Source of the DNA: Rhabdothermincola salaria | GTDB taxonomy: Bacteria; Actinomycetota; Acidimicrobiia; Acidimicrobiales; Acidimicrobilacustridaceae | DNA length: 64,000 bases | Direction of reading: 5' to 3' | Assembly (NCBI RefSeq): GCF_021246445.1 | Contig: NZ_JAJQXW010000001.1 | Span: forward strand, 1,506,168-1,570,167 | Shown here: positions 1 through 64,000 of the stretch, in pieces | Layout of the letters: each line of letters starts with the position of its first letter | Position numbering within the stretch: the stretch's first letter is position 1 | The notes under the pieces: generated by a model | What the model was told of the DNA's origin: nothing | What the model saw: only the letters and a program-made list of their open reading frames with translations | Database searches by the model: none | Made by a program: the position numbers and the translations under genes

Positions 1-507
1 CACGGCCACGGCGGACCCCGACGACGAGCCACCCGGCACCAGCGCCGGATCGAGGGCGTTGGGCGGGGGCGTCTCGCTGCGGACACCCACGAGGCCGGTG
101 GCGAACTGGTCCATGTTGGCCTTGGCGACCACGATCGCGCCCGCCTCCTCGAGGCGTTGCACCGCCGGAGCGGATCGCTCGGGGCGGTAGGCGTAGGCCT
201 CGCAGCCGGCGGTGGTGGGCAGCCCAGCGACGTCGACGTTGTCCTTCACCACGACCGGCACGCCGTAGAGGGGCAGGGCCGCGAACGGGTCAGACCCGGC
301 GTCGCCTCGCCGGCGGAGCAGCGCGCCGACCTCGGCCTCGGCGGCGGCGCGGTCGATCACCGACAGCAGCGTCCCGTCGGCCAGCGCGCCGTCACATCGC
401 GCCAGCACCTCACCGATCACGGTGCGCGGGTCGGCCGACCCCTCGCGGTACGAGGTCCGCAGCGAACCCAACCGCAGGTCTCGACGGTTCGGTCCCGAGG
501 TGCTCAC
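1..507 (-). CDS. atzF: Allophanate hydrolase (amidase-signature family), N-terminal part; runs off the window's left edge
   Basis: Not in the ORF track. Manual translation gives [25 protein letters not shown]...[14 protein letters not shown]...[12 protein letters not shown]. The GTG start overlaps the biuH stop (GTGA). Confidence 0.9.
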
Positions 508-1220
508 GAGCCCGCCATGGCCGACAACAGGGCGGACGACGGCGCCACCGCTCCGAAGACGCCGCCTTGCATCTTCACCATCTCGAGGGCGGCCCCGTAG
601 TTGCCGACGTCGGTGGCTCCGGTGCAGTCGCTCAGCAGCAGGCACTCGTAGCCGCGGTCGTTGGCCTCACGCATGGTCGTGTGCACGCACACGTCCGTGG
701 TGATGCCGGTGAGCACCAGATGGGTGATGCCGGCGGTGCGTAGCACCAGGTCGAGATCGGTCGCGTAGAACGCGCCCTTGCCGGGCTTGTCGATGATCAC
801 CTCGCCGTCGACGGGGGCCACCTCGGGGACGATCTCCCACCCGGGCTCGCCCCGCACGAGGATCCGCCCGCACGGACCGGCATCCCCGATGCCGGCGCCG
901 ATGCGCTGGGACCGCCACAGCTTGTTCGGCGGGCAATCGGACAGATCGGGGCGATGCCCCTCGCGGGTGTGCACGACCAACCAGCCCGCCTCGCGGGCCG
1001 CGGCCAACACCCGCTGGGTGGGCTCGAGGCCGGCCCGGGTGAGGGCCAGGTCGTAGCCCATGGCGTCGACGTAGCCGCCGGGACCGCAGAAGTCGGCCTG
1101 CCAGTCGATGAGGACGAGAGCGATCGCGCCGGCCGCCACGGAGCCCTCGAAGGGCCAGGGGTAGGGCTCGGCGGCGACGGTGGCGACGGTGGGTCGCTCG
1201 GTGGTGGTGTCGGGGCTCAT
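504..1220 (-). CDS. biuH: Biuret hydrolase (isochorismatase-like cysteine hydrolase)
   Basis: Motifs [42 protein letters not shown] and MQGGVFG give an intact D-K-C triad plus BiuH-type residues. Adjacent to atzF. Confidence 0.9.
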
Positions 1221-1843
1221 GGTCGGGACTCCTGGGTGGAGGGGACGGGAGAGGGCGAAACCGCGGGGGCGAGCACCTTCAGCACCGCGTCGAGGCCGAC
1301 GACGGCACCGAAGATGCCGCCGGACATGCACACGCTCGACAGCGAACCGGCGACGAGGTCGGCGTCGGCGGCGGCGCAGGCGTCGGTCACGAGCACGCAT
1401 TCCAGACCGCGGTCGTTGGCGCTGCGCAGCGTGGAGTGCACCGGGCCCTCGAGCCCGAGGCCGGCCACGATGAGCTGGTCGATGCCGTTGGTGCGCAGGG
1501 TGAGGTCGAGCTCGCCGGCGAAGAAGCCGTCGATTCCCGAGCTCGACACGGCGATGGTGGTCGGTGGCAGCCGATCGACCGGGAGGGACGGGACGACGGC
1601 CGACGCGGGCGAGGCGCCTCGGCGCAGTCGCTGGTGGGAGACGGAGACGACCTGGCCGCCGACCGCGACCACGGCGGCGGCGAGGCCCACGCAGCGGGCG
1701 ACGACCTCGTCGGGGTCCTCCACGACGGAGGCCCAGTGCCGGTCCCACCCCACGAGGAGGAGGCCCAGCGAAGGCGGGCGCAAGCCGTCGTACGGCCACG
1801 GGTAAGGCTCCGAGGCCACCTGGCGCACGGGTTCAGCGACCAC
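1217..1843 (-). CDS. BiuH-like isochorismatase-family protein lacking the catalytic triad
   Basis: EPYPWPYDG...[22 protein letters not shown]...MSGGIFG aligns with biuH. AGGAGG SD precedes GTG at 1843, and the stop overlaps the biuH ATG. Confidence 0.85.
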
Positions 1844-2651
1844 GTCGGACCTCCTGACAGCACAGGGCGGGGGCGAGGGACACGAGCAGTTCGACCAGCC
1901 GGTCGGGGGCGTCGAGTTGGGGAAGGTGGCCGACGTCGGCCAGCGGGTGGACGGCGGCGCCGGCGGAGGCGGCGAGCACCTCCGCCACCTGGTGGCGGGC
2001 GGCACCGGACCGCGCCCCGACGCTGGTGTGCAGCGCGACGCCGGTGTCGGCCAGCTGGGCCAGCGTCGACGGATCGAAGCTCACGGCGGTGAAGCGGGGG
2101 ACCTCGCACCGGATCGCCGCGTCGTGGCGCCGGGCGACTTCGGTGAGCTCGTCGCTCCATCGAGTCCATGTGTGCTCCCCGACCAACGCGGCGAGGAAGC
2201 GAACCGTGGCAGCCGGGTCAGCGTCCTCGGTCAGCGCCGCCGCCGCGGTGGTCACCGCGTCGTACAGCATCGGCGCCGACGGACCCAGCAGCGGTTCATG
2301 CACCAGGTAGGTGCACCCCGGATAGCGGCCGGACGAGGCCAGCGACAGGGCGATGGTGGCCCCGCCGCTGATCCCCAGGACCAGCGACGGGGGCTCCTCC
2401 AGTCGGTCGAGGACCTCGACCAGCGCGGGCACCTGCGCCTCGAGCGGGGCGGTCACCTCGTGCTCCGCCCGGCCGTAGCCGGGACGGTGCACGACGGCGA
2501 CCCGGAACGCTGCCCCGAGCCCGGCGACGACCCGGGCGAAGGAGTCCGGTCCGACCCCGACGCCGTGGATGACGACGACGAGCGGGCCGCCGCCCTCGAC
2601 CGTGACCGACAGCCCGGTCGAGGGCGAGCAGAGCTCGAGGGCAGGTTCCAC
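1833..2651 (-). CDS. Alpha/beta-fold hydrolase
   Basis: VIHG oxyanion motif, HRPGYG, GISGG nucleophile elbow and C-terminal GHLP. Confidence 0.8.
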   Translation of the reverse strand: MEPALELCSPSTGLSVTVEGGGPLVVVIHGVGVGPDSFARVVAGLGAAFRVAVVHRPGYGRAEHEVTAPLEAQVPALVEVLDRLEEPPSLVLGISGGATIALSLASSGRYPGCTYLVHEPLLGPSAPMLYDAVTTAAAALTEDADPAATVRFLAALVGEHTWTRWSDELTEVARRHDAAIRCEVPRFTAVSFDPSTLAQLADTGVALHTSVGARSGAARHQVAEVLAASAGAAVHPLADVGHLPQLDAPDRLVELLVSLAPALCCQEVRRGR

Positions 2652-3827
2652 TCAGCTGGTCCGGCCGGTCACGCCCTGCACGAAGAAGTCCATCTGCTCG
2701 ACCTCTGCGTAGGTGGGCTGCTCACCCTCGGCCCACACCACCTCGCCGTCCTGGTCGACGACCGGACCGGCGAAGGGCGAGCCGCCGTCGATGAAGCGCT
2801 GGCGGGCCTCGTCGACGAGGGCCTGGGTGTCCTCGTCGACCATGGGGCCGTAGGCCGACTGGACGAACGGGTTCGAGCCGGTCTGCAACCCCACCCGGAA
2901 GTCGCCGTTGAAGTCGCTGTCGACGAACGCACCGTCGAGGATGGTCTGCACGATCTCGACGTAGAGGGGACCCCAGTCCCACTCCGAGCCGGTGATCCAG
3001 CCCTCGGGGGTGAGCTCGGAGGCGTCGAAGTGGTAGCCGACGGTCATGGCGCCGGCGGCATCCGCGGTCTCGATGATGGTCTTGGTGCAGTCCTGGTGCT
3101 GGGTGAGCACGTCGACGCCCTGGTTGAGCAGGCTCGACGCCGCCTGGGCCTGCAGGCCGGGGTCGCACCACGACCCGGTGGAGACGGCGATCACCTCGAT
3201 CTCGGGGTTCACGCTCTGGGCACCGAGGGTGAAGGCGTTGATGTTGGACAGCGTCTGGGGGATCGGGAAGGCGTAGACGTAGCCCAGCTTGCCCGTCTCC
3301 GTGGCCGCCCCGGCCGCGATGCCCGCCGTGTAGACGGGCTCGTAGACCGTGCCGAAGTAGGTGCCGAAGTTGTCGAGGCCCGGCTCGGGCTCGAGGCCGC
3401 CCTGGTGGACGATCGTGACGTCGGGGTGCAACGCCGCCACGTTGTTGGCGAACTCCATGTGCCCGTACGAGGTCGGGAAGATGATGTCGGCGCCCTGGTT
3501 GATCATCTCCTCCATGACCTGCTCGGCCTCGGCCGTCTCCGGCACGTTCTCGGCCCGCAGGATGGTGGCGTCGGGGAAGGCCTCCTCCACGGCGACCGAT
3601 CCCTCGTAGGCGGCCTGGTTGTACCCGAAGTCGTCCTTGGGGCCGACGAAGAGGAACCCGATGGTGGGGGCGTCACCGTCTGCGTCGCTGGCCGAAGCCG
3701 TGGCGGTGTCGTCGCTCGAGCAGGCCGAGCCGAGCAGGGCGAGCACGCCGAGGGCGGCGGCCAGCACCACCCAGGGTCGGCGGCGTCGGGTGGGGTGCGT
3801 GTCCCCGGGGTTGGCAACTGGACTCAT
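2652..3827 (-). CDS. BMP-family ABC transporter substrate-binding lipoprotein
   Basis: Lipobox-like LGSAC; FLFVGPKDDFGYNQA and INAFTLGAQSVNP motifs. An alternative GTG start lies at 3851. Confidence 0.9.
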   Translation of the reverse strand: MSPVANPGDTHPTRRRRPWVVLAAALGVLALLGSACSSDDTATASASDADGDAPTIGFLFVGPKDDFGYNQAAYEGSVAVEEAFPDATILRAENVPETAEAEQVMEEMINQGADIIFPTSYGHMEFANNVAALHPDVTIVHQGGLEPEPGLDNFGTYFGTVYEPVYTAGIAAGAATETGKLGYVYAFPIPQTLSNINAFTLGAQSVNPEIEVIAVSTGSWCDPGLQAQAASSLLNQGVDVLTQHQDCTKTIIETADAAGAMTVGYHFDASELTPEGWITGSEWDWGPLYVEIVQTILDGAFVDSDFNGDFRVGLQTGSNPFVQSAYGPMVDEDTQALVDEARQRFIDGGSPFAGPVVDQDGEVVWAEGEQPTYAEVEQMDFFVQGVTGRTS

Positions 3828-3906
3828 GGGGTGTGGTGCCTTTCTCGTCACTGGCCGAGGCCAGATGGGGGGTTGGAGAGCAGTCCGCCGCGGGCGGAGG
3901 TCGGGG

Positions 3907-4812
3907 TCAGGCCGAGCCTTCGAAGACCCGTTGCAGCGCGGCCGGGGCGGCGTGGCGACGGCGACGGCTCAGGGCCACCAGCACGGCGATCACCACCAGG
4001 TAGGGCAGGGCCTGCAACAGGTACCGCGACACCTCGCTGCCCTGGGCCTGCAGCTCGAGCTGAAGGGCGACAGCGCCGCTGAAGAGGTAGGCGCCGGCGA
4101 TGGCCTTGAGGGGGTTCCATGCGGCGAAGATCACGAGGCCGACGGCCACGAAGCCTCGGCCCGCCACCATGCCCTCGGACCAGTTGCGGGTGAAGGCGGT
4201 GGCCAGCTGGGCGCCGCCGAGCCCGGCGAGGGCTCCGCCGGCCAGCACGCCGAACACCCGCACCGACCGGGGCGAGGACCCGTAGACCTCGAGCACCTCG
4301 GGCCGCTCGCCGGCGGCCCGCAGCTTCAGACCCGCTGACGTGGAGCGCATCATCCACCACAGGCCGGCGGCGGCGACCACCGACAGGTAGGTCAGCGGGT
4401 CGTGATCGAAGAGGATGCTGCCGAGGAACGGCAGCTCGGAGAGGCCGGGCACCGCGACGTCGGTGAGCGGGACGACCCCCTGCCCCACGTACGACTGCCC
4501 GAACAGGGCGGTGATGCCGATGGCCAAGAAGGTGACCACAAGACCCACGGCGATCTGGTTGGCGCCCCGGAACAGCACGACGAAGGCGTGCACCGCGGCG
4601 AGTGCGGCACCGGCGGCGAGGCCGGCGGCGACGCCGAGCCACGGGTTGCCGGTCTCGATCCCGACGGCGTAGGCGGCCAACGCCCCGGTGAGCATCGACC
4701 CCTCGGTTCCGAGGTTGATCACCCCGGAACGCTCGGCGACCACCTCTCCGAGCGTCGGAAACAAGATGGAGGTGCCGCCGGCCACGGCTCCGGCGAGGAC
4801 GGCTTCGATCAT
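3907..4812 (-). CDS. ABC transporter permease (nucleoside/BMP type)
   Basis: GEVVAERSGVINLGTEG and GRGFVAVGLVIFAAWNP motifs; multiple TM segments; start overlaps the upstream stop. Confidence 0.9.
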   Translation of the reverse strand: MIEAVLAGAVAGGTSILFPTLGEVVAERSGVINLGTEGSMLTGALAAYAVGIETGNPWLGVAAGLAAGAALAAVHAFVVLFRGANQIAVGLVVTFLAIGITALFGQSYVGQGVVPLTDVAVPGLSELPFLGSILFDHDPLTYLSVVAAAGLWWMMRSTSAGLKLRAAGERPEVLEVYGSSPRSVRVFGVLAGGALAGLGGAQLATAFTRNWSEGMVAGRGFVAVGLVIFAAWNPLKAIAGAYLFSGAVALQLELQAQGSEVSRYLLQALPYLVVIAVLVALSRRRRHAAPAALQRVFEGSA

Positions 4813-5945
4813 CGGGAGGTCTCCTTGCGTCCCCAGCCGAGGACGGCCAGGAGGATGAGGGCCATGAGCACGTTCACCGCACCGCCGGAGAGGCCGGCGG
4901 CAATCTTGAGGCCGGTGCCGCCCACGGCGATCGCCGACAGGGCCACGGCAGCGATCGCCACCTTCCAGGGCTGGTGGCGCCCCAGCCACGAGGCGAGGAA
5001 GGCGATGTAGCCGAACCCGACCAGCAAGTCGGGACGGAGACGGCCCTCCACCCCGGCGACGGCCACCATGCCGCCGATGCCGGCGAGGACGCCGCCGGTG
5101 GCGAAGGCCGAGACGACCAGGCCCTTGACGTTCATGCCCGCCCGGCGGGCCGCTTCGGGGTTGCCGCCGACGACTCGGAGGCGGAACCCCCAGCGGGTGC
5201 TCCGGAAGGCCCACCAGACGACGGGCACGGCGACGAGGGCGACGAGGATGCCGATGTTGACCCGGTTCCCCCACAGCAGGGGGAGCCGTTGGGGGCCGAC
5301 CAACTCGGTGGAGTAGGCCTGGCCGGTGCTGACGGGATCCCGCCAGGGCTCGAACACCAGCCAGGCGAGGACGATGTAGGCGACGTAGTTCAACAGCAGC
5401 GACACGATGGCCTCGCTGGTCTCGAACCAGATCCGCAGGAGAGCCGGGATCAGCGCCCAGGCCATGCCGGCGACCGCCCCGCCCAGGCCGATCAGCACCA
5501 GCGTGGGCCCGGTGGGGAGGCCATCGCCGAGGGCGTAGGCCGTCCCGGCGGCACCGACGGCACCGATCACCAGCTGGCCCTCGCCGCCGATGTTGAACAG
5601 CCCGGCCCGGGCGGGGATGGCCACGGCGAGGGCCGCCAGCAGGAGCGGGGCGGCTCGCACCAGCGTTTCGCCGACCGCTCGGGGGCTCCCGAAGGCCGAC
5701 GTCCACATGGCCTCGAGCACCTCCAGCGGTGAGGCTCCCTTGGCCACCAGGAACACGCAGTACACGAGCGCGGCGCCGCCGAGCACCAGCACCCACCGCA
5801 GGACGCTGCGCCCGGTGACGACGAGCCGGGCGGCGGCGCCGCCCCCGACCTCGTCGTCGGGGGCGGACGCCGGTGGAGGGTCGGCGGGCGGAGGGGTCCC
5901 GCCGACCTCCGGAGGGGCGATGGGACGGGGAACGGTGGTGCTCAT
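4809..5945 (-). CDS. ABC transporter permease (nucleoside/BMP type)
   Basis: [11 protein letters not shown] and [11 protein letters not shown] motifs; multiple TM segments. Confidence 0.9.
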
Positions 5946-7498
5946 GCGGCCCCCTGCAGCATCAGTTGGCCGACGGTTCGGCGATCGGTGGTGGAGGGTT
6001 CGACGATCCCGGCGACCTCGCCGTGGTGCAGGACGACGATCCGGTCGGCGACGGCGAGGAGCTCGTCGATGTCCTCGGAGACCATCAGCACCCCGGTCCC
6101 ACCGGCCCGCCGTTCGAGCAGCAGCTCCTGGGTGGCCCGCACCGAGGCGACGTCGAGACCCCGGCTCGGGTAGGCCACGACCACGAGGGCGGCGTCGTCG
6201 AGAACGAGGGCCCTCGACAGCATCACCCGCTGGATGTTGCCGCCCGAGAGCTGTTGGACCGGTCGGTCCAGGGCCTGCAGGTTGAGACGCCGAGGCTCCT
6301 GTCGTTCGTCGAAGAACGTCCGGGCCCGCCGCCAGTCCACGCCGACCCCGCGGCGGGGAAGGGGCCGACCGGTGAGCACGAGGTGCTCGAGGACGGTGAG
6401 GCCGGGCACGACGGCGTCGGCCACCGGGTCCTCCGGGACGCCGACGGCGCCGAAGCGACGCGTCGGGTCCGTGCCGTCGGGCCCGGCCTCACCATCGGGG
6501 TCCGTGGCTCGCAGCGCATCGAGAGGCCGGTTGCTGCGCACCTGCTCCCCGGAGACGTGCACCTCTCCGGCGTGGAAGGGGCGCAGGCCGAGCACGGCCT
6601 CCAGTAGCTCGCGCTGGCCGTTGCCGGAGACACCGGCCACCCCGACGAGCTCGCCGGGCTCCACCAGGAAGGTGACGTCGCGCAGCGCCGGCCGCCCGTC
6701 GTCGCCCTTGACGCTGAGTCCGCTGATCGCCAGGGCCGGCGTGCCGGTGCCGACCGGGGCCCGTTGGGCCGGCAGCGGCGCCGGGACGGTGCCCACCATC
6801 GCCTCCACCAGCTGGTCGTCGGTCATCGACGACGGTGCGGCGTCGCTCACCACCAGGTGCCCGGCCCGCAGGACGGTCAGGCGGTCGGCCACCTGGCGGG
6901 TCTCTCGGAGCTTGTGGGTGATCAGCACCACACCGAGGCCGTCGGCGCGGAGCTGGTCGATGACCTCCAGCAGGGCGTCGACCTCCTGGGGGGCCAGAGC
7001 GCTCGTCGGTTCGTCGAGGATGATCACCCGGGCGTCGGCCAGCAGGACCCGCAAGATCTCCACCTGCTGGCGCCGGGCCAGGTCGAGCTCGCGCACCGGC
7101 CGGTTCGGGTCGACGTGGAGACCGTGGCGGTCGGCCGTCTCGAGGATGCGGGCGCCGAGCCCGGGGGCACCGGGGCGCACGCCGAGGGAGAGGGCCACGT
7201 TCTCGGCCACGCTGAAGGCGGGCACGAGACGCAGGTCCTGGAAGACCATGCCGATGCCGGCGGCCCTCGCCGCGCCGGGCGACCCGAGCGCCAGGGGTCG
7301 ACCGTCCACCGTGACGGCGCCCTCCTGGGGGTGGTTGACGCCGTAGAGGACCTTCATCAACGTGGACTTGCCGGCACCGTTCTCGCCCAGCAGGGCGCTC
7401 ACCTCGCCGGCGCGCACCACGAAGTCGACCGACTGGTTGGCGACCAGGTCGCCGAAGCGCTGGGTGATGCCGCGGGCCTCGAGCAGCGGCGCCGTCAT
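5942..7498 (-). CDS. ABC transporter ATP-binding protein (two NBDs)
   Basis: [15 protein letters not shown] and LSGGNIQR; degenerate second Walker A GVSGNGQ. Confidence 0.93.
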
Positions 7499-8211
7499 CG
7501 CCGGCCCCGTGTGGTCAACATGCGGGCCAGAGCGGCGGCTGCCCGCTCGCCGACGACGGCCAGCGAGCTCTCGAAGTGCTCGATCAGCCGCGTGCGGGCG
7601 TCGGCGTCGTCGCCCTCGAGGAGGGCGTCGAGCACGCCGAGGTGCTCCTCGACGGTGCAGACCACGCGCTCCTCGGTGAGGAAGTCCTGCATGCGCACGA
7701 TGCGGATCCGCTCGTTGACCCGACCGAGGAGCTCCGCCAGCGCGTGGTTCCCGGAGGCGGCCGCCACCCTGAGGTGGAAGTCCTCGTCGAGCAGGACGAA
7801 GTCAGGGTCCGGTTCGAAGACCTCTTCGCCCACGCTGTCACCCGCCGCCTGCCAGTCGTCTCGGAGCCGGACGAGGGCGTCGACGTCGCGGGGGATGCCG
7901 CGCCGGCCCGGTCGGTCGAGGGCGTCGAGCTCGAGCGCGAACCGGACCTCGTAGAGGCCGTTCATGGTGTCGAGGTCGGGCAGGACCGGGCAGTAGCCGC
8001 CGTCGGGGTGGCGCTCGACGAGTCCCTCGACGTGGAGGCGGGCGAGCGCCTCGCGGACCGGCGTCCGGGAGACCTCGAGGAGCGAGGCGAGACGCTCCTC
8101 TCCCATCCGCACGCCGAAGTGGAAGTCGCCCCGCAGCAACAGGGTCTTCAACTCGGCGTGGGCGCGGTCCCCTCTCGGCTCGGGGAGCTTCGGATACGGC
8201 TCTGTATACAC
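7495..8211 (-). CDS. GntR/FadR (FCD) family transcriptional regulator
   Basis: [22 protein letters not shown] and FCD-type DEDFH...SGN...EH. Start placed at GTG 8211, 7 nt after a TACGTT -10 (leaderless). Confidence 0.88.
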
Positions 8212-8261
8212 GCAGGTCAACGTAGGGATGGCCTGTGTCGCAGCCGTTTCCCGACCGTGAC
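8203..8261 (-). promoter_or_regulatory. Biuret operon promoter: GlnR-box-like site, -10 element and GntR-type palindrome
   Basis: Minus strand reads GTCAC-n6-GAAAC-n6-GACAC (8261-8235). TACGTT lies at 8224-8219 and a TGTATACA palindrome (8203-8210) overlaps the start codon. Confidence 0.7.
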
Positions 8262-8318
8262 GGCGCCACGACGAGCTCCTTGTGTGCGTCTGCACACCCC
8301 CTGAACGCCGTCTGACCT

Positions 8319-8440
8319 CCCCCGAACGCCGAACGCTCCCCTGCCCATCTGCGTACCTGCCCGAACCCGCACCTGTCAGAGAAGTGCGCTGACAGGTGTC
8401 GCGAAGACGCGACAGGTACGCAGAGGGGGGCGCTCGGGGG
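8319..8440. repeat. Nested palindromic (REP/MITE-like) intergenic element
   Basis: Inverted repeats CCCCCGAACGCC/GGCGCTCGGGGG, TCTGCGTACCTG/CAGGTACGCAGA, CACCTGTCAG/CTGACAGGTG and TGTCGCG-AAGA-CGCGACA. Confidence 0.7.
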
Positions 8441-8499
8441 TGACGCTGGCAGGGGCGGAGCGAGCGGGGGCGGGGCGAGGCGGGGCCGTCGCCGGCCGG

Positions 8500-10152
8500 T
8501 CAGCGGTTGCGCTTGCGCCGGCGTTGGGCCGCCCGAGAGGCCCGGGCCCGGGCCTCGCGGGTGGCCCGCTCGGCCTTGTCGTGCGCCTCGGCGACGACCT
8601 TCTCGAACCGGCGGGCCGCCTCCACGTCCACCTTGCGGGACTCCTCCTCGGCCCGGGCGATGGCCTCGGCCACCTTGCGCTGGGCCTCGTGCTCGACCTC
8701 GGCCACGCGACGGGCGGTGTCGGCTTCGATGCGCCGGAGCCGGCGCTCGGCCTCATCGTCGGCCTGCTCGGCCTTGCGATCGGCCTCACGGTCGAGCTCG
8801 CGCAGGGCCTGCGCAGCACCGATGTCGGTGAGCAGGTCGAGTTGGAGGTCGGCATCGATGTCGGCGGACAGCACCAGCTCGGTGAGGGCGTCGAGCTCGT
8901 CGACGGTGGGATCGTCGACGAGGTCCTGCACCACCTCCGGCGGGGCCTCCCCCCGCAGGACCAGCGACAGGCGTTCGGGCAGCGATTCCAGGTCCTCGGG
9001 TGGGGTGGCCCCGGCCAGGCCGCCGGCGGCGCGCTCGCGCAGCGACCGGTCGCGTTCCCGCCAGCGGTCCTGCAACACCCGGCGCCGCGCCGACCGCCCC
9101 TCGCGGGCGGTGCGGTAGGCCCCCTCGTAGCTGTCCCCGGAGCGCTGCAGGCGCCACAGCGCGACACGGCCGATGTCCTTCAGGTAGTGGTGGCGCAGCG
9201 AGGTGAAGTCGAAGCGGCCGTCATCGGCGAGCGCCTGGTGGACGGCGGGGCCGACCACCACCGAACCGGGATAGGCGATGCTCACGATGCGGCTGGCCAG
9301 GTTGACGGTGTGGCCGTACACGTCGCCGTCGCGCTCGAGCACGGGTCCGGTGGCCAGGCCCACGCGCACGTCGGAGAGGTTCGGGTCCTCGCGGTAGCTG
9401 CGGGCCAACTCGAGGGCCAGCTCGGCCCCCGTGCGCACATCGTCGGCGACGAACATGACCTCGTCGCCGATGGTCTTCACCACTCGGGCCCCGTGCCGGG
9501 CCACCACGTCGTAGGCGATCGACTCGAACCGCCCCACCACCCTCGCCAACGCGGCCTGGTCGAGCTGTTGGGTCTGGGCGGTGAACCCGACCAGGTCGGC
9601 GAACCCCACGCAGACCGGCGGCGTCTCCCCGGGCACGGCGCCGCGGAGCACCCGGCGCCGAGCAGCGGCCGCCAGCTGGCGGCGCCACACGAACTCGAGG
9701 ACCTGCGGCATGAGCGAGGTCATCTCGGCCGTGCGTTGCACCTCTTCGACCTCGCCGGCTTCGGTGGCGCGCGACAGGCGGGCCAGGAGGGCGTCGACCT
9801 GGGCCGCCGCGATCCGATCGAGGGCCGAGCCGATGACTCGCGCCATCTGCAACGCCACCTCCGGATCGAGCGAACCGTTGGCGATGAGCCCCACGACGCT
9901 CGACAGCATCTCGACGTCGTCGTCGGTGAGCAGCTTCTCGCCGGGGCGCGGCTCAGGGAAGCCGAGGGCGCGCCAGTAGACGTGCAACATGTCGGCGTCG
10001 AGCCCGGACTGGCGGGCCACGTCGGCGAGGTCGAACCGGGGCTGTTCGAGATCGGTGTAGGCGGCCAGGGCCCGGCTGTCGTTGTCGGCCATGGCGGGCG
10101 GGCTCTCCGTCCGACCCTCGGTGGGGTCGACCGGCGGCTCGCCCTCGGTCAC
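8500..10152 (-). CDS. Class III adenylate cyclase (Rv1264-like regulatory N-domain) with a long C-terminal coiled coil
   Basis: FADLVGFT, KTIGDEVM, RVGLATG and GDVYGHTVNLASRI; N-terminal YWRALGFP. The GTG overlaps the upstream stop. Confidence 0.88.
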   Translation of the reverse strand: MTEGEPPVDPTEGRTESPPAMADNDSRALAAYTDLEQPRFDLADVARQSGLDADMLHVYWRALGFPEPRPGEKLLTDDDVEMLSSVVGLIANGSLDPEVALQMARVIGSALDRIAAAQVDALLARLSRATEAGEVEEVQRTAEMTSLMPQVLEFVWRRQLAAAARRRVLRGAVPGETPPVCVGFADLVGFTAQTQQLDQAALARVVGRFESIAYDVVARHGARVVKTIGDEVMFVADDVRTGAELALELARSYREDPNLSDVRVGLATGPVLERDGDVYGHTVNLASRIVSIAYPGSVVVGPAVHQALADDGRFDFTSLRHHYLKDIGRVALWRLQRSGDSYEGAYRTAREGRSARRRVLQDRWRERDRSLRERAAGGLAGATPPEDLESLPERLSLVLRGEAPPEVVQDLVDDPTVDELDALTELVLSADIDADLQLDLLTDIGAAQALRELDREADRKAEQADDEAERRLRRIEADTARRVAEVEHEAQRKVAEAIARAEEESRKVDVEAARRFEKVVAEAHDKAERATREARARASRAAQRRRKRNR

Positions 10153-12485
10153 GAGAACGACCCGCCGTCGTCGGGGGCCGGGTCGCGTCGAACGGGTTCG
10201 GCGACCGGGCCGGCCGGGGAAACGTCGCCCTGGGCGGCGGCGGGGGTGCCCACCGGGGCCGGCGCGGCATCGGCTCCGGTGGCTCCGTCGGCTTCGACGC
10301 GCGCCTGGTCGGCCAGCGGAGGACGTTCGAGGAGTGCTTCGCCCCGCGCCTCGTGGGTGGACCACGTCGGGTCGAGCCCCGGGGCCGACAGCCGCACCGG
10401 ACCTCCGAGGAGCCGGACCAGCGCATCGGCGACAGCCGGGTCGTCCGGAGGTTCGAGCTCCCACAACAGTGCCGGGCGCTCACCGTGCCAGCGCACCGCG
10501 TAGGAGAGCCGGCCGACGGCCGTGGGCAGGCCGTGGACCTCGATCTCGCGCCCGTACCACTCGGCGGGCACGGCCGGCGCGAGGGCCAGGCCATCGGACA
10601 CCTCCACGACCGCCAGGGCCCGGATGAGCCCGATGACCCCAGCCGTCGCCGCGGCGTCGTGGCCCTGACCACCGGAGCCACCCCCGGTGCGCGGGTGCAC
10701 GTGCTCGGGCCAGGTCCACAAGGGGGCACCGCGGTCGAGCAACCACCGGAGGCGGGAGATCGCCGTGTCGGCTCGTCCCGTGAGGGTGTCGGCCAGCGCC
10801 GCCGCGGCGGTGAGCCGGGGGCTCTGCCCGGCGTGGCCGACGTGGTGCCAGACCGCCGGGGTGTCGGCCGGCTGCTCGGCCAACCAGCCGGCGCCGGCCG
10901 CCAGCGCGCCAGCGAGCTCCTCTGGAGGGGCTCCCGGTCCGCACAGCACCGACGCCAGGGCGGCCACGGTGGCCACCGCCCCCGCGGGCATCCGGGCCCC
11001 GGGGCCGAGCAGGGGCACCAGGCTGGCGGTGGCGGTGGCGTCGGCGGTGAGGGAGGCGGCGAGGGCGCCCGCCATCTCGGCGGCCCCGGCGGCCACCTCG
11101 CTGGCGGCGTCGGGCTGGGCCGCGGCCTCGAGGGTGAACGAGGCGTCGAGCAGGCCACGCCAGGCCCAGAGCGCATCGTGGTACGTGGGACCGTCGTCGC
11201 CGACCCAGCCCGGGCCGTCACCGGCGGGCAGCAGTGACGGTCCCCCGTCGCTGCGACGGGCACGGCGGGACAGGTGGCGACGCTGCAGGTGGTGGGCGGC
11301 CTTGGCGACGGGGCCCACGAGGTCGACGGCCAGGTCGGCTCCGCCCGTGAGGCGCACGTGCTCGGCGACGGCGTGGAGCCAGGCGCCGGCCGCGTCGCCC
11401 CGGTGGGTCTCGCCGCCGAACGAGCCGTCGAGGGCCTGGCGATCGGCGAAGCCCACGAGGAGCCGTTCGGCCTCGGTGTGCAGTCCCTGACGATCGAGGG
11501 CCACGGCCAGCACGGACGTGTCGAGCCCCCCGACCACCACCGGCGGCCAGGCCCCGGCGTCGTCGCCGGCGGTGTGCAACAGCAGGTGGCGGCGAGCGGC
11601 CGCCAGCGCCTCGGCGACCCGCGGCTCGGGCAGCTCCACCCGAGCGGCGCGCCGCACCTGGGCCTCCCAGCCGGACACGACCCGGTCGGCGCCGGGGAGC
11701 GCACGAGGCTCGACCTCGGCCAGGGCGGTGGCGTCGCTGCGCCGGCGCCCTGGTCCCACCGGCACCGACGCCAGGGGCACCACCACGCGCAGCACCGCGG
11801 TGTGGGGCAGCGGGAAGAGGAAGGCGGCCGTGGCCGCACCGGCCGTGCACCGCACCCCGCCCTCGGGCCACTCGCCGCTGGCGGTGCCGTCGAGGACGGA
11901 CTCCACCGCGTCACGGCGGACGTCGCCGAACGCGACTCGCGAGGGCGCCTTGGGTAGCACCAGGGCCACCCGACTGTCGACGGTGACGGTGGTGGCCTCG
12001 AGATCGACGGCGTGCACGGCCGAGGCACCGAGGGGATTCCACGGGCGCACGGCCAGCGCGATCGCCACGGGCACCGGCGAGGCGTTCTCGAGCTCCACCA
12101 CCACCGCCCCGCCCGGGGGCACGCCGTCGCCACCGGCCACCGCCCACGCCCGGTGGCGCAGGTCGCCGCTGGGCACGCGCATGGCGGTCTCGACCACGGG
12201 CGCATCACCGAGCAGGTTCTGGCGGACTCCCGATGCTCGCGACGGCAGGTGCCAACGGTCGTCGGCGCCCACCCACCAGTCGAGCGACCATCCCGCCGGC
12301 CACGGCGTCAGCAGGCCCCGGGGATCGAGGACGGCTCGTTCGGGCGCCCCCACGGTGCCGAGGAGGACCCAGTCGCGGTGGGTGGTGTTCACGGTGGCGG
12401 CCGGACCCGGCACCACGTCGGGCCCGGTCGGGTCGAGCTGTCGCTCGAGCCACCAGGGCAGAAGGCGATCGGGAGGCGCAGCCAT
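10149..12485 (-). CDS. Hypothetical protein, possibly a six-hairpin glycosidase-like fold
   Basis: 778 aa: beta-rich N-terminus, Ala/Trp-rich helical core, C-terminal LALAPAVPAEW...GLPTAVGRLSYAVRW tail reminiscent of (a/a)6 glycoside hydrolases. Function is inferred only. Confidence 0.6.
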   Translation of the reverse strand: MAAPPDRLLPWWLERQLDPTGPDVVPGPAATVNTTHRDWVLLGTVGAPERAVLDPRGLLTPWPAGWSLDWWVGADDRWHLPSRASGVRQNLLGDAPVVETAMRVPSGDLRHRAWAVAGGDGVPPGGAVVVELENASPVPVAIALAVRPWNPLGASAVHAVDLEATTVTVDSRVALVLPKAPSRVAFGDVRRDAVESVLDGTASGEWPEGGVRCTAGAATAAFLFPLPHTAVLRVVVPLASVPVGPGRRRSDATALAEVEPRALPGADRVVSGWEAQVRRAARVELPEPRVAEALAAARRHLLLHTAGDDAGAWPPVVVGGLDTSVLAVALDRQGLHTEAERLLVGFADRQALDGSFGGETHRGDAAGAWLHAVAEHVRLTGGADLAVDLVGPVAKAAHHLQRRHLSRRARRSDGGPSLLPAGDGPGWVGDDGPTYHDALWAWRGLLDASFTLEAAAQPDAASEVAAGAAEMAGALAASLTADATATASLVPLLGPGARMPAGAVATVAALASVLCGPGAPPEELAGALAAGAGWLAEQPADTPAVWHHVGHAGQSPRLTAAAALADTLTGRADTAISRLRWLLDRGAPLWTWPEHVHPRTGGGSGGQGHDAAATAGVIGLIRALAVVEVSDGLALAPAVPAEWYGREIEVHGLPTAVGRLSYAVRWHGERPALLWELEPPDDPAVADALVRLLGGPVRLSAPGLDPTWSTHEARGEALLERPPLADQARVEADGATGADAAPAPVGTPAAAQGDVSPAGPVAEPVRRDPAPDDGGSFS

Positions 12486-12526
12486 GGGGACCAGACGCTA
12501 TCGGCCAGCCGCGGGGTGGGCGCCCG

Positions 12527-13543
12527 TCATGCCCGGGGCCGGCGCATGCCGTGCATCTCTTCGACGTGGCCACGGTTGAGCAAGCCCCGGTACGCCTCCT
12601 CGGCGGTGCGGCCCCGGTACAGCACGGCGTGGACCTCGGCAGCGATGGGCATCTCGATGCCGTGCTCCTCGGCCAGGGCCATGACGACCGGTGCGGACTT
12701 CACCCCTTCGGCCACCATGTGCATCTCGTCGATCACCTCTTCGATGGTGCGCCCCAGGCCGAGTTGCTCACCCACGTGGCGGTTGCGGCTCTGGGGGCTG
12801 ATGCACGTGGCCAGGAGATCGCCGAGCCCGGCCAAGCCCCCGAAGGTGACGATGTGGCCCCCCATGGCCGTCCCCAGGCGGGCCATCTCGGCCAGGCCCC
12901 GGGTGATGACCGCCGCCCTCGTGTTGTCGCCCGTACCGAGCCCGTCGGCCATGCCCGAGGCGATGGCGAGCACGTTCTTCAACGCACCGGCGACCTCGCA
13001 GCCCGCCACGTCGGGATTGGTGTAGACGCGGAAGAGGTTGGTGCAGAACAGCGCCTGGAGCCGCTGGGCGATCGTGTCGTCGCTCATCGCCAGCACCGAG
13101 GCGGCCGCCCCGCCGGCGAGGATCTCCTTGGCCAGGTTGGGCCCGGTGAGCACCCCGTAGGGGTGCCCGGGCACCACCTCGTTGATCACCTCGGTCATGC
13201 GCAGCCTGGTGCCCTGCTCGAGCCCCTTGGCCAGGCTGATGACCGGCACCCAGGGTCGGATGTGGGTGGCGGTGGCCTCGAGGGTGTCGCGGAAGCCGTG
13301 GGACGGCACACCCATGATGATCAGGTCGGCGGACGCCACGGCGTCGGCCATCGAGTCGGTGGCGGTGAGGGCCGGGTGCAGGCTGGCTCCGGGGAGGTAG
13401 CGCTCGTTGGTGGAGCTCTGGCGCACCTCGGCGGCGACGACGGGGTCACGGGCCCACAGCACGGTAGGGGTGTTGTGGGCCAGCAGGTGGGCGACGGTGG
13501 TCCCCCAGCTGCCGGCGCCGATCACTGCGCACCGGATCTCCAT
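12527..13543 (-). CDS. gpsA: NAD(P)H-dependent glycerol-3-phosphate dehydrogenase
   Basis: GAGSWGT, GPNLAKE, GALKNVLAIASG, GDNTRAAVITRG, GLGDLLATC and SRN motifs. Confidence 0.95.
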   Translation of the reverse strand: MEIRCAVIGAGSWGTTVAHLLAHNTPTVLWARDPVVAAEVRQSSTNERYLPGASLHPALTATDSMADAVASADLIIMGVPSHGFRDTLEATATHIRPWVPVISLAKGLEQGTRLRMTEVINEVVPGHPYGVLTGPNLAKEILAGGAAASVLAMSDDTIAQRLQALFCTNLFRVYTNPDVAGCEVAGALKNVLAIASGMADGLGTGDNTRAAVITRGLAEMARLGTAMGGHIVTFGGLAGLGDLLATCISPQSRNRHVGEQLGLGRTIEEVIDEMHMVAEGVKSAPVVMALAEEHGIEMPIAAEVHAVLYRGRTAEEAYRGLLNRGHVEEMHGMRRPRA

Positions 13544-13649
13544 GGGCGAACCCTACGACCGGTGGGCGACACGGTGACGGGCGCCACGTCCGGGCCGGGT
13601 CACCACCTCGAGGCCGACCTCGTCGTGGTGTCCCCCTACACTCGGCGCG

Positions 13650-14234
13650 GTGACGACCCCGTCGGCAGCTCTGGCCGTGCTGGTGCCGGTCAAGGCGTTC
13701 CGCGACGCCAAGCTGCGGCTGGCGCCGGCGCTCGCCCCGTCGGCGCGGGCCGAGCTGGCCCGATCCATGGCCACCTCGGTGGTGGCGGCGGCCAGCCCGC
13801 TGCCGGTGCACGTGGTCTGCGACGACGACGAGGTCGCCGACTGGGCCAGGTCCGTGGGGGCCCACGTCCTCTGGAAGCCGGGGCGCGGGCTGAACGGCGC
13901 TGTGAACGAGGGCGTGGCGGATCTGGCCGACGCCGGCACCGAGCGGGTCATCGTGGCCCATGCCGACCTCCCTCACGCCCTGGAGCTGGCCTGGGTGGCC
14001 GACGGCGAGGGCGTCACCCTGGTGCCCGACCGCCACGACGACGGCACCAACGTGGCCGCCGTGCCTGCCCGAGCGAGGTTCACCTTCGCCTACGGGCCGG
14101 GCTCCTTCACCCGCCACGTCGCCGAGGCCCACCGCCTGGGGCTCGAGCTGCGCGTCGTCCGAGAGCCCCGCCTGGGTTGGGACGTGGACCTCCCCGCCGA
14201 CCTCGTGGCTCCGGACTGGTCCCTGCCGGCATGA
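13650..14234 (+). CDS. cofC: 2-phospho-L-lactate/PEP guanylyltransferase (F420 biosynthesis)
   Basis: VPVKAFRDAKLRL, GLNGAV, ADLP, DGTN, YGPGSF and DVDLPADL motifs. Confidence 0.9.
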   Translation: MTTPSAALAVLVPVKAFRDAKLRLAPALAPSARAELARSMATSVVAAASPLPVHVVCDDDEVADWARSVGAHVLWKPGRGLNGAVNEGVADLADAGTERVIVAHADLPHALELAWVADGEGVTLVPDRHDDGTNVAAVPARARFTFAYGPGSFTRHVAEAHRLGLELRVVREPRLGWDVDLPADLVAPDWSLPA

Positions 14235-15013
14235 CCGACCCCATCCCCTCCCCACTCCCCGGTGGGGGCGTGCCGGGCGGGCCGGTGTCGTCGGTCGACC
14301 TCCCGACACCCGGCCGGGCGCTGGTCATCGGCGCCCATCCCGACGACGCCGAGTTCCTCTGTGGAGCCACGCTGGCCAAGTGGGCGGCACGCGGCTGCGT
14401 GATCAACCACCTCGTGCTCACCGACGGCTCCAAGGGCACGTGGGACGTCGACGCCGACGTGGCCGCGCTGGTGGCCAGGCGCGAGACCGAGCAGCTCGAA
14501 GCGGCCCGTCGGCTCGGATCGAGGGGCAAGGTGGTGATGCTCGGCCACGTCGACGGCGACCTCCAACCGTCGCTCCACGTGCGCGACCAGGTCGCCTACT
14601 GGATCCGGGCGCTGACCCCGGACGTGGTGCTGGGCCACGATCCGTGGAAGCGCTACCGGCTACACCCCGACCATCGCCACGCGGGCTGGCTGGCCGTCGA
14701 CGCGGTGGTGGCCGCCCGTGACCCGCACTTCGCCCGCCACCACGACGTGGCCCACCACCGACCTTCCGCCATGTTGCTGTTCGAGGCCGACGAGCCCGAC
14801 CACGTCGAGGACGTCACCGACTTCGTCGACACCAAGGTCGAGGCCCTCCTCGCCCACGCGTCGCAGTTCGTGACCACCCACGACATCCCGCCCGACGACG
14901 ACGGCACCGCGGCCGCCGCCTTCCGGGCCCGCATCACAGCACGGGCCGAGACCGTGGGGGCCACTGCCGGCGTGGCCGCCGGTGAGGCGTTCAAGGCGAT
15001 CACCCGCCTCTGA
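14231..15013 (+). CDS. PIG-L/LmbE family deacetylase
   Basis: GAHPDDAE, LTDGSKG, HPDHR and AHASQ motifs; ATGA-coupled to cofC. Confidence 0.9.
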   Translation: MTDPIPSPLPGGGVPGGPVSSVDLPTPGRALVIGAHPDDAEFLCGATLAKWAARGCVINHLVLTDGSKGTWDVDADVAALVARRETEQLEAARRLGSRGKVVMLGHVDGDLQPSLHVRDQVAYWIRALTPDVVLGHDPWKRYRLHPDHRHAGWLAVDAVVAARDPHFARHHDVAHHRPSAMLLFEADEPDHVEDVTDFVDTKVEALLAHASQFVTTHDIPPDDDGTAAAAFRARITARAETVGATAGVAAGEAFKAITRL

Positions 15014-15026
15014 GCGGCCCGGACCT

Positions 15027-17033
15027 TCAGGGGCGCGGCGAGAGGATCTGGGGCAACATCCGGCCGAGGGCGGCCTGGGCGGCGGCATGGCCGGCCGGTT
15101 CCCCACCCAGGTCGATGGGGCCGGTGGTGAAGGGCCGCACCGGGATCAGGGGCATGCGCAGCAGGTGCCCGGCCCCGTCGAAGACGGTGAGCTCGTCGGT
15201 GCCGTGGCCGTGCTCCTGGCGGCGGTCCACGATCCGGCGCCCCATGGCGACCGAGGGCCACAGCGCATCGCCAGCACCGGCGAAGAGGTGCAGGGGGGCG
15301 TCGATGCGCTCGACGCCGATGGCGGCGGCCTCGGCCTCGGCGCCGGCCAGGCCGCCCTCGTAGGCGGCGCGCAGGTGCATGAAGCGAGGGGCGTGGCGGT
15401 CGTGGATGCGGGCCACCGCGGTGCGCCAGAGGTCGCGGTCCACCGCCACGCTGTCGATGGGTGCGAACGGCAGGGCCGAACCACCGACCGTCCACGAGGA
15501 GCGACCGGTGGGCGACCCGTCGTCGGTCATCGACTCCCACACGGTCGACCCGGGCGACAGGGCCACCACCGAGGCGCACCGCAGCCCCGGCAGCTCGGCC
15601 GCCGCGGCGAGGACCGCCTCCGCTCCTCGGGAGATGCCGAGCAGGGAGATGGCAGAGGGGTCGACGGCGGCGCGCTCGGCGAGCAGCGACACACCGGCGG
15701 CGATGGGCTCGAGCGGCACGAGGTCGAGCGAGGTGGGGAGGCCTTCGGCACCGAAGAGGCCGACGACGAGGGCGGCCACTCCCTGCGACGCCAGCGACGA
15801 GGCGTTGGCCGACATCGAGTCGATGCCGCCCTCGGAGCCTCCCACCAGCACCACCCCCGTGGCCGCCGGGCCGGCCGGGAGGAAGAGCCGGCCGACGACG
15901 CCGCCCTCTCTCACCTCGGCGACCGTCACACCCGGGGCGATGCCGTGGCGCACCAGCTCGGCTCGGCCCACTCGGCCGTCGACGGTGGCCGTCACCAGGC
16001 CGTGCATGGGACCCCACGACGGCAGGAAGAGCTGAGGCGGGCCCTCCTCGTCCCACTGCGCCGCCCACACGGCCGCGTTGGGATCGACCCCGGCCCAGTC
16101 GCCGTCGACCGGGGCGTGGCGGGACGTGTCGACGACGCCGTCCGGTGCCGAGAAGGTGGCGCGACTCACGAAGCGACGGTTGAGCGCGTCGGTGAGCTGG
16201 AGCTCCAGCTCGACGGACGCACCGGCCGCCACGCCGCTCACCGTGACGGGCAGGTCGTCGGTGACCATCGACGCCGACGCCACCGAGACGAGCGGACCCT
16301 GGTCCGCCGGGGTCGGCTCGCCGGCGACCTCCGCCAGCCCGGTACCGGGCCGGTCCTCGTCGATCTGCGCGGCATCGGCGTCGGGGCCCTGGATGCCCTT
16401 CACGAGGACGACGTTGACCAGGGCCGCCACGCCGAGGGCCAGGTAGGGCACCACCCAGTACCCCGCGATCGACAGCGGCGAGCCGCCTTCCTTGATCGTG
16501 GCGTCGCCCTCGATCAGCGGGGGGACGAAGGCCGACACCGTCATCACCGCGAAGGCCACGGCCCAGATGGCGGTGAAGCGCTGGTTGAGCCAGAGGAATC
16601 CCGGGGTGGCGGCCATCTCCGAGCTCACCGATCCCCGTGCGTAGTCCATGACGAACGGACGCCCCACGGCCATCCCGCCCAGCACGACCAGCAACAGACC
16701 GAGGTTCGACAGCGGTTGCAGCCATCGCTCGAGGAAGGCGTCGTCGACCACGAAGGCGAGCCCCAGCAGCACGGCGAAGACGGCCACGCCCCCGACGTTG
16801 AGCGTTCGGGTCGGCGCACCCATGAGTCGGCGAACGACCAGCAGGGCCAGGGCCAGCCCGGCGGCCAGGGCCAGAGTGGCCCGGAACCCCAGGTTGCCGA
16901 CCAGCACCCAATAGAGGATCCAGGGCAGGAAGTCGCCGAAGGGGCCCAGGGGGTCGTGCGTCGGTTCGGAGGCGCCACCGGCGGCCGCCGCCGGTGCTGC
17001 CTCGTGTTCCGCCGTGCTGTCGCGCCGTGCCAT
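15027..17033 (-). CDS. Acyl-CoA thioesterase/BAAT-family hydrolase fused to an N-terminal multi-pass membrane domain
   Basis: About 5-6 hydrophobic segments, then a BAAT_N-like region, GGSEGG, nucleophile GISRGAE, DALWPS and GAGH. Confidence 0.8.
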   Translation of the reverse strand: MARRDSTAEHEAAPAAAAGGASEPTHDPLGPFGDFLPWILYWVLVGNLGFRATLALAAGLALALLVVRRLMGAPTRTLNVGGVAVFAVLLGLAFVVDDAFLERWLQPLSNLGLLLVVLGGMAVGRPFVMDYARGSVSSEMAATPGFLWLNQRFTAIWAVAFAVMTVSAFVPPLIEGDATIKEGGSPLSIAGYWVVPYLALGVAALVNVVLVKGIQGPDADAAQIDEDRPGTGLAEVAGEPTPADQGPLVSVASASMVTDDLPVTVSGVAAGASVELELQLTDALNRRFVSRATFSAPDGVVDTSRHAPVDGDWAGVDPNAAVWAAQWDEEGPPQLFLPSWGPMHGLVTATVDGRVGRAELVRHGIAPGVTVAEVREGGVVGRLFLPAGPAATGVVLVGGSEGGIDSMSANASSLASQGVAALVVGLFGAEGLPTSLDLVPLEPIAAGVSLLAERAAVDPSAISLLGISRGAEAVLAAAAELPGLRCASVVALSPGSTVWESMTDDGSPTGRSSWTVGGSALPFAPIDSVAVDRDLWRTAVARIHDRHAPRFMHLRAAYEGGLAGAEAEAAAIGVERIDAPLHLFAGAGDALWPSVAMGRRIVDRRQEHGHGTDELTVFDGAGHLLRMPLIPVRPFTTGPIDLGGEPAGHAAAQAALGRMLPQILSPRP

Positions 17034-17118
17034 GCCGCCCCGATCCTCTCGTCCAGTGGAAGCGAAACCTACTCCCGAGGCACCCGGCCCGGGGCGAGGC
17101 ATCGGGCAGACTCGAGGG

Positions 17119-17826
17119 GTGCCCGTCGAAGCTCCAGCACCGATCGCCGGCGTCGACGGGTGTCGGGCCGGCTGGGTGGTCGTCACCGCGCCGGCCGTTC
17201 ACGGGCCGCCCGCCGAGGCCGAGGTCGTCGACCACATCGGTGAGGTCCTCGACCGCCTCCGGCGGGGTGACCTGTCGGCCGTGGCCGTCGACATGCCCAT
17301 CGGGCTGGTGGCGTCGGGGCGTCGGGCGTGCGACGACGAGGCCCGGGCCCGCCTGGGGGCTCGACGCTCGACCGTCTTCCCCACCCCGCCGCGTCCGCTC
17401 CTCGATGCCCCCGACCATGCCGAGGCGGTCCGTCGCGGCCGCGCCCTCGACGGACGGGGCATCTCCATCCAGGCCTTCAACCTCCTGGGACGCATGGCCG
17501 AGCTCGACGTCGCGGTGCGTCCCGACGACTGCGATCGGCTGGTCGAGGCCCACCCCGAGTCGGGCTTCGCCACCATGGCCGGCGCACCGCTGGCCAGCTC
17601 CAAGCGCACCGCCGCGGGCCGCGCCGAGCGCCGGGCCCTGCTGGCCCGCCACCTCGGTGCCGTCGACGCCCTGGACGCTCGGCCGCCGACGGGGTCGGCC
17701 GCCGATGACGTGCTCGACGCCGCCGCCAACGCGTGGACGGCTCGGCGTTGGCTGGCGGGCACCGCCCACGTGCTGGGCGACGGCGCCACCGACGACCGAG
17801 GCCTCCCCGTCCGCATCGTGATCTGA
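17119..17826 (+). CDS. DUF429 family protein (RNase H-like)
   Basis: GVDGCRAGW, VDMPIGL, RACDDEAR, EAHPE and DDVLDAAA motifs. Confidence 0.85.
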   Translation: MPVEAPAPIAGVDGCRAGWVVVTAPAVHGPPAEAEVVDHIGEVLDRLRRGDLSAVAVDMPIGLVASGRRACDDEARARLGARRSTVFPTPPRPLLDAPDHAEAVRRGRALDGRGISIQAFNLLGRMAELDVAVRPDDCDRLVEAHPESGFATMAGAPLASSKRTAAGRAERRALLARHLGAVDALDARPPTGSAADDVLDAAANAWTARRWLAGTAHVLGDGATDDRGLPVRIVI

Positions 17827-18142
17827 GCGGATCGACCCAGCGGCGCCGGTGAGTCGACGGTTCGACGCAGCCTCCGACCTGGCCGGGGACCCAACCCGTC
17901 GCAACCGGCGGGCCACCGCCGCGTGAACGGGCGATGACATCTCCCCCGGCATCCACCACGGCGGGCGCCCGAAGGTGTCTGATGGGCACTGCATGCTCCG
18001 TCTTGCACCCGAGCCCATCTCACGGCCACCCCGACCTCGAACGGCACCCACCACCGGGCCGCTCGCAGCCAGGGGTGCGCCACCAGCGGGAGCACGCTGA
18101 GGTGATGGGTCTGTCGCGGTGCCCGAGCCCCGTGGGAGACCC

Positions 18143-19510
18143 GTGACCGACTCGAGCCGTACCCCGACGCGTCCCGGCAGCTGTGTGACCCGGCCGACCA
18201 CCGCCACCGACGGCGCCGCCCGAAGGGTGTACGTCCTCGACACGTCGGTGCTGCTGGCCGACCCGGGAGCGCTGGCCCGCTTCGAGGAGCACGACGTCGT
18301 GCTCCCCGTCGTGGTCCTGCTCGAGCTGGAGTCCAAGCGCCACCACGCCGAGCTGGGCTGGGCCGCCCGCCAGGCCCTGCGCTCCCTCGAGGACCTCCGC
18401 GTGCGCCACGGCGACCTCACGTCACCCATCGCGGTGAACGACCAGGGCGGCACCGTGCGGGTCGAGCTCAACCACCAGGACCCCTCGGCGCTGCCGCCGT
18501 CGCTGACCGGCGACAGCAACGACCACCGCATCCTGGCCGTGGCCCGCAACCTGGCCGACGAGGGACTCTCCGTCACCGTGGTCACCAAGGACCTGCCGCT
18601 GCGCCTCAAGGCCTCGATCGTCGAGCTCGAGGCCGACGAGTACCGCAACGAGCTGGCCCACGACAGTGGCTGGACCGGGATGGTCGAGCTCGACGTCGAC
18701 GGGCCGGAGATCGACGCTCTCTTCCTCGACGGCGTCCTCGAGGACGACCGAGCCCGCGACCTGCCGTGCCACACCGGCGTGGTGCTGCACGCCGGGTCGC
18801 AGTCGGCGCTGGCCCGGGTGCACGACGACAAGGCCCTGCACCTCATCCGCCCGGACCGCGGTGTGTTCGACGTGCGCGGCCGCTCGGCGGAGCAGCGCAT
18901 CGCCATCGACCTGCTGGCCGACCCGAGCATCGGCATCGTCTCCCTGGGCGGCCCGGCCGGCACCGGCAAGAGCGTCCTCGCGCTGGCCGCCGGACTCGAA
19001 GCCGTGCTCGAGCAGCAGTCGGCCAAGCGGGTCGTGATCTTCCGCCCGCTGTTCGCCGTGGGCGGCCAGGAGCTCGGCTACCTGCCTGGTTCCGAGTTCG
19101 AGAAGATGAGCCCGTGGGCCGCCGCTGTCCTCGACGGGCTGGAGGCCATCACCGGGCCCGAGGTCATCGACGAGGTCCACGCCCGAGGCCTGCTCGAGGT
19201 GCTCCCGCTCACCCACATCCGGGGCCGCAGCCTCACCGACAGCTTCGTGATCATCGACGAGGCCCAGAACCTCGAGCGGCCCGTGCTGCTCACCGCGCTC
19301 AGCCGGCTCGGGGTCGGCAGCCGGGTGGTTCTCACCCACGACGTGGCCCAGCGCGACAACCTCCGCGTGGGGCGCCACGACGGCGTCGTCTCGGTGATCG
19401 AGGCGTTGCGCGGCCATCCGATCTTCGGCCACGTGACCCTCACCCGCAGCGAGCGCAGCGAGATCGCCGCCGTGGTCACCGATCTCCTCGACGTGCCCCT
19501 CCACGGCTGA
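18143..19510 (+). CDS. phoH2: PIN-PhoH (PhoH2) protein
   Basis: PIN motifs [15 protein letters not shown] and TKD; Walker [15 protein letters not shown] and IIDEAQNL. Confidence 0.92.
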
Positions 19511-19577
19511 CGCTCTCGGGGACTCGAGCCTCGGGCCCCGGCACCCTGGTGTCGTGGCGTCTGCGTACCGTGACGGG

Positions 19578-20237
19578 GTGCCGCTGCCCTCCGTCCGCCG
19601 CCGCGCCCCCCGGGGCCGCCAGGCCCTGCCGCCCGGACTGGTCCAGCTGCGAGCCCGACGTGTCGGGCGAGCGCAGCACCCCGAACGCTTCGCGGTCGTC
19701 GACCTCGAGACCACCGGGCTCGATCCGGCCACAGATCGCGTCATCGAGATCGCCGTGGTCACCGTCGACGGCCACGGTCGGCTGCTCGGGGAGTGGTCGG
19801 CCCTCGTGGACCCGGGCCGCGACCCGGGCCCCACCGAGGTGCACGGCATCACCGCGGCCGACCTGGCCGGCGCGGCCGACTTCGCCACGGTGGCCGCCCA
19901 GGTCGCCCCTCTCCTGGCCGGCACCGTGGTCGTCGCCCACAACCTGGCGTTCGACGCCGCCTTCCTCGCCGCCGAACAACGACGGGTGGGGGCCGACCTG
20001 CTCGCCGCCGCCGACGGCGGGTTGTGCACCCTCGACCTCAGCCGGCGCATGGTGCGCCGGCCGGCCGGCGGGTGGTCCCTGGCGGCGTTGTGCGCCCACG
20101 TCGACGTGGCCCTGGTCGACCCTCACCGGGCCCTGGTCGACGCCCGGGCCACGGCCGGCCTCCTCGCCGCGCTCCTCGCCGGGCTGCCATCGGGACGGCC
20201 GCGCCTGCTCGGCCGGCGTCTCACCCGCTCGGCTTGA
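19578..20237 (+). CDS. DEDDh 3'-5' exonuclease (DnaQ-like)
   Basis: VDLETTGL, HGIT, AHNLAFD and HRALVDA motifs. TACCGT -10 lies 6 nt upstream of the GTG. Confidence 0.88.
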   Translation: MPLPSVRRRAPRGRQALPPGLVQLRARRVGRAQHPERFAVVDLETTGLDPATDRVIEIAVVTVDGHGRLLGEWSALVDPGRDPGPTEVHGITAADLAGAADFATVAAQVAPLLAGTVVVAHNLAFDAAFLAAEQRRVGADLLAAADGGLCTLDLSRRMVRRPAGGWSLAALCAHVDVALVDPHRALVDARATAGLLAALLAGLPSGRPRLLGRRLTRSA

Positions 20238-20371
20238 GCCGCCGAGCCGGCATCGCTCCGCTCCCGCGATGTCGCAGCCCCCGAGCAGACTGCTCCCGTA
20301 CGGGTTCGCGAGGCCCCGGTCCCCGACGGGTCACGGCTCGCCAGCACAGACGCTGCGCGAAAGGCCCCGCC

Positions 20372-21487
20372 ATGTCCACCTCCCACGACCATCGATCCGC
20401 ACCGGCCGGCACCGACGCCGACCTGCCCGGCGAACGACTGGTGGAGATCGCCCTCGCTCTCGCCGCCCGCGAAGCCGATGGGCCGGCCACGTACGTGGAG
20501 GTCCTCGACATCCTCGACCTCGGCGGGACCGATCCCGTCGCCGAGCACGCCCTGCCCCCGTCGGACCCCGTCGCCGGGCTGCTGGGCCGATGCGCCGCCA
20601 GCTCGGCGTGGGCCGTCGGCCTCACCGGCGCCGGGAGGGTGCGCGCCATCGACGACACGACCACCCTCGGCCACGGTCGCTTCGTCCACCTGGTCAGCCG
20701 CCACGGGGTCTCGGTCACGGTGGTCCCGCCCACCGCGGCGAACGAGGGGGCGATCGTCCTGGGCCCGACCACCACCACCCAATCGGGCCGGGTGCCCGAC
20801 GCCTGTCGACGCATCGTGGGCCTCCCGACCGCCCCACCGCCCAGGGACACCGCCGCCGCGCTCGTCGACCACTGGCTCGATGCCGTCCTTTCGACATCGC
20901 TGCTCGCCGGCAGCCTCTCGTGGGCCGATGTGCTCCGGTGCCATCCCCTCGCCCGCCTCCTCGACGGCCTCGAACTCGACCCCGACCTCGTCGCCGCAGC
21001 CGCGAAGCGCTTCCGGTGGCTGCGCCGGGCGACTGACGACGACGTCGCCCGCGACCTCTTCGACGCCGTCGACGGAGGGGAGCCGGACGAGGGTGCCGGA
21101 CGATCGGTGACCCTTGCCGACCTCGTGGTCCACCACATGGTCGGACGCGACACAGCCGCCGCGTTCGCCGAGCAGCGCACCGACCTCGGGGGATGGTCGC
21201 CGGCCCAGATCGCCGATCTCACCGGCGCCGCGGGGAGGGTCGTCACGTGGGAGGTGCTGCGCCTCGCCGCCATCTGTCGGGCCGATCCGGCCGCGCTCCT
21301 CGACGCCTGCACCCTGTCCTGGATGGATGCAGGGATGTTCGCCCGCTGGACGCTCGGCGACGCCCTCCCCACAGCCGTCGCGCTCGACGTTCTCGGGCGC
21401 AGCCTGCCGGGCTCGGTCCACGACCGCCTCACCGCCGCGCTCTCGCTGCTGTCGACCCACGACGGCGAGCCCCTCCCCCACCGCTGA
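20372..21487 (+). CDS. Hypothetical protein
   Basis: ORF with GC3-biased codons and an AAAGG SD. Distinctive GRVPDACRRIVGLPTAPP and WMDAGMFARW segments; no family recognised. Confidence 0.7.
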   Translation: MSTSHDHRSAPAGTDADLPGERLVEIALALAAREADGPATYVEVLDILDLGGTDPVAEHALPPSDPVAGLLGRCAASSAWAVGLTGAGRVRAIDDTTTLGHGRFVHLVSRHGVSVTVVPPTAANEGAIVLGPTTTTQSGRVPDACRRIVGLPTAPPPRDTAAALVDHWLDAVLSTSLLAGSLSWADVLRCHPLARLLDGLELDPDLVAAAAKRFRWLRRATDDDVARDLFDAVDGGEPDEGAGRSVTLADLVVHHMVGRDTAAAFAEQRTDLGGWSPAQIADLTGAAGRVVTWEVLRLAAICRADPAALLDACTLSWMDAGMFARWTLGDALPTAVALDVLGRSLPGSVHDRLTAALSLLSTHDGEPLPHR

Positions 21488-21533
21488 GCAGCGCACGAGG
21501 CTCCGGGAGCACAGCGCGTGCAAGGCTCGCAGC

Positions 21534-22292
21534 ATGACCCTCGTGCTCGAGCTCTCCTGGTCGGCCGCCGCCACCACGGCGCGGGTCCGCGACACCGCGG
21601 CCCACAGCACCCTCACGGAGGTGTCCGCCCCCCACCCCGCGGCCAGTGCCGACCACGGCCAGGACCCCGAGACCTGGTGGAGGGCCGCGATCGCCGCCAC
21701 CAGAGACGCCCTCGATGCGCTCGCCCCGATGGGTTCAGGGGCGAGCGACATCGCGATGGTCCTGGTGGCCGACGGCGATCCACCCGGGGGGCTGGTCCCG
21801 CTCGACGCGCACCACGAGGTCATCGGTGGTGCCGTCCTCGGGTCCCACGAGGCCTCGGCCGCCGACGCCGACTGGCTCGTCGGCCACGCGGCCGGTGGCT
21901 CCGACGCGTGGCACGACGCCACGGGAGCCCTCCCCGGGGCTGGTTCCACCGTCGCCCTGCTGTCCTGGCTCCATCGATCCGACCCCGACGCATGGGATCG
22001 GCTCCGCCACCTCACCCTGCCGGCGGGTTGGCTGGTGCAGCGCCTCACCGGCGACCACCACCTCGGCGCCCACGACGCCGTGGGCACCGGCGTCCTCGAC
22101 CGCCACACCGGCCGACGCTGGCGCACCGACCTGCTGGCCGTGGTCGACGACGCCCGCGACTGGGACCTGGTGCTGCCGACGCTCGTCGTCCCCGCCGACG
22201 CCGCCGGCGGCCTCACCGCGAGCGCGGCATCCGAGCTCGGGCTGGCGGCCGTCCTCCCGGTCCACGTCGGCGGAGCCCTCCCCTCCCCGTGA
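21534..22292 (+). CDS. FGGY carbohydrate-kinase N-terminal domain only (xylulokinase-like, degenerate)
   Basis: QDPETWWRA, GLVPLD, WLHRSDP, WLVQRLTG, DAVGTG and ELGL match FGGY_N. The protein stops at VHVGG and has no FGGY_C. Confidence 0.75.
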   Translation: MTLVLELSWSAAATTARVRDTAAHSTLTEVSAPHPAASADHGQDPETWWRAAIAATRDALDALAPMGSGASDIAMVLVADGDPPGGLVPLDAHHEVIGGAVLGSHEASAADADWLVGHAAGGSDAWHDATGALPGAGSTVALLSWLHRSDPDAWDRLRHLTLPAGWLVQRLTGDHHLGAHDAVGTGVLDRHTGRRWRTDLLAVVDDARDWDLVLPTLVVPADAAGGLTASAASELGLAAVLPVHVGGALPSP

Positions 22293-22313
22293 CCCCTCGA
22301 CGCACCCTCGTGG

Positions 22314-22359
22314 CGTCACCTGCCGTTCACCCTGACGCCAGTGTCACCGCGGCTAACGT
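22314..22359 (+). promoter_or_regulatory. PHO-box-like 11-nt direct repeats plus -10 element upstream of the Ugp-like ABC operon
   Basis: cGTCACCtgcc-GTTCACCctga (11-nt period) followed by TAACGT at 22354-22359. Confidence 0.55.
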
Positions 22360-22464
22360 GCGGCCACCGACCTCACCCCGTCGCTCCCTCGTTCCGGTGT
22401 CCTCGCGGGGCCGCCGGGGTGGCGGAGCCCCATCGGCGGGGCAGGCCCGCCCGAGGAGCTTCCA

Positions 22465-23570
<1,106 letters not shown>

Positions 23571-23574
<4 letters not shown>

Positions 23575-24542
23575 CCCGCGGCATCGACGCCGATCCCGGC
23601 ACGGGTCCGGCGACCGACACGCCCACGGTGGGCGACGCTCCACCGGGAGCCGCCACGCCCGACGACGCCCCGATGCCCGCGTACCGGCGGCGGCAGTTCA
23701 CCGACGCCGCGCTGGGCTACGCGCTGCTGGTGCCCTCGGCGCTGGTGTTCATCGTCTTCTTCTTCTATCCGCTCTACCGGCTCTTCTACCTGGGTCTGCA
23801 CCAGCAGAACCGGTTCGGCACCAACGAGCGCTACGTCGGCTTCAGCCAGTTCGGCGAGGTGCTCACCGGCGACGAGTTCACCGAGGGCCTGCGCATCAGC
23901 GCCTCGTACGTCCTCTACACGGTGCCGCTCGGGTTGGTGCTGGGTGTGCTGCTGGCGGTCGCCGCCAACCGCCACCTCAAGGGCATCAAGGTGTTCCAGA
24001 CCATCTTCGCCTCCACCGTGGCCACGTCGGTGGCGGTGGCCTCGGTGGTGTTCTTCGTGTTGTTGAACCCGCAGGTCGGCTACTTCAGCAGCATCGACTT
24101 CTTCAGCCTCTCTGATCCCGACACCGCCCTGCGGGGGGTGGCGCTCTCGTCGGTGTGGCAGAACCTCGGCCTCACCTTCATCATCGTGCTCGCCGGACTG
24201 CAGGCGGTCCCCGAGGAGATCCAGGAGGCGGCCACCCTCGACGGCTACGGGCCCGTCCGGCGCTTCTTCCGGGTCACCCTCCCGCTCATCAGTCCCACCC
24301 TCATGTTCCTCATGGTGGTGCTGGTCATCTTCGCCCTGCAGGCCTTCGCCCAGTCCGACATCCTCACTGCGGGCGGGCCGGTGGGCTCGACCGAGACGCT
24401 CGTCTACAAGATCTTCTACAGCCAGCAGCCCTCCGATCAGGGCACCGGCTCGGTCATGGCCGTCGGTCTGTTCGGCATCACGCTCGTCGTCACCCTCGCC
24501 CAGTTCCTGATCCTCGAGAAGCGGGTTCACTATGGGAACTGA
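23571..24542 (+). CDS. CUT1 ABC permease (UgpA-like)
   Basis: LAGLQAVPEEIQEAATLDG EAA loop and six TM segments. TTG overlaps the upstream stop; ATG 23673 is an alternative start. Confidence 0.9.
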
Positions 24543-25368
24543 GACCTTGCAGACCCCATGGAAGAAGGCGGTCTGGTACCTGGTCCTCACCGCGCTCGCC
24601 GTCATGGTGCTGTTCCCGGTGTACATGACGCTGGTGCGGGCGCTGTCCACCCCGGCGGCGTACGTGCAGGCCGGTCAGCCGCCGTGGCCGGTCGACGTGC
24701 AGTGGGACGTCTTCTCGCGGGCCTGGAACGTCGGCGACTTCGGCTCCAAGATCTGGGTCAGCGTCGTGGTCACCGTCATCATCGTGGCCGCCCAGCTGCT
24801 CACCTCGGTGCTGGCCGCCTACGCCTTCGCCTTCCTCGAGTTCCGCTTCAAGCGGGTGCTCTTCGTGGTGTTCATGGCCACCCTGATGCTCCCCATCGAG
24901 GTCACGCTCATCCCCAACGTCCAGAGCATCCGCAGCTTCGAGTGGCTGAACAGCTACCCGGGCCTGGTCGGCCCGTTCCTCGCCACCGCGTTCGGCACCT
25001 TCCTCATCCGCCAGGGGTTCATGGGCATCCCTCGCGACCTGCGCGACGCCGCCGCCCTCGACGGCTTCGGCCACCTGGCCTTTCTCCGACGAGTAGCCAT
25101 CCCCGTCACCAAGCCCATCGTCGCCTCGTTCGCGGTGATCGCCTTCCTCGCCGCGTGGAACCAGTACACCTGGCCGCGAGCCGTGGTCACCGAAGGCGAC
25201 TGGGAGACCATCCAGATCGGCCTCAAGTCGGTGCAGGCCTCCACGGTCGACCAGAACAACCTCGGCTTCGCCGCCGCCCTGATCGCCGCCCTGCCCATCT
25301 TGTTGCTGTTGGTCTTCCTGCAGCGCCAGCTCGTGCGGGGCCTCACCGCCGGCGCCGTCAAGGGCTGA
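24532..25368 (+). CDS. CUT1 ABC permease (UgpE-like)
   Basis: AAYAFA, FLIRQGFMGIPRDLRDAAALDG, WNQYTWP and GAVKG motifs. Confidence 0.92.
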   Translation: MGTETLQTPWKKAVWYLVLTALAVMVLFPVYMTLVRALSTPAAYVQAGQPPWPVDVQWDVFSRAWNVGDFGSKIWVSVVVTVIIVAAQLLTSVLAAYAFAFLEFRFKRVLFVVFMATLMLPIEVTLIPNVQSIRSFEWLNSYPGLVGPFLATAFGTFLIRQGFMGIPRDLRDAAALDGFGHLAFLRRVAIPVTKPIVASFAVIAFLAAWNQYTWPRAVVTEGDWETIQIGLKSVQASTVDQNNLGFAAALIAALPILLLLVFLQRQLVRGLTAGAVKG

Positions 25369-25461
25369 ACCCGACCGACCCTCCCCCCGCACACCTCCTT
25401 CATCCGTCCCCCCAACCTGCCGATGCATCCCCTCGTCACCCTCGCCTCCAGGAGTCACCGC

Positions 25462-26919
25462 ATGCCCAGGTCCACCCGTATCGTCGGCGGTCTGCTCGCC
25501 GCCGCCCTCCTCGCCGCCGGCTGCGGCAGCAGCGACAGCGGCGACAACTCCGCCGGCCGGCCCGCCACCGAGGACGTCGAGCTCCCCGAGTGCCCGGTGG
25601 GCGCCCTCGACTCGGCCGCCGGCCCCGTCGACGTCACCGTCTGGTACCAGCTCAGCGGCAAGGCCGGCGACACCTTCGAAGCCCAGGTGGCGGCCTACAA
25701 CGCCTCCCAGGACCAGGTGCGCGTCACCGCCGAGCTGCAGGGCGTCTCCTACGACGAGCTCCTGCGCAAGTACGAGCAGGGCATCCCGTCGCGGAACCTG
25801 CCCGACATGCTCGTCGCCGAGGACACCGCCACCCGCTTCCTGATCGACAGCGACACCGTGTTCCCGGCCCAGTCCTGCTTCGACGCCGACGGGCTCTCCA
25901 CCGACGGCTTCGCCGAGGCGGCCGTCAACCACTACACGGTCGGCGGGGCCATGTGGCCCGGTTCGGCGAGCCTGTCGAACCTGCTGACCTACTACAACAA
26001 GAACCACTTCCGCCGAGCCGACCTCGACCCGGAGACGGTGCCGGCCACGCTGGCCGAGGTGCGCGAGGTCGCCGAGACCATCAAGGCCGCCGGCATCACC
26101 GAGACCCCTGTCGTGCTCAAGATGGACGCCTGGTTCGTGGAGACCCAGCTCACCGGCGACCAGCAGACCATGGTCGACAACGACAACGGCTACGGACCCG
26201 ACGAGACCACCGAGGCCACCTTCGACACCGAGGTCACCCAGGAGATCTTCGACTGGATCAAGTCGATGATCGACGACGGGCTCATGACCCCGGTCCAGGC
26301 CACGGACGGCAACTTCGACCACTACCTGGCCATGGCCAACCAGAACGCCTCGATCACCATCGAGACCTCCACCGCCGCCACCTCGGTGGTGGCCTTCCTC
26401 GGTGGCGACACGTCGGTGGCGGCCGAGCTGGGCCGCGGTGCGGCCGACGCCGACGCCGAGGCCCTCGACATCGGCGCCGGGCAGGTCTTCGGCCTCACCG
26501 AGCCCGGCCAGGCCCAGATCGGCGGCAACGGCTTCTGGATGATGAGCACCTCCACCGACGAGCAGATCTCGGCGTCGTGGGACTTCATGAAGTGGTGGAA
26601 CGAGGTCGACCAACAGGTCACCTGGAACATCGAAGGCTCGTACCTGCCGTTCCTCGACGCCGCCGCCGAGGATCCCCGCGTGCAGGCCTTCTGGAGCGAC
26701 GAGCTGGCCGGCAAGTGGCTGAGCATCGCCTACGAGCAACTCCAGGACGGCGACCCCGACTTCACCGGTGCGCTCATCGGCCCGTACGACAAGTTCCGCA
26801 TCGCCATGCGTGACGCCATGGCCGCGGTGGCCTTCCAGGGCGCCGACCCGGCGACCGCCATCACCCAGGCCGCCGAGCAGACCACCCAGGCCCTCCAGGA
26901 CTACAACGCCTCGCTGTAG
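25462..26919 (+). CDS. ABC substrate-binding lipoprotein (UgpB-like), copy 1
   Basis: AGGAG SD, lipobox LAAGC, YNASQ, YYNKNHFRRA, IGGNGFW and GSYLP. Confidence 0.88.
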   Translation: MPRSTRIVGGLLAAALLAAGCGSSDSGDNSAGRPATEDVELPECPVGALDSAAGPVDVTVWYQLSGKAGDTFEAQVAAYNASQDQVRVTAELQGVSYDELLRKYEQGIPSRNLPDMLVAEDTATRFLIDSDTVFPAQSCFDADGLSTDGFAEAAVNHYTVGGAMWPGSASLSNLLTYYNKNHFRRADLDPETVPATLAEVREVAETIKAAGITETPVVLKMDAWFVETQLTGDQQTMVDNDNGYGPDETTEATFDTEVTQEIFDWIKSMIDDGLMTPVQATDGNFDHYLAMANQNASITIETSTAATSVVAFLGGDTSVAAELGRGAADADAEALDIGAGQVFGLTEPGQAQIGGNGFWMMSTSTDEQISASWDFMKWWNEVDQQVTWNIEGSYLPFLDAAAEDPRVQAFWSDELAGKWLSIAYEQLQDGDPDFTGALIGPYDKFRIAMRDAMAAVAFQGADPATAITQAAEQTTQALQDYNASL

Positions 26920-26946
26920 CGAGGCCCACACCACCGCGAGGTCCCC

Positions 26947-28404
26947 ATGCCCCGTCGTCGTCGTGCCGTGGCCGCCACCGCGGTCGCCGCCACATTGCTG
27001 ATCGCCGCCTGCGGCGGCGGCACCGACGACGACCGGGGCGGCGGTGTCGACGCCGCCCTGCCCGAGTGCCCCCTCGACGCCCTCGAGACGGCCACCGGAC
27101 CGGTCGAGATCGTGGTGTGGCACTCGCAGCTGGCCGAGACCGAGCGCACCCTCGAGGCGCTGGTCGCCGAGTACAACGACTCACAGGACGACGTGGAGGT
27201 CGTGCTCGAGAGCCAGGGCTCCAGCTACGAAGAACTGGTGCGCAAGTTCACCCAGGCCATCCCCACCCGCCAGCTCCCGGCTGCTCTGGTGGTCGACGAC
27301 ACCTCCACCCAGTTCATGGCCGACTCCGGGGTCGTCCTGCCCGCCCAGAGCTGCGCCGACGTCGACGACTACGCGCTGTCGCAGTTCCTCACCACCGCGG
27401 TCGACTACTACACGGTCGACGGGGCCTTCTACCCGGGGTCGGCCAACCTCGGCACGGCGCTGACCTACTACAACAAGAACCACTTCCGGCGTGCCGGGCT
27501 CGATCCCGACGACCCGCCCGCGACCCTCGACGAGCTCCGCGCCGCCGCCGAGGCCATCCAAGCCGCCGGGGTCACCACCACCCCGATGGTGCTGTCGCTC
27601 TCGCCGTGGATCATCGAGTTCTGGCTCACCGGCGCCGGGGCCCCGGTGGTCGACAACGGCAACGGCCGGGGCGAGGGCGGTGCCACCGCCGCGGCCCTCG
27701 CCGACAACGACACCGCCACCGAGCTGCTGGGTTGGATCGCCGACATGCAAGCCGACGGCCTGCTCCAGGCCCTGCCCTATGCCGAGGGCGGCATCGACCA
27801 GTACCTGGCCCTGGCCAGCCAGAACGCATCGTTCACCGTCGAGTCCTCCAGCGCGGCCACGTCCATCGCCGCCTTCCTCGAGGGCGACCTCGACCTGGCC
27901 GAGGTCGACGCCGACGCCGACGAGCCCACCGACCTCTCCGGGCTCGACATCGGCGCCGGCCCCTTCGCCGGCATCGACGCCGGCGGGCGGGGACAGGTCG
28001 GTGGCGCCGCCTGGTACATGGTCAACACCAGCCCACCCGAGGTGCAGGCCGCCACCTGGGAGTTCATGAAGTTCCTCAACGGCAACGAGGCCCAGGTCCA
28101 GCTCAACCTGGGCGGCTCGTACCTGCCGTTCCTACGCTCGGCGGTCGACGATCCCCGCATCGCCGCAGAGTGGTCGACCACGTTGTCGGGCCGCTGGCTG
28201 GCCACCGCCAACGAGATGCTCGTCGACGGCATCGACCCGACCTTCCCGGGTCCGCTCATCGGCCCCTACACCGAGGCCCGTCTGGCCATCCGCGAGGGCC
28301 TCGAGGCCCTCGCCGTCGACGGCCGCAGCCCGCAGGAGGCCCTGCAGCTGATGCAGGACGAGCTCGATGCCGCCTTCCAGCGCTACCGCGACGAAGGCTT
28401 CTGA
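26947..28404 (+). CDS. ABC substrate-binding lipoprotein (UgpB-like), copy 2
   Basis: Lipobox IAAC; collinear paralogue of the preceding gene (LPECP, YYNKNHFRRA, GSYLPFL). Confidence 0.88.
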   Translation: MPRRRRAVAATAVAATLLIAACGGGTDDDRGGGVDAALPECPLDALETATGPVEIVVWHSQLAETERTLEALVAEYNDSQDDVEVVLESQGSSYEELVRKFTQAIPTRQLPAALVVDDTSTQFMADSGVVLPAQSCADVDDYALSQFLTTAVDYYTVDGAFYPGSANLGTALTYYNKNHFRRAGLDPDDPPATLDELRAAAEAIQAAGVTTTPMVLSLSPWIIEFWLTGAGAPVVDNGNGRGEGGATAAALADNDTATELLGWIADMQADGLLQALPYAEGGIDQYLALASQNASFTVESSSAATSIAAFLEGDLDLAEVDADADEPTDLSGLDIGAGPFAGIDAGGRGQVGGAAWYMVNTSPPEVQAATWEFMKFLNGNEAQVQLNLGGSYLPFLRSAVDDPRIAAEWSTTLSGRWLATANEMLVDGIDPTFPGPLIGPYTEARLAIREGLEALAVDGRSPQEALQLMQDELDAAFQRYRDEGF

Positions 28405-28411
28405 GACGACG

Positions 28412-28885
28412 ATGACCGCACCGACCGACCCGACCGCCCCGAACGCCGTGCGCTTCGGGCCGATGGAAGCCGCCGCCCACGCCCGCTGGAGCCGCTTCGG
28501 CCAGTGGGACGACACGCTGTTCTGGGACGTCCTGGGCCTCCGGCTCGAGGAGCTGCGCGCCGACTACGCCCGCATGCGCCTCCCCTACCGCCCCGAGCTG
28601 CGCCAACCCGCCGGGGTGGTGCACGGTGGCGCCATCGCCGGTCTGCTCGACACGGTGGTGGTCCCGGCGGTGGGGTGGCCCTTCGAAGCGGTCCCCGAGA
28701 TGCTGACGCTCTCCATGAACATCTCGTACCTCGGGGCGGTCCGCGGCCAGGACTGCGTCGCCGAGGGCTGGGTCACCAAGCGCGGGCGCTCGATCGTGTT
28801 CTGCGAGGCCAGCGCCCGCGGGGCCGACGGCGAGCCGGTCGCCACCGCCAGCGTCGTCTACAAGGTGCGCGCCCCCGCCGGCTGA
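28412..28885 (+). CDS. PaaI family thioesterase
   Basis: GVVHGGAIAGLLD hotdog motif. Confidence 0.88.
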   Translation: MTAPTDPTAPNAVRFGPMEAAAHARWSRFGQWDDTLFWDVLGLRLEELRADYARMRLPYRPELRQPAGVVHGGAIAGLLDTVVVPAVGWPFEAVPEMLTLSMNISYLGAVRGQDCVAEGWVTKRGRSIVFCEASARGADGEPVATASVVYKVRAPAG

Positions 28886-28975
28886 ACGGGACTGCCGCCG
28901 GGGAGGCTCGGCTCGGGGTCGGCCCGGCTCCTCGGCGAGGGACAGCGACGGCGGAGCAGTCCTACGCTCCGCGGC

Positions 28976-30625
28976 ATGAGCGCCGTGCTGCGAACCCACG
29001 AGGTCACCAACCAGGTCCCACCCCTGGCCGGCTACGACGTCGCCGGGGCCGACGTCGCCCTCAGCGACGGCGTCCGGCGCGAAGGGGCCACTTGGGTGGC
29101 CGACGAGCTCGCCGCCCTCGGCCGGCTGGCCGGAAGCGAGGAGGCCCAGGAGCAGGGCCGCCGAGCCGAGGAGAACCCTCCGGCGCTGCGCACCCACGAC
29201 CGGTACGGCCATCGCATCGACGCCGTCGACTACCACCCCGCCTACCACTGGCTCATGCGCACCGCCGTCGAGCACGGGCTGCACGCGGCACCGTGGTCCG
29301 ACGAGCGCTCCGGGGCCCACGTGGCCAGGGCGGCCAAGGTCATCACCTGGTATCAGGTCGACGGCGGCCACATCTGCCCCATCTCCATGACCTACTCGGT
29401 CATCCCTGCGCTGCGCCACGACCCGGCGACAGCCGGCGAATGGGAGCCTCGCCTGGTGTCACGCCGCTACGACCCGGCCGACCGGCCGGCGGGAGAGAAG
29501 ACCGGGGCCACCGCCGGCATGGCCATGACCGAGAAGCAGGGCGGATCCGACGTGCGGGCCAACACCACCACCGCTGTCCCGCTCGGCCCCTCTGGCCACG
29601 AGTACCTGCTCACCGGCCACAAGTGGTTCTGCTCGGCGCCCATGTCCGATGGCTTCTTGATGCTGGCCCAGGCCCCCGGTGGCCTCACCTGCTTCTGGGT
29701 GCCCCGGTGGTGCCCGGACGGCACCCGCAACCTCATCGCCCTGCAGCGGCTGAAGGACAAGCTGGGCGACCGGGCCAACGCCTCGAGCGAGATCGAGCTG
29801 CTCGACACCTGGGCCCGACGCGTCGGCGACGAAGGCCAGGGGGTGCGCACGATCATCGAGATGGTCAGCCACACCCGGCTGGACTGCACCCTGGGGTCCG
29901 CCGCCATCATGCGCCAGGGGGTGGCCCAGGCCTCGTGGCACGCCCACCACCGTCGGGCCTTCGGTGCCCGGCTCGACGACCACCCGCTCATGGCCAACGT
30001 GCTGGCCGACCTCGCCGTCGAGTCCGAGGCGGCCACCGCCACCGTCCTGCGCCTCGCTCGGGCGTTCGACGCCGACCCGGACGACGAGCACGAGGCGCGG
30101 CTGAAGCGGCTGCTCACCCCGGTGCTCAAGTACTGGACCTGCAAGAGGGCCCCCCAACACGCCGCCGAGGCCCTGGAGTGCCTGGGCGGGGCCGGATTCG
30201 TCGAGGAGTCCGGGCTCCCCCGCCTCTACCGCCAGAGCCCCGTGAACGGCGTGTGGGAGGGGTCGGGCAACGTGATCTGCCTCGACGTGCTGCGGGCCAT
30301 GGCGCGTGCTCCCGAGGTCCTCGACGCCTACTGGGACGAGGTCGCCCTGGCGGCCGGAGCGGACACGCGGCTCGATGCGGCGGCGACGGCGCTGCGCGAC
30401 GAGCTGGCCGACGCCGACCAGATCGAGCTGCGGGCCCGCCGTCTGGTCGAGCGCATGGCGACGGTGTTCCAGGCGTCGTTGCTGGTGCGCCACGCCCCGG
30501 AGCCGGTGGCCGACGCCTTCTGTGCGTCTCGCCTCGACGGCGCGCCCGGCCACGCGTTCGGGAACCTCCCCACCGGTCTCGATCTGCGAGCGGTGCTGGA
30601 CCGGGCCCGCCCCGCACTCGTCTGA
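28976..30625 (+). CDS. Acyl-CoA dehydrogenase, AidB-like
   Basis: THEVTNQVPPL, CPISMTY, MAMTEKQGGSDV, GHKWFCSAP, KDKLG and WEGSGNV motifs. Confidence 0.92.
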   Translation: MSAVLRTHEVTNQVPPLAGYDVAGADVALSDGVRREGATWVADELAALGRLAGSEEAQEQGRRAEENPPALRTHDRYGHRIDAVDYHPAYHWLMRTAVEHGLHAAPWSDERSGAHVARAAKVITWYQVDGGHICPISMTYSVIPALRHDPATAGEWEPRLVSRRYDPADRPAGEKTGATAGMAMTEKQGGSDVRANTTTAVPLGPSGHEYLLTGHKWFCSAPMSDGFLMLAQAPGGLTCFWVPRWCPDGTRNLIALQRLKDKLGDRANASSEIELLDTWARRVGDEGQGVRTIIEMVSHTRLDCTLGSAAIMRQGVAQASWHAHHRRAFGARLDDHPLMANVLADLAVESEAATATVLRLARAFDADPDDEHEARLKRLLTPVLKYWTCKRAPQHAAEALECLGGAGFVEESGLPRLYRQSPVNGVWEGSGNVICLDVLRAMARAPEVLDAYWDEVALAAGADTRLDAAATALRDELADADQIELRARRLVERMATVFQASLLVRHAPEPVADAFCASRLDGAPGHAFGNLPTGLDLRAVLDRARPALV

Positions 30626-30644
30626 GGCGCCGCGCCCGTCGCCG

Positions 30645-31094
30645 TCAGGACGCTCGCGATCGGGCCAGGGGGATCCCCAGCTCGGCGGTGCCCGTCACGT
30701 GGTCACCGAGGTCGTTGGTGGCCCGGAAGGCGATCTCCACCAGGCCGTCGTCGCCGTCGGTGCCGGTGCCGGTCACCGCACCGCTGAAGGTGAGCGTGGA
30801 GCCCGGCATCACCGGCACGCCCAGGCGGACGGACAGCCGTCGCAGCATGGCGTCGGGTCCGGCCCAGTCGGTGAGGAACCGGGTGCAGTAGGCGTTGGTG
30901 GACAAGATGTTCATGAAGATGTCGGGGGCACCTTGGGCGTTGGCGAAGTCGCGGTCGTGGTGCACGGGCATGAAGTCGCGGGTGGCCAGGGCTCCGGCCA
31001 CCACCACGCTGGCGGTGACGTCGACGACCATCGGGGTCAGCTCGTCGCCCACGGCGACGCGGTACCAGTCGAGGGTGGAGGGCAGGGCGCTCAT
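30645..31094 (-). CDS. MaoC-like dehydratase (ChsH1-like paralogue)
   Basis: ATRDFMPVHHD...DIFMNILST...TDWAGP...RLGVP; ATGA-coupled to the upstream gene. Confidence 0.85.
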   Translation of the reverse strand: MSALPSTLDWYRVAVGDELTPMVVDVTASVVVAGALATRDFMPVHHDRDFANAQGAPDIFMNILSTNAYCTRFLTDWAGPDAMLRRLSVRLGVPVMPGSTLTFSGAVTGTGTDGDDGLVEIAFRATNDLGDHVTGTAELGIPLARSRAS

Positions 31095-31651
31095 GACGCC
31101 GCCGGCCGGAACTTGAGCACCCGGAAGCGTTGACGCCCCACCACCTCGCCGGCCTCGTCGCGGTAGGTGCTGACCCACGTCACGAAATGGCCGGCGCCGA
31201 GGCGGGTGGACTTCTCCTCGGAGATCGACTCCATCGCCGTCTCGGCGGTGAGCACCTCCCCGAGGCGGACGTACCGCTCGATCTCGAACTCGGAGTTCGA
31301 GGCCAACGTCCCCGTGAAGCCGGCATCGTCGAGCACCGACAGCGGACTCTCGCCCGACACCTCGGTCGGGGCACCGCCCCGTTCGCGCAGGCCCGTGATG
31401 CGGGGAGTGGCCATGGTCCACGTCTGCAGCATCGTGGGCGGGGCCACGATCTCGCCGAAGCGTGACGCAGCCGCCGCGTCGGGGTCGGTGTACACGGGGT
31501 TGGCGTCCTCGAAGGCGGCGGCCCAGTGCCGGATCATCGGTTGGTTGACCGGATCGGGCGCCACCGAGGGGCCACCGGCCCCCATGGGCTGGCCGATGAG
31601 GGCGTCGAGACGCTTCCGGAAACGGTCCGACCCGTCCTGTTCTGTCCCCAC
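31091..31651 (-). CDS. MaoC-like dehydratase (ChsH2 N-domain only, no DUF35)
   Basis: DPVNQPMIRHW..DANPVY..APPTMLQTWTM..ISEEKSTRLG.GHFVT..FRVLKF. Confidence 0.85.
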   Translation of the reverse strand: MGTEQDGSDRFRKRLDALIGQPMGAGGPSVAPDPVNQPMIRHWAAAFEDANPVYTDPDAAAASRFGEIVAPPTMLQTWTMATPRITGLRERGGAPTEVSGESPLSVLDDAGFTGTLASNSEFEIERYVRLGEVLTAETAMESISEEKSTRLGAGHFVTWVSTYRDEAGEVVGRQRFRVLKFRPAAS

Positions 31652-31806
31652 GCGACCCCCTCGTCGAGCTGTGCGAGCCCACGTTGTAACACGTGGGCAC
31701 GCCCCGACGGTCGCCCCCTGGCGTGCGTCAGACCTGGACACGTGTCTGATTTTCTGGTTCCCTGGTGTCGGGCGGGCCATGACCTGCTCGTGAGCAGGGG
31801 GACGGC

Positions 31807-33009
31807 ATGCACTACCGCTACACACCCGAGCAGCAGGCGCTGCGCGCCGAGCTGCGCCAGTACTTCACCGACCTGATGACCCCCGAGATCCGGGCCGCTC
31901 TGCGGGCGGAGTCGGCCGAGAGCGGCAACACCGCCCGCAACGTCATGCGGCGCATGGGAGCCGACGGGTGGCTGGGGGTGGGCTGGCCCGTCGAGTACGG
32001 CGGCCGGGGCCTCACCGGCCTCGAGCAGTTCGTGTTCTTCGACGAGGTCCAGCGCGCCGGCGCACCCTTCCCCTTCGTCACGGTCAACACCGTGGGCCCC
32101 ACGCTGATGCAGTACGGCTCCCAGGCCCAGAAGGACACCTACCTGCCCGGGATCCTGAACGGCGAGATCAACTTCGCCATCGGCTACACCGAACCCGAAG
32201 CCGGCACCGACCTGGCCAACCTGCGCACCCGGGCGGTGCGAGACGGCGACGAGTGGGTCATCGACGGCAACAAGGTCTTCACCAGCGGCGCCGACCGCGC
32301 CGACTACGTGTGGCTCGCTTGTCGCACCGACGTCGACGCTCCCAAGCACAAGGGCATCTCCATCATCATCGTGCCCACGTCGGCGCCCGGCTTCTCGGTC
32401 ACGCCGATCCACACGGTCGGCGACACCGACACCACCGTCACCTTCTACGACGGCATCCGCGTCCCCGTCGACAACGTGGTCGGCGAGGTGAACGGTGGGT
32501 GGCGTCTCATCACCAACCAGCTCAACCACGAACGGGTCGGTCTGGCCGCCCTCGGCGGACGGGTCGAGCAGCTCTACGCCGACGTGGTGGCCTGGTGCGC
32601 CACCACACCGGCCGGCCCCAAGGGGTCCGAGCACCTCATCGACCAGCCCTGGGTGCAGACCGACCTGGCCCGGTGCCACGCCCGGCTCGAGGCGATGAAG
32701 CTGCTCAACTGGAAGATGGCCGCCGCGGTGGCCAGCGGCGACCTCACCGCCGCCGACTCGTCGGCCTCGAAGGTCTACGGCACCGAGTGCCAGGTCGAGG
32801 TCTACCGGCTGCTCCTCGGCATCCTCGGAGGCCAGGGCACCATCCGACCGGGTGAACCGGCGGCGGTGCTGCGCGGCGAGGCCGAGCAGGGCGCCCGAGC
32901 CGCCCAGATCAACACCTTCGGTGGCGGGGTCAACGACGTGCAGCGCGACATCGTCGCCTATGCCGGCCTGGGCATGACCCGCACCGCCCGGCGTCAGGAG
33001 AAGCCATGA
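31807..33009 (+). CDS. chsE2: Acyl-CoA dehydrogenase beta subunit (FadE29/ChsE2-like)
   Basis: FAIGYTEPEAGTDLA, KHKGIS, catalytic NHER and INTFGGGVN; igr-like context. Confidence 0.82.
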   Translation: MHYRYTPEQQALRAELRQYFTDLMTPEIRAALRAESAESGNTARNVMRRMGADGWLGVGWPVEYGGRGLTGLEQFVFFDEVQRAGAPFPFVTVNTVGPTLMQYGSQAQKDTYLPGILNGEINFAIGYTEPEAGTDLANLRTRAVRDGDEWVIDGNKVFTSGADRADYVWLACRTDVDAPKHKGISIIIVPTSAPGFSVTPIHTVGDTDTTVTFYDGIRVPVDNVVGEVNGGWRLITNQLNHERVGLAALGGRVEQLYADVVAWCATTPAGPKGSEHLIDQPWVQTDLARCHARLEAMKLLNWKMAAAVASGDLTAADSSASKVYGTECQVEVYRLLLGILGGQGTIRPGEPAAVLRGEAEQGARAAQINTFGGGVNDVQRDIVAYAGLGMTRTARRQEKP

Positions 33010-33974
33010 GCACCGGCCCGTCCCTTCGTGAACGGCTCTCGGCCTTCGAGGGCCGCGACGCCTCTCCTCGCGAGCAGGCGCTCGACCCCGTCACCCAGAC
33101 GGCGATCCGCCAGTGGGTCGAGGCCATGGGCGACGCCAACCCGGTGTACGTCGACGACGACGCCGCCCGGGCCACCGGCCGCGACGGCGTCGTGGCCCCC
33201 CCGACCATGCTGCAGGCCTGGACCATGCGCGGTCTGGCGGCGAGCCAGCGGCCCGACCCGCGCCCATCGGGGCGCGGCGAGCTGTTCGCCGTGCTCGACG
33301 AGGCCGGCTTCACCTCGGTGGTGGCCACCAACTGCGAGCAGACCTACGAGCGCGAGTTGCGCCCCGGCGACCGCGTCTCCATGCGTGAGGTGATCGAGTC
33401 GGTGTCCGACGAGAAGGACACCGCTCTCGGGCGAGGGCACTTCATCACCACCCGGATGACCTTCACCGACGCCGACGGCGAGGTGGTCGGCACCCAGTTG
33501 TGGCGCCTCCTGCGCTTCGCCCCACGACCCCGACCCGAGCCCGAAGCCGAGGTGGCGGCCCGGCCCCCTCGCCCCCGCCCGGCCGTCAACCGCGACAACG
33601 CCTTCTTCTTCGAGGGGGCCGAGCAGGGCAAGCTGCTGATCCAGCGCTGCTCGGCGTGCGGCTCCCTGCGACACCCGCCCGGGCCCATGTGTCCGCAGTG
33701 CCGGTCCACCGAGTGGGACACCGTCGAGTCCAGCGGCCGCGGCACCGTCCACAGTTTCGTGGTCAACCACCACCCCCAGATCCCGTCGTTCGACTACCCG
33801 TTGGCGGTCGCCCTCGTCGAGCTGGAGGAGGGCACCCGCGTGGTGTCCAACATCGTCGGCGTGGCGCCGGAAGACGTCACGATCGGCATGGCGGTGGCGG
33901 TGCGCTTCGAGGACTTCGGCGACGGACTGGTCCTCCCGCAGTTCGCTCCCGACCCCGCCCAGGACGGTGCCTGA
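33006..33974 (+). CDS. chsH2: MaoC + DUF35 (Zn-ribbon/OB) hydratase subunit
   Basis: MaoC N-domain followed by QRCSAC..HPPGPMCPQC and an OB fold (VELEEGTRVVSNI). Confidence 0.88.
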   Translation: MSTGPSLRERLSAFEGRDASPREQALDPVTQTAIRQWVEAMGDANPVYVDDDAARATGRDGVVAPPTMLQAWTMRGLAASQRPDPRPSGRGELFAVLDEAGFTSVVATNCEQTYERELRPGDRVSMREVIESVSDEKDTALGRGHFITTRMTFTDADGEVVGTQLWRLLRFAPRPRPEPEAEVAARPPRPRPAVNRDNAFFFEGAEQGKLLIQRCSACGSLRHPPGPMCPQCRSTEWDTVESSGRGTVHSFVVNHHPQIPSFDYPLAVALVELEEGTRVVSNIVGVAPEDVTIGMAVAVRFEDFGDGLVLPQFAPDPAQDGA

Positions 33975-35116
33975 TGGACTTCTCCTTCGGTGAGGAGCAC
34001 GAGGCGGTCGCCCAGCTCGCCGCTCAGGTGTTCGGTGGCGAGGTCGACCTCGACCGCCTCAAGGCCGCCGAGGCCGAGGGCGGCCGCACCGACCACGACC
34101 TCTGGTCCACCCTCGCCGAGGCGGGCCTCATCGGCGTCGGCCTGGCCGACGACGTCGGGGGCAGCGGCGGCGACCTCATCTGTGTCTGTCGCCTGCTCGA
34201 GGAGCAGGGACGAGCGCTGGCGCCGGTCCCGCTGGCCACGACGCTCGTCGCTTCGGCGGCCATCGATCGCCTCGGCACCCCCGACCAGCGGGCGCGGTGG
34301 CTGCCGGGCGTCGTCAGCGGGGATCGACCCCTCGCCGTCGCCCTCGACCAGCCGGCCGGGGCCCGATGGGAGCACCCCCAGGTGACCGCCACCCGTCACG
34401 GCGAGGTCTGGCAGCTCGACGGCTGGCTCCCCGCCGTGGCCGCGGCCGCCGAGTGCCGCCTGCTGGTGGTGGGTGCCGGCATCGACGGTTCCCCGGACAG
34501 CGGGCTCTTCCTCGTCGACCCGTCGGACCCCGGCGTGACCATCGAGGCGGTGGTCACCACCGACCGCCGGCCCCACGGCCACGTCACCCTCGCCTCGGCC
34601 CCCGCCGAGCCCCTCGGCGGCCTCGACACCGGCGACGTCACCTGGCTGGCCCAGCGGCTCATGCTGGCGCTGAGCGCGGTCACCCTCGGCGTGGCCGAGG
34701 AGGCCCTCCGCCGAGCCGCCGCCTACACCTCCGAGCGAGAGCAGTTCGGCCGGCCGCTGTCGAGCTTCCAGAGCACCGCCCACCGCGCCGCCGACGCCTA
34801 CATCGACGTCGAGGCCATGCGGGCCACCCTCTGGCAGGCGGCCTGGCTGGCCGAGCAGCCCGATCCCGATCCCCACGAGGTGGCCACCGCCGTGCTGACC
34901 GCCCGCTGGTGGGCCGCCGACGGGGGCCAGCGGGTCGTGCACGCCGTGCAGCACCTCCACGGCGGGCTCGGCGCCGACGTCGACTACCCGGTCCACCGCT
35001 ACTTCCTGTGGGCCAAGCAGCTCGAGCTCACCCTCGGGACCCCGAGCAGCGATCTGGCCCGCCTCGGCGAGGCGATCGCGACCGGGGCCCGAGCCACCCA
35101 GGAGGCCCGCCGATGA
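33974..35116 (+). CDS. chsE1: Acyl-CoA dehydrogenase alpha subunit (FadE28/ChsE1-like)
   Basis: MDFSF, REQFGRPLSSFQ and HLHGGLGADVDYPVHRYFLWAKQ; TGATG-coupled. Confidence 0.8.
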   Translation: MDFSFGEEHEAVAQLAAQVFGGEVDLDRLKAAEAEGGRTDHDLWSTLAEAGLIGVGLADDVGGSGGDLICVCRLLEEQGRALAPVPLATTLVASAAIDRLGTPDQRARWLPGVVSGDRPLAVALDQPAGARWEHPQVTATRHGEVWQLDGWLPAVAAAAECRLLVVGAGIDGSPDSGLFLVDPSDPGVTIEAVVTTDRRPHGHVTLASAPAEPLGGLDTGDVTWLAQRLMLALSAVTLGVAEEALRRAAAYTSEREQFGRPLSSFQSTAHRAADAYIDVEAMRATLWQAAWLAEQPDPDPHEVATAVLTARWWAADGGQRVVHAVQHLHGGLGADVDYPVHRYFLWAKQLELTLGTPSSDLARLGEAIATGARATQEARR

Positions 35117-35553
35117 CCGACCCGTCCGTCACCCTGCCGCCGTCGCTCCGGGCCGACCAGGTCGCGGTGGACGACGAGCTCCCCGAGCTCTCCGTCCCCC
35201 TCAGTCGCACGTTCATCATCAGCGCCGCCATCGCGTCGCGCGACTACCAGGACGTGCACCACGACCACGAGCTGGCCCAGGCCAAGGGCTCGGCCGACAT
35301 CTTCACCAACATCCTCACCAGCAACGGGTTGGTGGGCCGGTTCGTCACCGACTGGGCCGGCCCGCGAGCCCGCCTGCGCAAGGTCGCCGTGCGTCTGGGT
35401 GTCCCCAACTACGCAGGAGACACCATGGTGCTCAGCGGTCGGGTCACCGCCGTCGAGGGCACCTGCGTCGACGTCGCCATCCGGGGACGCAACCAGCTGG
35501 GCGACCACGTCACCGGCACTGTCACCGTCGAGCTCCCCGGAGGCGACCAGTGA
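35113..35553 (+). CDS. chsH1: MaoC hydratase catalytic subunit
   Basis: ASRDYQDVHHD, DIFTNILTS, FVTDWAGP and RLGVP motifs. Confidence 0.88.
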   Translation: MTDPSVTLPPSLRADQVAVDDELPELSVPLSRTFIISAAIASRDYQDVHHDHELAQAKGSADIFTNILTSNGLVGRFVTDWAGPRARLRKVAVRLGVPNYAGDTMVLSGRVTAVEGTCVDVAIRGRNQLGDHVTGTVTVELPGGDQ

Positions 35554-36725
35554 GCACCTTGAGCGGCACCGCCGCCATCGCCGGCATCGGCGCCACCGAG
35601 TTCTCCAAGGACTCCGGACGCAGCGAGCTGCAGCTGGCCTGCGAGGCGGTCCGCGACGCCCTCGACGACGCCGGCATCACCCCCTCGGAGGTCCAAGGCC
35701 TCGTCACGTACACGATGGAGACGAACCCCGAGATCGAGGTGGCCCGCAACCTCGGCATGGGTGAGCTCACGCTGTTCAGCCGCATCCACTACGGCGGCGG
35801 CGCCCCGGCCGCCACCGTGCACCAGGCGGCGATGGCCGTCGCCACCGGGGTCGCCGACGTCGTGGTCTGCTACCGCGCCTTCAACGAACGGTCGGGCCGG
35901 CGCTTCGGCGCCGGCGTCCAGGATCTCGGCACCGCCCCCACCGCCGAGGGCGCCCAGTTCTCCTGGTACGCCCCCTACGGCCTGCTCACCCCCGCACAGT
36001 GGGTGGCCATGAGCGCACGGCGCTACATGCACGCCTACGGCGCCACCAGCGAGGACTTCGGGCGGGTGGCGGTCGCCGACCGCAAGCACGCCGCCACCAA
36101 CCCCAAGGCGTGGTTCTACGAGCAGCCCATCACGCTCGAGGACCACCAGAACAGCCGTTGGATCGCCGAGCCCCTCCACCTGCTCGACTGCTGCCAGGAG
36201 ACCGACGGCGGCCAGGCGCTCGTGATCGTGAGCGCCGAGCGGGCCCGTGACCTGCCCCATCCCCCCGCCGTCGTGCGAGCGGTGGCACAGGGGGCTACGA
36301 CCAGCACCCAGATGATGACGTCGTACTACGCCGACGACATCACCGGCCTGCCCGAGATGGGCCTCGTCGCTCGCCAGCTGTGGGCCGACTCCGGGCTCGG
36401 CCCCGCCGACATCCAGACCGCGATCATCTACGACCACTTCACCCCGTTCGTGCTCACCCAGCTCGAGGAGTTCGGGTTCTGCGGGAGGGGCGAGGCCAAG
36501 GACTTCATCCGCGACGGCAACATCGAGATCGGCGGCGGCCTGCCGGTCAACACCCACGGCGGCCAGCTGGGCGAGGCCTACCTGCACGGCATGAACGGCA
36601 TCGCCGAAGGGGTGCGCCAGGTGCGCGGCACCTCGGTGAACCAGGTCGACGACGTCGACCACGTGCTGGTGACCGGGGGGACGGGGGTGCCCACCAGCGG
36701 GCTCGTCCTCGGTCGCGACCACTGA
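35550..36725 (+). CDS. ltp2: Thiolase-like steroid side-chain aldolase (lipid-transfer protein)
   Basis: GIGATEFSKDSGRSELQLA, LDCCQETDGG, YDHFTP and NTHGGQLGEAYLHG motifs. Confidence 0.92.
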   Translation: MSTLSGTAAIAGIGATEFSKDSGRSELQLACEAVRDALDDAGITPSEVQGLVTYTMETNPEIEVARNLGMGELTLFSRIHYGGGAPAATVHQAAMAVATGVADVVVCYRAFNERSGRRFGAGVQDLGTAPTAEGAQFSWYAPYGLLTPAQWVAMSARRYMHAYGATSEDFGRVAVADRKHAATNPKAWFYEQPITLEDHQNSRWIAEPLHLLDCCQETDGGQALVIVSAERARDLPHPPAVVRAVAQGATTSTQMMTSYYADDITGLPEMGLVARQLWADSGLGPADIQTAIIYDHFTPFVLTQLEEFGFCGRGEAKDFIRDGNIEIGGGLPVNTHGGQLGEAYLHGMNGIAEGVRQVRGTSVNQVDDVDHVLVTGGTGVPTSGLVLGRDH

Positions 36726-36774
36726 GCACGAACACCAGCACACGACACCGGGCGAGACAACCGAGGGGGAACGC

Positions 36775-38448
36775 ATGACCACCGACGACGTCGCCGCGAC
36801 GACCACTGCGGACCTGCTCTTGCAGCGCGCCGACGAGGACCGGCCCGGCCTGCTGTTCGAGGACGAGCACTACACCTGGGCGGAGGTGGTCGGCGAGGGC
36901 GCCCGTCGGGCGGCGATCGCTCTCGAGGTGCGCACCGATGGCCCGTTCCACGTGGGCGTGCTGCTCGACAACACACCCGAGTACCTGTTCTGGATCGTGG
37001 CCGGCGGCCTGTCCGGCGCGGCCGTCGTCGGCATCAACTCCACCCGCCGCGGCGCCGAGCTGGCCCACGACGTCGACCACACCGACTGCCAGATGATCGT
37101 GACCGACCGCGACCACCTGGAGCTGCTCGACGGGCTCGACCTGGGGCTGCCACCCGAACGGGTCTGGCTGGTCGACTCACCCGAGTACGCCGCCCTGCTC
37201 GAGCGCCACGGCGACGCCGAGCCCGAGCAGGTCCTCCAACCGATCGACCCACAGCAGCCGCTCCTGTTGTTGTTCACCTCGGGCTCGACCGGTGCCCCCA
37301 AGGCGGTGGTCTGCACCCAGGGCCGCTTCGCCGCCATCGCCGGCCGGACGCCGGGCATGTTCGGCATCACCGCCGAGGAGAGCGTCTGCTACAACGCCAT
37401 GCCCATGTTCCACGGCAACGCCCTCATGGCCAGCTGGGCCATGTGCCTCGGCACGGGCGCGCCGTGGGCCCTGCGCCGCAAGTTCTCGGCGTCGGGGTTC
37501 CTGCCCGACGTCCGCCGGTTCGGGGCGACCTACATCAACTACGTCGGGCGTGCGCTCGCCTACGTGCTGGCCACGCCCGAGCGGCCCGACGACGCCGACA
37601 ACCCCTTGCAACTGGCCTTCGGAACCGAGGCCACCGACCGCGACATGGACGAGTTCAGCCGCCGGTTCGGCTGTGCGTTCTTCGAGAGCTACGGCTCCAG
37701 TGAGGGGCCCATCTCCATCATCAAGGTGCCGGGCACGCCGCGGCACTCCCTCGGCCGCCCCCAGGAGGGCGACGTCGCAGTCGTCGACCCCACGACCCTC
37801 GAGGAGTGCCCTCCCGCCCGGTTCGGGCCGAAGGGCGAGCTGGTGAACCACGAGGCCATCGGCGAGATCGTCCGGCGCGACGGCGAGGTCACCTTCGAGG
37901 GCTACTACAACAACCCCGAGGCGTCGGCCGAGCGGCTGCGCAACGGTTGGTACTGGAGCGGTGACCTCGGCTACCGCGACGAGGACGGCTGGTTCTACTT
38001 CGCCGGCCGGGGCGCCGACTGGTTGCGCGTCGACAGCGAGAACTTCGCCACCACCCCCATCGAGCGCATCATCGCCCGCTTCCCCGGCGTGCTCGTCAAC
38101 GCCGTGTACCCGGTGCCCGACAGCCGCACCGGCGACCAGGTGATGGCGGCCATCGAGCTGGTGCCCGGCACGGAGTTCTCCGCCGAGGCGTTCGAGGCCT
38201 TCCTCACCGCCCAGGAGGACCTCGGCACCAAGTGGGCGCCGCGCTACGTGCGCGTCACCGACCGGATGCCGCTCACCGGCTCGAACAAGCTCGACAAGAA
38301 GCCCCTGCGCGCCCTGCGTTGGGACGGCCCCGGGACCGTGTGGTGGCGCCCCGCCCCGGGCGACCGGCTCCGGGAGATGACCGACGACGAGCGGGCCGCG
38401 CTCCGCGTCGAGTTCGCCGAGTTCGGCCGCGAGCACCTCCTGACGTGA
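36775..38448 (+). CDS. Acyl-CoA synthetase (FadD17/FadD1-like)
   Basis: FTSGSTGAPK, YGSSEG, WSGDLGY and RVDSENF motifs. Confidence 0.9.
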   Translation: MTTDDVAATTTADLLLQRADEDRPGLLFEDEHYTWAEVVGEGARRAAIALEVRTDGPFHVGVLLDNTPEYLFWIVAGGLSGAAVVGINSTRRGAELAHDVDHTDCQMIVTDRDHLELLDGLDLGLPPERVWLVDSPEYAALLERHGDAEPEQVLQPIDPQQPLLLLFTSGSTGAPKAVVCTQGRFAAIAGRTPGMFGITAEESVCYNAMPMFHGNALMASWAMCLGTGAPWALRRKFSASGFLPDVRRFGATYINYVGRALAYVLATPERPDDADNPLQLAFGTEATDRDMDEFSRRFGCAFFESYGSSEGPISIIKVPGTPRHSLGRPQEGDVAVVDPTTLEECPPARFGPKGELVNHEAIGEIVRRDGEVTFEGYYNNPEASAERLRNGWYWSGDLGYRDEDGWFYFAGRGADWLRVDSENFATTPIERIIARFPGVLVNAVYPVPDSRTGDQVMAAIELVPGTEFSAEAFEAFLTAQEDLGTKWAPRYVRVTDRMPLTGSNKLDKKPLRALRWDGPGTVWWRPAPGDRLREMTDDERAALRVEFAEFGREHLLT

Positions 38449-39026
38449 CCACGACGACCGAGCCGTCCGGGCCCCGCCGGCTGTCGCGCACGCAGGCCGC
38501 CACCCGGGGCCGCATCCTCGACGCCGCCGTCGCCCTGGCGACCGCACACGGCTACGACGGGTTCGGCATGCGGGAGCTGGCCGCCGCCGCCGGAGTCTCC
38601 CCCGCCACGCTCTACCAGTACCACCGGTCCAAGGACGCCGTGCTGGTGGACGCCCTCGTCGAGTCCGGGCTGCGCACCTCCGAGGCCGTGGGGCGACGTC
38701 GGCCGGCCGACGACCGCCCCCTCGACGTGCGCATCGTGGCCGCCTTCGCCAAGGTCGTGCGGACCTACGAACGGGTGCCGCTGCTGTACCAGGCCATGTT
38801 CCGGGCCTACCTCGCCGGCGGGGCCACCCCGCCCGGCGAGGAATCGCCGTGGTCGGGGCGGTCGTGGCTCGACCAGGCCGTGGGCGACGACGTGGCCGAC
38901 CGCGAGGTCCTCGTCGAGCTCCTCGAGCACCAGGTGCTGGCGTCGCTGGTGTCGCTCATCACCGGTACCGCCCCTCGCGAGGTCATGGCCCGCTTCGAGC
39001 GGGCGGTCGTCCACCTGTGCCCGTGA
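38445..39026 (+). CDS. TetR family regulator (KstR-like)
   Basis: Q.A.R.RILDAA..LA...GYD...MRELAAAAGVSPATLYQYHRSKD; GTGA-coupled to the synthetase. Confidence 0.8.
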   Translation: MTTTTEPSGPRRLSRTQAATRGRILDAAVALATAHGYDGFGMRELAAAAGVSPATLYQYHRSKDAVLVDALVESGLRTSEAVGRRRPADDRPLDVRIVAAFAKVVRTYERVPLLYQAMFRAYLAGGATPPGEESPWSGRSWLDQAVGDDVADREVLVELLEHQVLASLVSLITGTAPREVMARFERAVVHLCP

Positions 39027-39076
39027 GCGGGGTGCAGATCGGCTCCCCGGGCCCGGCGCCCGACCCTGGTCCACCC

Positions 39077-39102
39077 GTATCGGTGCGGGCCCGACGAGCG
39101 AT
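39077..39102 (+). promoter_or_regulatory. Putative ECF sigma promoter (GTATC-N17-CGAT)
   Basis: Same CCGTA(C/T)C...GCG(A/T)T architecture as 39918-39944 and 40582-40607. Confidence 0.5.
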
Positions 39103-39149
39103 GTAGGGCCCTGAGAGGGACCCGCGCCACCGACCGGCGACGCGAGTGC

Positions 39150-39233
39150 GTCTCGACCGACAAGGGCGACCGCACCGGCAACGGGGCGGGAGCAACGCCA
39201 CCGGACCCTCTGGGCCCTGGTGGCTGCCGAAGC
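39150..39233 (+). ncRNA. c-di-GMP-I (GEMM)-like riboswitch variant, copy A
   Basis: CGACAAGGGCGA-CCGCACCG-GCAA-CGGGGCGG-GAGCAAC-GCCACCGG..CTGGTGGC-TGCCGA. GNRA-capped P2, a P3 stem and GEMM-like junctions, ending 25 nt upstream of the ATG. Confidence 0.7.
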
Positions 39234-39258
39234 CGACGATCCCGGGAGGGACCCCACG

Positions 39259-39810
39259 ATGCTCGCTGATCTGCTCACCCACCTCCGTGTGCCGACGAAG
39301 GTGGTGGCGGCCGCGGTGGCCGTCGCCGTCGCCGTCGGCGGGGTGGGCGTCGCCGCCGCGGTGACCTCGGCCGATGACGACGATCCCGCGACCGAGGCCA
39401 CCGAATCGTCGACCACGCTCGACAGCACCACCACCACCGACACCACCGCCTCGACCACGTCGACCACGATCGAGGACGAGGAGGCGACGCTCGAGTCCGA
39501 CGCCGCCGAGGGCCCCGGGGACGAGACTCCGGAGCTGTCCGAGAAGCAGGGCCCACCGGAGGGGAAGGGCCCACCCGAGGGGACCTTCGGTGCCCGGGTC
39601 AGCGCCGATGCCCGCGACGGCGGCGTCGACGGACCCACCATCGCCGCCGAGGCCCGGGCTCGCGCCGCCGAACGCAAGGCCGACCGGGAGAAGGGCCCCG
39701 AGGCACCCGAGGCCGACGACGAGGGCGACCAGAGGGGTGGAGGTCGCCCCGACGGCGCCGGCCCGCCACCATGGGCCGGTCAGCCGGGCGGGCGCCCCGG
39801 CGGCGACTGA
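39259..39810 (+). CDS. Secreted/membrane-anchored low-complexity protein (paralogue A)
   Basis: GGGAGG SD, hydrophobic N-terminus, Thr/Glu-rich linker and the FGARVSADARDGGVDG motif. Confidence 0.8.
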   Translation: MLADLLTHLRVPTKVVAAAVAVAVAVGGVGVAAAVTSADDDDPATEATESSTTLDSTTTTDTTASTTSTTIEDEEATLESDAAEGPGDETPELSEKQGPPEGKGPPEGTFGARVSADARDGGVDGPTIAAEARARAAERKADREKGPEAPEADDEGDQRGGGRPDGAGPPPWAGQPGGRPGGD

Positions 39811-39917
39811 CCCGCCCCGAGTCCCGACATCCGGCTCCTTCGACCGAAGCTGCGGGAGCACGCACCACGGCGGGGACCCCCGGGATCGAACGATGACGGG
39901 CGAACCAGCCTCGGGCC

Positions 39918-39944
39918 GTACCCCTCGACCGCACCGGCGGCGTT
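39918..39944 (+). promoter_or_regulatory. Putative ECF sigma autoregulatory promoter (GTACC-N18-CGTT)
   Basis: CCGTACCCCT...GGCGTTGAC immediately upstream of the sigma gene; repeated at 40582. Confidence 0.6.
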
Positions 39945-39958
39945 GACAGACCCGAGAC

Positions 39959-40573
39959 ATGGGGAGCCCCGAGATTCCGACGGCCGATTCCACCCCTCGG
40001 CGAGCGCTGCGCCTCGGCGCCGCGTTCCCGGAGGTGTTCGACGCAGCCCGCGCCAACGCGCCCTGGGCCTACCAGCGCCTGTTCGACGCGTTCGGCCCCC
40101 TCGTCGCCGGGTACCTGAGGGGCCAGGGAGCCGAGGACCCGGACTCCATGGCGAACGACGTCTTCCTGCGAGCGTTCACCAACCTGGCGACGTTCCACGG
40201 CGACGAAGGCCACTTTCGGTCGTGGTTGTTCACGATCGCACACCACCGACTCGTGGACGACCGTCGGCGCCGATCGCGCCGTCCAGATGTCGTCGACCGT
40301 CCCATCCCGGACCAGCGGGCCACGACCGACACCACCGAGGCGGTCATCGGTCAGCGGTTGGGCGACGAGCGCGTGGCGTCGCTGCTGTCGCGCCTCTCGC
40401 CTGACCAGCGCGACGTCCTCGTCCTGAGGATCGTCGGCGACCTGACCGTCGAGGAGGTGGCGGTGGCCGTCCGCAAGCGGCCCGGTGCAGTGAAGGCCCT
40501 GCAACGCCGCGGTCTCGCCGCGTTGCGACGGATCCTCGAGGCGGAAGACGGGGGTGCCGAGCAGGATTCGTGA
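39959..40573 (+). CDS. ECF RNA polymerase sigma factor
   Basis: Region 2 DVFLRAF...FRSWLFTIAHHRLVD; region 4 LSPDQRDVLVLR...GAVKALQRRGL. Confidence 0.92.
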   Translation: MGSPEIPTADSTPRRALRLGAAFPEVFDAARANAPWAYQRLFDAFGPLVAGYLRGQGAEDPDSMANDVFLRAFTNLATFHGDEGHFRSWLFTIAHHRLVDDRRRRSRRPDVVDRPIPDQRATTDTTEAVIGQRLGDERVASLLSRLSPDQRDVLVLRIVGDLTVEEVAVAVRKRPGAVKALQRRGLAALRRILEAEDGGAEQDS

Positions 40574-40581
40574 GCCGGCCC

Positions 40582-40607
40582 GTACCCCTTCCGGCCCCCT
40601 CGGCGTT
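40582..40607 (+). promoter_or_regulatory. Putative ECF sigma promoter (GTACC-N17-CGTT) for the anti-sigma gene
   Basis: CCGTACCCCT...GGCGTTCAC...CCCGAGATG mirrors the sigma gene's upstream region. Confidence 0.6.
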
Positions 40608-40619
40608 CACTGCCCCGAG

Positions 40620-41402
40620 ATGAGCTTCCGACGACGAGCAGACGAGGTCGACGCCGTACTGGCCGGGACCGCCGACGAGCGTTTGACCGAGGCCGTCGCC
40701 GCCATTCGGACCTCTTTCGCCGATGCCGGTTCCCCGGCGCTGCCGGCCGGCCCGGAACTGGCCGACGTCCTCCTCTCGGGGATCGACACCCCAGCTGCTC
40801 CATCCCCGGCGCCGCTTCCCGGGCCGGGGTCGGAGACGGCGAAGAAGACGGGTACCACGGTCCGCAGCCACCGATCGCGCCGCCTGGTGGTGGCCGGCGT
40901 CCTGGCCGCGGCCCTCGCCACCGGGACCGGTCTCGCCGGGGCGCTGCCCGGACCCGTGCAGAGCGTGTTCGACCGGGCGAGTAGCGCAGTGGGCCTCGAT
41001 CGCACCCCTGCCCCGGAGCCCACGAAACCTGTGGTGCCCGGCGACGACGTGGTCGGCGACGACCCCGCCGAGGACCGGCCGTCGGTGCCATCGACCGAGG
41101 ACGCACCGGGAGCTCCGGTGCCCACCCCGCCCGGTGACGATCCCACGTCCCTGCCGCCGACCCCCGGCGTGCCGGCACCTCCGCCTCGCCCCGAGCCCAC
41201 GGTCCCGGTCGCACCACCCGTGGAACCACCAGGCCCACCGGATCGCACCCCTTCCACGCCGACACCGCCCACACCCGCTGCGCCGCCCGAACCCTCCCCA
41301 CCGCCCACGCCACCCGCAGCCCCCGAACCCCCTTCTCCCGACGCCGCCTCGACGCCGGGAGCCACCGAGCCCCCGTCGCCGACGAGGCCCGACCGACCCT
41401 GA
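40620..41402 (+). CDS. Putative single-pass anti-sigma factor with Pro-rich extracytoplasmic tail
   Basis: Short cytoplasmic N-terminus, one TM segment (LVVAGVLAAALATGTGLAG), LPGPVQ and a Pro-rich C-terminus; directly follows the ECF gene. Confidence 0.7.
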   Translation: MSFRRRADEVDAVLAGTADERLTEAVAAIRTSFADAGSPALPAGPELADVLLSGIDTPAAPSPAPLPGPGSETAKKTGTTVRSHRSRRLVVAGVLAAALATGTGLAGALPGPVQSVFDRASSAVGLDRTPAPEPTKPVVPGDDVVGDDPAEDRPSVPSTEDAPGAPVPTPPGDDPTSLPPTPGVPAPPPRPEPTVPVAPPVEPPGPPDRTPSTPTPPTPAAPPEPSPPPTPPAAPEPPSPDAASTPGATEPPSPTRPDRP

Positions 41403-41439
41403 TCTTCGGCGCCCCGGCGCCGATGACAACGAGACGGAT

Positions 41440-41527
41440 GTCTCGAACGAAAAGGCGACCGCACCGGTGACGGTACGGGAGCAACGCCCTCGGATCTGTC
41501 GCTGACAGACCTCGGGGCTACCGAGGC
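41440..41527 (+). ncRNA. c-di-GMP-I (GEMM)-like riboswitch variant, copy B
   Basis: GTCTCG..CGAAAAGGCGA-CCGCACCG-GTGA-CGGTACGG-GAGCAAC-GCCCTCGG-ATCTGTC-GCT-GACAGAC-CTCGGGGC-TACCGAGGC; ends 30 nt upstream of the ATG. Confidence 0.7.
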
Positions 41528-41557
41528 GAACAACCACCATCCACGGAGGAAACGACC

Positions 41558-42133
41558 ATGATCACCGCAGCCCTCGCAGCACTGGGCATCTCGACCAAGG
41601 TGGCCGCCGCCGCGACCGCAGGCGTCATCGCCGTCGGAGGCCTCGGCGTCGCCGGCGCCGCCATCGTCGACCGTGCCCCTGAAGAGGTGCCCGTCGTCGA
41701 AGCAGGCGACGGCGCACCAGAAACGGTCCGCCAGGATGCCGACCGCCGCCAGGACGCCGAGGCACCCGTCGACCCGACCGAGGAGGTTGCCGACGCGGCC
41801 GTCGAGCCGGTCGCCGAGGGCGACACCGAGGGCGATGGTCCGCCCGAGGACAGCTTCGGCGCCCGCGTGAGCGCCGATGCCCAGGAAGGCGGCGTCGACG
41901 GCCTCGACATCGCCGCCGAGGCACAGGCCAACGCCGCCGCTCGGGCCGAGGCACGGCAGGGTCCGCCAGCCGACCTCCCGGTCCCCCCGGCCGACGTCCC
42001 GGGCCCCCCGGCCGACGTCCCGGGCCCCCCGGCCGACATCCCGGTGCCCCCGGTGCCCCCGGTGCCCACCGACAACCTGCCGGAGACCCCGGCCGGCCCG
42101 CCGGCCGAGACGGGTCGACCCGCCCCGCGCTGA
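41558..42133 (+). CDS. Secreted/membrane-anchored low-complexity protein (paralogue B)
   Basis: GGAGG SD, TKVAAAATAGVIAVGGLGVAG N-terminus, FGARVSADAQEGGVDG motif and Pro-rich repeats. Confidence 0.82.
   Translation: MITAALAALGISTKVAAAATAGVIAVGGLGVAGAAIVDRAPEEVPVVEAGDGAPETVRQDADRRQDAEAPVDPTEEVADAAVEPVAEGDTEGDGPPEDSFGARVSADAQEGGVDGLDIAAEAQANAAARAEARQGPPADLPVPPADVPGPPADVPGPPADIPVPPVPPVPTDNLPETPAGPPAETGRPAPR
41963..42046 (+). repeat. 4 x 21-bp coding tandem repeat (PPAD[L/V/I]P[V/G])
   Basis: CCCCCGGCCGACGTCCCGGGC-type units. Confidence 0.85.
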
Positions 42134-42166
42134 TCCCGCGACGACACCACGATCATCATCAGTTTC

Positions 42167-42196
42167 GACAGGAGGCCCCGGAAGGGGCCTCCTGTC
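42167..42196. terminator. Hairpin terminator between convergent genes
   Basis: GACAGGAGGCCCC-GGAA-GGGGCCTCCTGTC, a 13-bp perfect stem. Confidence 0.8.
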
Positions 42197-43174
42197 CTAT
42201 CTCGGCAGGGTGGCCTGGCCGTACTGCCAGCTCGGCAGCTGTTCGATGCGACTCAGCACCCAGTCGTACTCGCCGGACATGACGGCCACCTTGCAGTAGC
42301 TGCACACGCCGGCGATGTCGAGGTCGAGCGGGGCCCCGCAGTTGGGGCACCGGTCGTCGAGGGTGCCGCCCTCGGGCTTGGTGACCGCCTTCGACGAGCG
42401 CTGGAAGGCCCAGTCCTCGGTCCACGGCTCGACGTTGCGTGACCCGCGCACGACCTTGCCCGGGCTGCCGTCGTCCTTGAGCTCCACGTCGTAGTCGGCG
42501 CAGCTGGCGAAGAACCGCACCGTGATGGTGTCGAAGTGCTCGTCGCTGTTGGCGGACACCAGATAGGTGTTCTGGATGGCCAGGTTGTCGAGCATGTTGC
42601 GGCGGTTGGCGGTGAGGTACTGCTCGATCTGGAAGCGGTGCTGCTGCCAGATCTGCTCGGCCATCACCCGGCGCGACAGGTCGGGCTTGCGCTCGCTCCA
42701 GGCCTGCTGGATGGCGAAGAACGCCTTGTTGACCTCGTTGACGAACAGGTTGGGGTCGAAGGCCGGGTCGTGGGCCTGGATCTGGGCGATGCCGGCCTCG
42801 AGGTCGGCCCGGGTGGTGGCGTGCTGGCGCGACGCGTCGGTGCCGGCCAGGTAGGCGCCGCTGGTGGTGGTGGCGGGCTGGGTGGGCATGCCGCCGCGGC
42901 CCCGGTGAGCGGCGATGAACACCGACCAGATGATGAAGGCGGTGAAGCCGCCGCCGAAGAGCAGGAAGAACAACAACCCGCCCCCTGCCGCACCGACGCC
43001 CGACCCGCTGGAGAAGCCACCACCGGAGAAGCCACCGCCACCGGAGAAGCCGCCACCGCCGGAGAAGCCACCGCCGCCGGAGAAGCCACCACCGGTGCCC
43101 CCACCGGCGCGGAACCACAGCGACGGCAGGTCGACCATGGCCAGGCGCGTCAGATCGAGGAGCGGTGCGAGCAC
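42197..43174 (-). CDS. Tim44-like domain membrane protein with Gly-rich N-terminus and C-terminal Zn ribbon
   Basis: RAGGG.., a TM segment, DPAFDPNLF..AFFAIQQAWS, EDWAFQR and CPNCGAP..CSYC. Start could be ATG 43138. Confidence 0.8.
   Translation of the reverse strand: MLAPLLDLTRLAMVDLPSLWFRAGGGTGGGFSGGGGFSGGGGFSGGGGFSGGGFSSGSGVGAAGGGLLFFLLFGGGFTAFIIWSVFIAAHRGRGGMPTQPATTTSGAYLAGTDASRQHATTRADLEAGIAQIQAHDPAFDPNLFVNEVNKAFFAIQQAWSERKPDLSRRVMAEQIWQQHRFQIEQYLTANRRNMLDNLAIQNTYLVSANSDEHFDTITVRFFASCADYDVELKDDGSPGKVVRGSRNVEPWTEDWAFQRSSKAVTKPEGGTLDDRCPNCGAPLDLDIAGVCSYCKVAVMSGEYDWVLSRIEQLPSWQYGQATLPR
43010..43094 (-). repeat. Coding tandem repeat GGG(G)FS x5 (mostly 18-bp period)
   Basis: GAGAAGCC recurs at 43011, 43026, 43044, 43062 and 43080. 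Confidence 0.85.
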
Positions 43175-43181
43175 GAGGTGG

Positions 43182-44396
43182 TCAGCCCTCTCCGTCGGTG
43201 TCGTCGGTCTCGGACCCGTCGCCCTCGGGAGCGGTGGTGTCCGTCGTCGGTTCCGCCCCGGCGGATGCCTCGGCGGGCGAGTCGCCTCCCGGCTCGGCCA
43301 CCGCGGTCCCGCAGTGGGCGCAGAACTTGGCGCCGGCGACGAGCTCGTTGCCGCACTCGGCGCAGAACCGGGCCTGGGCCACGGGTGTGCCGCACTGGGC
43401 GCAGAACTTCGCACCCGGCGGGGTGGCCGCCCCGCACCCGGTGCAGGCGGGCCCCGCGGCGGACGCGGCGCCACCGGCGCCGGCTCCCTGGGCGGCGAAG
43501 CCCTCGCCACCGCCGGCGAAGCCCGGAGCCGCCGGCGGCATGGGTCCCTGCCCGGGCTGGTTCATCTGGTTGGCCATGCCCATGCCCACCCCCAGGAAGG
43601 CGGCACCGGTGCCGGCCCCGCCGCCCTTGGCCATGCCCTCGCCGGCGCCGAGGAGCGCTTCGCCCTGGGCGTACTGCTGGAAGCCACCGGCCAGGCGGCT
43701 GTAGGCGGTGTCCTTGGCCAGCTTCTTGAGGGTGGCCTGGTCCTCGGCGGAGAGGTTGAGATCGAAGTTGCCCATGCGGGCGACGGCCAGGCCGTAGTCA
43801 GCGATCTGTTCGTTGGTGGCCGCGATGACAGCCTGCTCGATCTCGGGGGTGTAGGCCGAGAGCCCGAGCACCGGCCAGTTGTGCCCCACGATCTGGCGGG
43901 TGACCTCGGTGCGCATCACCTTGACCATCTGCTGCTCGACCCAGTCGGTGATGTGGTCGTTGTCGGGCACGTCGATGGTGCCGACCAGGTTGAGCACCAG
44001 CTTGGCGGGGTCGGTGACCCGGAAGCTGTACTCACCGAACACCCCGAGCGTGACGATGTTGCCGGTCTGGGGGTCCTGGACGTCGTCGATGCGGCCGCCG
44101 AAGCGCTCGCTCGTGTACTCGCGGGTGCCCACGAAGAAGAGCTCGGCCCGGTAGGCGTTGCCGTCGGTGGCCCAGTCGATGACCGCACCGAGACCCATGA
44201 TCTCGTCGGCCTCGACCCGGTGCTGGCCCGGCCCGAGCGTCCCGACGACCTCGCCCTTGTTCACGAAGAGGGCCAGCATGTCGGGCTCGACGATCAGGCG
44301 GCTGCCCTTGCGCAGGTTGATGTCAGGCCACTTGAAGAGGACCTGATCCTTCTTGTCGTCGGGGACGGCGATGAAGACCCGGCCGAGTATCGCCAC
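43182..44396 (-). CDS. SPFH (YdjI-like) domain protein with C-terminal double zinc ribbon
   Basis: KWPD..GSRLIV..ALFVNKG..GPG.H and FGEYSFRVTDP; CTGC/CAQC/CAEC/CAHC pairs; GAGG SD. Confidence 0.85.
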   Translation of the reverse strand: MAILGRVFIAVPDDKKDQVLFKWPDINLRKGSRLIVEPDMLALFVNKGEVVGTLGPGQHRVEADEIMGLGAVIDWATDGNAYRAELFFVGTREYTSERFGGRIDDVQDPQTGNIVTLGVFGEYSFRVTDPAKLVLNLVGTIDVPDNDHITDWVEQQMVKVMRTEVTRQIVGHNWPVLGLSAYTPEIEQAVIAATNEQIADYGLAVARMGNFDLNLSAEDQATLKKLAKDTAYSRLAGGFQQYAQGEALLGAGEGMAKGGGAGTGAAFLGVGMGMANQMNQPGQGPMPPAAPGFAGGGEGFAAQGAGAGGAASAAGPACTGCGAATPPGAKFCAQCGTPVAQARFCAECGNELVAGAKFCAHCGTAVAEPGGDSPAEASAGAEPTTDTTAPEGDGSETDDTDGEG

Positions 44397-44544
44397 AGAC
44401 ACCACCTCACAGGAACGACACGCCCGGACGGGCGGGTCCGGTGCCCAGGGTACTTCCCGACCCCACCCACCCGCGGGTGCTTCGCCGAGAGCCTCCGTCG
44501 GGGTGACCTCGGAGTCCCCGGAGGGCCCCGGTAGATTCGCCGGT

Positions 44545-46113
44545 GTGACGACAGGTGGCCCCCCTCCTCTCCCCGCGCCCTTCGACCCCGGTCGCCGGCG
44601 CTTCCTGGTGCTCGGCGGCACGGCCGCCCTGGCGGCCGCCGTGGCCGCCACCGGCTGCAGTCCCTTCGGGGGCGACGAGTCGAGCACCACGGTGAGCGTG
44701 ACCGAACCGATCCGCCCGATCCCACCGTCGATGCCCGGGGCCGAGCCGCCCCCTCCGGCCGGGTTCGTCTTCGACACGGTCATCAAGGGTGGACGGGTCA
44801 TCGACCCCGACTCGGGCTTCGACACCATCGCCGACGTCGGGATCACGGGAGACCGCATCACCTCGATCTCCCTCGAGCCCCTGCAGGGCACCACCACCCT
44901 CGACGCCACCGGCAAGGTGGTCGCCCCGGGCTTCGTCGACCTGCTCTCCTACGAGCCCAACTCCTTCGGCACCTGGTACAAGATCGGCGACGGGGTCACC
45001 ACCAACCTCGGGATGCACGGCATCAAGGCCCCCACCGACGCCGGCCAGTTCTTCGCGCAGTACGGGGGCACCAGCCCGGTGCACTTCGGCGGCGCCTTCT
45101 CCGACCAGTGGTTCCGCGAGACCATCGGCATCTACGACACGGCCAGCGCATCGCAGCTCTCACGCCTGCGCGATGCCCTCGACCAGCAGATCGACGCCGG
45201 CTTCATCGGGGTGGCCATCGACCCGGAGTACGCCCCCTACATCGACTTCGCCGAGTACGTCGCCCTGGGCGAGGTGGCCCGCGACGCGGGCGTGCCGCTG
45301 TTCACCCACATCCGCTACTCCAGCCCGGACCCGCCCGAAGCCAACTCCATCTCGGCCATCGAGGAGGTCATCCGCGTCGCCGAGCAGTCCGGCGTGTCGC
45401 TCCACGTCGACCACATCCCGTCGATGGCCACGCACGTCATGAGCGAGGCCATGTCCCTGCTCGACGACGCCCGCGGGCAGGGCCTCGACGTGACCGGCTG
45501 CTTCTACCCCTACACGTACTGGGGCACCTACCTCGGCTCGGCCCGCTTCAACGGCGACTGGCAGTCCCGCTTCCGGATCACCTACGAGGACCTGCAGGTC
45601 GCCGGCACCTCCGAGCGGGTCACCGCCCAGACCTTCGGCACGTACCAGGCCCAGAACAAGCTGGTCGTCGCCTACGCCATGCCCCAGGCGGACATCAACG
45701 CCGCCGCGTCGGCCTCGTGGACCATGGTCGGCTCGGACTCCATCCCCGAGCCCGCCGACAACAACCACCCGCGAGGGGCGGGCTGCTTCGCCCGCCTGGT
45801 GGGCCCGTACGTCCGAGAGCTGGGGGTGCTGTCGCTCAACGACGCCATCGCCAAGGCCACCATCATCCCCACCAAGCGGGTCGAGAAGGTCGTCCCCCTC
45901 ATGCAGCGCAAGGGCCGCCTCCAGATGGGGGCCGACGCCGACATCACCGTCTTCGACCCAGCCACGGTCGCCGACAGGTCCACCGTCGAGGATCCGTCGA
46001 TCATGTCGGCGGGCATCGAGCAGGTCCTCGTCATGGGCGGCCTGGTCAAGAACGGCGACCAGCTCGACACGTCGCTGCTGAACGGCCAGGGCATCAAAGG
46101 CGAGCCCCTGTAG
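44545..46113 (+). CDS. Tat-exported lipoprotein amidohydrolase (D-aminoacylase/dihydroorotase-like, atypical metal motif)
   Basis: RRRFL twin-Arg signal plus TGC lipobox; IKGGRVIDP, PGFVD, GSD, HPRGAG and KGRLQMGADADITVFD. Confidence 0.82.
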   Translation: MTTGGPPPLPAPFDPGRRRFLVLGGTAALAAAVAATGCSPFGGDESSTTVSVTEPIRPIPPSMPGAEPPPPAGFVFDTVIKGGRVIDPDSGFDTIADVGITGDRITSISLEPLQGTTTLDATGKVVAPGFVDLLSYEPNSFGTWYKIGDGVTTNLGMHGIKAPTDAGQFFAQYGGTSPVHFGGAFSDQWFRETIGIYDTASASQLSRLRDALDQQIDAGFIGVAIDPEYAPYIDFAEYVALGEVARDAGVPLFTHIRYSSPDPPEANSISAIEEVIRVAEQSGVSLHVDHIPSMATHVMSEAMSLLDDARGQGLDVTGCFYPYTYWGTYLGSARFNGDWQSRFRITYEDLQVAGTSERVTAQTFGTYQAQNKLVVAYAMPQADINAAASASWTMVGSDSIPEPADNNHPRGAGCFARLVGPYVRELGVLSLNDAIAKATIIPTKRVEKVVPLMQRKGRLQMGADADITVFDPATVADRSTVEDPSIMSAGIEQVLVMGGLVKNGDQLDTSLLNGQGIKGEPL

Positions 46114-46215
46114 GCACGGGCCGGGATCCGGGCCGGACGACGGCGCACCGGCCCGGCACGCGAGGGCGAGGGAGGGGGCGGCGCAGGCCCGGTCGGGTGC
46201 CGTTAGGGTCCGCGG

Positions 46216-47289
46216 ATGGCGAGGGTCACCCGGGAGGCCTCGGTGCAGCGGCGGCGCCAGCTGCACGCGGCCACCGTCGCCGAGCTGGCCCGGACCGGCG
46301 TCCACGACCTGGCGCTGACGACCGTCGCCGATCGTTGCGGGGTCACCACCACCACGATCTACCGGCGCCATCCCACCCGCGACGACCTCCTCGACACGGT
46401 GATGAGCGAGGTCCTCGCGCCCCCCGTCGGTGACTGGCTCGACCGCCTCGCCGAGGGCCTCGCCGAGGGCCTCGACACCCACCGCCGCCCACCCCGAGCC
46501 CCCGACGCGACGGTCGTGGCCGCCTGGTGCCAGCTCTGCGTGGCCGCCGCCTGGCCGAGCCCGCTCAGCGCCGGCATGCGCTCGGTCGTGTCCCCGGCCG
46601 ACCGCACCCTCGGCGGCGCCGACCGCGACCGGCCGGCCGCGGCGGCCCTGCTCGTCGGCTCGTGGCTCCTGGCCCTCGGCCTCCACCGCCGCCCGCCGCC
46701 GCTGACCCACCAGCTCCGGGCCGCGGGCCATCACCTCTCGAGCACCCGCTCCGTCTCCGCGTCGGGCACCGGGCAGCCCGACGCCCTGCACCATCGCCCC
46801 ACCTCCGCGCCGGCGGCGACCTCGGGCCCGCTCCTCGACGAGCGCGGTCGCCGGCTCCTGCTGGCCACGGCCGAGGCGATCGACCGGGTCGGCTACGAGA
46901 ACGTGTCCGTGAACGCCATCGCCCGGCGCGCCGGCACGTCCACCGGGGCGCTGTACAACCGCTTCTCCGGCAAGGCCGGCCTGCTCGCCGCCTGCCTGTC
47001 GGCGCCGAGCCCCGTCGGGTCCGAGCGGTGGGGGCCGCAGGTCGAGGCCCTCCGCCTCGGCCCCTCGCTCGACCCCGAGGTCACCACGGCCGTCGACGCC
47101 GTGATCGGGCGGCCGCTGCGGGCCCGGGCCCGGGCCCTGGGGGCGATGCGTCGAGACGACCCCACGGCGTTCCCCGCCGACATCCGACCCGCAGCCGCGG
47201 CCTGGGTGGCCGTGGCCCTCCCCCTCGGGCGCTGGGTCGTACAACGGGTTCTCGTCCCACCCGTCGCCTCGCCCCCGGTGCGTTCGTGA
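46216..47289 (+). CDS. Regulator with two TetR HTH domains
   Basis: VADRCGVTTTTIYRRHPTRDDL and IARRAGTSTGALYNRFSGKAGL. Confidence 0.75.
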   Translation: MARVTREASVQRRRQLHAATVAELARTGVHDLALTTVADRCGVTTTTIYRRHPTRDDLLDTVMSEVLAPPVGDWLDRLAEGLAEGLDTHRRPPRAPDATVVAAWCQLCVAAAWPSPLSAGMRSVVSPADRTLGGADRDRPAAAALLVGSWLLALGLHRRPPPLTHQLRAAGHHLSSTRSVSASGTGQPDALHHRPTSAPAATSGPLLDERGRRLLLATAEAIDRVGYENVSVNAIARRAGTSTGALYNRFSGKAGLLAACLSAPSPVGSERWGPQVEALRLGPSLDPEVTTAVDAVIGRPLRARARALGAMRRDDPTAFPADIRPAAAAWVAVALPLGRWVVQRVLVPPVASPPVRS

Positions 47290-47344
47290 GCGCCGGCTCT
47301 ACCCGCCGGTAACCTCGCCGGGCCGACGACGACGGAGGGGCGCG

Positions 47345-48772
47345 GTGGACGAGCTGGCACAGATGGACGCGTGGGGTCAGGCCGACCTGGTCAGGAGGGG
47401 CGAGGTCACGCCGAGCGAGCTGGTCGACGCCGCCATCGCCCGCATCGAGGCGGTCGACCCGGCCCTCAACGCGGTCATCCACCGACGCTTCGACGCAGCC
47501 CGGGCCGAGGCGGCCGGCCCGCTCCCCGACGGACCGCTGCGCGGGGTGCCCTTCCTGGTCAAGGACCTCGACCTGCACATCGCCGGCGAGCCGCTGCACT
47601 GCGGGACCCGCTTCCTCGCCGACGCCGGCTCCACCAGCGCCACCGACGACACGCTGACCGAGCGCTTCCGGGCGGCCGGGCTCGTGATCCTCGGCCGCAC
47701 CAACACCCCCGAGTTCGGCACCACCATCACCACCGAACCAGTGGCCGCCGGGCCCACCCGCAACCCATGGAACACCGAGCACTCCACCGGGGGCTCGTCG
47801 GGAGGGAGCGGCGCGGCGGTGGCCTCGATGATGGTGCCGGCCGCCCACGCCAGCGACGGGGGCGGATCCATCCGCATCCCGGCCAGCGAGTGCGGCCTCG
47901 TCGGCCTCAAGCCGACCCGAGGTCGCACCCCCCTCGGACCTCGCTACGCCGAGCACTGGAACGGTGCCGTCATCAACGGCGTCGTCACCCGCAGCGTGCG
48001 GGACACCGCGCTGTTCCTCGACGTCATGAGCGGCCCGGCCCCGGGCGACCCCTTCGTGACCCCACCTCCCGCCCGCCCCTACGTCCAGCAGGTCGGGGCC
48101 GATCCCGGCATCGTGCGCATCGGCCTGCTCGACCGTCCGGCGCAGTCCGACGTGGTCGCCGATCCTGTGGTCGGCGAGACCCTCCGCGCCGTCGGGGGCC
48201 TCCTCGAGAACCTCGGCCACCGGGTCGAGGCGAGCCACCCCGAGGCCATGGGCGACCCGGACTTCTCCCGGCACTTCATCACCATCATGGCGGCGAACCT
48301 GCGAGCCGACCTCGACGAGTGGGAGACCACCCTCGGACGCACCATCGGCGGCGACGAGCTGGAGCCGGCCAACGCCATGTTCGCGGCGATCGGCGGGGCC
48401 ACCAGCGCCGCCGACCACCTGGCCGCCACCCGCTGGCAGCACCGGTGGGCCCGCCGCATGGCCGAGTGGTGGGACGGCGGGTTCGACCTGTTGTGCTGCC
48501 CCGTCATCAACGGCACCCCTCCCCCGCTGGGATGGCTGTCGGATCCCGAGAAGGGCCTCGACCGGGTCACCGAGCTCATGCAGTACACCGCGCAGTTCAA
48601 CGTGACCGGCCAACCCGCCATCTCGCTGCCGCTGGCCTGGACCGACGACGGCCTGCCCATCGGGATCCAGCTGGTGGCGGCCTTCGGCCGCGAGGACCTG
48701 CTGGTGCGCGTCGCATCGGAGTTGCAGGGGGCCCAGGACTGGACCCTCCGCCTCCCACCGGTGCACGCCTGA
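47345..48772 (+). CDS. Amidase (amidase-signature family)
   Basis: [31 protein letters not shown] and [12 protein letters not shown] motifs. Confidence 0.93.
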
Positions 48773-48811
48773 GCAGCGGCCCCACGGCCCGCAGCCCGGC
48801 CCGATCGAGGC

Positions 48812-49882
48812 TCAGCCGTGCTGCGCCGCCACCGCCGCGATGCCGGCGGCGAAGCGGTCGACGTCGTCGATGGTGGTGGCGAAGCTGGTCATGGCGCGGA
48901 TCTCGTGACGGGCCGGTTCCCACTCCCACACGAACGACCACGCCTGCAGCTCGGCCACCGCGGCCGCCGACGGCAGCTGCACGAACGTGGCGTTCACGTC
49001 CGGCGTGCCGGTCACCTGGACCCCCTGGACCCCGTCGAGACGGTCGGCCAGGCGCCGGGCCATGGCGTTGGCGTGCCCCGCGGTGCGCAACCAGAGGTCG
49101 TCGGCCAGCAGGGCCTCGAACTGGGCGCCGAGGAAGCGCATCTTGGAGGCCAACTGAGTGGTCTGCTTGCGCACGAAGGGCAGCACCCGGGCCACCGCCG
49201 GCTCGAGCACCACGACGGCGTCGCCGTACATCAGGCCGTTCTTGGTGCCGCCGAAGCTGACCACGTCGACCCCGGCATCGGTGGTGAACGAGCGCAGATC
49301 CCCGTCGAGCGCGGCGGCGGCGTTGGCGATCCGGGCCCCGTCGAGGTGCACGTGCAGGCCGTGGTCGTGGGCCACCTCGGCCACCGCGGCGATCTCGTCG
49401 GGCCGGTAGAGGGTGCCTCGCTCGGTGGACTGGGTGATCGACACGACGCCGGGCTGGGCGTGGTGCTGGTTGCCGAGCGCGTACAGCACGGCGAGCACGT
49501 CGTCGGGGCGGAGCTTGCCGTCGGGCGTGGGCACCGTGAGCAGCTTCGAGCCAGTGAAGCGCTCCGGGGCGCCGCCCTCGTCGACGGCGATGTGGGCCTC
49601 TTCGGCGCAGATCACCGCCTCGCCGGGCCCCAACAGGCAGGCCAACCCCACGACGTTGGCCCCGGTCCCTCCCCAGCACAGCGCCACGGCGGCCGCGCCC
49701 CCGAAGAGGTCGGCCAGCGCCGACTCCGCCCGGGTCGTCCAGGGGTCCTCGCCGTAGGCGAGGGCGCACCCCTCGTTGGCCGCCACCATGGCGTCGAGGA
49801 CCTCGGGCAGGACCCCTGCGGCGTTGTCGCTGGCGAACGAGCACTGCGGGGCCGGCGGCATCGACAGCGAGCCGGCGTTCAC
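48812..49882 (-). CDS. ltaE: Low-specificity L-threonine aldolase
   Basis: FASDN, YGEDPWT, GTGAN, HLDGARIANA and SFGGTKNG (PLP Lys). Start could be ATG 49861. Confidence 0.88.
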   Translation of the reverse strand: MNAGSLSMPPAPQCSFASDNAAGVLPEVLDAMVAANEGCALAYGEDPWTTRAESALADLFGGAAAVALCWGGTGANVVGLACLLGPGEAVICAEEAHIAVDEGGAPERFTGSKLLTVPTPDGKLRPDDVLAVLYALGNQHHAQPGVVSITQSTERGTLYRPDEIAAVAEVAHDHGLHVHLDGARIANAAAALDGDLRSFTTDAGVDVVSFGGTKNGLMYGDAVVVLEPAVARVLPFVRKQTTQLASKMRFLGAQFEALLADDLWLRTAGHANAMARRLADRLDGVQGVQVTGTPDVNATFVQLPSAAAVAELQAWSFVWEWEPARHEIRAMTSFATTIDDVDRFAAGIAAVAAQHG

Positions 49883-51165
49883 CTGAGGTAGCCCAGCGTG
49901 CGGGCCTCGGCCGACAGCTCGTCGCGGAACTTCGGGTGGGCGATGGCGATGAGGCGCTCTGCTCGCACCGAGACCGGTTGACCGTGCAGCTCGGCCACCC
50001 CGTACTCGGTGACGACGTTGTCGATCGTGTTCTTGTGGGTGGTGATGACCGCCCCCTCGCCGAGGCGGACCTTGATCCTGCTCACCGACTCGTCCCTGGT
50101 GGTGGAATGCAACGCCAGGAAACCCATGCCGTGAGGGGAGAACATCGCCCCCTTGGCGAAGTCGGCCTGCCCCCCCGACCCCGACCACATGCGCCCGCGG
50201 ATCATCTCGGAGTTGGCCTGTCCCATCACGTCCACCTCCACGGTGGCGTTGATCGACACGAAGGCCCGCTCACGTCCGATCACCCGAGGATCGTTGACCC
50301 AGTCGACGGGGAGGAACTCGGCGGCCGCGTTGTCGTCGATGAAGTCGTAGAACGCCCGGGTGCCCAGGGCGAAGGTGGTGACCATCTTGCCCGGGCGGGT
50401 GGTCTTGCCGGTGCCGGTGATGACACCGGCCATGAACAGCTCGGCGATGGCGTCGGAGAGCAGCTCGGTGTGCACCCCGAGGTCGCGGTGGTTGCCGAGG
50501 GCGCTCAACGCCGCGGCCGGGATGGAGCCGATGCCGACCTGGATGGTGGCCCCGTCGGGGACCCGCTCGGCGATGAGCTCACCGATGATGCGGTCCTTCT
50601 CGCTGACCCGGGGTGACGGGCTCTCGGCCAGGGGGTAGTCGGCCTCCACCCAACCGGCGACCTGCGAGACGTGGATGGTGTTCTCGCCGCGGGTGCGCGG
50701 CATGTGGGGGTTGGCCTCGAGGAAGAACGGGGCCTTGCCGATGAAGCGGGCCACGTAGTCGGCATTGGTGCCGAGCGAGAAGTACCCGTGGCGATCGGGC
50801 GGAGAGGCGGCGGCGGCGATGATGGGCGCTCGCGTGACGTAGCTCAGGATGTGCGGCATCTCCGAGAAGTGGACCGGCGTGAAGTCCAAACCCCCTTCGT
50901 GGAAGGCGGGCCGCGTGATCTCGGAGAGGAAGTAGGCCACGTGGCGCAGGCCGGGATAGACGCCGTGGAGGTAGGGGCGATCGTGCAAGGAGTGCATCTG
51001 GTGCACCCGCACTCCCTCGAGGTCGGGGCCGGCGGCATCGACTGCGGTCATCACGGTGTCGGGTTCGCCGTTGGCGAGCGGCACGATGACGTCGGTGTGG
51101 GCACCGAGGTGCTCGACGATCGCCGAGGGGTCCGAGCAGCGGGTGCGGCGGAGGGCTTCGTTCAC
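49879..51165 (-). CDS. Acetyl-CoA hydrolase/4-hydroxybutyrate CoA-transferase family protein
   Basis: QVGIGSIP, LGVHTE, GSGGQADF and VVTEYGVAEL motifs. Confidence 0.92.
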   Translation of the reverse strand: MNEALRRTRCSDPSAIVEHLGAHTDVIVPLANGEPDTVMTAVDAAGPDLEGVRVHQMHSLHDRPYLHGVYPGLRHVAYFLSEITRPAFHEGGLDFTPVHFSEMPHILSYVTRAPIIAAAASPPDRHGYFSLGTNADYVARFIGKAPFFLEANPHMPRTRGENTIHVSQVAGWVEADYPLAESPSPRVSEKDRIIGELIAERVPDGATIQVGIGSIPAAALSALGNHRDLGVHTELLSDAIAELFMAGVITGTGKTTRPGKMVTTFALGTRAFYDFIDDNAAAEFLPVDWVNDPRVIGRERAFVSINATVEVDVMGQANSEMIRGRMWSGSGGQADFAKGAMFSPHGMGFLALHSTTRDESVSRIKVRLGEGAVITTHKNTIDNVVTEYGVAELHGQPVSVRAERLIAIAHPKFRDELSAEARTLGYLR

Positions 51166-51316
51166 GAAGGTGGTCCTTTCCCGTCCGAGCAGACCCTAGC
51201 GACGCCCGACGGTGCCGCCGGAGGCCGGGAGGGCACGGACAGACGAACCACGAGCGAACGCTCGGTGACGAGGCGAACCCGATCTGATCCCGTGGGCTGA
51301 CGACGCGACCCGTGCG

Positions 51317-52105
51317 TCAGCGGGCGCTCGGTGAGTCCGAGACCAGGTTCTCGCCGAGCGGCGCTTCCTGGGACTCGGGTTCGGGCACGGCGTCGGCCGG
51401 GCTCAGGTAGCGCCACACCAGGCCGGCCACGACCGCCCCGACGATCGGCGCCAGCCAGAACAGCCAGAGCTGGCCGATGTACTCCCCGCCGGCGAACAGC
51501 GCCGGGCCGGTGGATCGGGCCGGGTTCACCGACGTGTTCGTGATCGGGATGCTGATCAGGTGGATGAGCGTCAGGGCCAGGCCGATCGCCAGCGGCCCGA
51601 AGCCGGCGGCGGCCCGCCGGCCGGTGGCGCCGAAGATCACGAACAGGAACCCGGCGGTCATCACCAGCTCCGTGAGCAGGGCGGGACCGAGCCCGTAGCC
51701 GCCGGGTGAGAGGTCGCCGTAGCCGTTGGCCGCGAGACCCTGCTCGGCGGCGTCGTACCCGCCGGGAGCACCCTTGGCGATCACCAACAGCACGCCGGCG
51801 GCGGCGATGGCCCCGATCAGCTGCACGATCACGTAGGGAAGGGCATCCTTGGCCTTGAAGCGCCCACCGGCCAGCAGCCCGAGCGTGACCGCCGGGTTGA
51901 AGTGGCCGCCCGAGATGTGCCCGACGGCGTAGGCCATGGTCAACACGGTGAGACCGAAGGCGAGCGAGACGCCCACCAGACCGATGCCCACGAACGGTTC
52001 GGAATCCCCGCCGAACGTGGCCGCCAGCACCGCGCTACCGCACCCTCCGAGCACCAACCAGAACGTGCCGATCGCTTCGACGGTCAGACGTCTGCCCATG
52101 TCCAT
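51317..52105 (-). CDS. aqpZ: Aquaporin Z
   Basis: [25 protein letters not shown] and [10 protein letters not shown] (two NPA motifs); GAAGGAG SD. Confidence 0.95.
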
Positions 52106-52220
52106 GGTCACTCCTTCGTCCCTGAACCACCCCGGTCGAGCGATTCGGCGAAACGATATTCGACGAAGGATCTCCGAGGTCGGATCGGGGGGATGAGTTC
52201 CGACGGCCTCGTGGCAACCT

Positions 52221-53042
52221 GTGCAGGTGACCGTCTCGCTCCCCCCACCCGAGGACCTGAAGGCCCTGCTCACCCTCGACCCGGTGAAGCCCGACGCCTT
52301 CCTCGCCCCCACGGCCGACAACGGCTGGGGGCGCATCTACGGGGGCCAGGCCATCGCCCAGGGCTTGCGGGCCGCCGGCCACACGGTGGGCGACGGGCAG
52401 CTCCCCCACTCGCTGCACGCCTACTTCATCCGCGAAGGCGACGAGAAGGCTCCGGTCCTCTACGAGGTCGAGCGCATCCGCGACGGGCGCTCGTTCTCCA
52501 CCCGCCAGGTCGTGGCCTACCAGGCCGGCGGTGCCATCTCGACGCTCATCGCCAGCTTCCACCTGCCCGAGGAGTCCGAGGACGCCCAGCGTTCACACGT
52601 GCCCGCCGACGCCCCCGCCCCTCTCGACGTCCCGGCCGAGCCCACCGACCTCTTCTTCGAGACCCGCCCCACCCGCATCGACGCCGGCCCCGCCCGCTGG
52701 GCCTGGATGCGCGCCACCGAGGACCTCGGCGACGATCCCGCCCTGCACGCCTGCGCCCTGGCGTACCTGTCCGACGAGCACCTCCTCGGCGCCGCCCTGT
52801 CGGCCCACTCGGGCGCCAGGGACTGGGAGTCGCTGATGACCGCCAGCCTCGACCACGCCATCTGGTTCCACCGGCCCTTCCGGATCGACGACTGGGTGCT
52901 GTTCGACCTCCACGGCCACGGCAACGCCGACGCCCGGGCCTTCGCCACCTCCCTCGTCTTCGACGCGGCGGGCCGCCAGATCGCCACCGTCGCCCAGGAG
53001 GGCCTGGCTCGCGCCCGGCGACCGGCACCGGGCGCCCCGTGA
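52221..53042 (+). CDS. tesB: Acyl-CoA thioesterase II
   Basis: [36 protein letters not shown] and QEG motifs. Confidence 0.9.
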
Positions 53043-53118
53043 CCGGCGCCGCACGGGTCGGCGAGGGAGCGGATCAATGCACTCCCGCCGGGGCGCCACC
53101 TGTGTCATGGTCAAGGGG

Positions 53119-53802
53119 ATGACCGATCAGTGGGACATGCCGGCGGTGGGCCCCAGCACCAACCGAGCGGGAGAGTTCGACCCCTTCGCGCGCTGGGCCC
53201 CGTACGGCGACTTCGACGACGAGGACCCGCTGATCCCGGGCACCGAACGTCCCGAGTTCCTGCCCCCCACCGACGGCCCCATCGAGCTCGAGCGCACCTT
53301 CGCCTTCGTCGACATCTGCGGGTTCACCGCGTTCACCGAGGAGCACGGCCCCCGACGCTCGATCGCCATGCTCAAGACCTTCCGCAGCCTGGTCAAGGAG
53401 ATCGCCGGCCGACGTGGCATCCGAGTGGCCAAGTGGCTGGGCGACGGCGCCCTGCTCGTCGGCGTGCTCCCCGGTCCCACGGTCGCCACCGTCTCCGAGC
53501 TCACCGGCCGCTTCGAGACCCTCGCCAGCGACCTGCGCGCCGGGGTGGCGTCGGGCACGGCCCTGCTCTTCGACGGCGACGACTACATCGGCCGACCGGT
53601 GAACCTGGCCGCTCGCCTGTGCGACGAGGCCGGCCCCGGCGAGCTGCTGGCCGACAACGAGTCGCTCCGAGGCCAGCCCGACTGGGTGCAGGCCGGTCGC
53701 AGCCGCATGGTCGAGGTGCGAGGCGTCGGGGCCGTCGAGGTGCGGCCCCTGCGGCCGGCCTACGACGTGGAGTTCCCGCCCGAGCCCGCCAGCGAGTTCT
53801 GA
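53119..53802 (+). CDS. Small class III adenylate/guanylate cyclase
   Basis: FVDICGFT, KWLGDG and DDYIGRPVNLAARL motifs. Confidence 0.85.
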   Translation: MTDQWDMPAVGPSTNRAGEFDPFARWAPYGDFDDEDPLIPGTERPEFLPPTDGPIELERTFAFVDICGFTAFTEEHGPRRSIAMLKTFRSLVKEIAGRRGIRVAKWLGDGALLVGVLPGPTVATVSELTGRFETLASDLRAGVASGTALLFDGDDYIGRPVNLAARLCDEAGPGELLADNESLRGQPDWVQAGRSRMVEVRGVGAVEVRPLRPAYDVEFPPEPASEF

Positions 53803-53876
53803 CCAGCGCCTGCTCGTCGGCTTTGGGAGAGCCGGCTCCAGCTCGCTATGCTCTCCCGGCTGGCGTGCAGCAACTC

Positions 53877-53952
53877 GCCCCCATCGTCTAGCGGCCTAGG
53901 ACACCACCCTCTCAAGGTGGCGGCACGGGTTCGAATCCCGTTGGGGGTGCCA
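53877..53952 (+). tRNA. tRNA-Glu (anticodon CTC)
   Basis: GCCCCCA/TGGGGGT acceptor stem, CCACC-CTCTCAA-GGTGG anticodon arm, GGTTCGAATCC T arm and encoded CCA; TATGCT -10 upstream. Confidence 0.97.
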
Positions 53953-53958
53953 ACCACT

Positions 53959-54003
53959 GAGCCCCTGGTGAGCGCACCGAGCTGGTGCACCGACCGGGGG
54001 CTC
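53959..54003 (+). terminator. Hairpin downstream of the tRNA
   Basis: GAGCCCCTGGT...GCACC-GAGCT-GGTGC...ACCGGGGGCTC. Confidence 0.6.
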
Positions 54004-54171
54004 CGTGCGTTCTCGGGCCCACTCGGGATGCCGGTGGCCTCCCCGGCGCACCACTGCAGGTCTGCGTTGCGCCCAGCCGTGATGGTGGTGGCGACCTCTC
54101 CGCATCCGGCGGCGGGCACCGCCGAGCGGCGTGGTCGGCGCCGGCCCGCATCCGTGGCACAGTGCTGCGCC

Positions 54172-55284
54172 ATGACCGTGCTGACCTTCGTCGTGCTGGC
54201 CCTGGGCGTGGTCTGCCTGGTGGCCGGGGCCGAAGGTCTGGTCAAGGGCGCGGCGTCCATCGCCAGCCGCTTCGGCATCGCCCCGGTGATCATCGGTCTC
54301 ACGATCGTGGCCTTCGGGACCAGCGCCCCGGAGCTGGCCGTGAGCGTCGGCGCCGCCGCCGGCGGCAAGGGCGACGTGGCCCTGGGCAACGTCCTCGGGT
54401 CCAACATCTCCAACATCTTGTTGATCCTGGGTGCCGCCGCCGCCATCGGAGGACTGGTGGTGTCCCAGCGCATCATCCGCCTCGACGTGCCGATCCTCAT
54501 CGGTGTCTCGACCCTCGTGCTGCTGCTCTCGCTCGACAACCGCATCGGTCGCATCGAGGGGCTGATCCTGGTGGCGGGGGTCATCGCCTACACGTTCTGG
54601 TTGATCCGAGGGGCCCGCAAGAGCGACGAACCCGACGTCGACGCCGAGTACGACGAGTCGCTGGAAGCGCTCGAGGGGGCCATCATCGAGCGTCCGCTCT
54701 ACGTCCAGGTCCTCCTCGTGCTGGCGGGCCTGGTCCTGCTGGTCGCCGGTTCGCAGCTGCTCGTGGGGGCGGCCACCGACATCGCCGAGGCGGTCGGCCT
54801 GAGCGACCTGGTGATCGGTCTCACGGTGGTGGCCATCGGCACCTCGCTCCCCGAGCTGGCCACCTCGGTGCTGGCCGCCATGCGGGGCGAGCGCGACATC
54901 GCCGTCGGCAACGTCGTCGGCTCCAACCTGTTCAACCTGTTGCTCGTGCTGGGGACGACGGCGATCGTGTCGAGCGACGGCATCGCCGTGAGCGACGCCG
55001 CCCTGCGCCTCGACTTCCCGGTGATGCTGGCGGCCACGTTCGTGCTGTTGCCCATCTTGTGGACCGGCTTCGCGATCCGCCGCTGGGAGGGCATCGTCCT
55101 CATGGCCTTCTACGTCGCCTACATCACCTACCTGGTGCTCGACTCGAGCGACCACGACGCGGCCGACGTGGTGGGCCCGGCGGTGCTGCTCGTGACCCCG
55201 CTGGTGCTGCTCACCTTCTCGGTGCTGGGCTTCCAGGCGTGGCGACGGCACCGGGCCCGCCTCGCCGACTCACAGGCGGGCTGA
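54172..55284 (+). CDS. Calcium/sodium antiporter (CaCA, YrbG-like)
   Basis: Two alpha repeats, GTSAPEL..GNVLGSN and GTSLPEL..GNVVGSN. Confidence 0.93.
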   Translation: MTVLTFVVLALGVVCLVAGAEGLVKGAASIASRFGIAPVIIGLTIVAFGTSAPELAVSVGAAAGGKGDVALGNVLGSNISNILLILGAAAAIGGLVVSQRIIRLDVPILIGVSTLVLLLSLDNRIGRIEGLILVAGVIAYTFWLIRGARKSDEPDVDAEYDESLEALEGAIIERPLYVQVLLVLAGLVLLVAGSQLLVGAATDIAEAVGLSDLVIGLTVVAIGTSLPELATSVLAAMRGERDIAVGNVVGSNLFNLLLVLGTTAIVSSDGIAVSDAALRLDFPVMLAATFVLLPILWTGFAIRRWEGIVLMAFYVAYITYLVLDSSDHDAADVVGPAVLLVTPLVLLTFSVLGFQAWRRHRARLADSQAG

Positions 55285-55331
55285 GCCGACCCGGTCCGTC
55301 GGGCCCGGTCGCCCGGGCCCGGAGGCACCGG

Positions 55332-55568
55332 TCACTCGTCGTCGGCGACCTCGCGAGCGTCCTCGACCGTGGCCATGTCGCCGTCGGGGTCGGTGCCCTC
55401 GACGCTCTCGCCGTGCGCCTTCTGCACGGCCACCTTGGCGTCGTCGACATCGACGTCGTCGGCCCGGTCGGCGACCGCTTCGGCCTCGGCGTCACGGTCG
55501 CCGGTGGCGGCGTGGAGCTTCTGGCGCAGCGTGGGCTCGTCGTGCTCGCCGTCGGTGTGGTCGCTCAC
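55332..55568 (-). CDS. Small acidic hypothetical protein (78 aa)
   Basis: GAGGAG SD before the GTG; GC3-biased codons; fills the intergenic gap. Confidence 0.65.
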   Translation of the reverse strand: MSDHTDGEHDEPTLRQKLHAATGDRDAEAEAVADRADDVDVDDAKVAVQKAHGESVEGTDPDGDMATVEDAREVADDE

Positions 55569-55683
55569 GTCGTCTCCTCGGTCTCGGGGTCTTCTCTCGG
55601 CGTCCAGCATGGGCCGACGGGCGGCGATTCGCCACCCGGACGACTTTCAGATCCCTCACAGATCGCCCGCTACCCTTCCGCCC

Positions 55684-56739
55684 ATGCTGAGCACCATCAT
55701 CTCCACCCCCCGAACGCGACGCACGCGTGGCGCCCTCTTCGCCTCGGCGACCGTGACCACCGCGCTGCTGCTGGCGGCCTGTGGCGGCGGTGACGACGAC
55801 GCCGAGGTCGTCGAGTCGTCCAGCACCACCGAGGCCGAAGCCACCACCACCACCGCCTCGGGTTCGATCGACGCCCTCCCCAGCGGCGTGGAGGTCGACA
55901 CCACCGTCTGGTTCGGAGCCTTCGAGATCGGCCTGGCTGATCCTGCCCTCGAAGAAGTCACCCCGGACAACCCCGAGCTCACGATCGATGTGCAGGTCGA
56001 GAACCTGTCCGAGCGGAACCAGACCCTGCGAGCGAACCAGGTCCAGCTCTGGGTGGGCGACGAGCAGACCATCCCGGCCGACTACGACGGTGGAAGCGTG
56101 CCCGGCCTCGGCCGCAGCACCGGGACGCTCTCGTTCGACCTCAGCCGAGTGGAACCCGACATCGATCTGGCCGACGCCGAGATCCGTTTCGGGACCGACG
56201 CCGTGAACCAGGCGATCGTCCCCCTCGATGGCGACGACGTCGTCACCCTCGAGCCGGCCGTGATCGACATGGGCGAGACGGCGGTCGCCGGAGTGTTCAC
56301 CTTCGACGTGGTGGAGGTGACCGTCCAGTACAACGAGGTGACCCGCAATCAGCCGCTGGACGCCGGTGAAGCCCTGCTCGTCTTCGGATACGACGTCACC
56401 CTGGCGGCGCAGGACACCACCACCCAGACCGTCCGCTCCAACCAGTGGCGGCTGACCCTGCCGGACGGGACCGACGTCGGCCAGAGCCTCGACGACGGGC
56501 CCGGCAGCCTCCAGACCGGGACCACCGCGCGGGACAACCTGATCGGCTTCGTCGCCGACGACTTCGGCCCCGGCGACTACGTCCTGACCCTCACCGGTCT
56601 GAACGCCGACCGCGACCCGGTCGAGGCCCAGCTGACCGTCTCCATCAGCGAGGCGGATCTGAGCGACTCGGGCTCCTCGTCGGACGAAGACGACGAAGAC
56701 GACGAGTCCGACGACACGACCACGACGACCGAGAGCTGA
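55684..56739 (+). CDS. Lipoprotein with two beta-sandwich (DUF4352-like) domains
   Basis: Lipobox LAAC, Ser/Thr linker and beta-rich repeats; leaderless TACCCT -10. Confidence 0.7.
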   Translation: MLSTIISTPRTRRTRGALFASATVTTALLLAACGGGDDDAEVVESSSTTEAEATTTTASGSIDALPSGVEVDTTVWFGAFEIGLADPALEEVTPDNPELTIDVQVENLSERNQTLRANQVQLWVGDEQTIPADYDGGSVPGLGRSTGTLSFDLSRVEPDIDLADAEIRFGTDAVNQAIVPLDGDDVVTLEPAVIDMGETAVAGVFTFDVVEVTVQYNEVTRNQPLDAGEALLVFGYDVTLAAQDTTTQTVRSNQWRLTLPDGTDVGQSLDDGPGSLQTGTTARDNLIGFVADDFGPGDYVLTLTGLNADRDPVEAQLTVSISEADLSDSGSSSDEDDEDDESDDTTTTTES

Positions 56740-56776
56740 GCCGGATCTCGGGATCCGGGCCGCGACAGCTCTTGTC

Positions 56777-57460
56777 TCAGCGGCCGGACGCGGTGGCCAC
56801 GATGGTGACGAGGTCGACCATCGTGGCCACCAGCGCGTCGGGATCTCCGGGCTCGATCGGGGCCAGGGCCCGGTAGATGCACAGCGCCGGGACCATCTCG
56901 ACCAGGAGCTCGAGCTGGGGGTGGTCCGCTCCCAGGATCGCCACCAGTTCGGCGCGGACGCGGTCGTGGAGCGGGTCGATGACGCCGACGCGCAGCGACT
57001 CGGCCAGCTCGGCATCGTCGCGGATGGCGGTGAGCAGCCCGGGGAGGAACTCGCCCCTGGTGCCGAGGGTGCCGCCCGCCACCAGGCCGGCGATGTGGGC
57101 CAGCACCTCGAGCGGTTCGCCCTCCCCCGGCCGTTCGAACGTCTGGTTCTTCACCCGGAGGGCGTCGACCAGCAGGGCCTGCTTGGTGGGCCAGCGGCGG
57201 TAGAGGGTGGCCAGGCCCACCCCGGCCCGCGACGCGATGTCCTGGACGCGCAGCTGGTCGTAGCCCACCTCGTCGAACAGGTCCCCGGCGGCCTGCAGGA
57301 TCGCGTCGGTGCGGTCGGCGGCCAGCGGACGGCCGCGTCCGCGCACCATCGGGGTCGGGTCGTCGCCGGTGGCCGCGTCGACGTCGACGCCGGAGAGGTC
57401 GACGCCGGAGAGGTCGATGGGGCCGGAGGCCGGCTCGGCGCTGGTGGTGGAGTCCGCCAC
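56777..57460 (-). CDS. TetR/AcrR regulator
   Basis: RGRP..ILQAA..IASRAGVGLATLYRRWPTK; divergent from the P450. Confidence 0.9.
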   Translation of the reverse strand: MADSTTSAEPASGPIDLSGVDLSGVDVDAATGDDPTPMVRGRGRPLAADRTDAILQAAGDLFDEVGYDQLRVQDIASRAGVGLATLYRRWPTKQALLVDALRVKNQTFERPGEGEPLEVLAHIAGLVAGGTLGTRGEFLPGLLTAIRDDAELAESLRVGVIDPLHDRVRAELVAILGADHPQLELLVEMVPALCIYRALAPIEPGDPDALVATMVDLVTIVATASGR

Positions 57461-57484
57461 GCCGGGTACTCTACGGCACCGAAC

Positions 57485-57514
57485 GATTTACGGAAGGCTT
57501 GACTTCCGTAAATC
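57485..57514. promoter_or_regulatory. Perfect inverted repeat, probable TetR operator
   Basis: GATTTACGGAAG-GCTTGA-CTTCCGTAAATC, overlapping a TTGACT -35-like hexamer. Confidence 0.75.
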
Positions 57515-57584
57515 CACCGGGCAGCATGTGACGCACGACCGCCACGCCGGCATCCGATCTCCAACCGTCCCATCAGGGGGAACC

Positions 57585-58853
57585 ATGCGAACCGTCGTAC
57601 CCGAGGGCATCGACCTGCTCGACCTCGATCGCTTCCGAGACCTCGAGCACCACGAGATGTTCAAGCGCCTCCGCCAGGAGGCACCTGTGGCCTGGCAGGA
57701 GCACAACCTGCCCCGCGCCGCCGGCTTCTGGAACATCGTCTCGCACAAGGACCTCATCACGGTCAACCGCGACACCGGCCTGTACTCCTCGGAGATCGGC
57801 GGCATCTCGATCCTGACCCCGGAGGAGTACGAGACCTCCTCGGGCACCGACCCGCGCGGCCTGATGATGCTCTACATGGACCCGCCCAAGCACACGCGGT
57901 ACCGCCGCCTGGTGAACAAGGGCTTCACCCCCCGCATGGTCGGCCTCATCGAGCAGTACCTCGAGCACCGGGCCGTCCTGATCGTCGACAACATCATCGA
58001 GCGCGGCAGCTGCGACTTCGTCGAGGACCTGGCGTCCGAGCTCCCCCTGCAGGCCATCGCCGAGATCATGGGCGTCCCCCAGGAGGACCGCAAGCTCCTG
58101 TTCGACTGGTCCAACCGCATGATCGGCATCGACGACCCCGAGTACGCGGGTGAGGACGGCGCCGCCGCGTCGGGTGAGCTGTTCATGTACGTCAACGAGC
58201 TCGGCAAGCAGCGCCTCACCGATCCCCGCGACGACATCGTCACCAAGCTGTTGAACGCCGAGCTCGAGGGCGAGAAGCTCTCCGAGCTCGAGTTCGACAT
58301 GTTCATGATGCTGCTCACCGTGGCCGGCAACGAGACCACCCGCAACACCACCTCGTGGGGCATGTGGGCGCTCATGCAGAACCCCGACCAGTACCAGCTG
58401 CTGCGCAACGACATCGACGGCAAGCTCGACAACGCCATCGAAGAGATCCTGCGCTGGGCGACGCCGGTGTACCACTTCCGGCGCACCGCCACGGCCGACA
58501 CCGAGATCGGTGGCCAGCAGATCGCCGAAGGCGACAAGGTCGTGATGTGGCACATCTCGGCCGACCGCGACGAGGCAGTCTTCGACGACCCCTTCACCTT
58601 CGACATCGAGCGGCCCAACGCCCCCGAGCACATCGCCTTCGGCGGCGGCGGGCAGCACTTCTGCCTCGGCGCCAACCTGGCCCGCATGGAGCTCAAGCTC
58701 ATCTTCCGCGAGATCCTCGAGCGCATCCCGGACATGCAGCTCGCCGGCGACGTGCAGATGCTGCGCTCCAACTTCATCGGTGGGGTCAAGCACATGCCGG
58801 TGACCTACAGCACCGGCGCCCGGCGCAACCCGGCGCCGCTCGCCGCCGTCTGA
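57585..58853 (+). CDS. Cytochrome P450 (CYP125/CYP142-like)
   Basis: MDPPKHTRYR, VAGNETTRN, EEILRWATPV..FRRTAT and heme motif FGGGGQHFCLGANLA. Confidence 0.92.
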   Translation: MRTVVPEGIDLLDLDRFRDLEHHEMFKRLRQEAPVAWQEHNLPRAAGFWNIVSHKDLITVNRDTGLYSSEIGGISILTPEEYETSSGTDPRGLMMLYMDPPKHTRYRRLVNKGFTPRMVGLIEQYLEHRAVLIVDNIIERGSCDFVEDLASELPLQAIAEIMGVPQEDRKLLFDWSNRMIGIDDPEYAGEDGAAASGELFMYVNELGKQRLTDPRDDIVTKLLNAELEGEKLSELEFDMFMMLLTVAGNETTRNTTSWGMWALMQNPDQYQLLRNDIDGKLDNAIEEILRWATPVYHFRRTATADTEIGGQQIAEGDKVVMWHISADRDEAVFDDPFTFDIERPNAPEHIAFGGGGQHFCLGANLARMELKLIFREILERIPDMQLAGDVQMLRSNFIGGVKHMPVTYSTGARRNPAPLAAV

Positions 58854-58891
58854 GCCTCGCCGCGACGGCCCACTCTCCTTCTGGGGGAGCC

Positions 58892-58927
58892 CGACGGTGC
58901 CCCGCTCCTCGGAGCGGGGCACCGTCG
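58892..58927. terminator. Hairpin terminator between convergent genes
   Basis: CGACGGTGCCCCGCTCC-TC-GGAGCGGGGCACCGTCG. Confidence 0.8.
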
Positions 58928-58964
58928 CGTCCGGATGCGACGCCCGGCTCGTTCGCCGGGTCGT

Positions 58965-60635
58965 TCAGGCGTCGGAGGCGGCCCCGGCCCGTTCGAGGGT
59001 GAACCCCACGTAGCCGTCGCTCGCGACCGCCTCGCACCGCTGGCGGTACCCCGCCACTCCCCCGAGGTAGGGCATGAAGACCCGAGGCTTGCCCGGGACG
59101 TTGGCCCCGAGGTACCAGGAGTTCCCCTCGGGGTAGAGCGTGTAGCCGGCCAGCTCGTTGACGTGCTCGACCCATGCGTCCTCCGCGTCGGGGTCGGCCT
59201 CGATGGTGGCCATGCCCGCCGTCTGCAGATGGGCGATGCAGTCCGAGATCCACTCCACGTGCTGTTCGATGCTGACCATCATGTTGGTGAGCACCGAGGG
59301 CGAACCGGGACCGGTGACCATGAACAGGTTCGGGAACCCGGCCGTGGCCAGACCGAGGTAGGTGCGCGGACCCGACGCCCACTTCTCGCGCAGCGACACG
59401 CCGTCTCGACCTCGGATCTCGGGTGCGAGCAGGGCGCCGGTCATGGCGTCGAAGCCGGTGGCGAAGACCAACACGTCGAGCTCGTGGACCCGGTCGGTGG
59501 TGCGCACCCCCTGGGGCACGATCGCCTCGATGGGGGTCTCGCGTAGGTCGACCAGCTCGACGTTCGGCCGGTTGTAGGTGGCGTAGTAGTCGGTGTCGAG
59601 GCAGAGCCGCTTGGCCCCGATGGGATAGGTGGTGGGCATCAACCGCCGAGCGACCTCGGGGTCCTCGACGATCTCGGCGATGCGCTGGTGGGCGTACTCG
59701 GCCACCACCGCGTTGGCCTCGCGGTCGACCATGACGTCGGAGAAGGCACCGAGGAGCCCGAACAGCTTCCCCGACTCCCACCCGGCGCGGAGGCGCTCGG
59801 CGCGGGTCTCGGGGGCGGCCTCCGCGAGCGACCCGGCGGGCGGTGGCACCACCACCCCGCCGTGGGTCTCGGTGCGCAGCGTCTCGCGGTGGGCTCGGTA
59901 GTTCGCCTTGCGCTCGGCCACGAACTCCGGGTCGAGCGGTGCGTTCTGGGCGGGCACGGCGTAGCTCGGCGTGCGCTGGAAGACGGTGAGGTGCTCGGCC
60001 ACCTCGGCCAGCAACGGGATCGACTGGATGCCCGAGGACCCGGTGCCGATGACCCCGACCCTCTGGCCGCTGACGTCGACCCCCTCGTGGGGCCACCGGC
60101 CGGTGTGGTGGGTCGGGCCGGCGAAGGTCCCGATGCCTTCGATCTCCGGTTCCTTGGCCGCCGACAGGCAGCCCACGGCCATGACGAGGAACCGGGCGCG
60201 GAACCGGTCGTCGGCGTCGGTGCGCACCAGCCACCGACCCTCGAGCTCGTCCCAGGACGCCCCCGTCACGCGGGTCTCGAAGCGGATGTCGCGGCGGAGG
60301 TCGTGGCGGTCGGCCACGTGGCCGGCGTAGGCCAGGATCTCGGGCTGCGTCGCGTAGCGCTCGCTCCAGTCCCACTCCTGTTCGAGGTCGGGATCGAACG
60401 AGTAGCTGTAGTCCATGGACTCGATGTCGCAGCGGGCACCGGGGTAGCGGTTCCACCACCACGTGCCGCCGACGTCGCCGGCCGCCTCGATCACCTGCGC
60501 CGAGAGGCCCAGGCGACGCAGCCGCCACAGCATGTACATCCCGGCGAAGCCGGCCCCCACCACCACCGCGTCCACCTCGGTGACCGGACCGGGCTCGTGG
60601 ACGTCGGGCCGGCTGCCCTCCGCCTCTGCTGCCAT
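58965..60635 (-). CDS. Type I Baeyer-Villiger monooxygenase (CHMO/PAMO/steroid monooxygenase-like)
   Basis: GAGFAG, GGTWWWNRYPGARCD, fingerprint FAGPTHHTGRWP, GTGSSG, ATGF and SWYLGANVPGK. Confidence 0.94.
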   Translation of the reverse strand: MAAEAEGSRPDVHEPGPVTEVDAVVVGAGFAGMYMLWRLRRLGLSAQVIEAAGDVGGTWWWNRYPGARCDIESMDYSYSFDPDLEQEWDWSERYATQPEILAYAGHVADRHDLRRDIRFETRVTGASWDELEGRWLVRTDADDRFRARFLVMAVGCLSAAKEPEIEGIGTFAGPTHHTGRWPHEGVDVSGQRVGVIGTGSSGIQSIPLLAEVAEHLTVFQRTPSYAVPAQNAPLDPEFVAERKANYRAHRETLRTETHGGVVVPPPAGSLAEAAPETRAERLRAGWESGKLFGLLGAFSDVMVDREANAVVAEYAHQRIAEIVEDPEVARRLMPTTYPIGAKRLCLDTDYYATYNRPNVELVDLRETPIEAIVPQGVRTTDRVHELDVLVFATGFDAMTGALLAPEIRGRDGVSLREKWASGPRTYLGLATAGFPNLFMVTGPGSPSVLTNMMVSIEQHVEWISDCIAHLQTAGMATIEADPDAEDAWVEHVNELAGYTLYPEGNSWYLGANVPGKPRVFMPYLGGVAGYRQRCEAVASDGYVGFTLERAGAASDA

Positions 60636-60760
60636 GAGCGTCCCCCTTTCGTGCTCCCCCCATCATGTCCCAGGACGGCGGGTGGGGCCCCGACCGCCGA
60701 TGCGGTCGGGCCGACGCGCCACCCCGTCGCCGACCGGTCCGCATCCGGCCAGACTGGGAC

Positions 60761-62539
60761 ATGGCCATCGACACCGGCTTCTTGTTCCCCCACCCCCGTC
60801 ACGTCGAGCTGGGCGCGGCGACGTGCCCGCCGGGCGCGGCGGTGCGCACCGCGCTCGACCCCTCGCTGCCGGCCGAGGGGTACCGCCTCACGGTGGCCGA
60901 CGACGAGATCCGCATCGACCACGCCGACGACGCTGGACGGGCCCACGCCGACGCCACCCTCGGCCAGCTGCGTCGACAGTTCCCGGACCGGCTCCCGACG
61001 GGCACCGTGGAGGACCATCCCGACCTGTCCGTGCGCGGCTACCACCTCGACGTGAGCCGCGACCGCGTCCCCACCCGCGCCACGCTCGCCCGCCTGGTGG
61101 AGGTGATGTCACGGGCGCGGATGAACCACCTGCAGCTCTACGTGGAGCACACGTTCGCCTACGCCGACCACGAAGAGGTGTGGCACGACGCCTCCCCGCT
61201 GACGGCCGACGACCTGCGTTGGCTCGACGCGCGCTGCGCCGAGCGCGGCATCGAGCTGGCCGCCAACCAGAACTGCTTCGGCCACATGGAACGGTGGCTG
61301 GCCCACGACGCGTACCGGTCGCGGGCCGAGCTCCCCGAGGGCCTGGAGCTGACCCCGGGCCTGACCCTGCCACCGTCGACCCTCGCCCCCACCGAGGACA
61401 ACGCCCGCTTCGTGCTCGACCTGGTGGCCGAGCAGCAGGCCGCCCTGTCGGGACGCACGGTGAACATCGGGTGCGACGAGACCTTCGAGCTGGGTCGTGG
61501 GGTGAGCGCCGACGCGGTGCGTGAACGGGGAGCGGCCGACGTGTGGGCCGAGCACGTGGCCCGCGTGGCGAACCCCCTCGCCGACGACGGTCGGCGGGTG
61601 CTGTTCTGGGACGACGTCGTGCGGCGCCGTCCCGAGGCGCTGCACCACCTCCCCGACGAGGCCGTGGCCCTGGTCTGGTGGTACGAGGCGCCCCAGCGGG
61701 ACCTGCCGGTCGCCGCGCTGGCGCCCGAGATCCGCGATCTGATGGCCCGCATCGGCCTCGACCTCGACGAGTGGTCCGGCTACGCCCCGGGGTTCTCGGC
61801 GGTCACCGAACCGCTCGCCGGGACCGGACGACCCTTCTGGGTGTGTCCCGGCACGTCGTCGTGGAACTCCTTCGTGGGCCGCATCGACAACGCCCGGGCC
61901 AACCTCCTCGACGCCGCCCGGGTGGGCGTGGAGCGCGGTGCCGGCGGCTACCTCGTCACCGACTGGGGGGACAACGGCCACCACCAGCCGCCCTCGGTGA
62001 GCTTCCCCGCCATCCTCTACGCCGGGGCGGTGAGCTGGTGCGCAGCCACCAACGCCGACGCCGACGTGACCGCGGTGCTCGACCGCGACGTGTTCGCCGA
62101 CCGCGCCGAGGTGCTCGGCGGCCTCCTCGACGCGATCGGGCGCGTGTGGCACCGCACCGGCGAACAGACCTTCAACGCCAGCCCCCTGGCCGCCGAGGTG
62201 GTCTCGGGGATGTTCCTGCCGGGGGCCGGCGCCGTCCACCCGGCGCGGGCCAACGCGGTGGCCGGGGCGCTCGACGACGCGCTCACCGCTCTCGGTCGCG
62301 CTCGTCCCGCCTGCGCTGATGCCGACGACGTGGTGGTGGAGCTCGACGCTGCCATCCGTCTCGCCCGCCACGGCGCCCGCCGTCTGGCCGCCCGCGGCGG
62401 CGGGGCGGCCGGCGCGGCGGAGCGCCTCCGCCTCGACTTCGACGAGGTGCGCGATGCCCAGGGAGCGGCGTGGGACCGGCGGGCCCGTCCGGGCGGGCGC
62501 GCCGACAGCTTGGCGAAGCTGCGTCCGCCCCCGGACTGA
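60761..62539 (+). CDS. GH20-like beta-N-acetylhexosaminidase
   Basis: EGYRL, RGYHLDVSRDRVP, FGHM, catalytic-type NIGCDE and TDWGD motifs. Confidence 0.85.
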   Translation: MAIDTGFLFPHPRHVELGAATCPPGAAVRTALDPSLPAEGYRLTVADDEIRIDHADDAGRAHADATLGQLRRQFPDRLPTGTVEDHPDLSVRGYHLDVSRDRVPTRATLARLVEVMSRARMNHLQLYVEHTFAYADHEEVWHDASPLTADDLRWLDARCAERGIELAANQNCFGHMERWLAHDAYRSRAELPEGLELTPGLTLPPSTLAPTEDNARFVLDLVAEQQAALSGRTVNIGCDETFELGRGVSADAVRERGAADVWAEHVARVANPLADDGRRVLFWDDVVRRRPEALHHLPDEAVALVWWYEAPQRDLPVAALAPEIRDLMARIGLDLDEWSGYAPGFSAVTEPLAGTGRPFWVCPGTSSWNSFVGRIDNARANLLDAARVGVERGAGGYLVTDWGDNGHHQPPSVSFPAILYAGAVSWCAATNADADVTAVLDRDVFADRAEVLGGLLDAIGRVWHRTGEQTFNASPLAAEVVSGMFLPGAGAVHPARANAVAGALDDALTALGRARPACADADDVVVELDAAIRLARHGARRLAARGGGAAGAAERLRLDFDEVRDAQGAAWDRRARPGGRADSLAKLRPPPD

Positions 62540-62547
62540 TCGTTCGG

Positions 62548-63102
62548 CTAGGCGGGGTCGGTGGGGCCCACCACCGGCACGGAGAGGCCGGCGCCGTCCT
62601 CGGTCAGCAGCGTGGCCAGGATCACGATCGGGGCGTCGGTGTCGTTGGCCCCGAAGTGCACCATGTCGCCCACCTCCACCACTGACTCCTCGGCCTCGAT
62701 GGAGGTGGTGGAGGGGCCGGTGACGTCCTCCTCGGTGCCGGTGGCCCGCCGGACGACAGCAGTGCCCGACTCGACCGTGTAGCTGAGAGTGCCCGACTCG
62801 ATGAACGCCATCTGGATGCCGGGGTGCACGTGGGGAGCCAGCTGGGCCCCGGGGGCGATCGTGTAGCGGACGAGCGACAGGGTCATCCCCGGCACACCCG
62901 GCGGGTCGACGTGCTCGGAGAGGATCTCGCGGACCACCGGCTCGTCGGACGAGCCCGGGTCGGTCGGGTCGGTCGAGTCCGCGTCGCTCTCGGTGGTGGA
63001 GGGGGCCGCGGCCGAACGCTCCTCGGCGGTGTCGTCGGCACCGCACGCGGCCAGGACCACGAGGAGCAGGGCGGCGAGCAGGACGGTCAGGCGATGGCGC
63101 AT
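62548..63102 (-). CDS. Cupin-domain lipoprotein
   Basis: Lipobox LAAC; cupin HVHPG...ESG...HFGAN. Confidence 0.8.
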   Translation of the reverse strand: MRHRLTVLLAALLLVVLAACGADDTAEERSAAAPSTTESDADSTDPTDPGSSDEPVVREILSEHVDPPGVPGMTLSLVRYTIAPGAQLAPHVHPGIQMAFIESGTLSYTVESGTAVVRRATGTEEDVTGPSTTSIEAEESVVEVGDMVHFGANDTDAPIVILATLLTEDGAGLSVPVVGPTDPA

Positions 63103-63254
63103 GGCGGCAGTCTGACGGACCGGGCCGGTCACCGCGTCCACTGCCGCGCCCACGAGCCCAACACCCGAACCAGAGTTCCTGTGACAGCGCTACACGTCGC
63201 CGCGTCAGATGTTCTAGGGTGACAGAGGACACGTCACTCCCGAGGGGGACCCCC

Positions 63255-64000
63255 ATGTACGACCTCAAGATCACCGGCGGCACCATCGTCGACGGCACCG
63301 GCGCCGACCGCTTCGTGGGCGACATCGGCGTCAAGGACGGACGCATCGTCGCCGTCACGCGCGGCGGAGGTCTCGAGGGCGACGCCGCCGAGACCATCGA
63401 CGCCACCGGCAAGGTCGTGGCCCCCGGGTTCGTCGACATCCACACCCACTACGACGGCCAGGTCACCTGGGACGCCGTGCTCGAGCCCTCCAGCGCCCAC
63501 GGCGTCACCACGCTCGTCAGCGGCAACTGCGGCGTGGGGTTCGCCCCCGTCCATCCCGGCGGCGAGACCGAGCTCATCGAGCTCATGGAGGGTGTCGAGG
63601 ACATCCCCGGCACCGCCCTGCACGAGGGCATGACCTGGGGCTGGGAGAGCTTCCCCGGCTACCTCGACAAGCTCGAGAGCCGAGAGCTCGCCGTCGACTT
63701 CGGGGTGCAGATCGCCCACGGCACGGTGCGCACCTACGTCATGGGCGACCGTGGCGCCCGCAACGAGCCGGCGTCGCCCGAGGACATCGACCTCATGGGC
63801 AAGTACGTCACCGAGGCCGTCGAGGCCGGGGCGCTCGGCTTCTCCACCTCCCGCACGCTCGGCCACCGCGCCATGAACGGCGAACCCGTGCCCGGCACCT
63901 TCGCCGCCGAGGACGAGCTGTTCGGCCTCGGTCGAGCGATGGCGAAGGGAGGCCGCTCCGTGTTCGAGCTGGCCCCCATGGGTGCCGCCGGTGAGGACAT
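63255..64000 (+). CDS. N-acyl-D-amino-acid deacylase family amidohydrolase, partial at the right edge
   Basis: Not in the ORF track. Manual translation gives MYDLKITGGTIVDGTG...PGFVDIHTHYDGQVTWD...HGVTT..GNCGVGFAP; GAGGGG SD. Confidence 0.9.
   Translation, partial: MYDLKITGGTIVDGTGADRFVGDIGVKDGRIVAVTRGGGLEGDAAETIDATGKVVAPGFVDIHTHYDGQVTWDAVLEPSSAHGVTTLVSGNCGVGFAPVHPGGETELIELMEGVEDIPGTALHEGMTWGWESFPGYLDKLESRELAVDFGVQIAHGTVRTYVMGDRGARNEPASPEDIDLMGKYVTEAVEAGALGFSTSRTLGHRAMNGEPVPGTFAAEDELFGLGRAMAKGGRSVFELAPMGAAGED

Follow-up and report, generated by a model that had tools for sequence, protein, structure and literature searches.

Two of the closest known systems are described by Rfam models, c-di-GMP-I (RF01051, gathering threshold of 35 bits) and c-di-GMP-I-GGC (RF03167 of clan CL00126, threshold of 59 bits). 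Within GEMM-I, the switch to c-AMP-GMP specificity involves the G20 position. In the Vc2 RNA, G20, A47 and C92 are ligand contacts and an interhelical Watson-Crick pair, C44-G83, is described as universally conserved in GEMM RNAs (both PMC4744006). C44 of Vc2 is the pairing partner of G83, which also stacks on A49, and ITC detects no ligand binding by the mutants G83C and C44G/G83C (PMC11705072). The c-AMP-GMP riboswitches (GEMM-Ib) are rare variants within GEMM-I that can sense a different cyclic dinucleotide (PMC7266159).

Two related elements are present on the forward strand of the window, the 64,000-nucleotide stretch of Rhabdothermincola salaria DNA analysed here. An earlier note on this DNA had described them as two copies of a variant GEMM-I-like riboswitch, and both were recovered: copy A at 39150-39233 and copy B at 41440-41527, identified from sequence, two-copy alignment, fold and RNAalifold. 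They share 85% mean column identity across 94 columns, including the identical blocks GGCGACCGCACCGG and CGGGAGCAACGCC, and are the only such places in the 3.9-Mb genome, as judged by a 35-nt pattern with up to three mismatches (reversed-pattern control: 0) and by the covariance model R2 (see below) at E<=1. Copy A begins with the P1 5' strand (39150-39157), after which come J1/2 up to 39165 (the G20 equivalent), P2 (39166-39193, GCAA loop at 39178-39181), J2/3 (AAC, 39194-39196), P3 (39197-39224), J3/1 (UGCCGAA, 39225-39231, with the C92 equivalent at 39227) and the P1 3' strand (39228-39237); P1 can form in either of two registers. Copy B consists of P1 (GUCUCG, 41440-41445; CGAGGC, 41522-41527), J1/2 up to 41454 (the G20 equivalent), P2 (41455-41482, GUGA loop at 41467-41470), J2/3 (AAC, 41483-41485), P3 (41486-41518) and J3/1 from 41519 (C92 equivalent: 41521).

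Each copy is predicted to fold into P1, a GNRA-capped P2 and P3. The P2 tetraloops differ and P3 changes in sequence while remaining fully paired, both as previously claimed: RNAalifold gives 22 common pairs, two of which (both in P3) are altered on both sides yet paired. A 2-nt insertion in P2 extends the helix and does not break it. As read from sequence, P3 of the window copies lacks the internal loops typical of the R2 family, while P2 keeps its GNRA loop, and copy B lacks the family register of P1. Folding energy is by itself weak evidence for structure, with z-scores of -1.23 (copy A) and -3.14 (copy B).

Copies A and B precede two related small-protein genes beside a sigma/putative anti-sigma pair. 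The distance to the start codon is 25 nt for copy A and 30 nt for copy B, in agreement with the 25-30 nt first given. Copy A is followed by the Shine-Dalgarno (SD)-like sequence GGGAGGG (39244-39250) and the ATG (39259-39261) of small protein A (183 aa, 39259-39810, forward strand), and copy B by GGAGGA (41545-41550) and the ATG (41558-41560) of small protein B (191 aa, 41558-42133, forward strand). The proteins are paralogous, as had been proposed (BLASTP: 55% identity over 49 aa, E-value: 4e-10), with a common N-terminal hydrophobic anchor. Protein A continues with an acidic/Thr-rich linker and a conserved FGARVSADARDGGVDG segment, and protein B carries FGARVSADAQEGGVDG. One homologue of protein B was found (68% identity), and no convincing orthologue in the same-genus genomes.

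The ECF sigma factor (39959-40573, forward strand) has the Pfam domains Sigma70_r2, Sigma70_r4_2 and Sigma70_ECF. In NCBIfam it comes closest to the ShbA and BldN families, in each case under cut-off, and its best solved chain is 6dxo_A (E-value: 4.2e-13). It is not conserved in same-genus genomes, where the top match is 31% identical. Protein X (40620-41402, forward strand), a putative anti-sigma factor by position and architecture, has an N-terminal segment, a single hydrophobic span and a Pro-rich tail. Because neither Pfam nor NCBIfam assigns a family to either small protein, to protein X or to the long ORFs of the relatives described below, and a search of the PDB with a relative's long ORF gave no meaningful match, "anti-sigma" is here a label by position alone. 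The 3.1-kb module is absent from two same-genus genomes and so may be recent. A scan for promoters and terminators returned 0 sites of either kind.

The window copies receive no score from any Rfam model, even when slices of ~106 nt are searched at E<=10. The RF01051 search that the earlier note proposed gives no match to either copy, in gathering mode or at E<=10 (2.7 kb; ~106-nt slices), and none anywhere in the host genome; RF03167 likewise has no match in the host genome at E<=10. A covariance model built from the two copies (R1), as the note had suggested, gave only three weak matches outside the host genome among 151 genomes, which were set aside (L005 and L006 lie inside ordinary ORFs; the third is L004). 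Model R2, built from 14 subgroup sequences with copies A and B among the seeds, detects the family in 39 of the 151 genomes of the same order at E<=1e-3.

The reading of the element as species-specific, first suggested by R1, was wrong. The matches listed from a loose pattern scan are due to chance (at most 23 bits on R1), the best of them, L044, being a hairpin between convergent genes. L140, L142, L159 and L182 were left out as chance pattern matches that lack the J1/2 string.

Ten R2 matches of at least 73 bits occur in nine of the 150 other genomes searched. The window copies, themselves R2 seed sequences, have the lowest scores within the subgroup (65.4 bits for A and 65.7 bits for B). 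R2 matches at 38-57 bits are canonical GEMM-I RNAs of the same order that exceed the threshold of RF01051 or RF03167 (RF01051: 62.9-66.6 bits; RF03167: 61.2-68.9 bits, above threshold for several copies). RF01051 is also passed by three of 20 subgroup loci (L200, 50.1 bits; L141, 40.4 bits; L187, 38.5 bits). RF03167 is the top-scoring Rfam model for the subgroup, with six of 12 loci at 27-53 bits, all of them below 59 bits. In a tree of 87 columns, copies A and B pair together, adjoining L146, within the subgroup. As the window copies have no Rfam score of their own and homology is traced via the subgroup and canonical intermediates, the sequence comparisons identify them as a divergent GEMM-I lineage whose link to the class is indirect. 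This agrees with the lineage-specific variant of the GEMM-I architecture that the earlier note had suggested.

Covariation among the relatives supports the predicted three-helix P1/P2/P3 fold. In the subgroup alignment (21 sequences), 89.2% of cells are paired vs 79.7% when shuffled (0 of 500 reach the observed value) and 28-47% when slid, and in the alignment of all 60 sequences 85.3% are paired vs 67.0%; as the model guided both alignments, the counts are biased towards structure. Homologues with covarying stems, on which the riboswitch claim had been made to depend, are found, 17 of 26 pairs in the subgroup being altered on both sides. At one pair of P2, 11 of the 21 sequences have U-A and the other 10 have C-G, with no unpaired case; at one pair of P3, 12 sequences have C-G and nine have U-A. 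About 25 junction nucleotides are near-invariant, also in copies that no longer code (A, B, L144 and L222). The P2 loops of relatives are GUGA, GCGA or GAAA, with L144 as the exception.

The aptamer of 15 relatives is an in-frame part of the gene that follows an ECF sigma gene. In the P2 strings of these relatives, the Thr codon is ACA in all 10 cases with U as the partner base and ACG in all four with C; one further relative with C has AAG. Pairing in the in-frame relatives thus seems to be retained through synonymous sites. Two of them, L197 and L198, have CCAAC instead of CCGAA in J3/1, and L197 has no internal ATG, so some members may be coding sequence only. To our knowledge, clear riboswitch-type folds under joint coding and structural selection are rare; the 15 in-frame loci appear to provide such a case. 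Protein X aligns with the long ORFs of relatives but is gapped at the aptamer-encoded stretch. The window copies are off frame (intervals of 26 and 41 or 36 nt). Their frame is broken yet the pairing survives, which suggests that selection acts on the RNA. The ORF-embedded location beside ECF sigma genes, typical of the subgroup, is absent from the earlier note.

The proposed model, which we consider reasonably probable, is that copies A and B are divergent GEMM-I members, derived from duplicated anti-sigma 3' parts that became leaders, kept their fold and would sense a dinucleotide. Its parts are as follows. The subgroup is spread through this high-GC order, and its aptamer normally directly precedes a conserved SD and AUG; its usual host gene encodes a single-pass membrane protein, the putative anti-sigma factor, after an ECF sigma gene. 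Here, the 3' part of such a gene was seemingly duplicated twice together with its embedded aptamer, giving the stand-alone membrane-anchored small proteins A and B that flank the sigma/anti-sigma pair. The former coding stretch would have become a 5' leader in which the frame decayed and the RNA fold was retained. The RNA may bind a cyclic dinucleotide, most simply c-di-GMP, as the genome has many GGDEF genes (23 matches). Ligand binding would stabilise P1 and alter access to the ribosome-binding site. Both the ligand, c-di-GMP or another, and this translational mechanism are inferred; the earlier note had likewise put forward an altered ligand or affinity and action on translation with reservations.

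The subgroup resembles c-di-GMP-I in its three-helix layout with a GNRA-capped P2 beside P3, in the junction strings (A)AAGGC..., ...GCAA(A/C)GCC... and ...GGCU(A/G)CCGAA, which occur in the same order, and in its equivalents of G20, A47 and C92; canonical members are found in the same bacterial order. It differs in the P2 internal loop (GA/GA instead of AA(A)/(G)AC), in having A at the C44 position and C at A49, and in its usual location within an ORF after an ECF sigma gene, unlike the canonical copies of the order, which lie in the 5' UTR of CAP-domain and glycosidase genes. In the RF03167 consensus, G follows the 3' GC of P2 at the A47 position (GCGAAgCc), whereas the window copies have A. 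Unlike in the c-AMP-GMP riboswitches, G20 is unchanged in the subgroup. Columns 24, 60 and 144, which correspond to G20, A47 and C92 by alignment to canonical members and not by a solved structure, hold G, A and C without exception in the 25 variant and the 35 canonical rows, so these bases are kept, as had been read from the two copies.

The departures common to both copies at C44 and A49, also pointed out at the outset, hold against canonical relatives. At the C44 position, which immediately precedes the 3' GC of P2, all 20 subgroup rows have A, both window copies included, and 33 of 35 canonical rows have C; the exceptions, L202 and L205, have A together with the variant junction. It is also A in L220, a probable false positive. 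The G83 equivalent is G in 13 and U in seven subgroup rows, and a search of these rows for compensating covariation for the lost C44-G83 pair gave no clear pattern. At the A49 position (the third base of J2/3), C is found in all 25 rows of the looser variant set vs A in 27 of 35 canonical rows. With C44 replaced by A in the subgroup and C44-G83 needed in Vc2, c-di-GMP binding cannot be assumed. The linked changes would remodel the tertiary module beside the pocket, such that an RNA of the same fold and ancestry would sense another nucleotide signal, or bind with greatly changed affinity. Such a change would fit the loss of binding in Vc2 C44-G83 pair mutants (PMC11705072), the precedent of GEMM-I variants for c-AMP-GMP (PMC7266159) and the ECF sigma/anti-sigma context that sets the subgroup apart from canonical copies. 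It is nevertheless unlikely: the three direct ligand-contact positions are unaltered, five of 35 canonical rows have C at the A49 position while retaining C44, and the gene context yields no candidate ligand.

Relatives such as L141 have their SD within the P1 3' strand, where its modelled mean P(unpaired) is 0.19. Since this strand is the SD itself, an OFF switch is suggested for the relatives; the P1 5' strand of copy A can instead pair close to the SD, as would be expected of an ON switch. Enforcing P1 raises the modelled mean P(unpaired) of the copy A SD from 0.39 to 0.57 and leaves that of copy B unchanged (0.42 vs 0.40); with a small effect in A and none in B, the modelling is not decisive. 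The fold might also act without any ligand, by hiding or exposing the downstream ribosome-binding site or by setting mRNA stability, with its GEMM-I ancestry merely historical; its role in relatives would be to adjust internal initiation, or coupling, inside the anti-sigma gene. The identity of the P1 3' strand with the SD in most relatives, a P1 that is stable without ligand (modelled for L141), the location of the element within an ORF in 15 loci (an unusual site for a ligand sensor) and the loss of a universal contact are all consistent with this. We regard it as distinctly improbable, however, because a plain occluding hairpin needs neither ~25 near-invariant junction nucleotides nor a GNRA loop on P2.

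The RNA is better conserved than the genes: identity is 85% between the leaders and 55%, over only 49 aa, between the downstream proteins. The copy A leader retains family peptide fragments in shifted frames (STDKGD, then GSNATGP..LPK). These fragments, the possibly recent origin of the module and the lowest R2 scores of the subgroup would suit leaders that are decaying anti-sigma coding remnants, duplicated with the small genes and lacking RNA function here, but this is very unlikely given how much better the leaders are conserved than the adjacent genes, the full pairing of a P3 that differs between copies, a P2 insertion that adds to the helix and the same junctions in the other non-coding copies, L144 and L222.

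The favoured model, in which the copies are functional GEMM-I leaders, would link cyclic-dinucleotide signalling to an ECF sigma/anti-sigma system in a poorly studied bacterial group. It could be taken further, though only tentatively and with the balance against it. A GEMM-I-derived aptamer within the ECF anti-sigma coding sequence might be translated as a juxtamembrane linker and also act as a ligand-sensing RNA that gates an internal start codon, such that a cyclic dinucleotide, or a new ligand in view of the remodelled C44/A49 module, determines how much full-length anti-sigma factor is made relative to an N-terminally truncated membrane protein. The two stand-alone genes of the window would then be the truncated product made independent. 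If true, this embedded ligand-gated start would connect second-messenger signalling with ECF sigma signalling at the RNA level. A description of these elements was not found in the literature, in a search that did not cover the text of the key 2017 riboswitch-variant paper. Rfam annotation misses the window elements completely, though the subgroup occurs in many genomes of the order. The subgroup may be a new specificity class. As it alters a "universal" GEMM-I tertiary contact and retains the ligand-contact bases, it offers a natural test of binding requirements.

Both window copies may also have an upstream hairpin, P0. That of copy B (CGAGAC GGAU GUCUCG, 41430-41445, forward strand) is present in the unconstrained minimum-energy fold (-48.5 kcal/mol vs -45.6 kcal/mol with P1 enforced) and competes with P1. 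A possible P0 of copy A (CGAG/CUCG, 39144-39155, forward strand), read from the sequence, would occupy the 5' strand of P1 and so compete with it. Conservation between the copies begins at this region in the two-copy alignment, and the copy A hairpin is a weaker analogue of that of copy B.

Two RNA leader elements, copy A (39150-39233, + strand) and copy B (41440-41527, + strand), each end 25-30 nt upstream of the ATG of a small-protein gene. These genes (small protein A, 39259-39810; small protein B, 41558-42133; both + strand) are paralogues with 55% identity across just 49 aa, a divergence far exceeding that of their leaders (85% column identity in the alignment, with long identical blocks). 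A 35-nt pattern derived from both copies, with up to three mismatches allowed, is found at just these two sites in the 3.9-Mb genome; the reversed pattern, used as a control, had 0 matches. Both copies fold into P1, a GNRA-capped P2 (loop GCAA in copy A, GUGA in copy B) and P3. They have 22 pairs in common, two of which (both in P3) are altered on both sides with pairing intact.

Two further + strand genes lie between the small-protein genes. The first (39959-40573) encodes an ECF sigma factor with the Pfam domains Sigma70_r2, r4_2 and ECF. Its nearest solved chain is 6dxo_A; among NCBIfam families, ShbA and BldN come closest, both under cut-off. The second (40620-41402) encodes protein X, for which no family was matched. 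This 3.1-kb module of four genes (39030-42190) is absent from G002 and G004, two genomes of the same genus in which the flanking TetR-family and Tim44-like genes adjoin (~45 nt apart), indicating either insertion in the window genome or loss in G002/G004. In the compared genomes G001 and G003, the region past the Tim44-like gene differs. In the window, the Tim44-like gene and an SPFH/Band-7 gene are arranged head to tail on the minus strand (42197-44915), with zinc-ribbon tails; their longest ORFs, which are predictions with tentative start codons, overlap by ~330 nt.

By the standard test, the window copies are not members of RF01051 (c-di-GMP-I, GEMM-I) or RF03167 (the c-di-GMP-I-GGC variant). 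At Rfam 15 gathering thresholds, a tRNA gene (53877-53949, 60.4 bits) is the sole match in the whole window. c-di-GMP-I had no match at E<=10 on either 2.7 kb or ~106-nt slices for each copy, and neither RF01051 nor RF03167 matched anything across the whole genome at E<=10.

The earlier note had proposed a covariance model of both copies as a search tool. Built from these two sequences alone, the model (R1) gave just three weak matches outside the window's genome in 151 genomes, two of them inside ordinary ORFs. A loose pattern scan yielded noise. A stricter three-block pattern over metagenome contigs identified nine loci, seven of which have the element (four distinct sequences, with an identical motif at three loci; 34-40 bits on R1). 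Five of these seven elements have an ECF sigma homologue on one side and a small-protein homologue on the other. Scanning 401 genomes of the order and 301 of the class with patterns provided eight further elements, picked by eye; one from an unpublished genome was left out and one is from outside the order. At E<=1e-3, R2, a model of P1, P2 and P3 from 14 sequences, has matches in 39/151 genomes of the order, with up to six copies per genome; this tally counts G000 and one unpublished genome.

The 60 aligned R2 matches split into two groups by score and signature. The high-scoring group (72-112 bits) has the window signature GGCGACC, hairpin, (N)(N)A-GCAACG(C/U)C; the window copies bear this signature yet reach just 65-66 bits. 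The low-scoring group (38-57 bits) has the Rfam-consensus reading GGCAAACC, hairpin, GGGAC-GCAAAGCC, and its members are over the Rfam threshold (62.9-66.6 bits on RF01051, 61.2-68.9 bits on RF03167). The subgroup of window-type relatives reaches 27-53 bits at best on RF03167 (6/12 loci tested), and 3/20 pass RF01051 in gathering mode. A tree on 87 columns, a short alignment read for topology only, parts the variant from the canonical group and pairs the window copies beside locus L146, within the subgroup. The window elements are thus diverged members of the GEMM-I lineage, forming a branch of it. The GEMM-I likeness proposed earlier fails as a direct RF01051 match and stands through these intermediates; the proposal of a lineage-specific variant is borne out. 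The feature is real, homologous to GEMM-I and outside current models; its genomic neighbourhood is distinctive, and a tertiary contact is altered.

Pair counts agree with the fold, with the reservation that each alignment was made by fitting to the model, which biases it towards structure: 89.2% of cells are paired in the 21 subgroup sequences (shuffled 79.7%, with 0/500 attaining 89.2%; slid 28-47%) and 85.3% in all 60 (shuffled 67.0%; slid 28-43%), with both-side changes at 17/26 and 21/26 pairs, respectively.

PMC4744006 names G20, A47 and C92 as the ligand contacts of the GEMM-I RNA Vc2. The aligned columns are invariant in 25/25 variant and 35/35 canonical rows. The A49 position (third J2/3 base) is C in 25/25 variant rows versus A in 27/35 canonical rows. 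The C44 position (the base 5' of the P2 3' GC) is A in 20/20 subgroup rows and C in 33/35 rows classed as canonical; L202 and L205 depart from this, with A at the position and also the variant junction. L220, a probable false positive, has A here too. The C44-G83 pair is described as universally conserved in GEMM (PMC4744006). The Vc2 mutants G83C and C44G/G83C are reported to show no binding by ITC, and G83 to stack on A49 (PMC11705072). Both changes specific to the subgroup therefore fall within a single tertiary module. The genome has 23 GGDEF matches and so has enzymes that make c-di-GMP.

Canonical copies in the order sit upstream of CAP-domain (PF00188) protein genes (8/18 downstream proteins tested) or of GH5 and GHL15 glycosidase genes, whereas the subgroup mostly follows ECF sigma genes. 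The CAP-domain loci are L202, L210, L212, L213, L216, L217, L218 and L224, and the CAP proteins are secreted. Literature searches at abstract level turned up no paper that puts a c-di-GMP riboswitch inside or next to an anti-sigma gene; the published alignments of the GGC variant may overlap with this subgroup.

Fifteen loci of the subgroup have an ECF sigma homologue, 40-70% identical to the one in the window, whose end lies ~190-270 nt 5' of the aptamer; at seven other loci tested, the available flanking sequence revealed none. At these 15 loci a single open frame runs from the end of the sigma gene, through the aptamer, into a membrane anchor. The three intervals that separate the conserved blocks are each divisible by three despite their varied length (36, 39, 42 or 51 nt; 21 to 39 nt except in L197, which is without a nearby ATG). 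The protein sequences encoded 5' of the aptamer are homologous and matched no Pfam or NCBIfam family. In P2, a Thr codon reads ACA in the 10 sequences with partner U and ACG in four of the five with partner C (the fifth has AAG), and the third base of the adjacent Ala codon is paired in 15/15 sequences. Pairing is thus upheld by codon choice. In copies A and B, L144, L222, L181 and L202, the frame is broken and the fold and junction sequences are kept. Protein X aligns to the long anti-sigma-like ORFs of relatives with a gap exactly at the aptamer-encoded segment. Taken together, these observations point to selection acting on the RNA. They also suggest that the window small-protein genes are duplicated 3' parts of an aptamer-bearing long-ORF gene, this being the direction of history that we infer. 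Two in-frame loci, L197 and L198, count against a uniform RNA role: both have CCAAC in J3/1 versus the otherwise near-invariant CCGAA, and L197 has no internal ATG. These may be aptamers degenerated into plain coding sequence. The close relatives L199 (G146) and L181 (G302) are distinguished by a frameshift just 5' of where MMITEFLAGL starts: the upstream frame continues in register in L199, whereas in L181 it stops at an ATGA that overlaps the start codon. This suggests that translation in this lineage begins at the MMITEFLAGL Met.

The proposed regulatory mechanism is as follows. In most relatives, the P1 3' strand (GUGGAGG...) is the Shine-Dalgarno (SD) sequence, 20-24 nt upstream of a conserved AUG, with a modelled accessibility of 0.19; ligand-stabilised P1 would repress initiation in these relatives. 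The pyrimidine-rich P1 5' strand of copy A, L179 and L187 has two possible partners, the 3' strand and a site near the SD, and enforcing P1 raises modelled SD accessibility (0.39 to 0.57, 0.45 to 0.61 and 0.57 to 0.78, respectively). Modelling gives no SD effect for copy B. A scan for promoters and terminators detected neither. Just upstream, each window copy has a predicted P0 hairpin that uses the P1 5' strand (copy A, 39144-39155, 4 bp; copy B, 41430-41445, 6 bp). The copy B hairpin beats P1 in the unconstrained fold, and P0 may be part of the switch.
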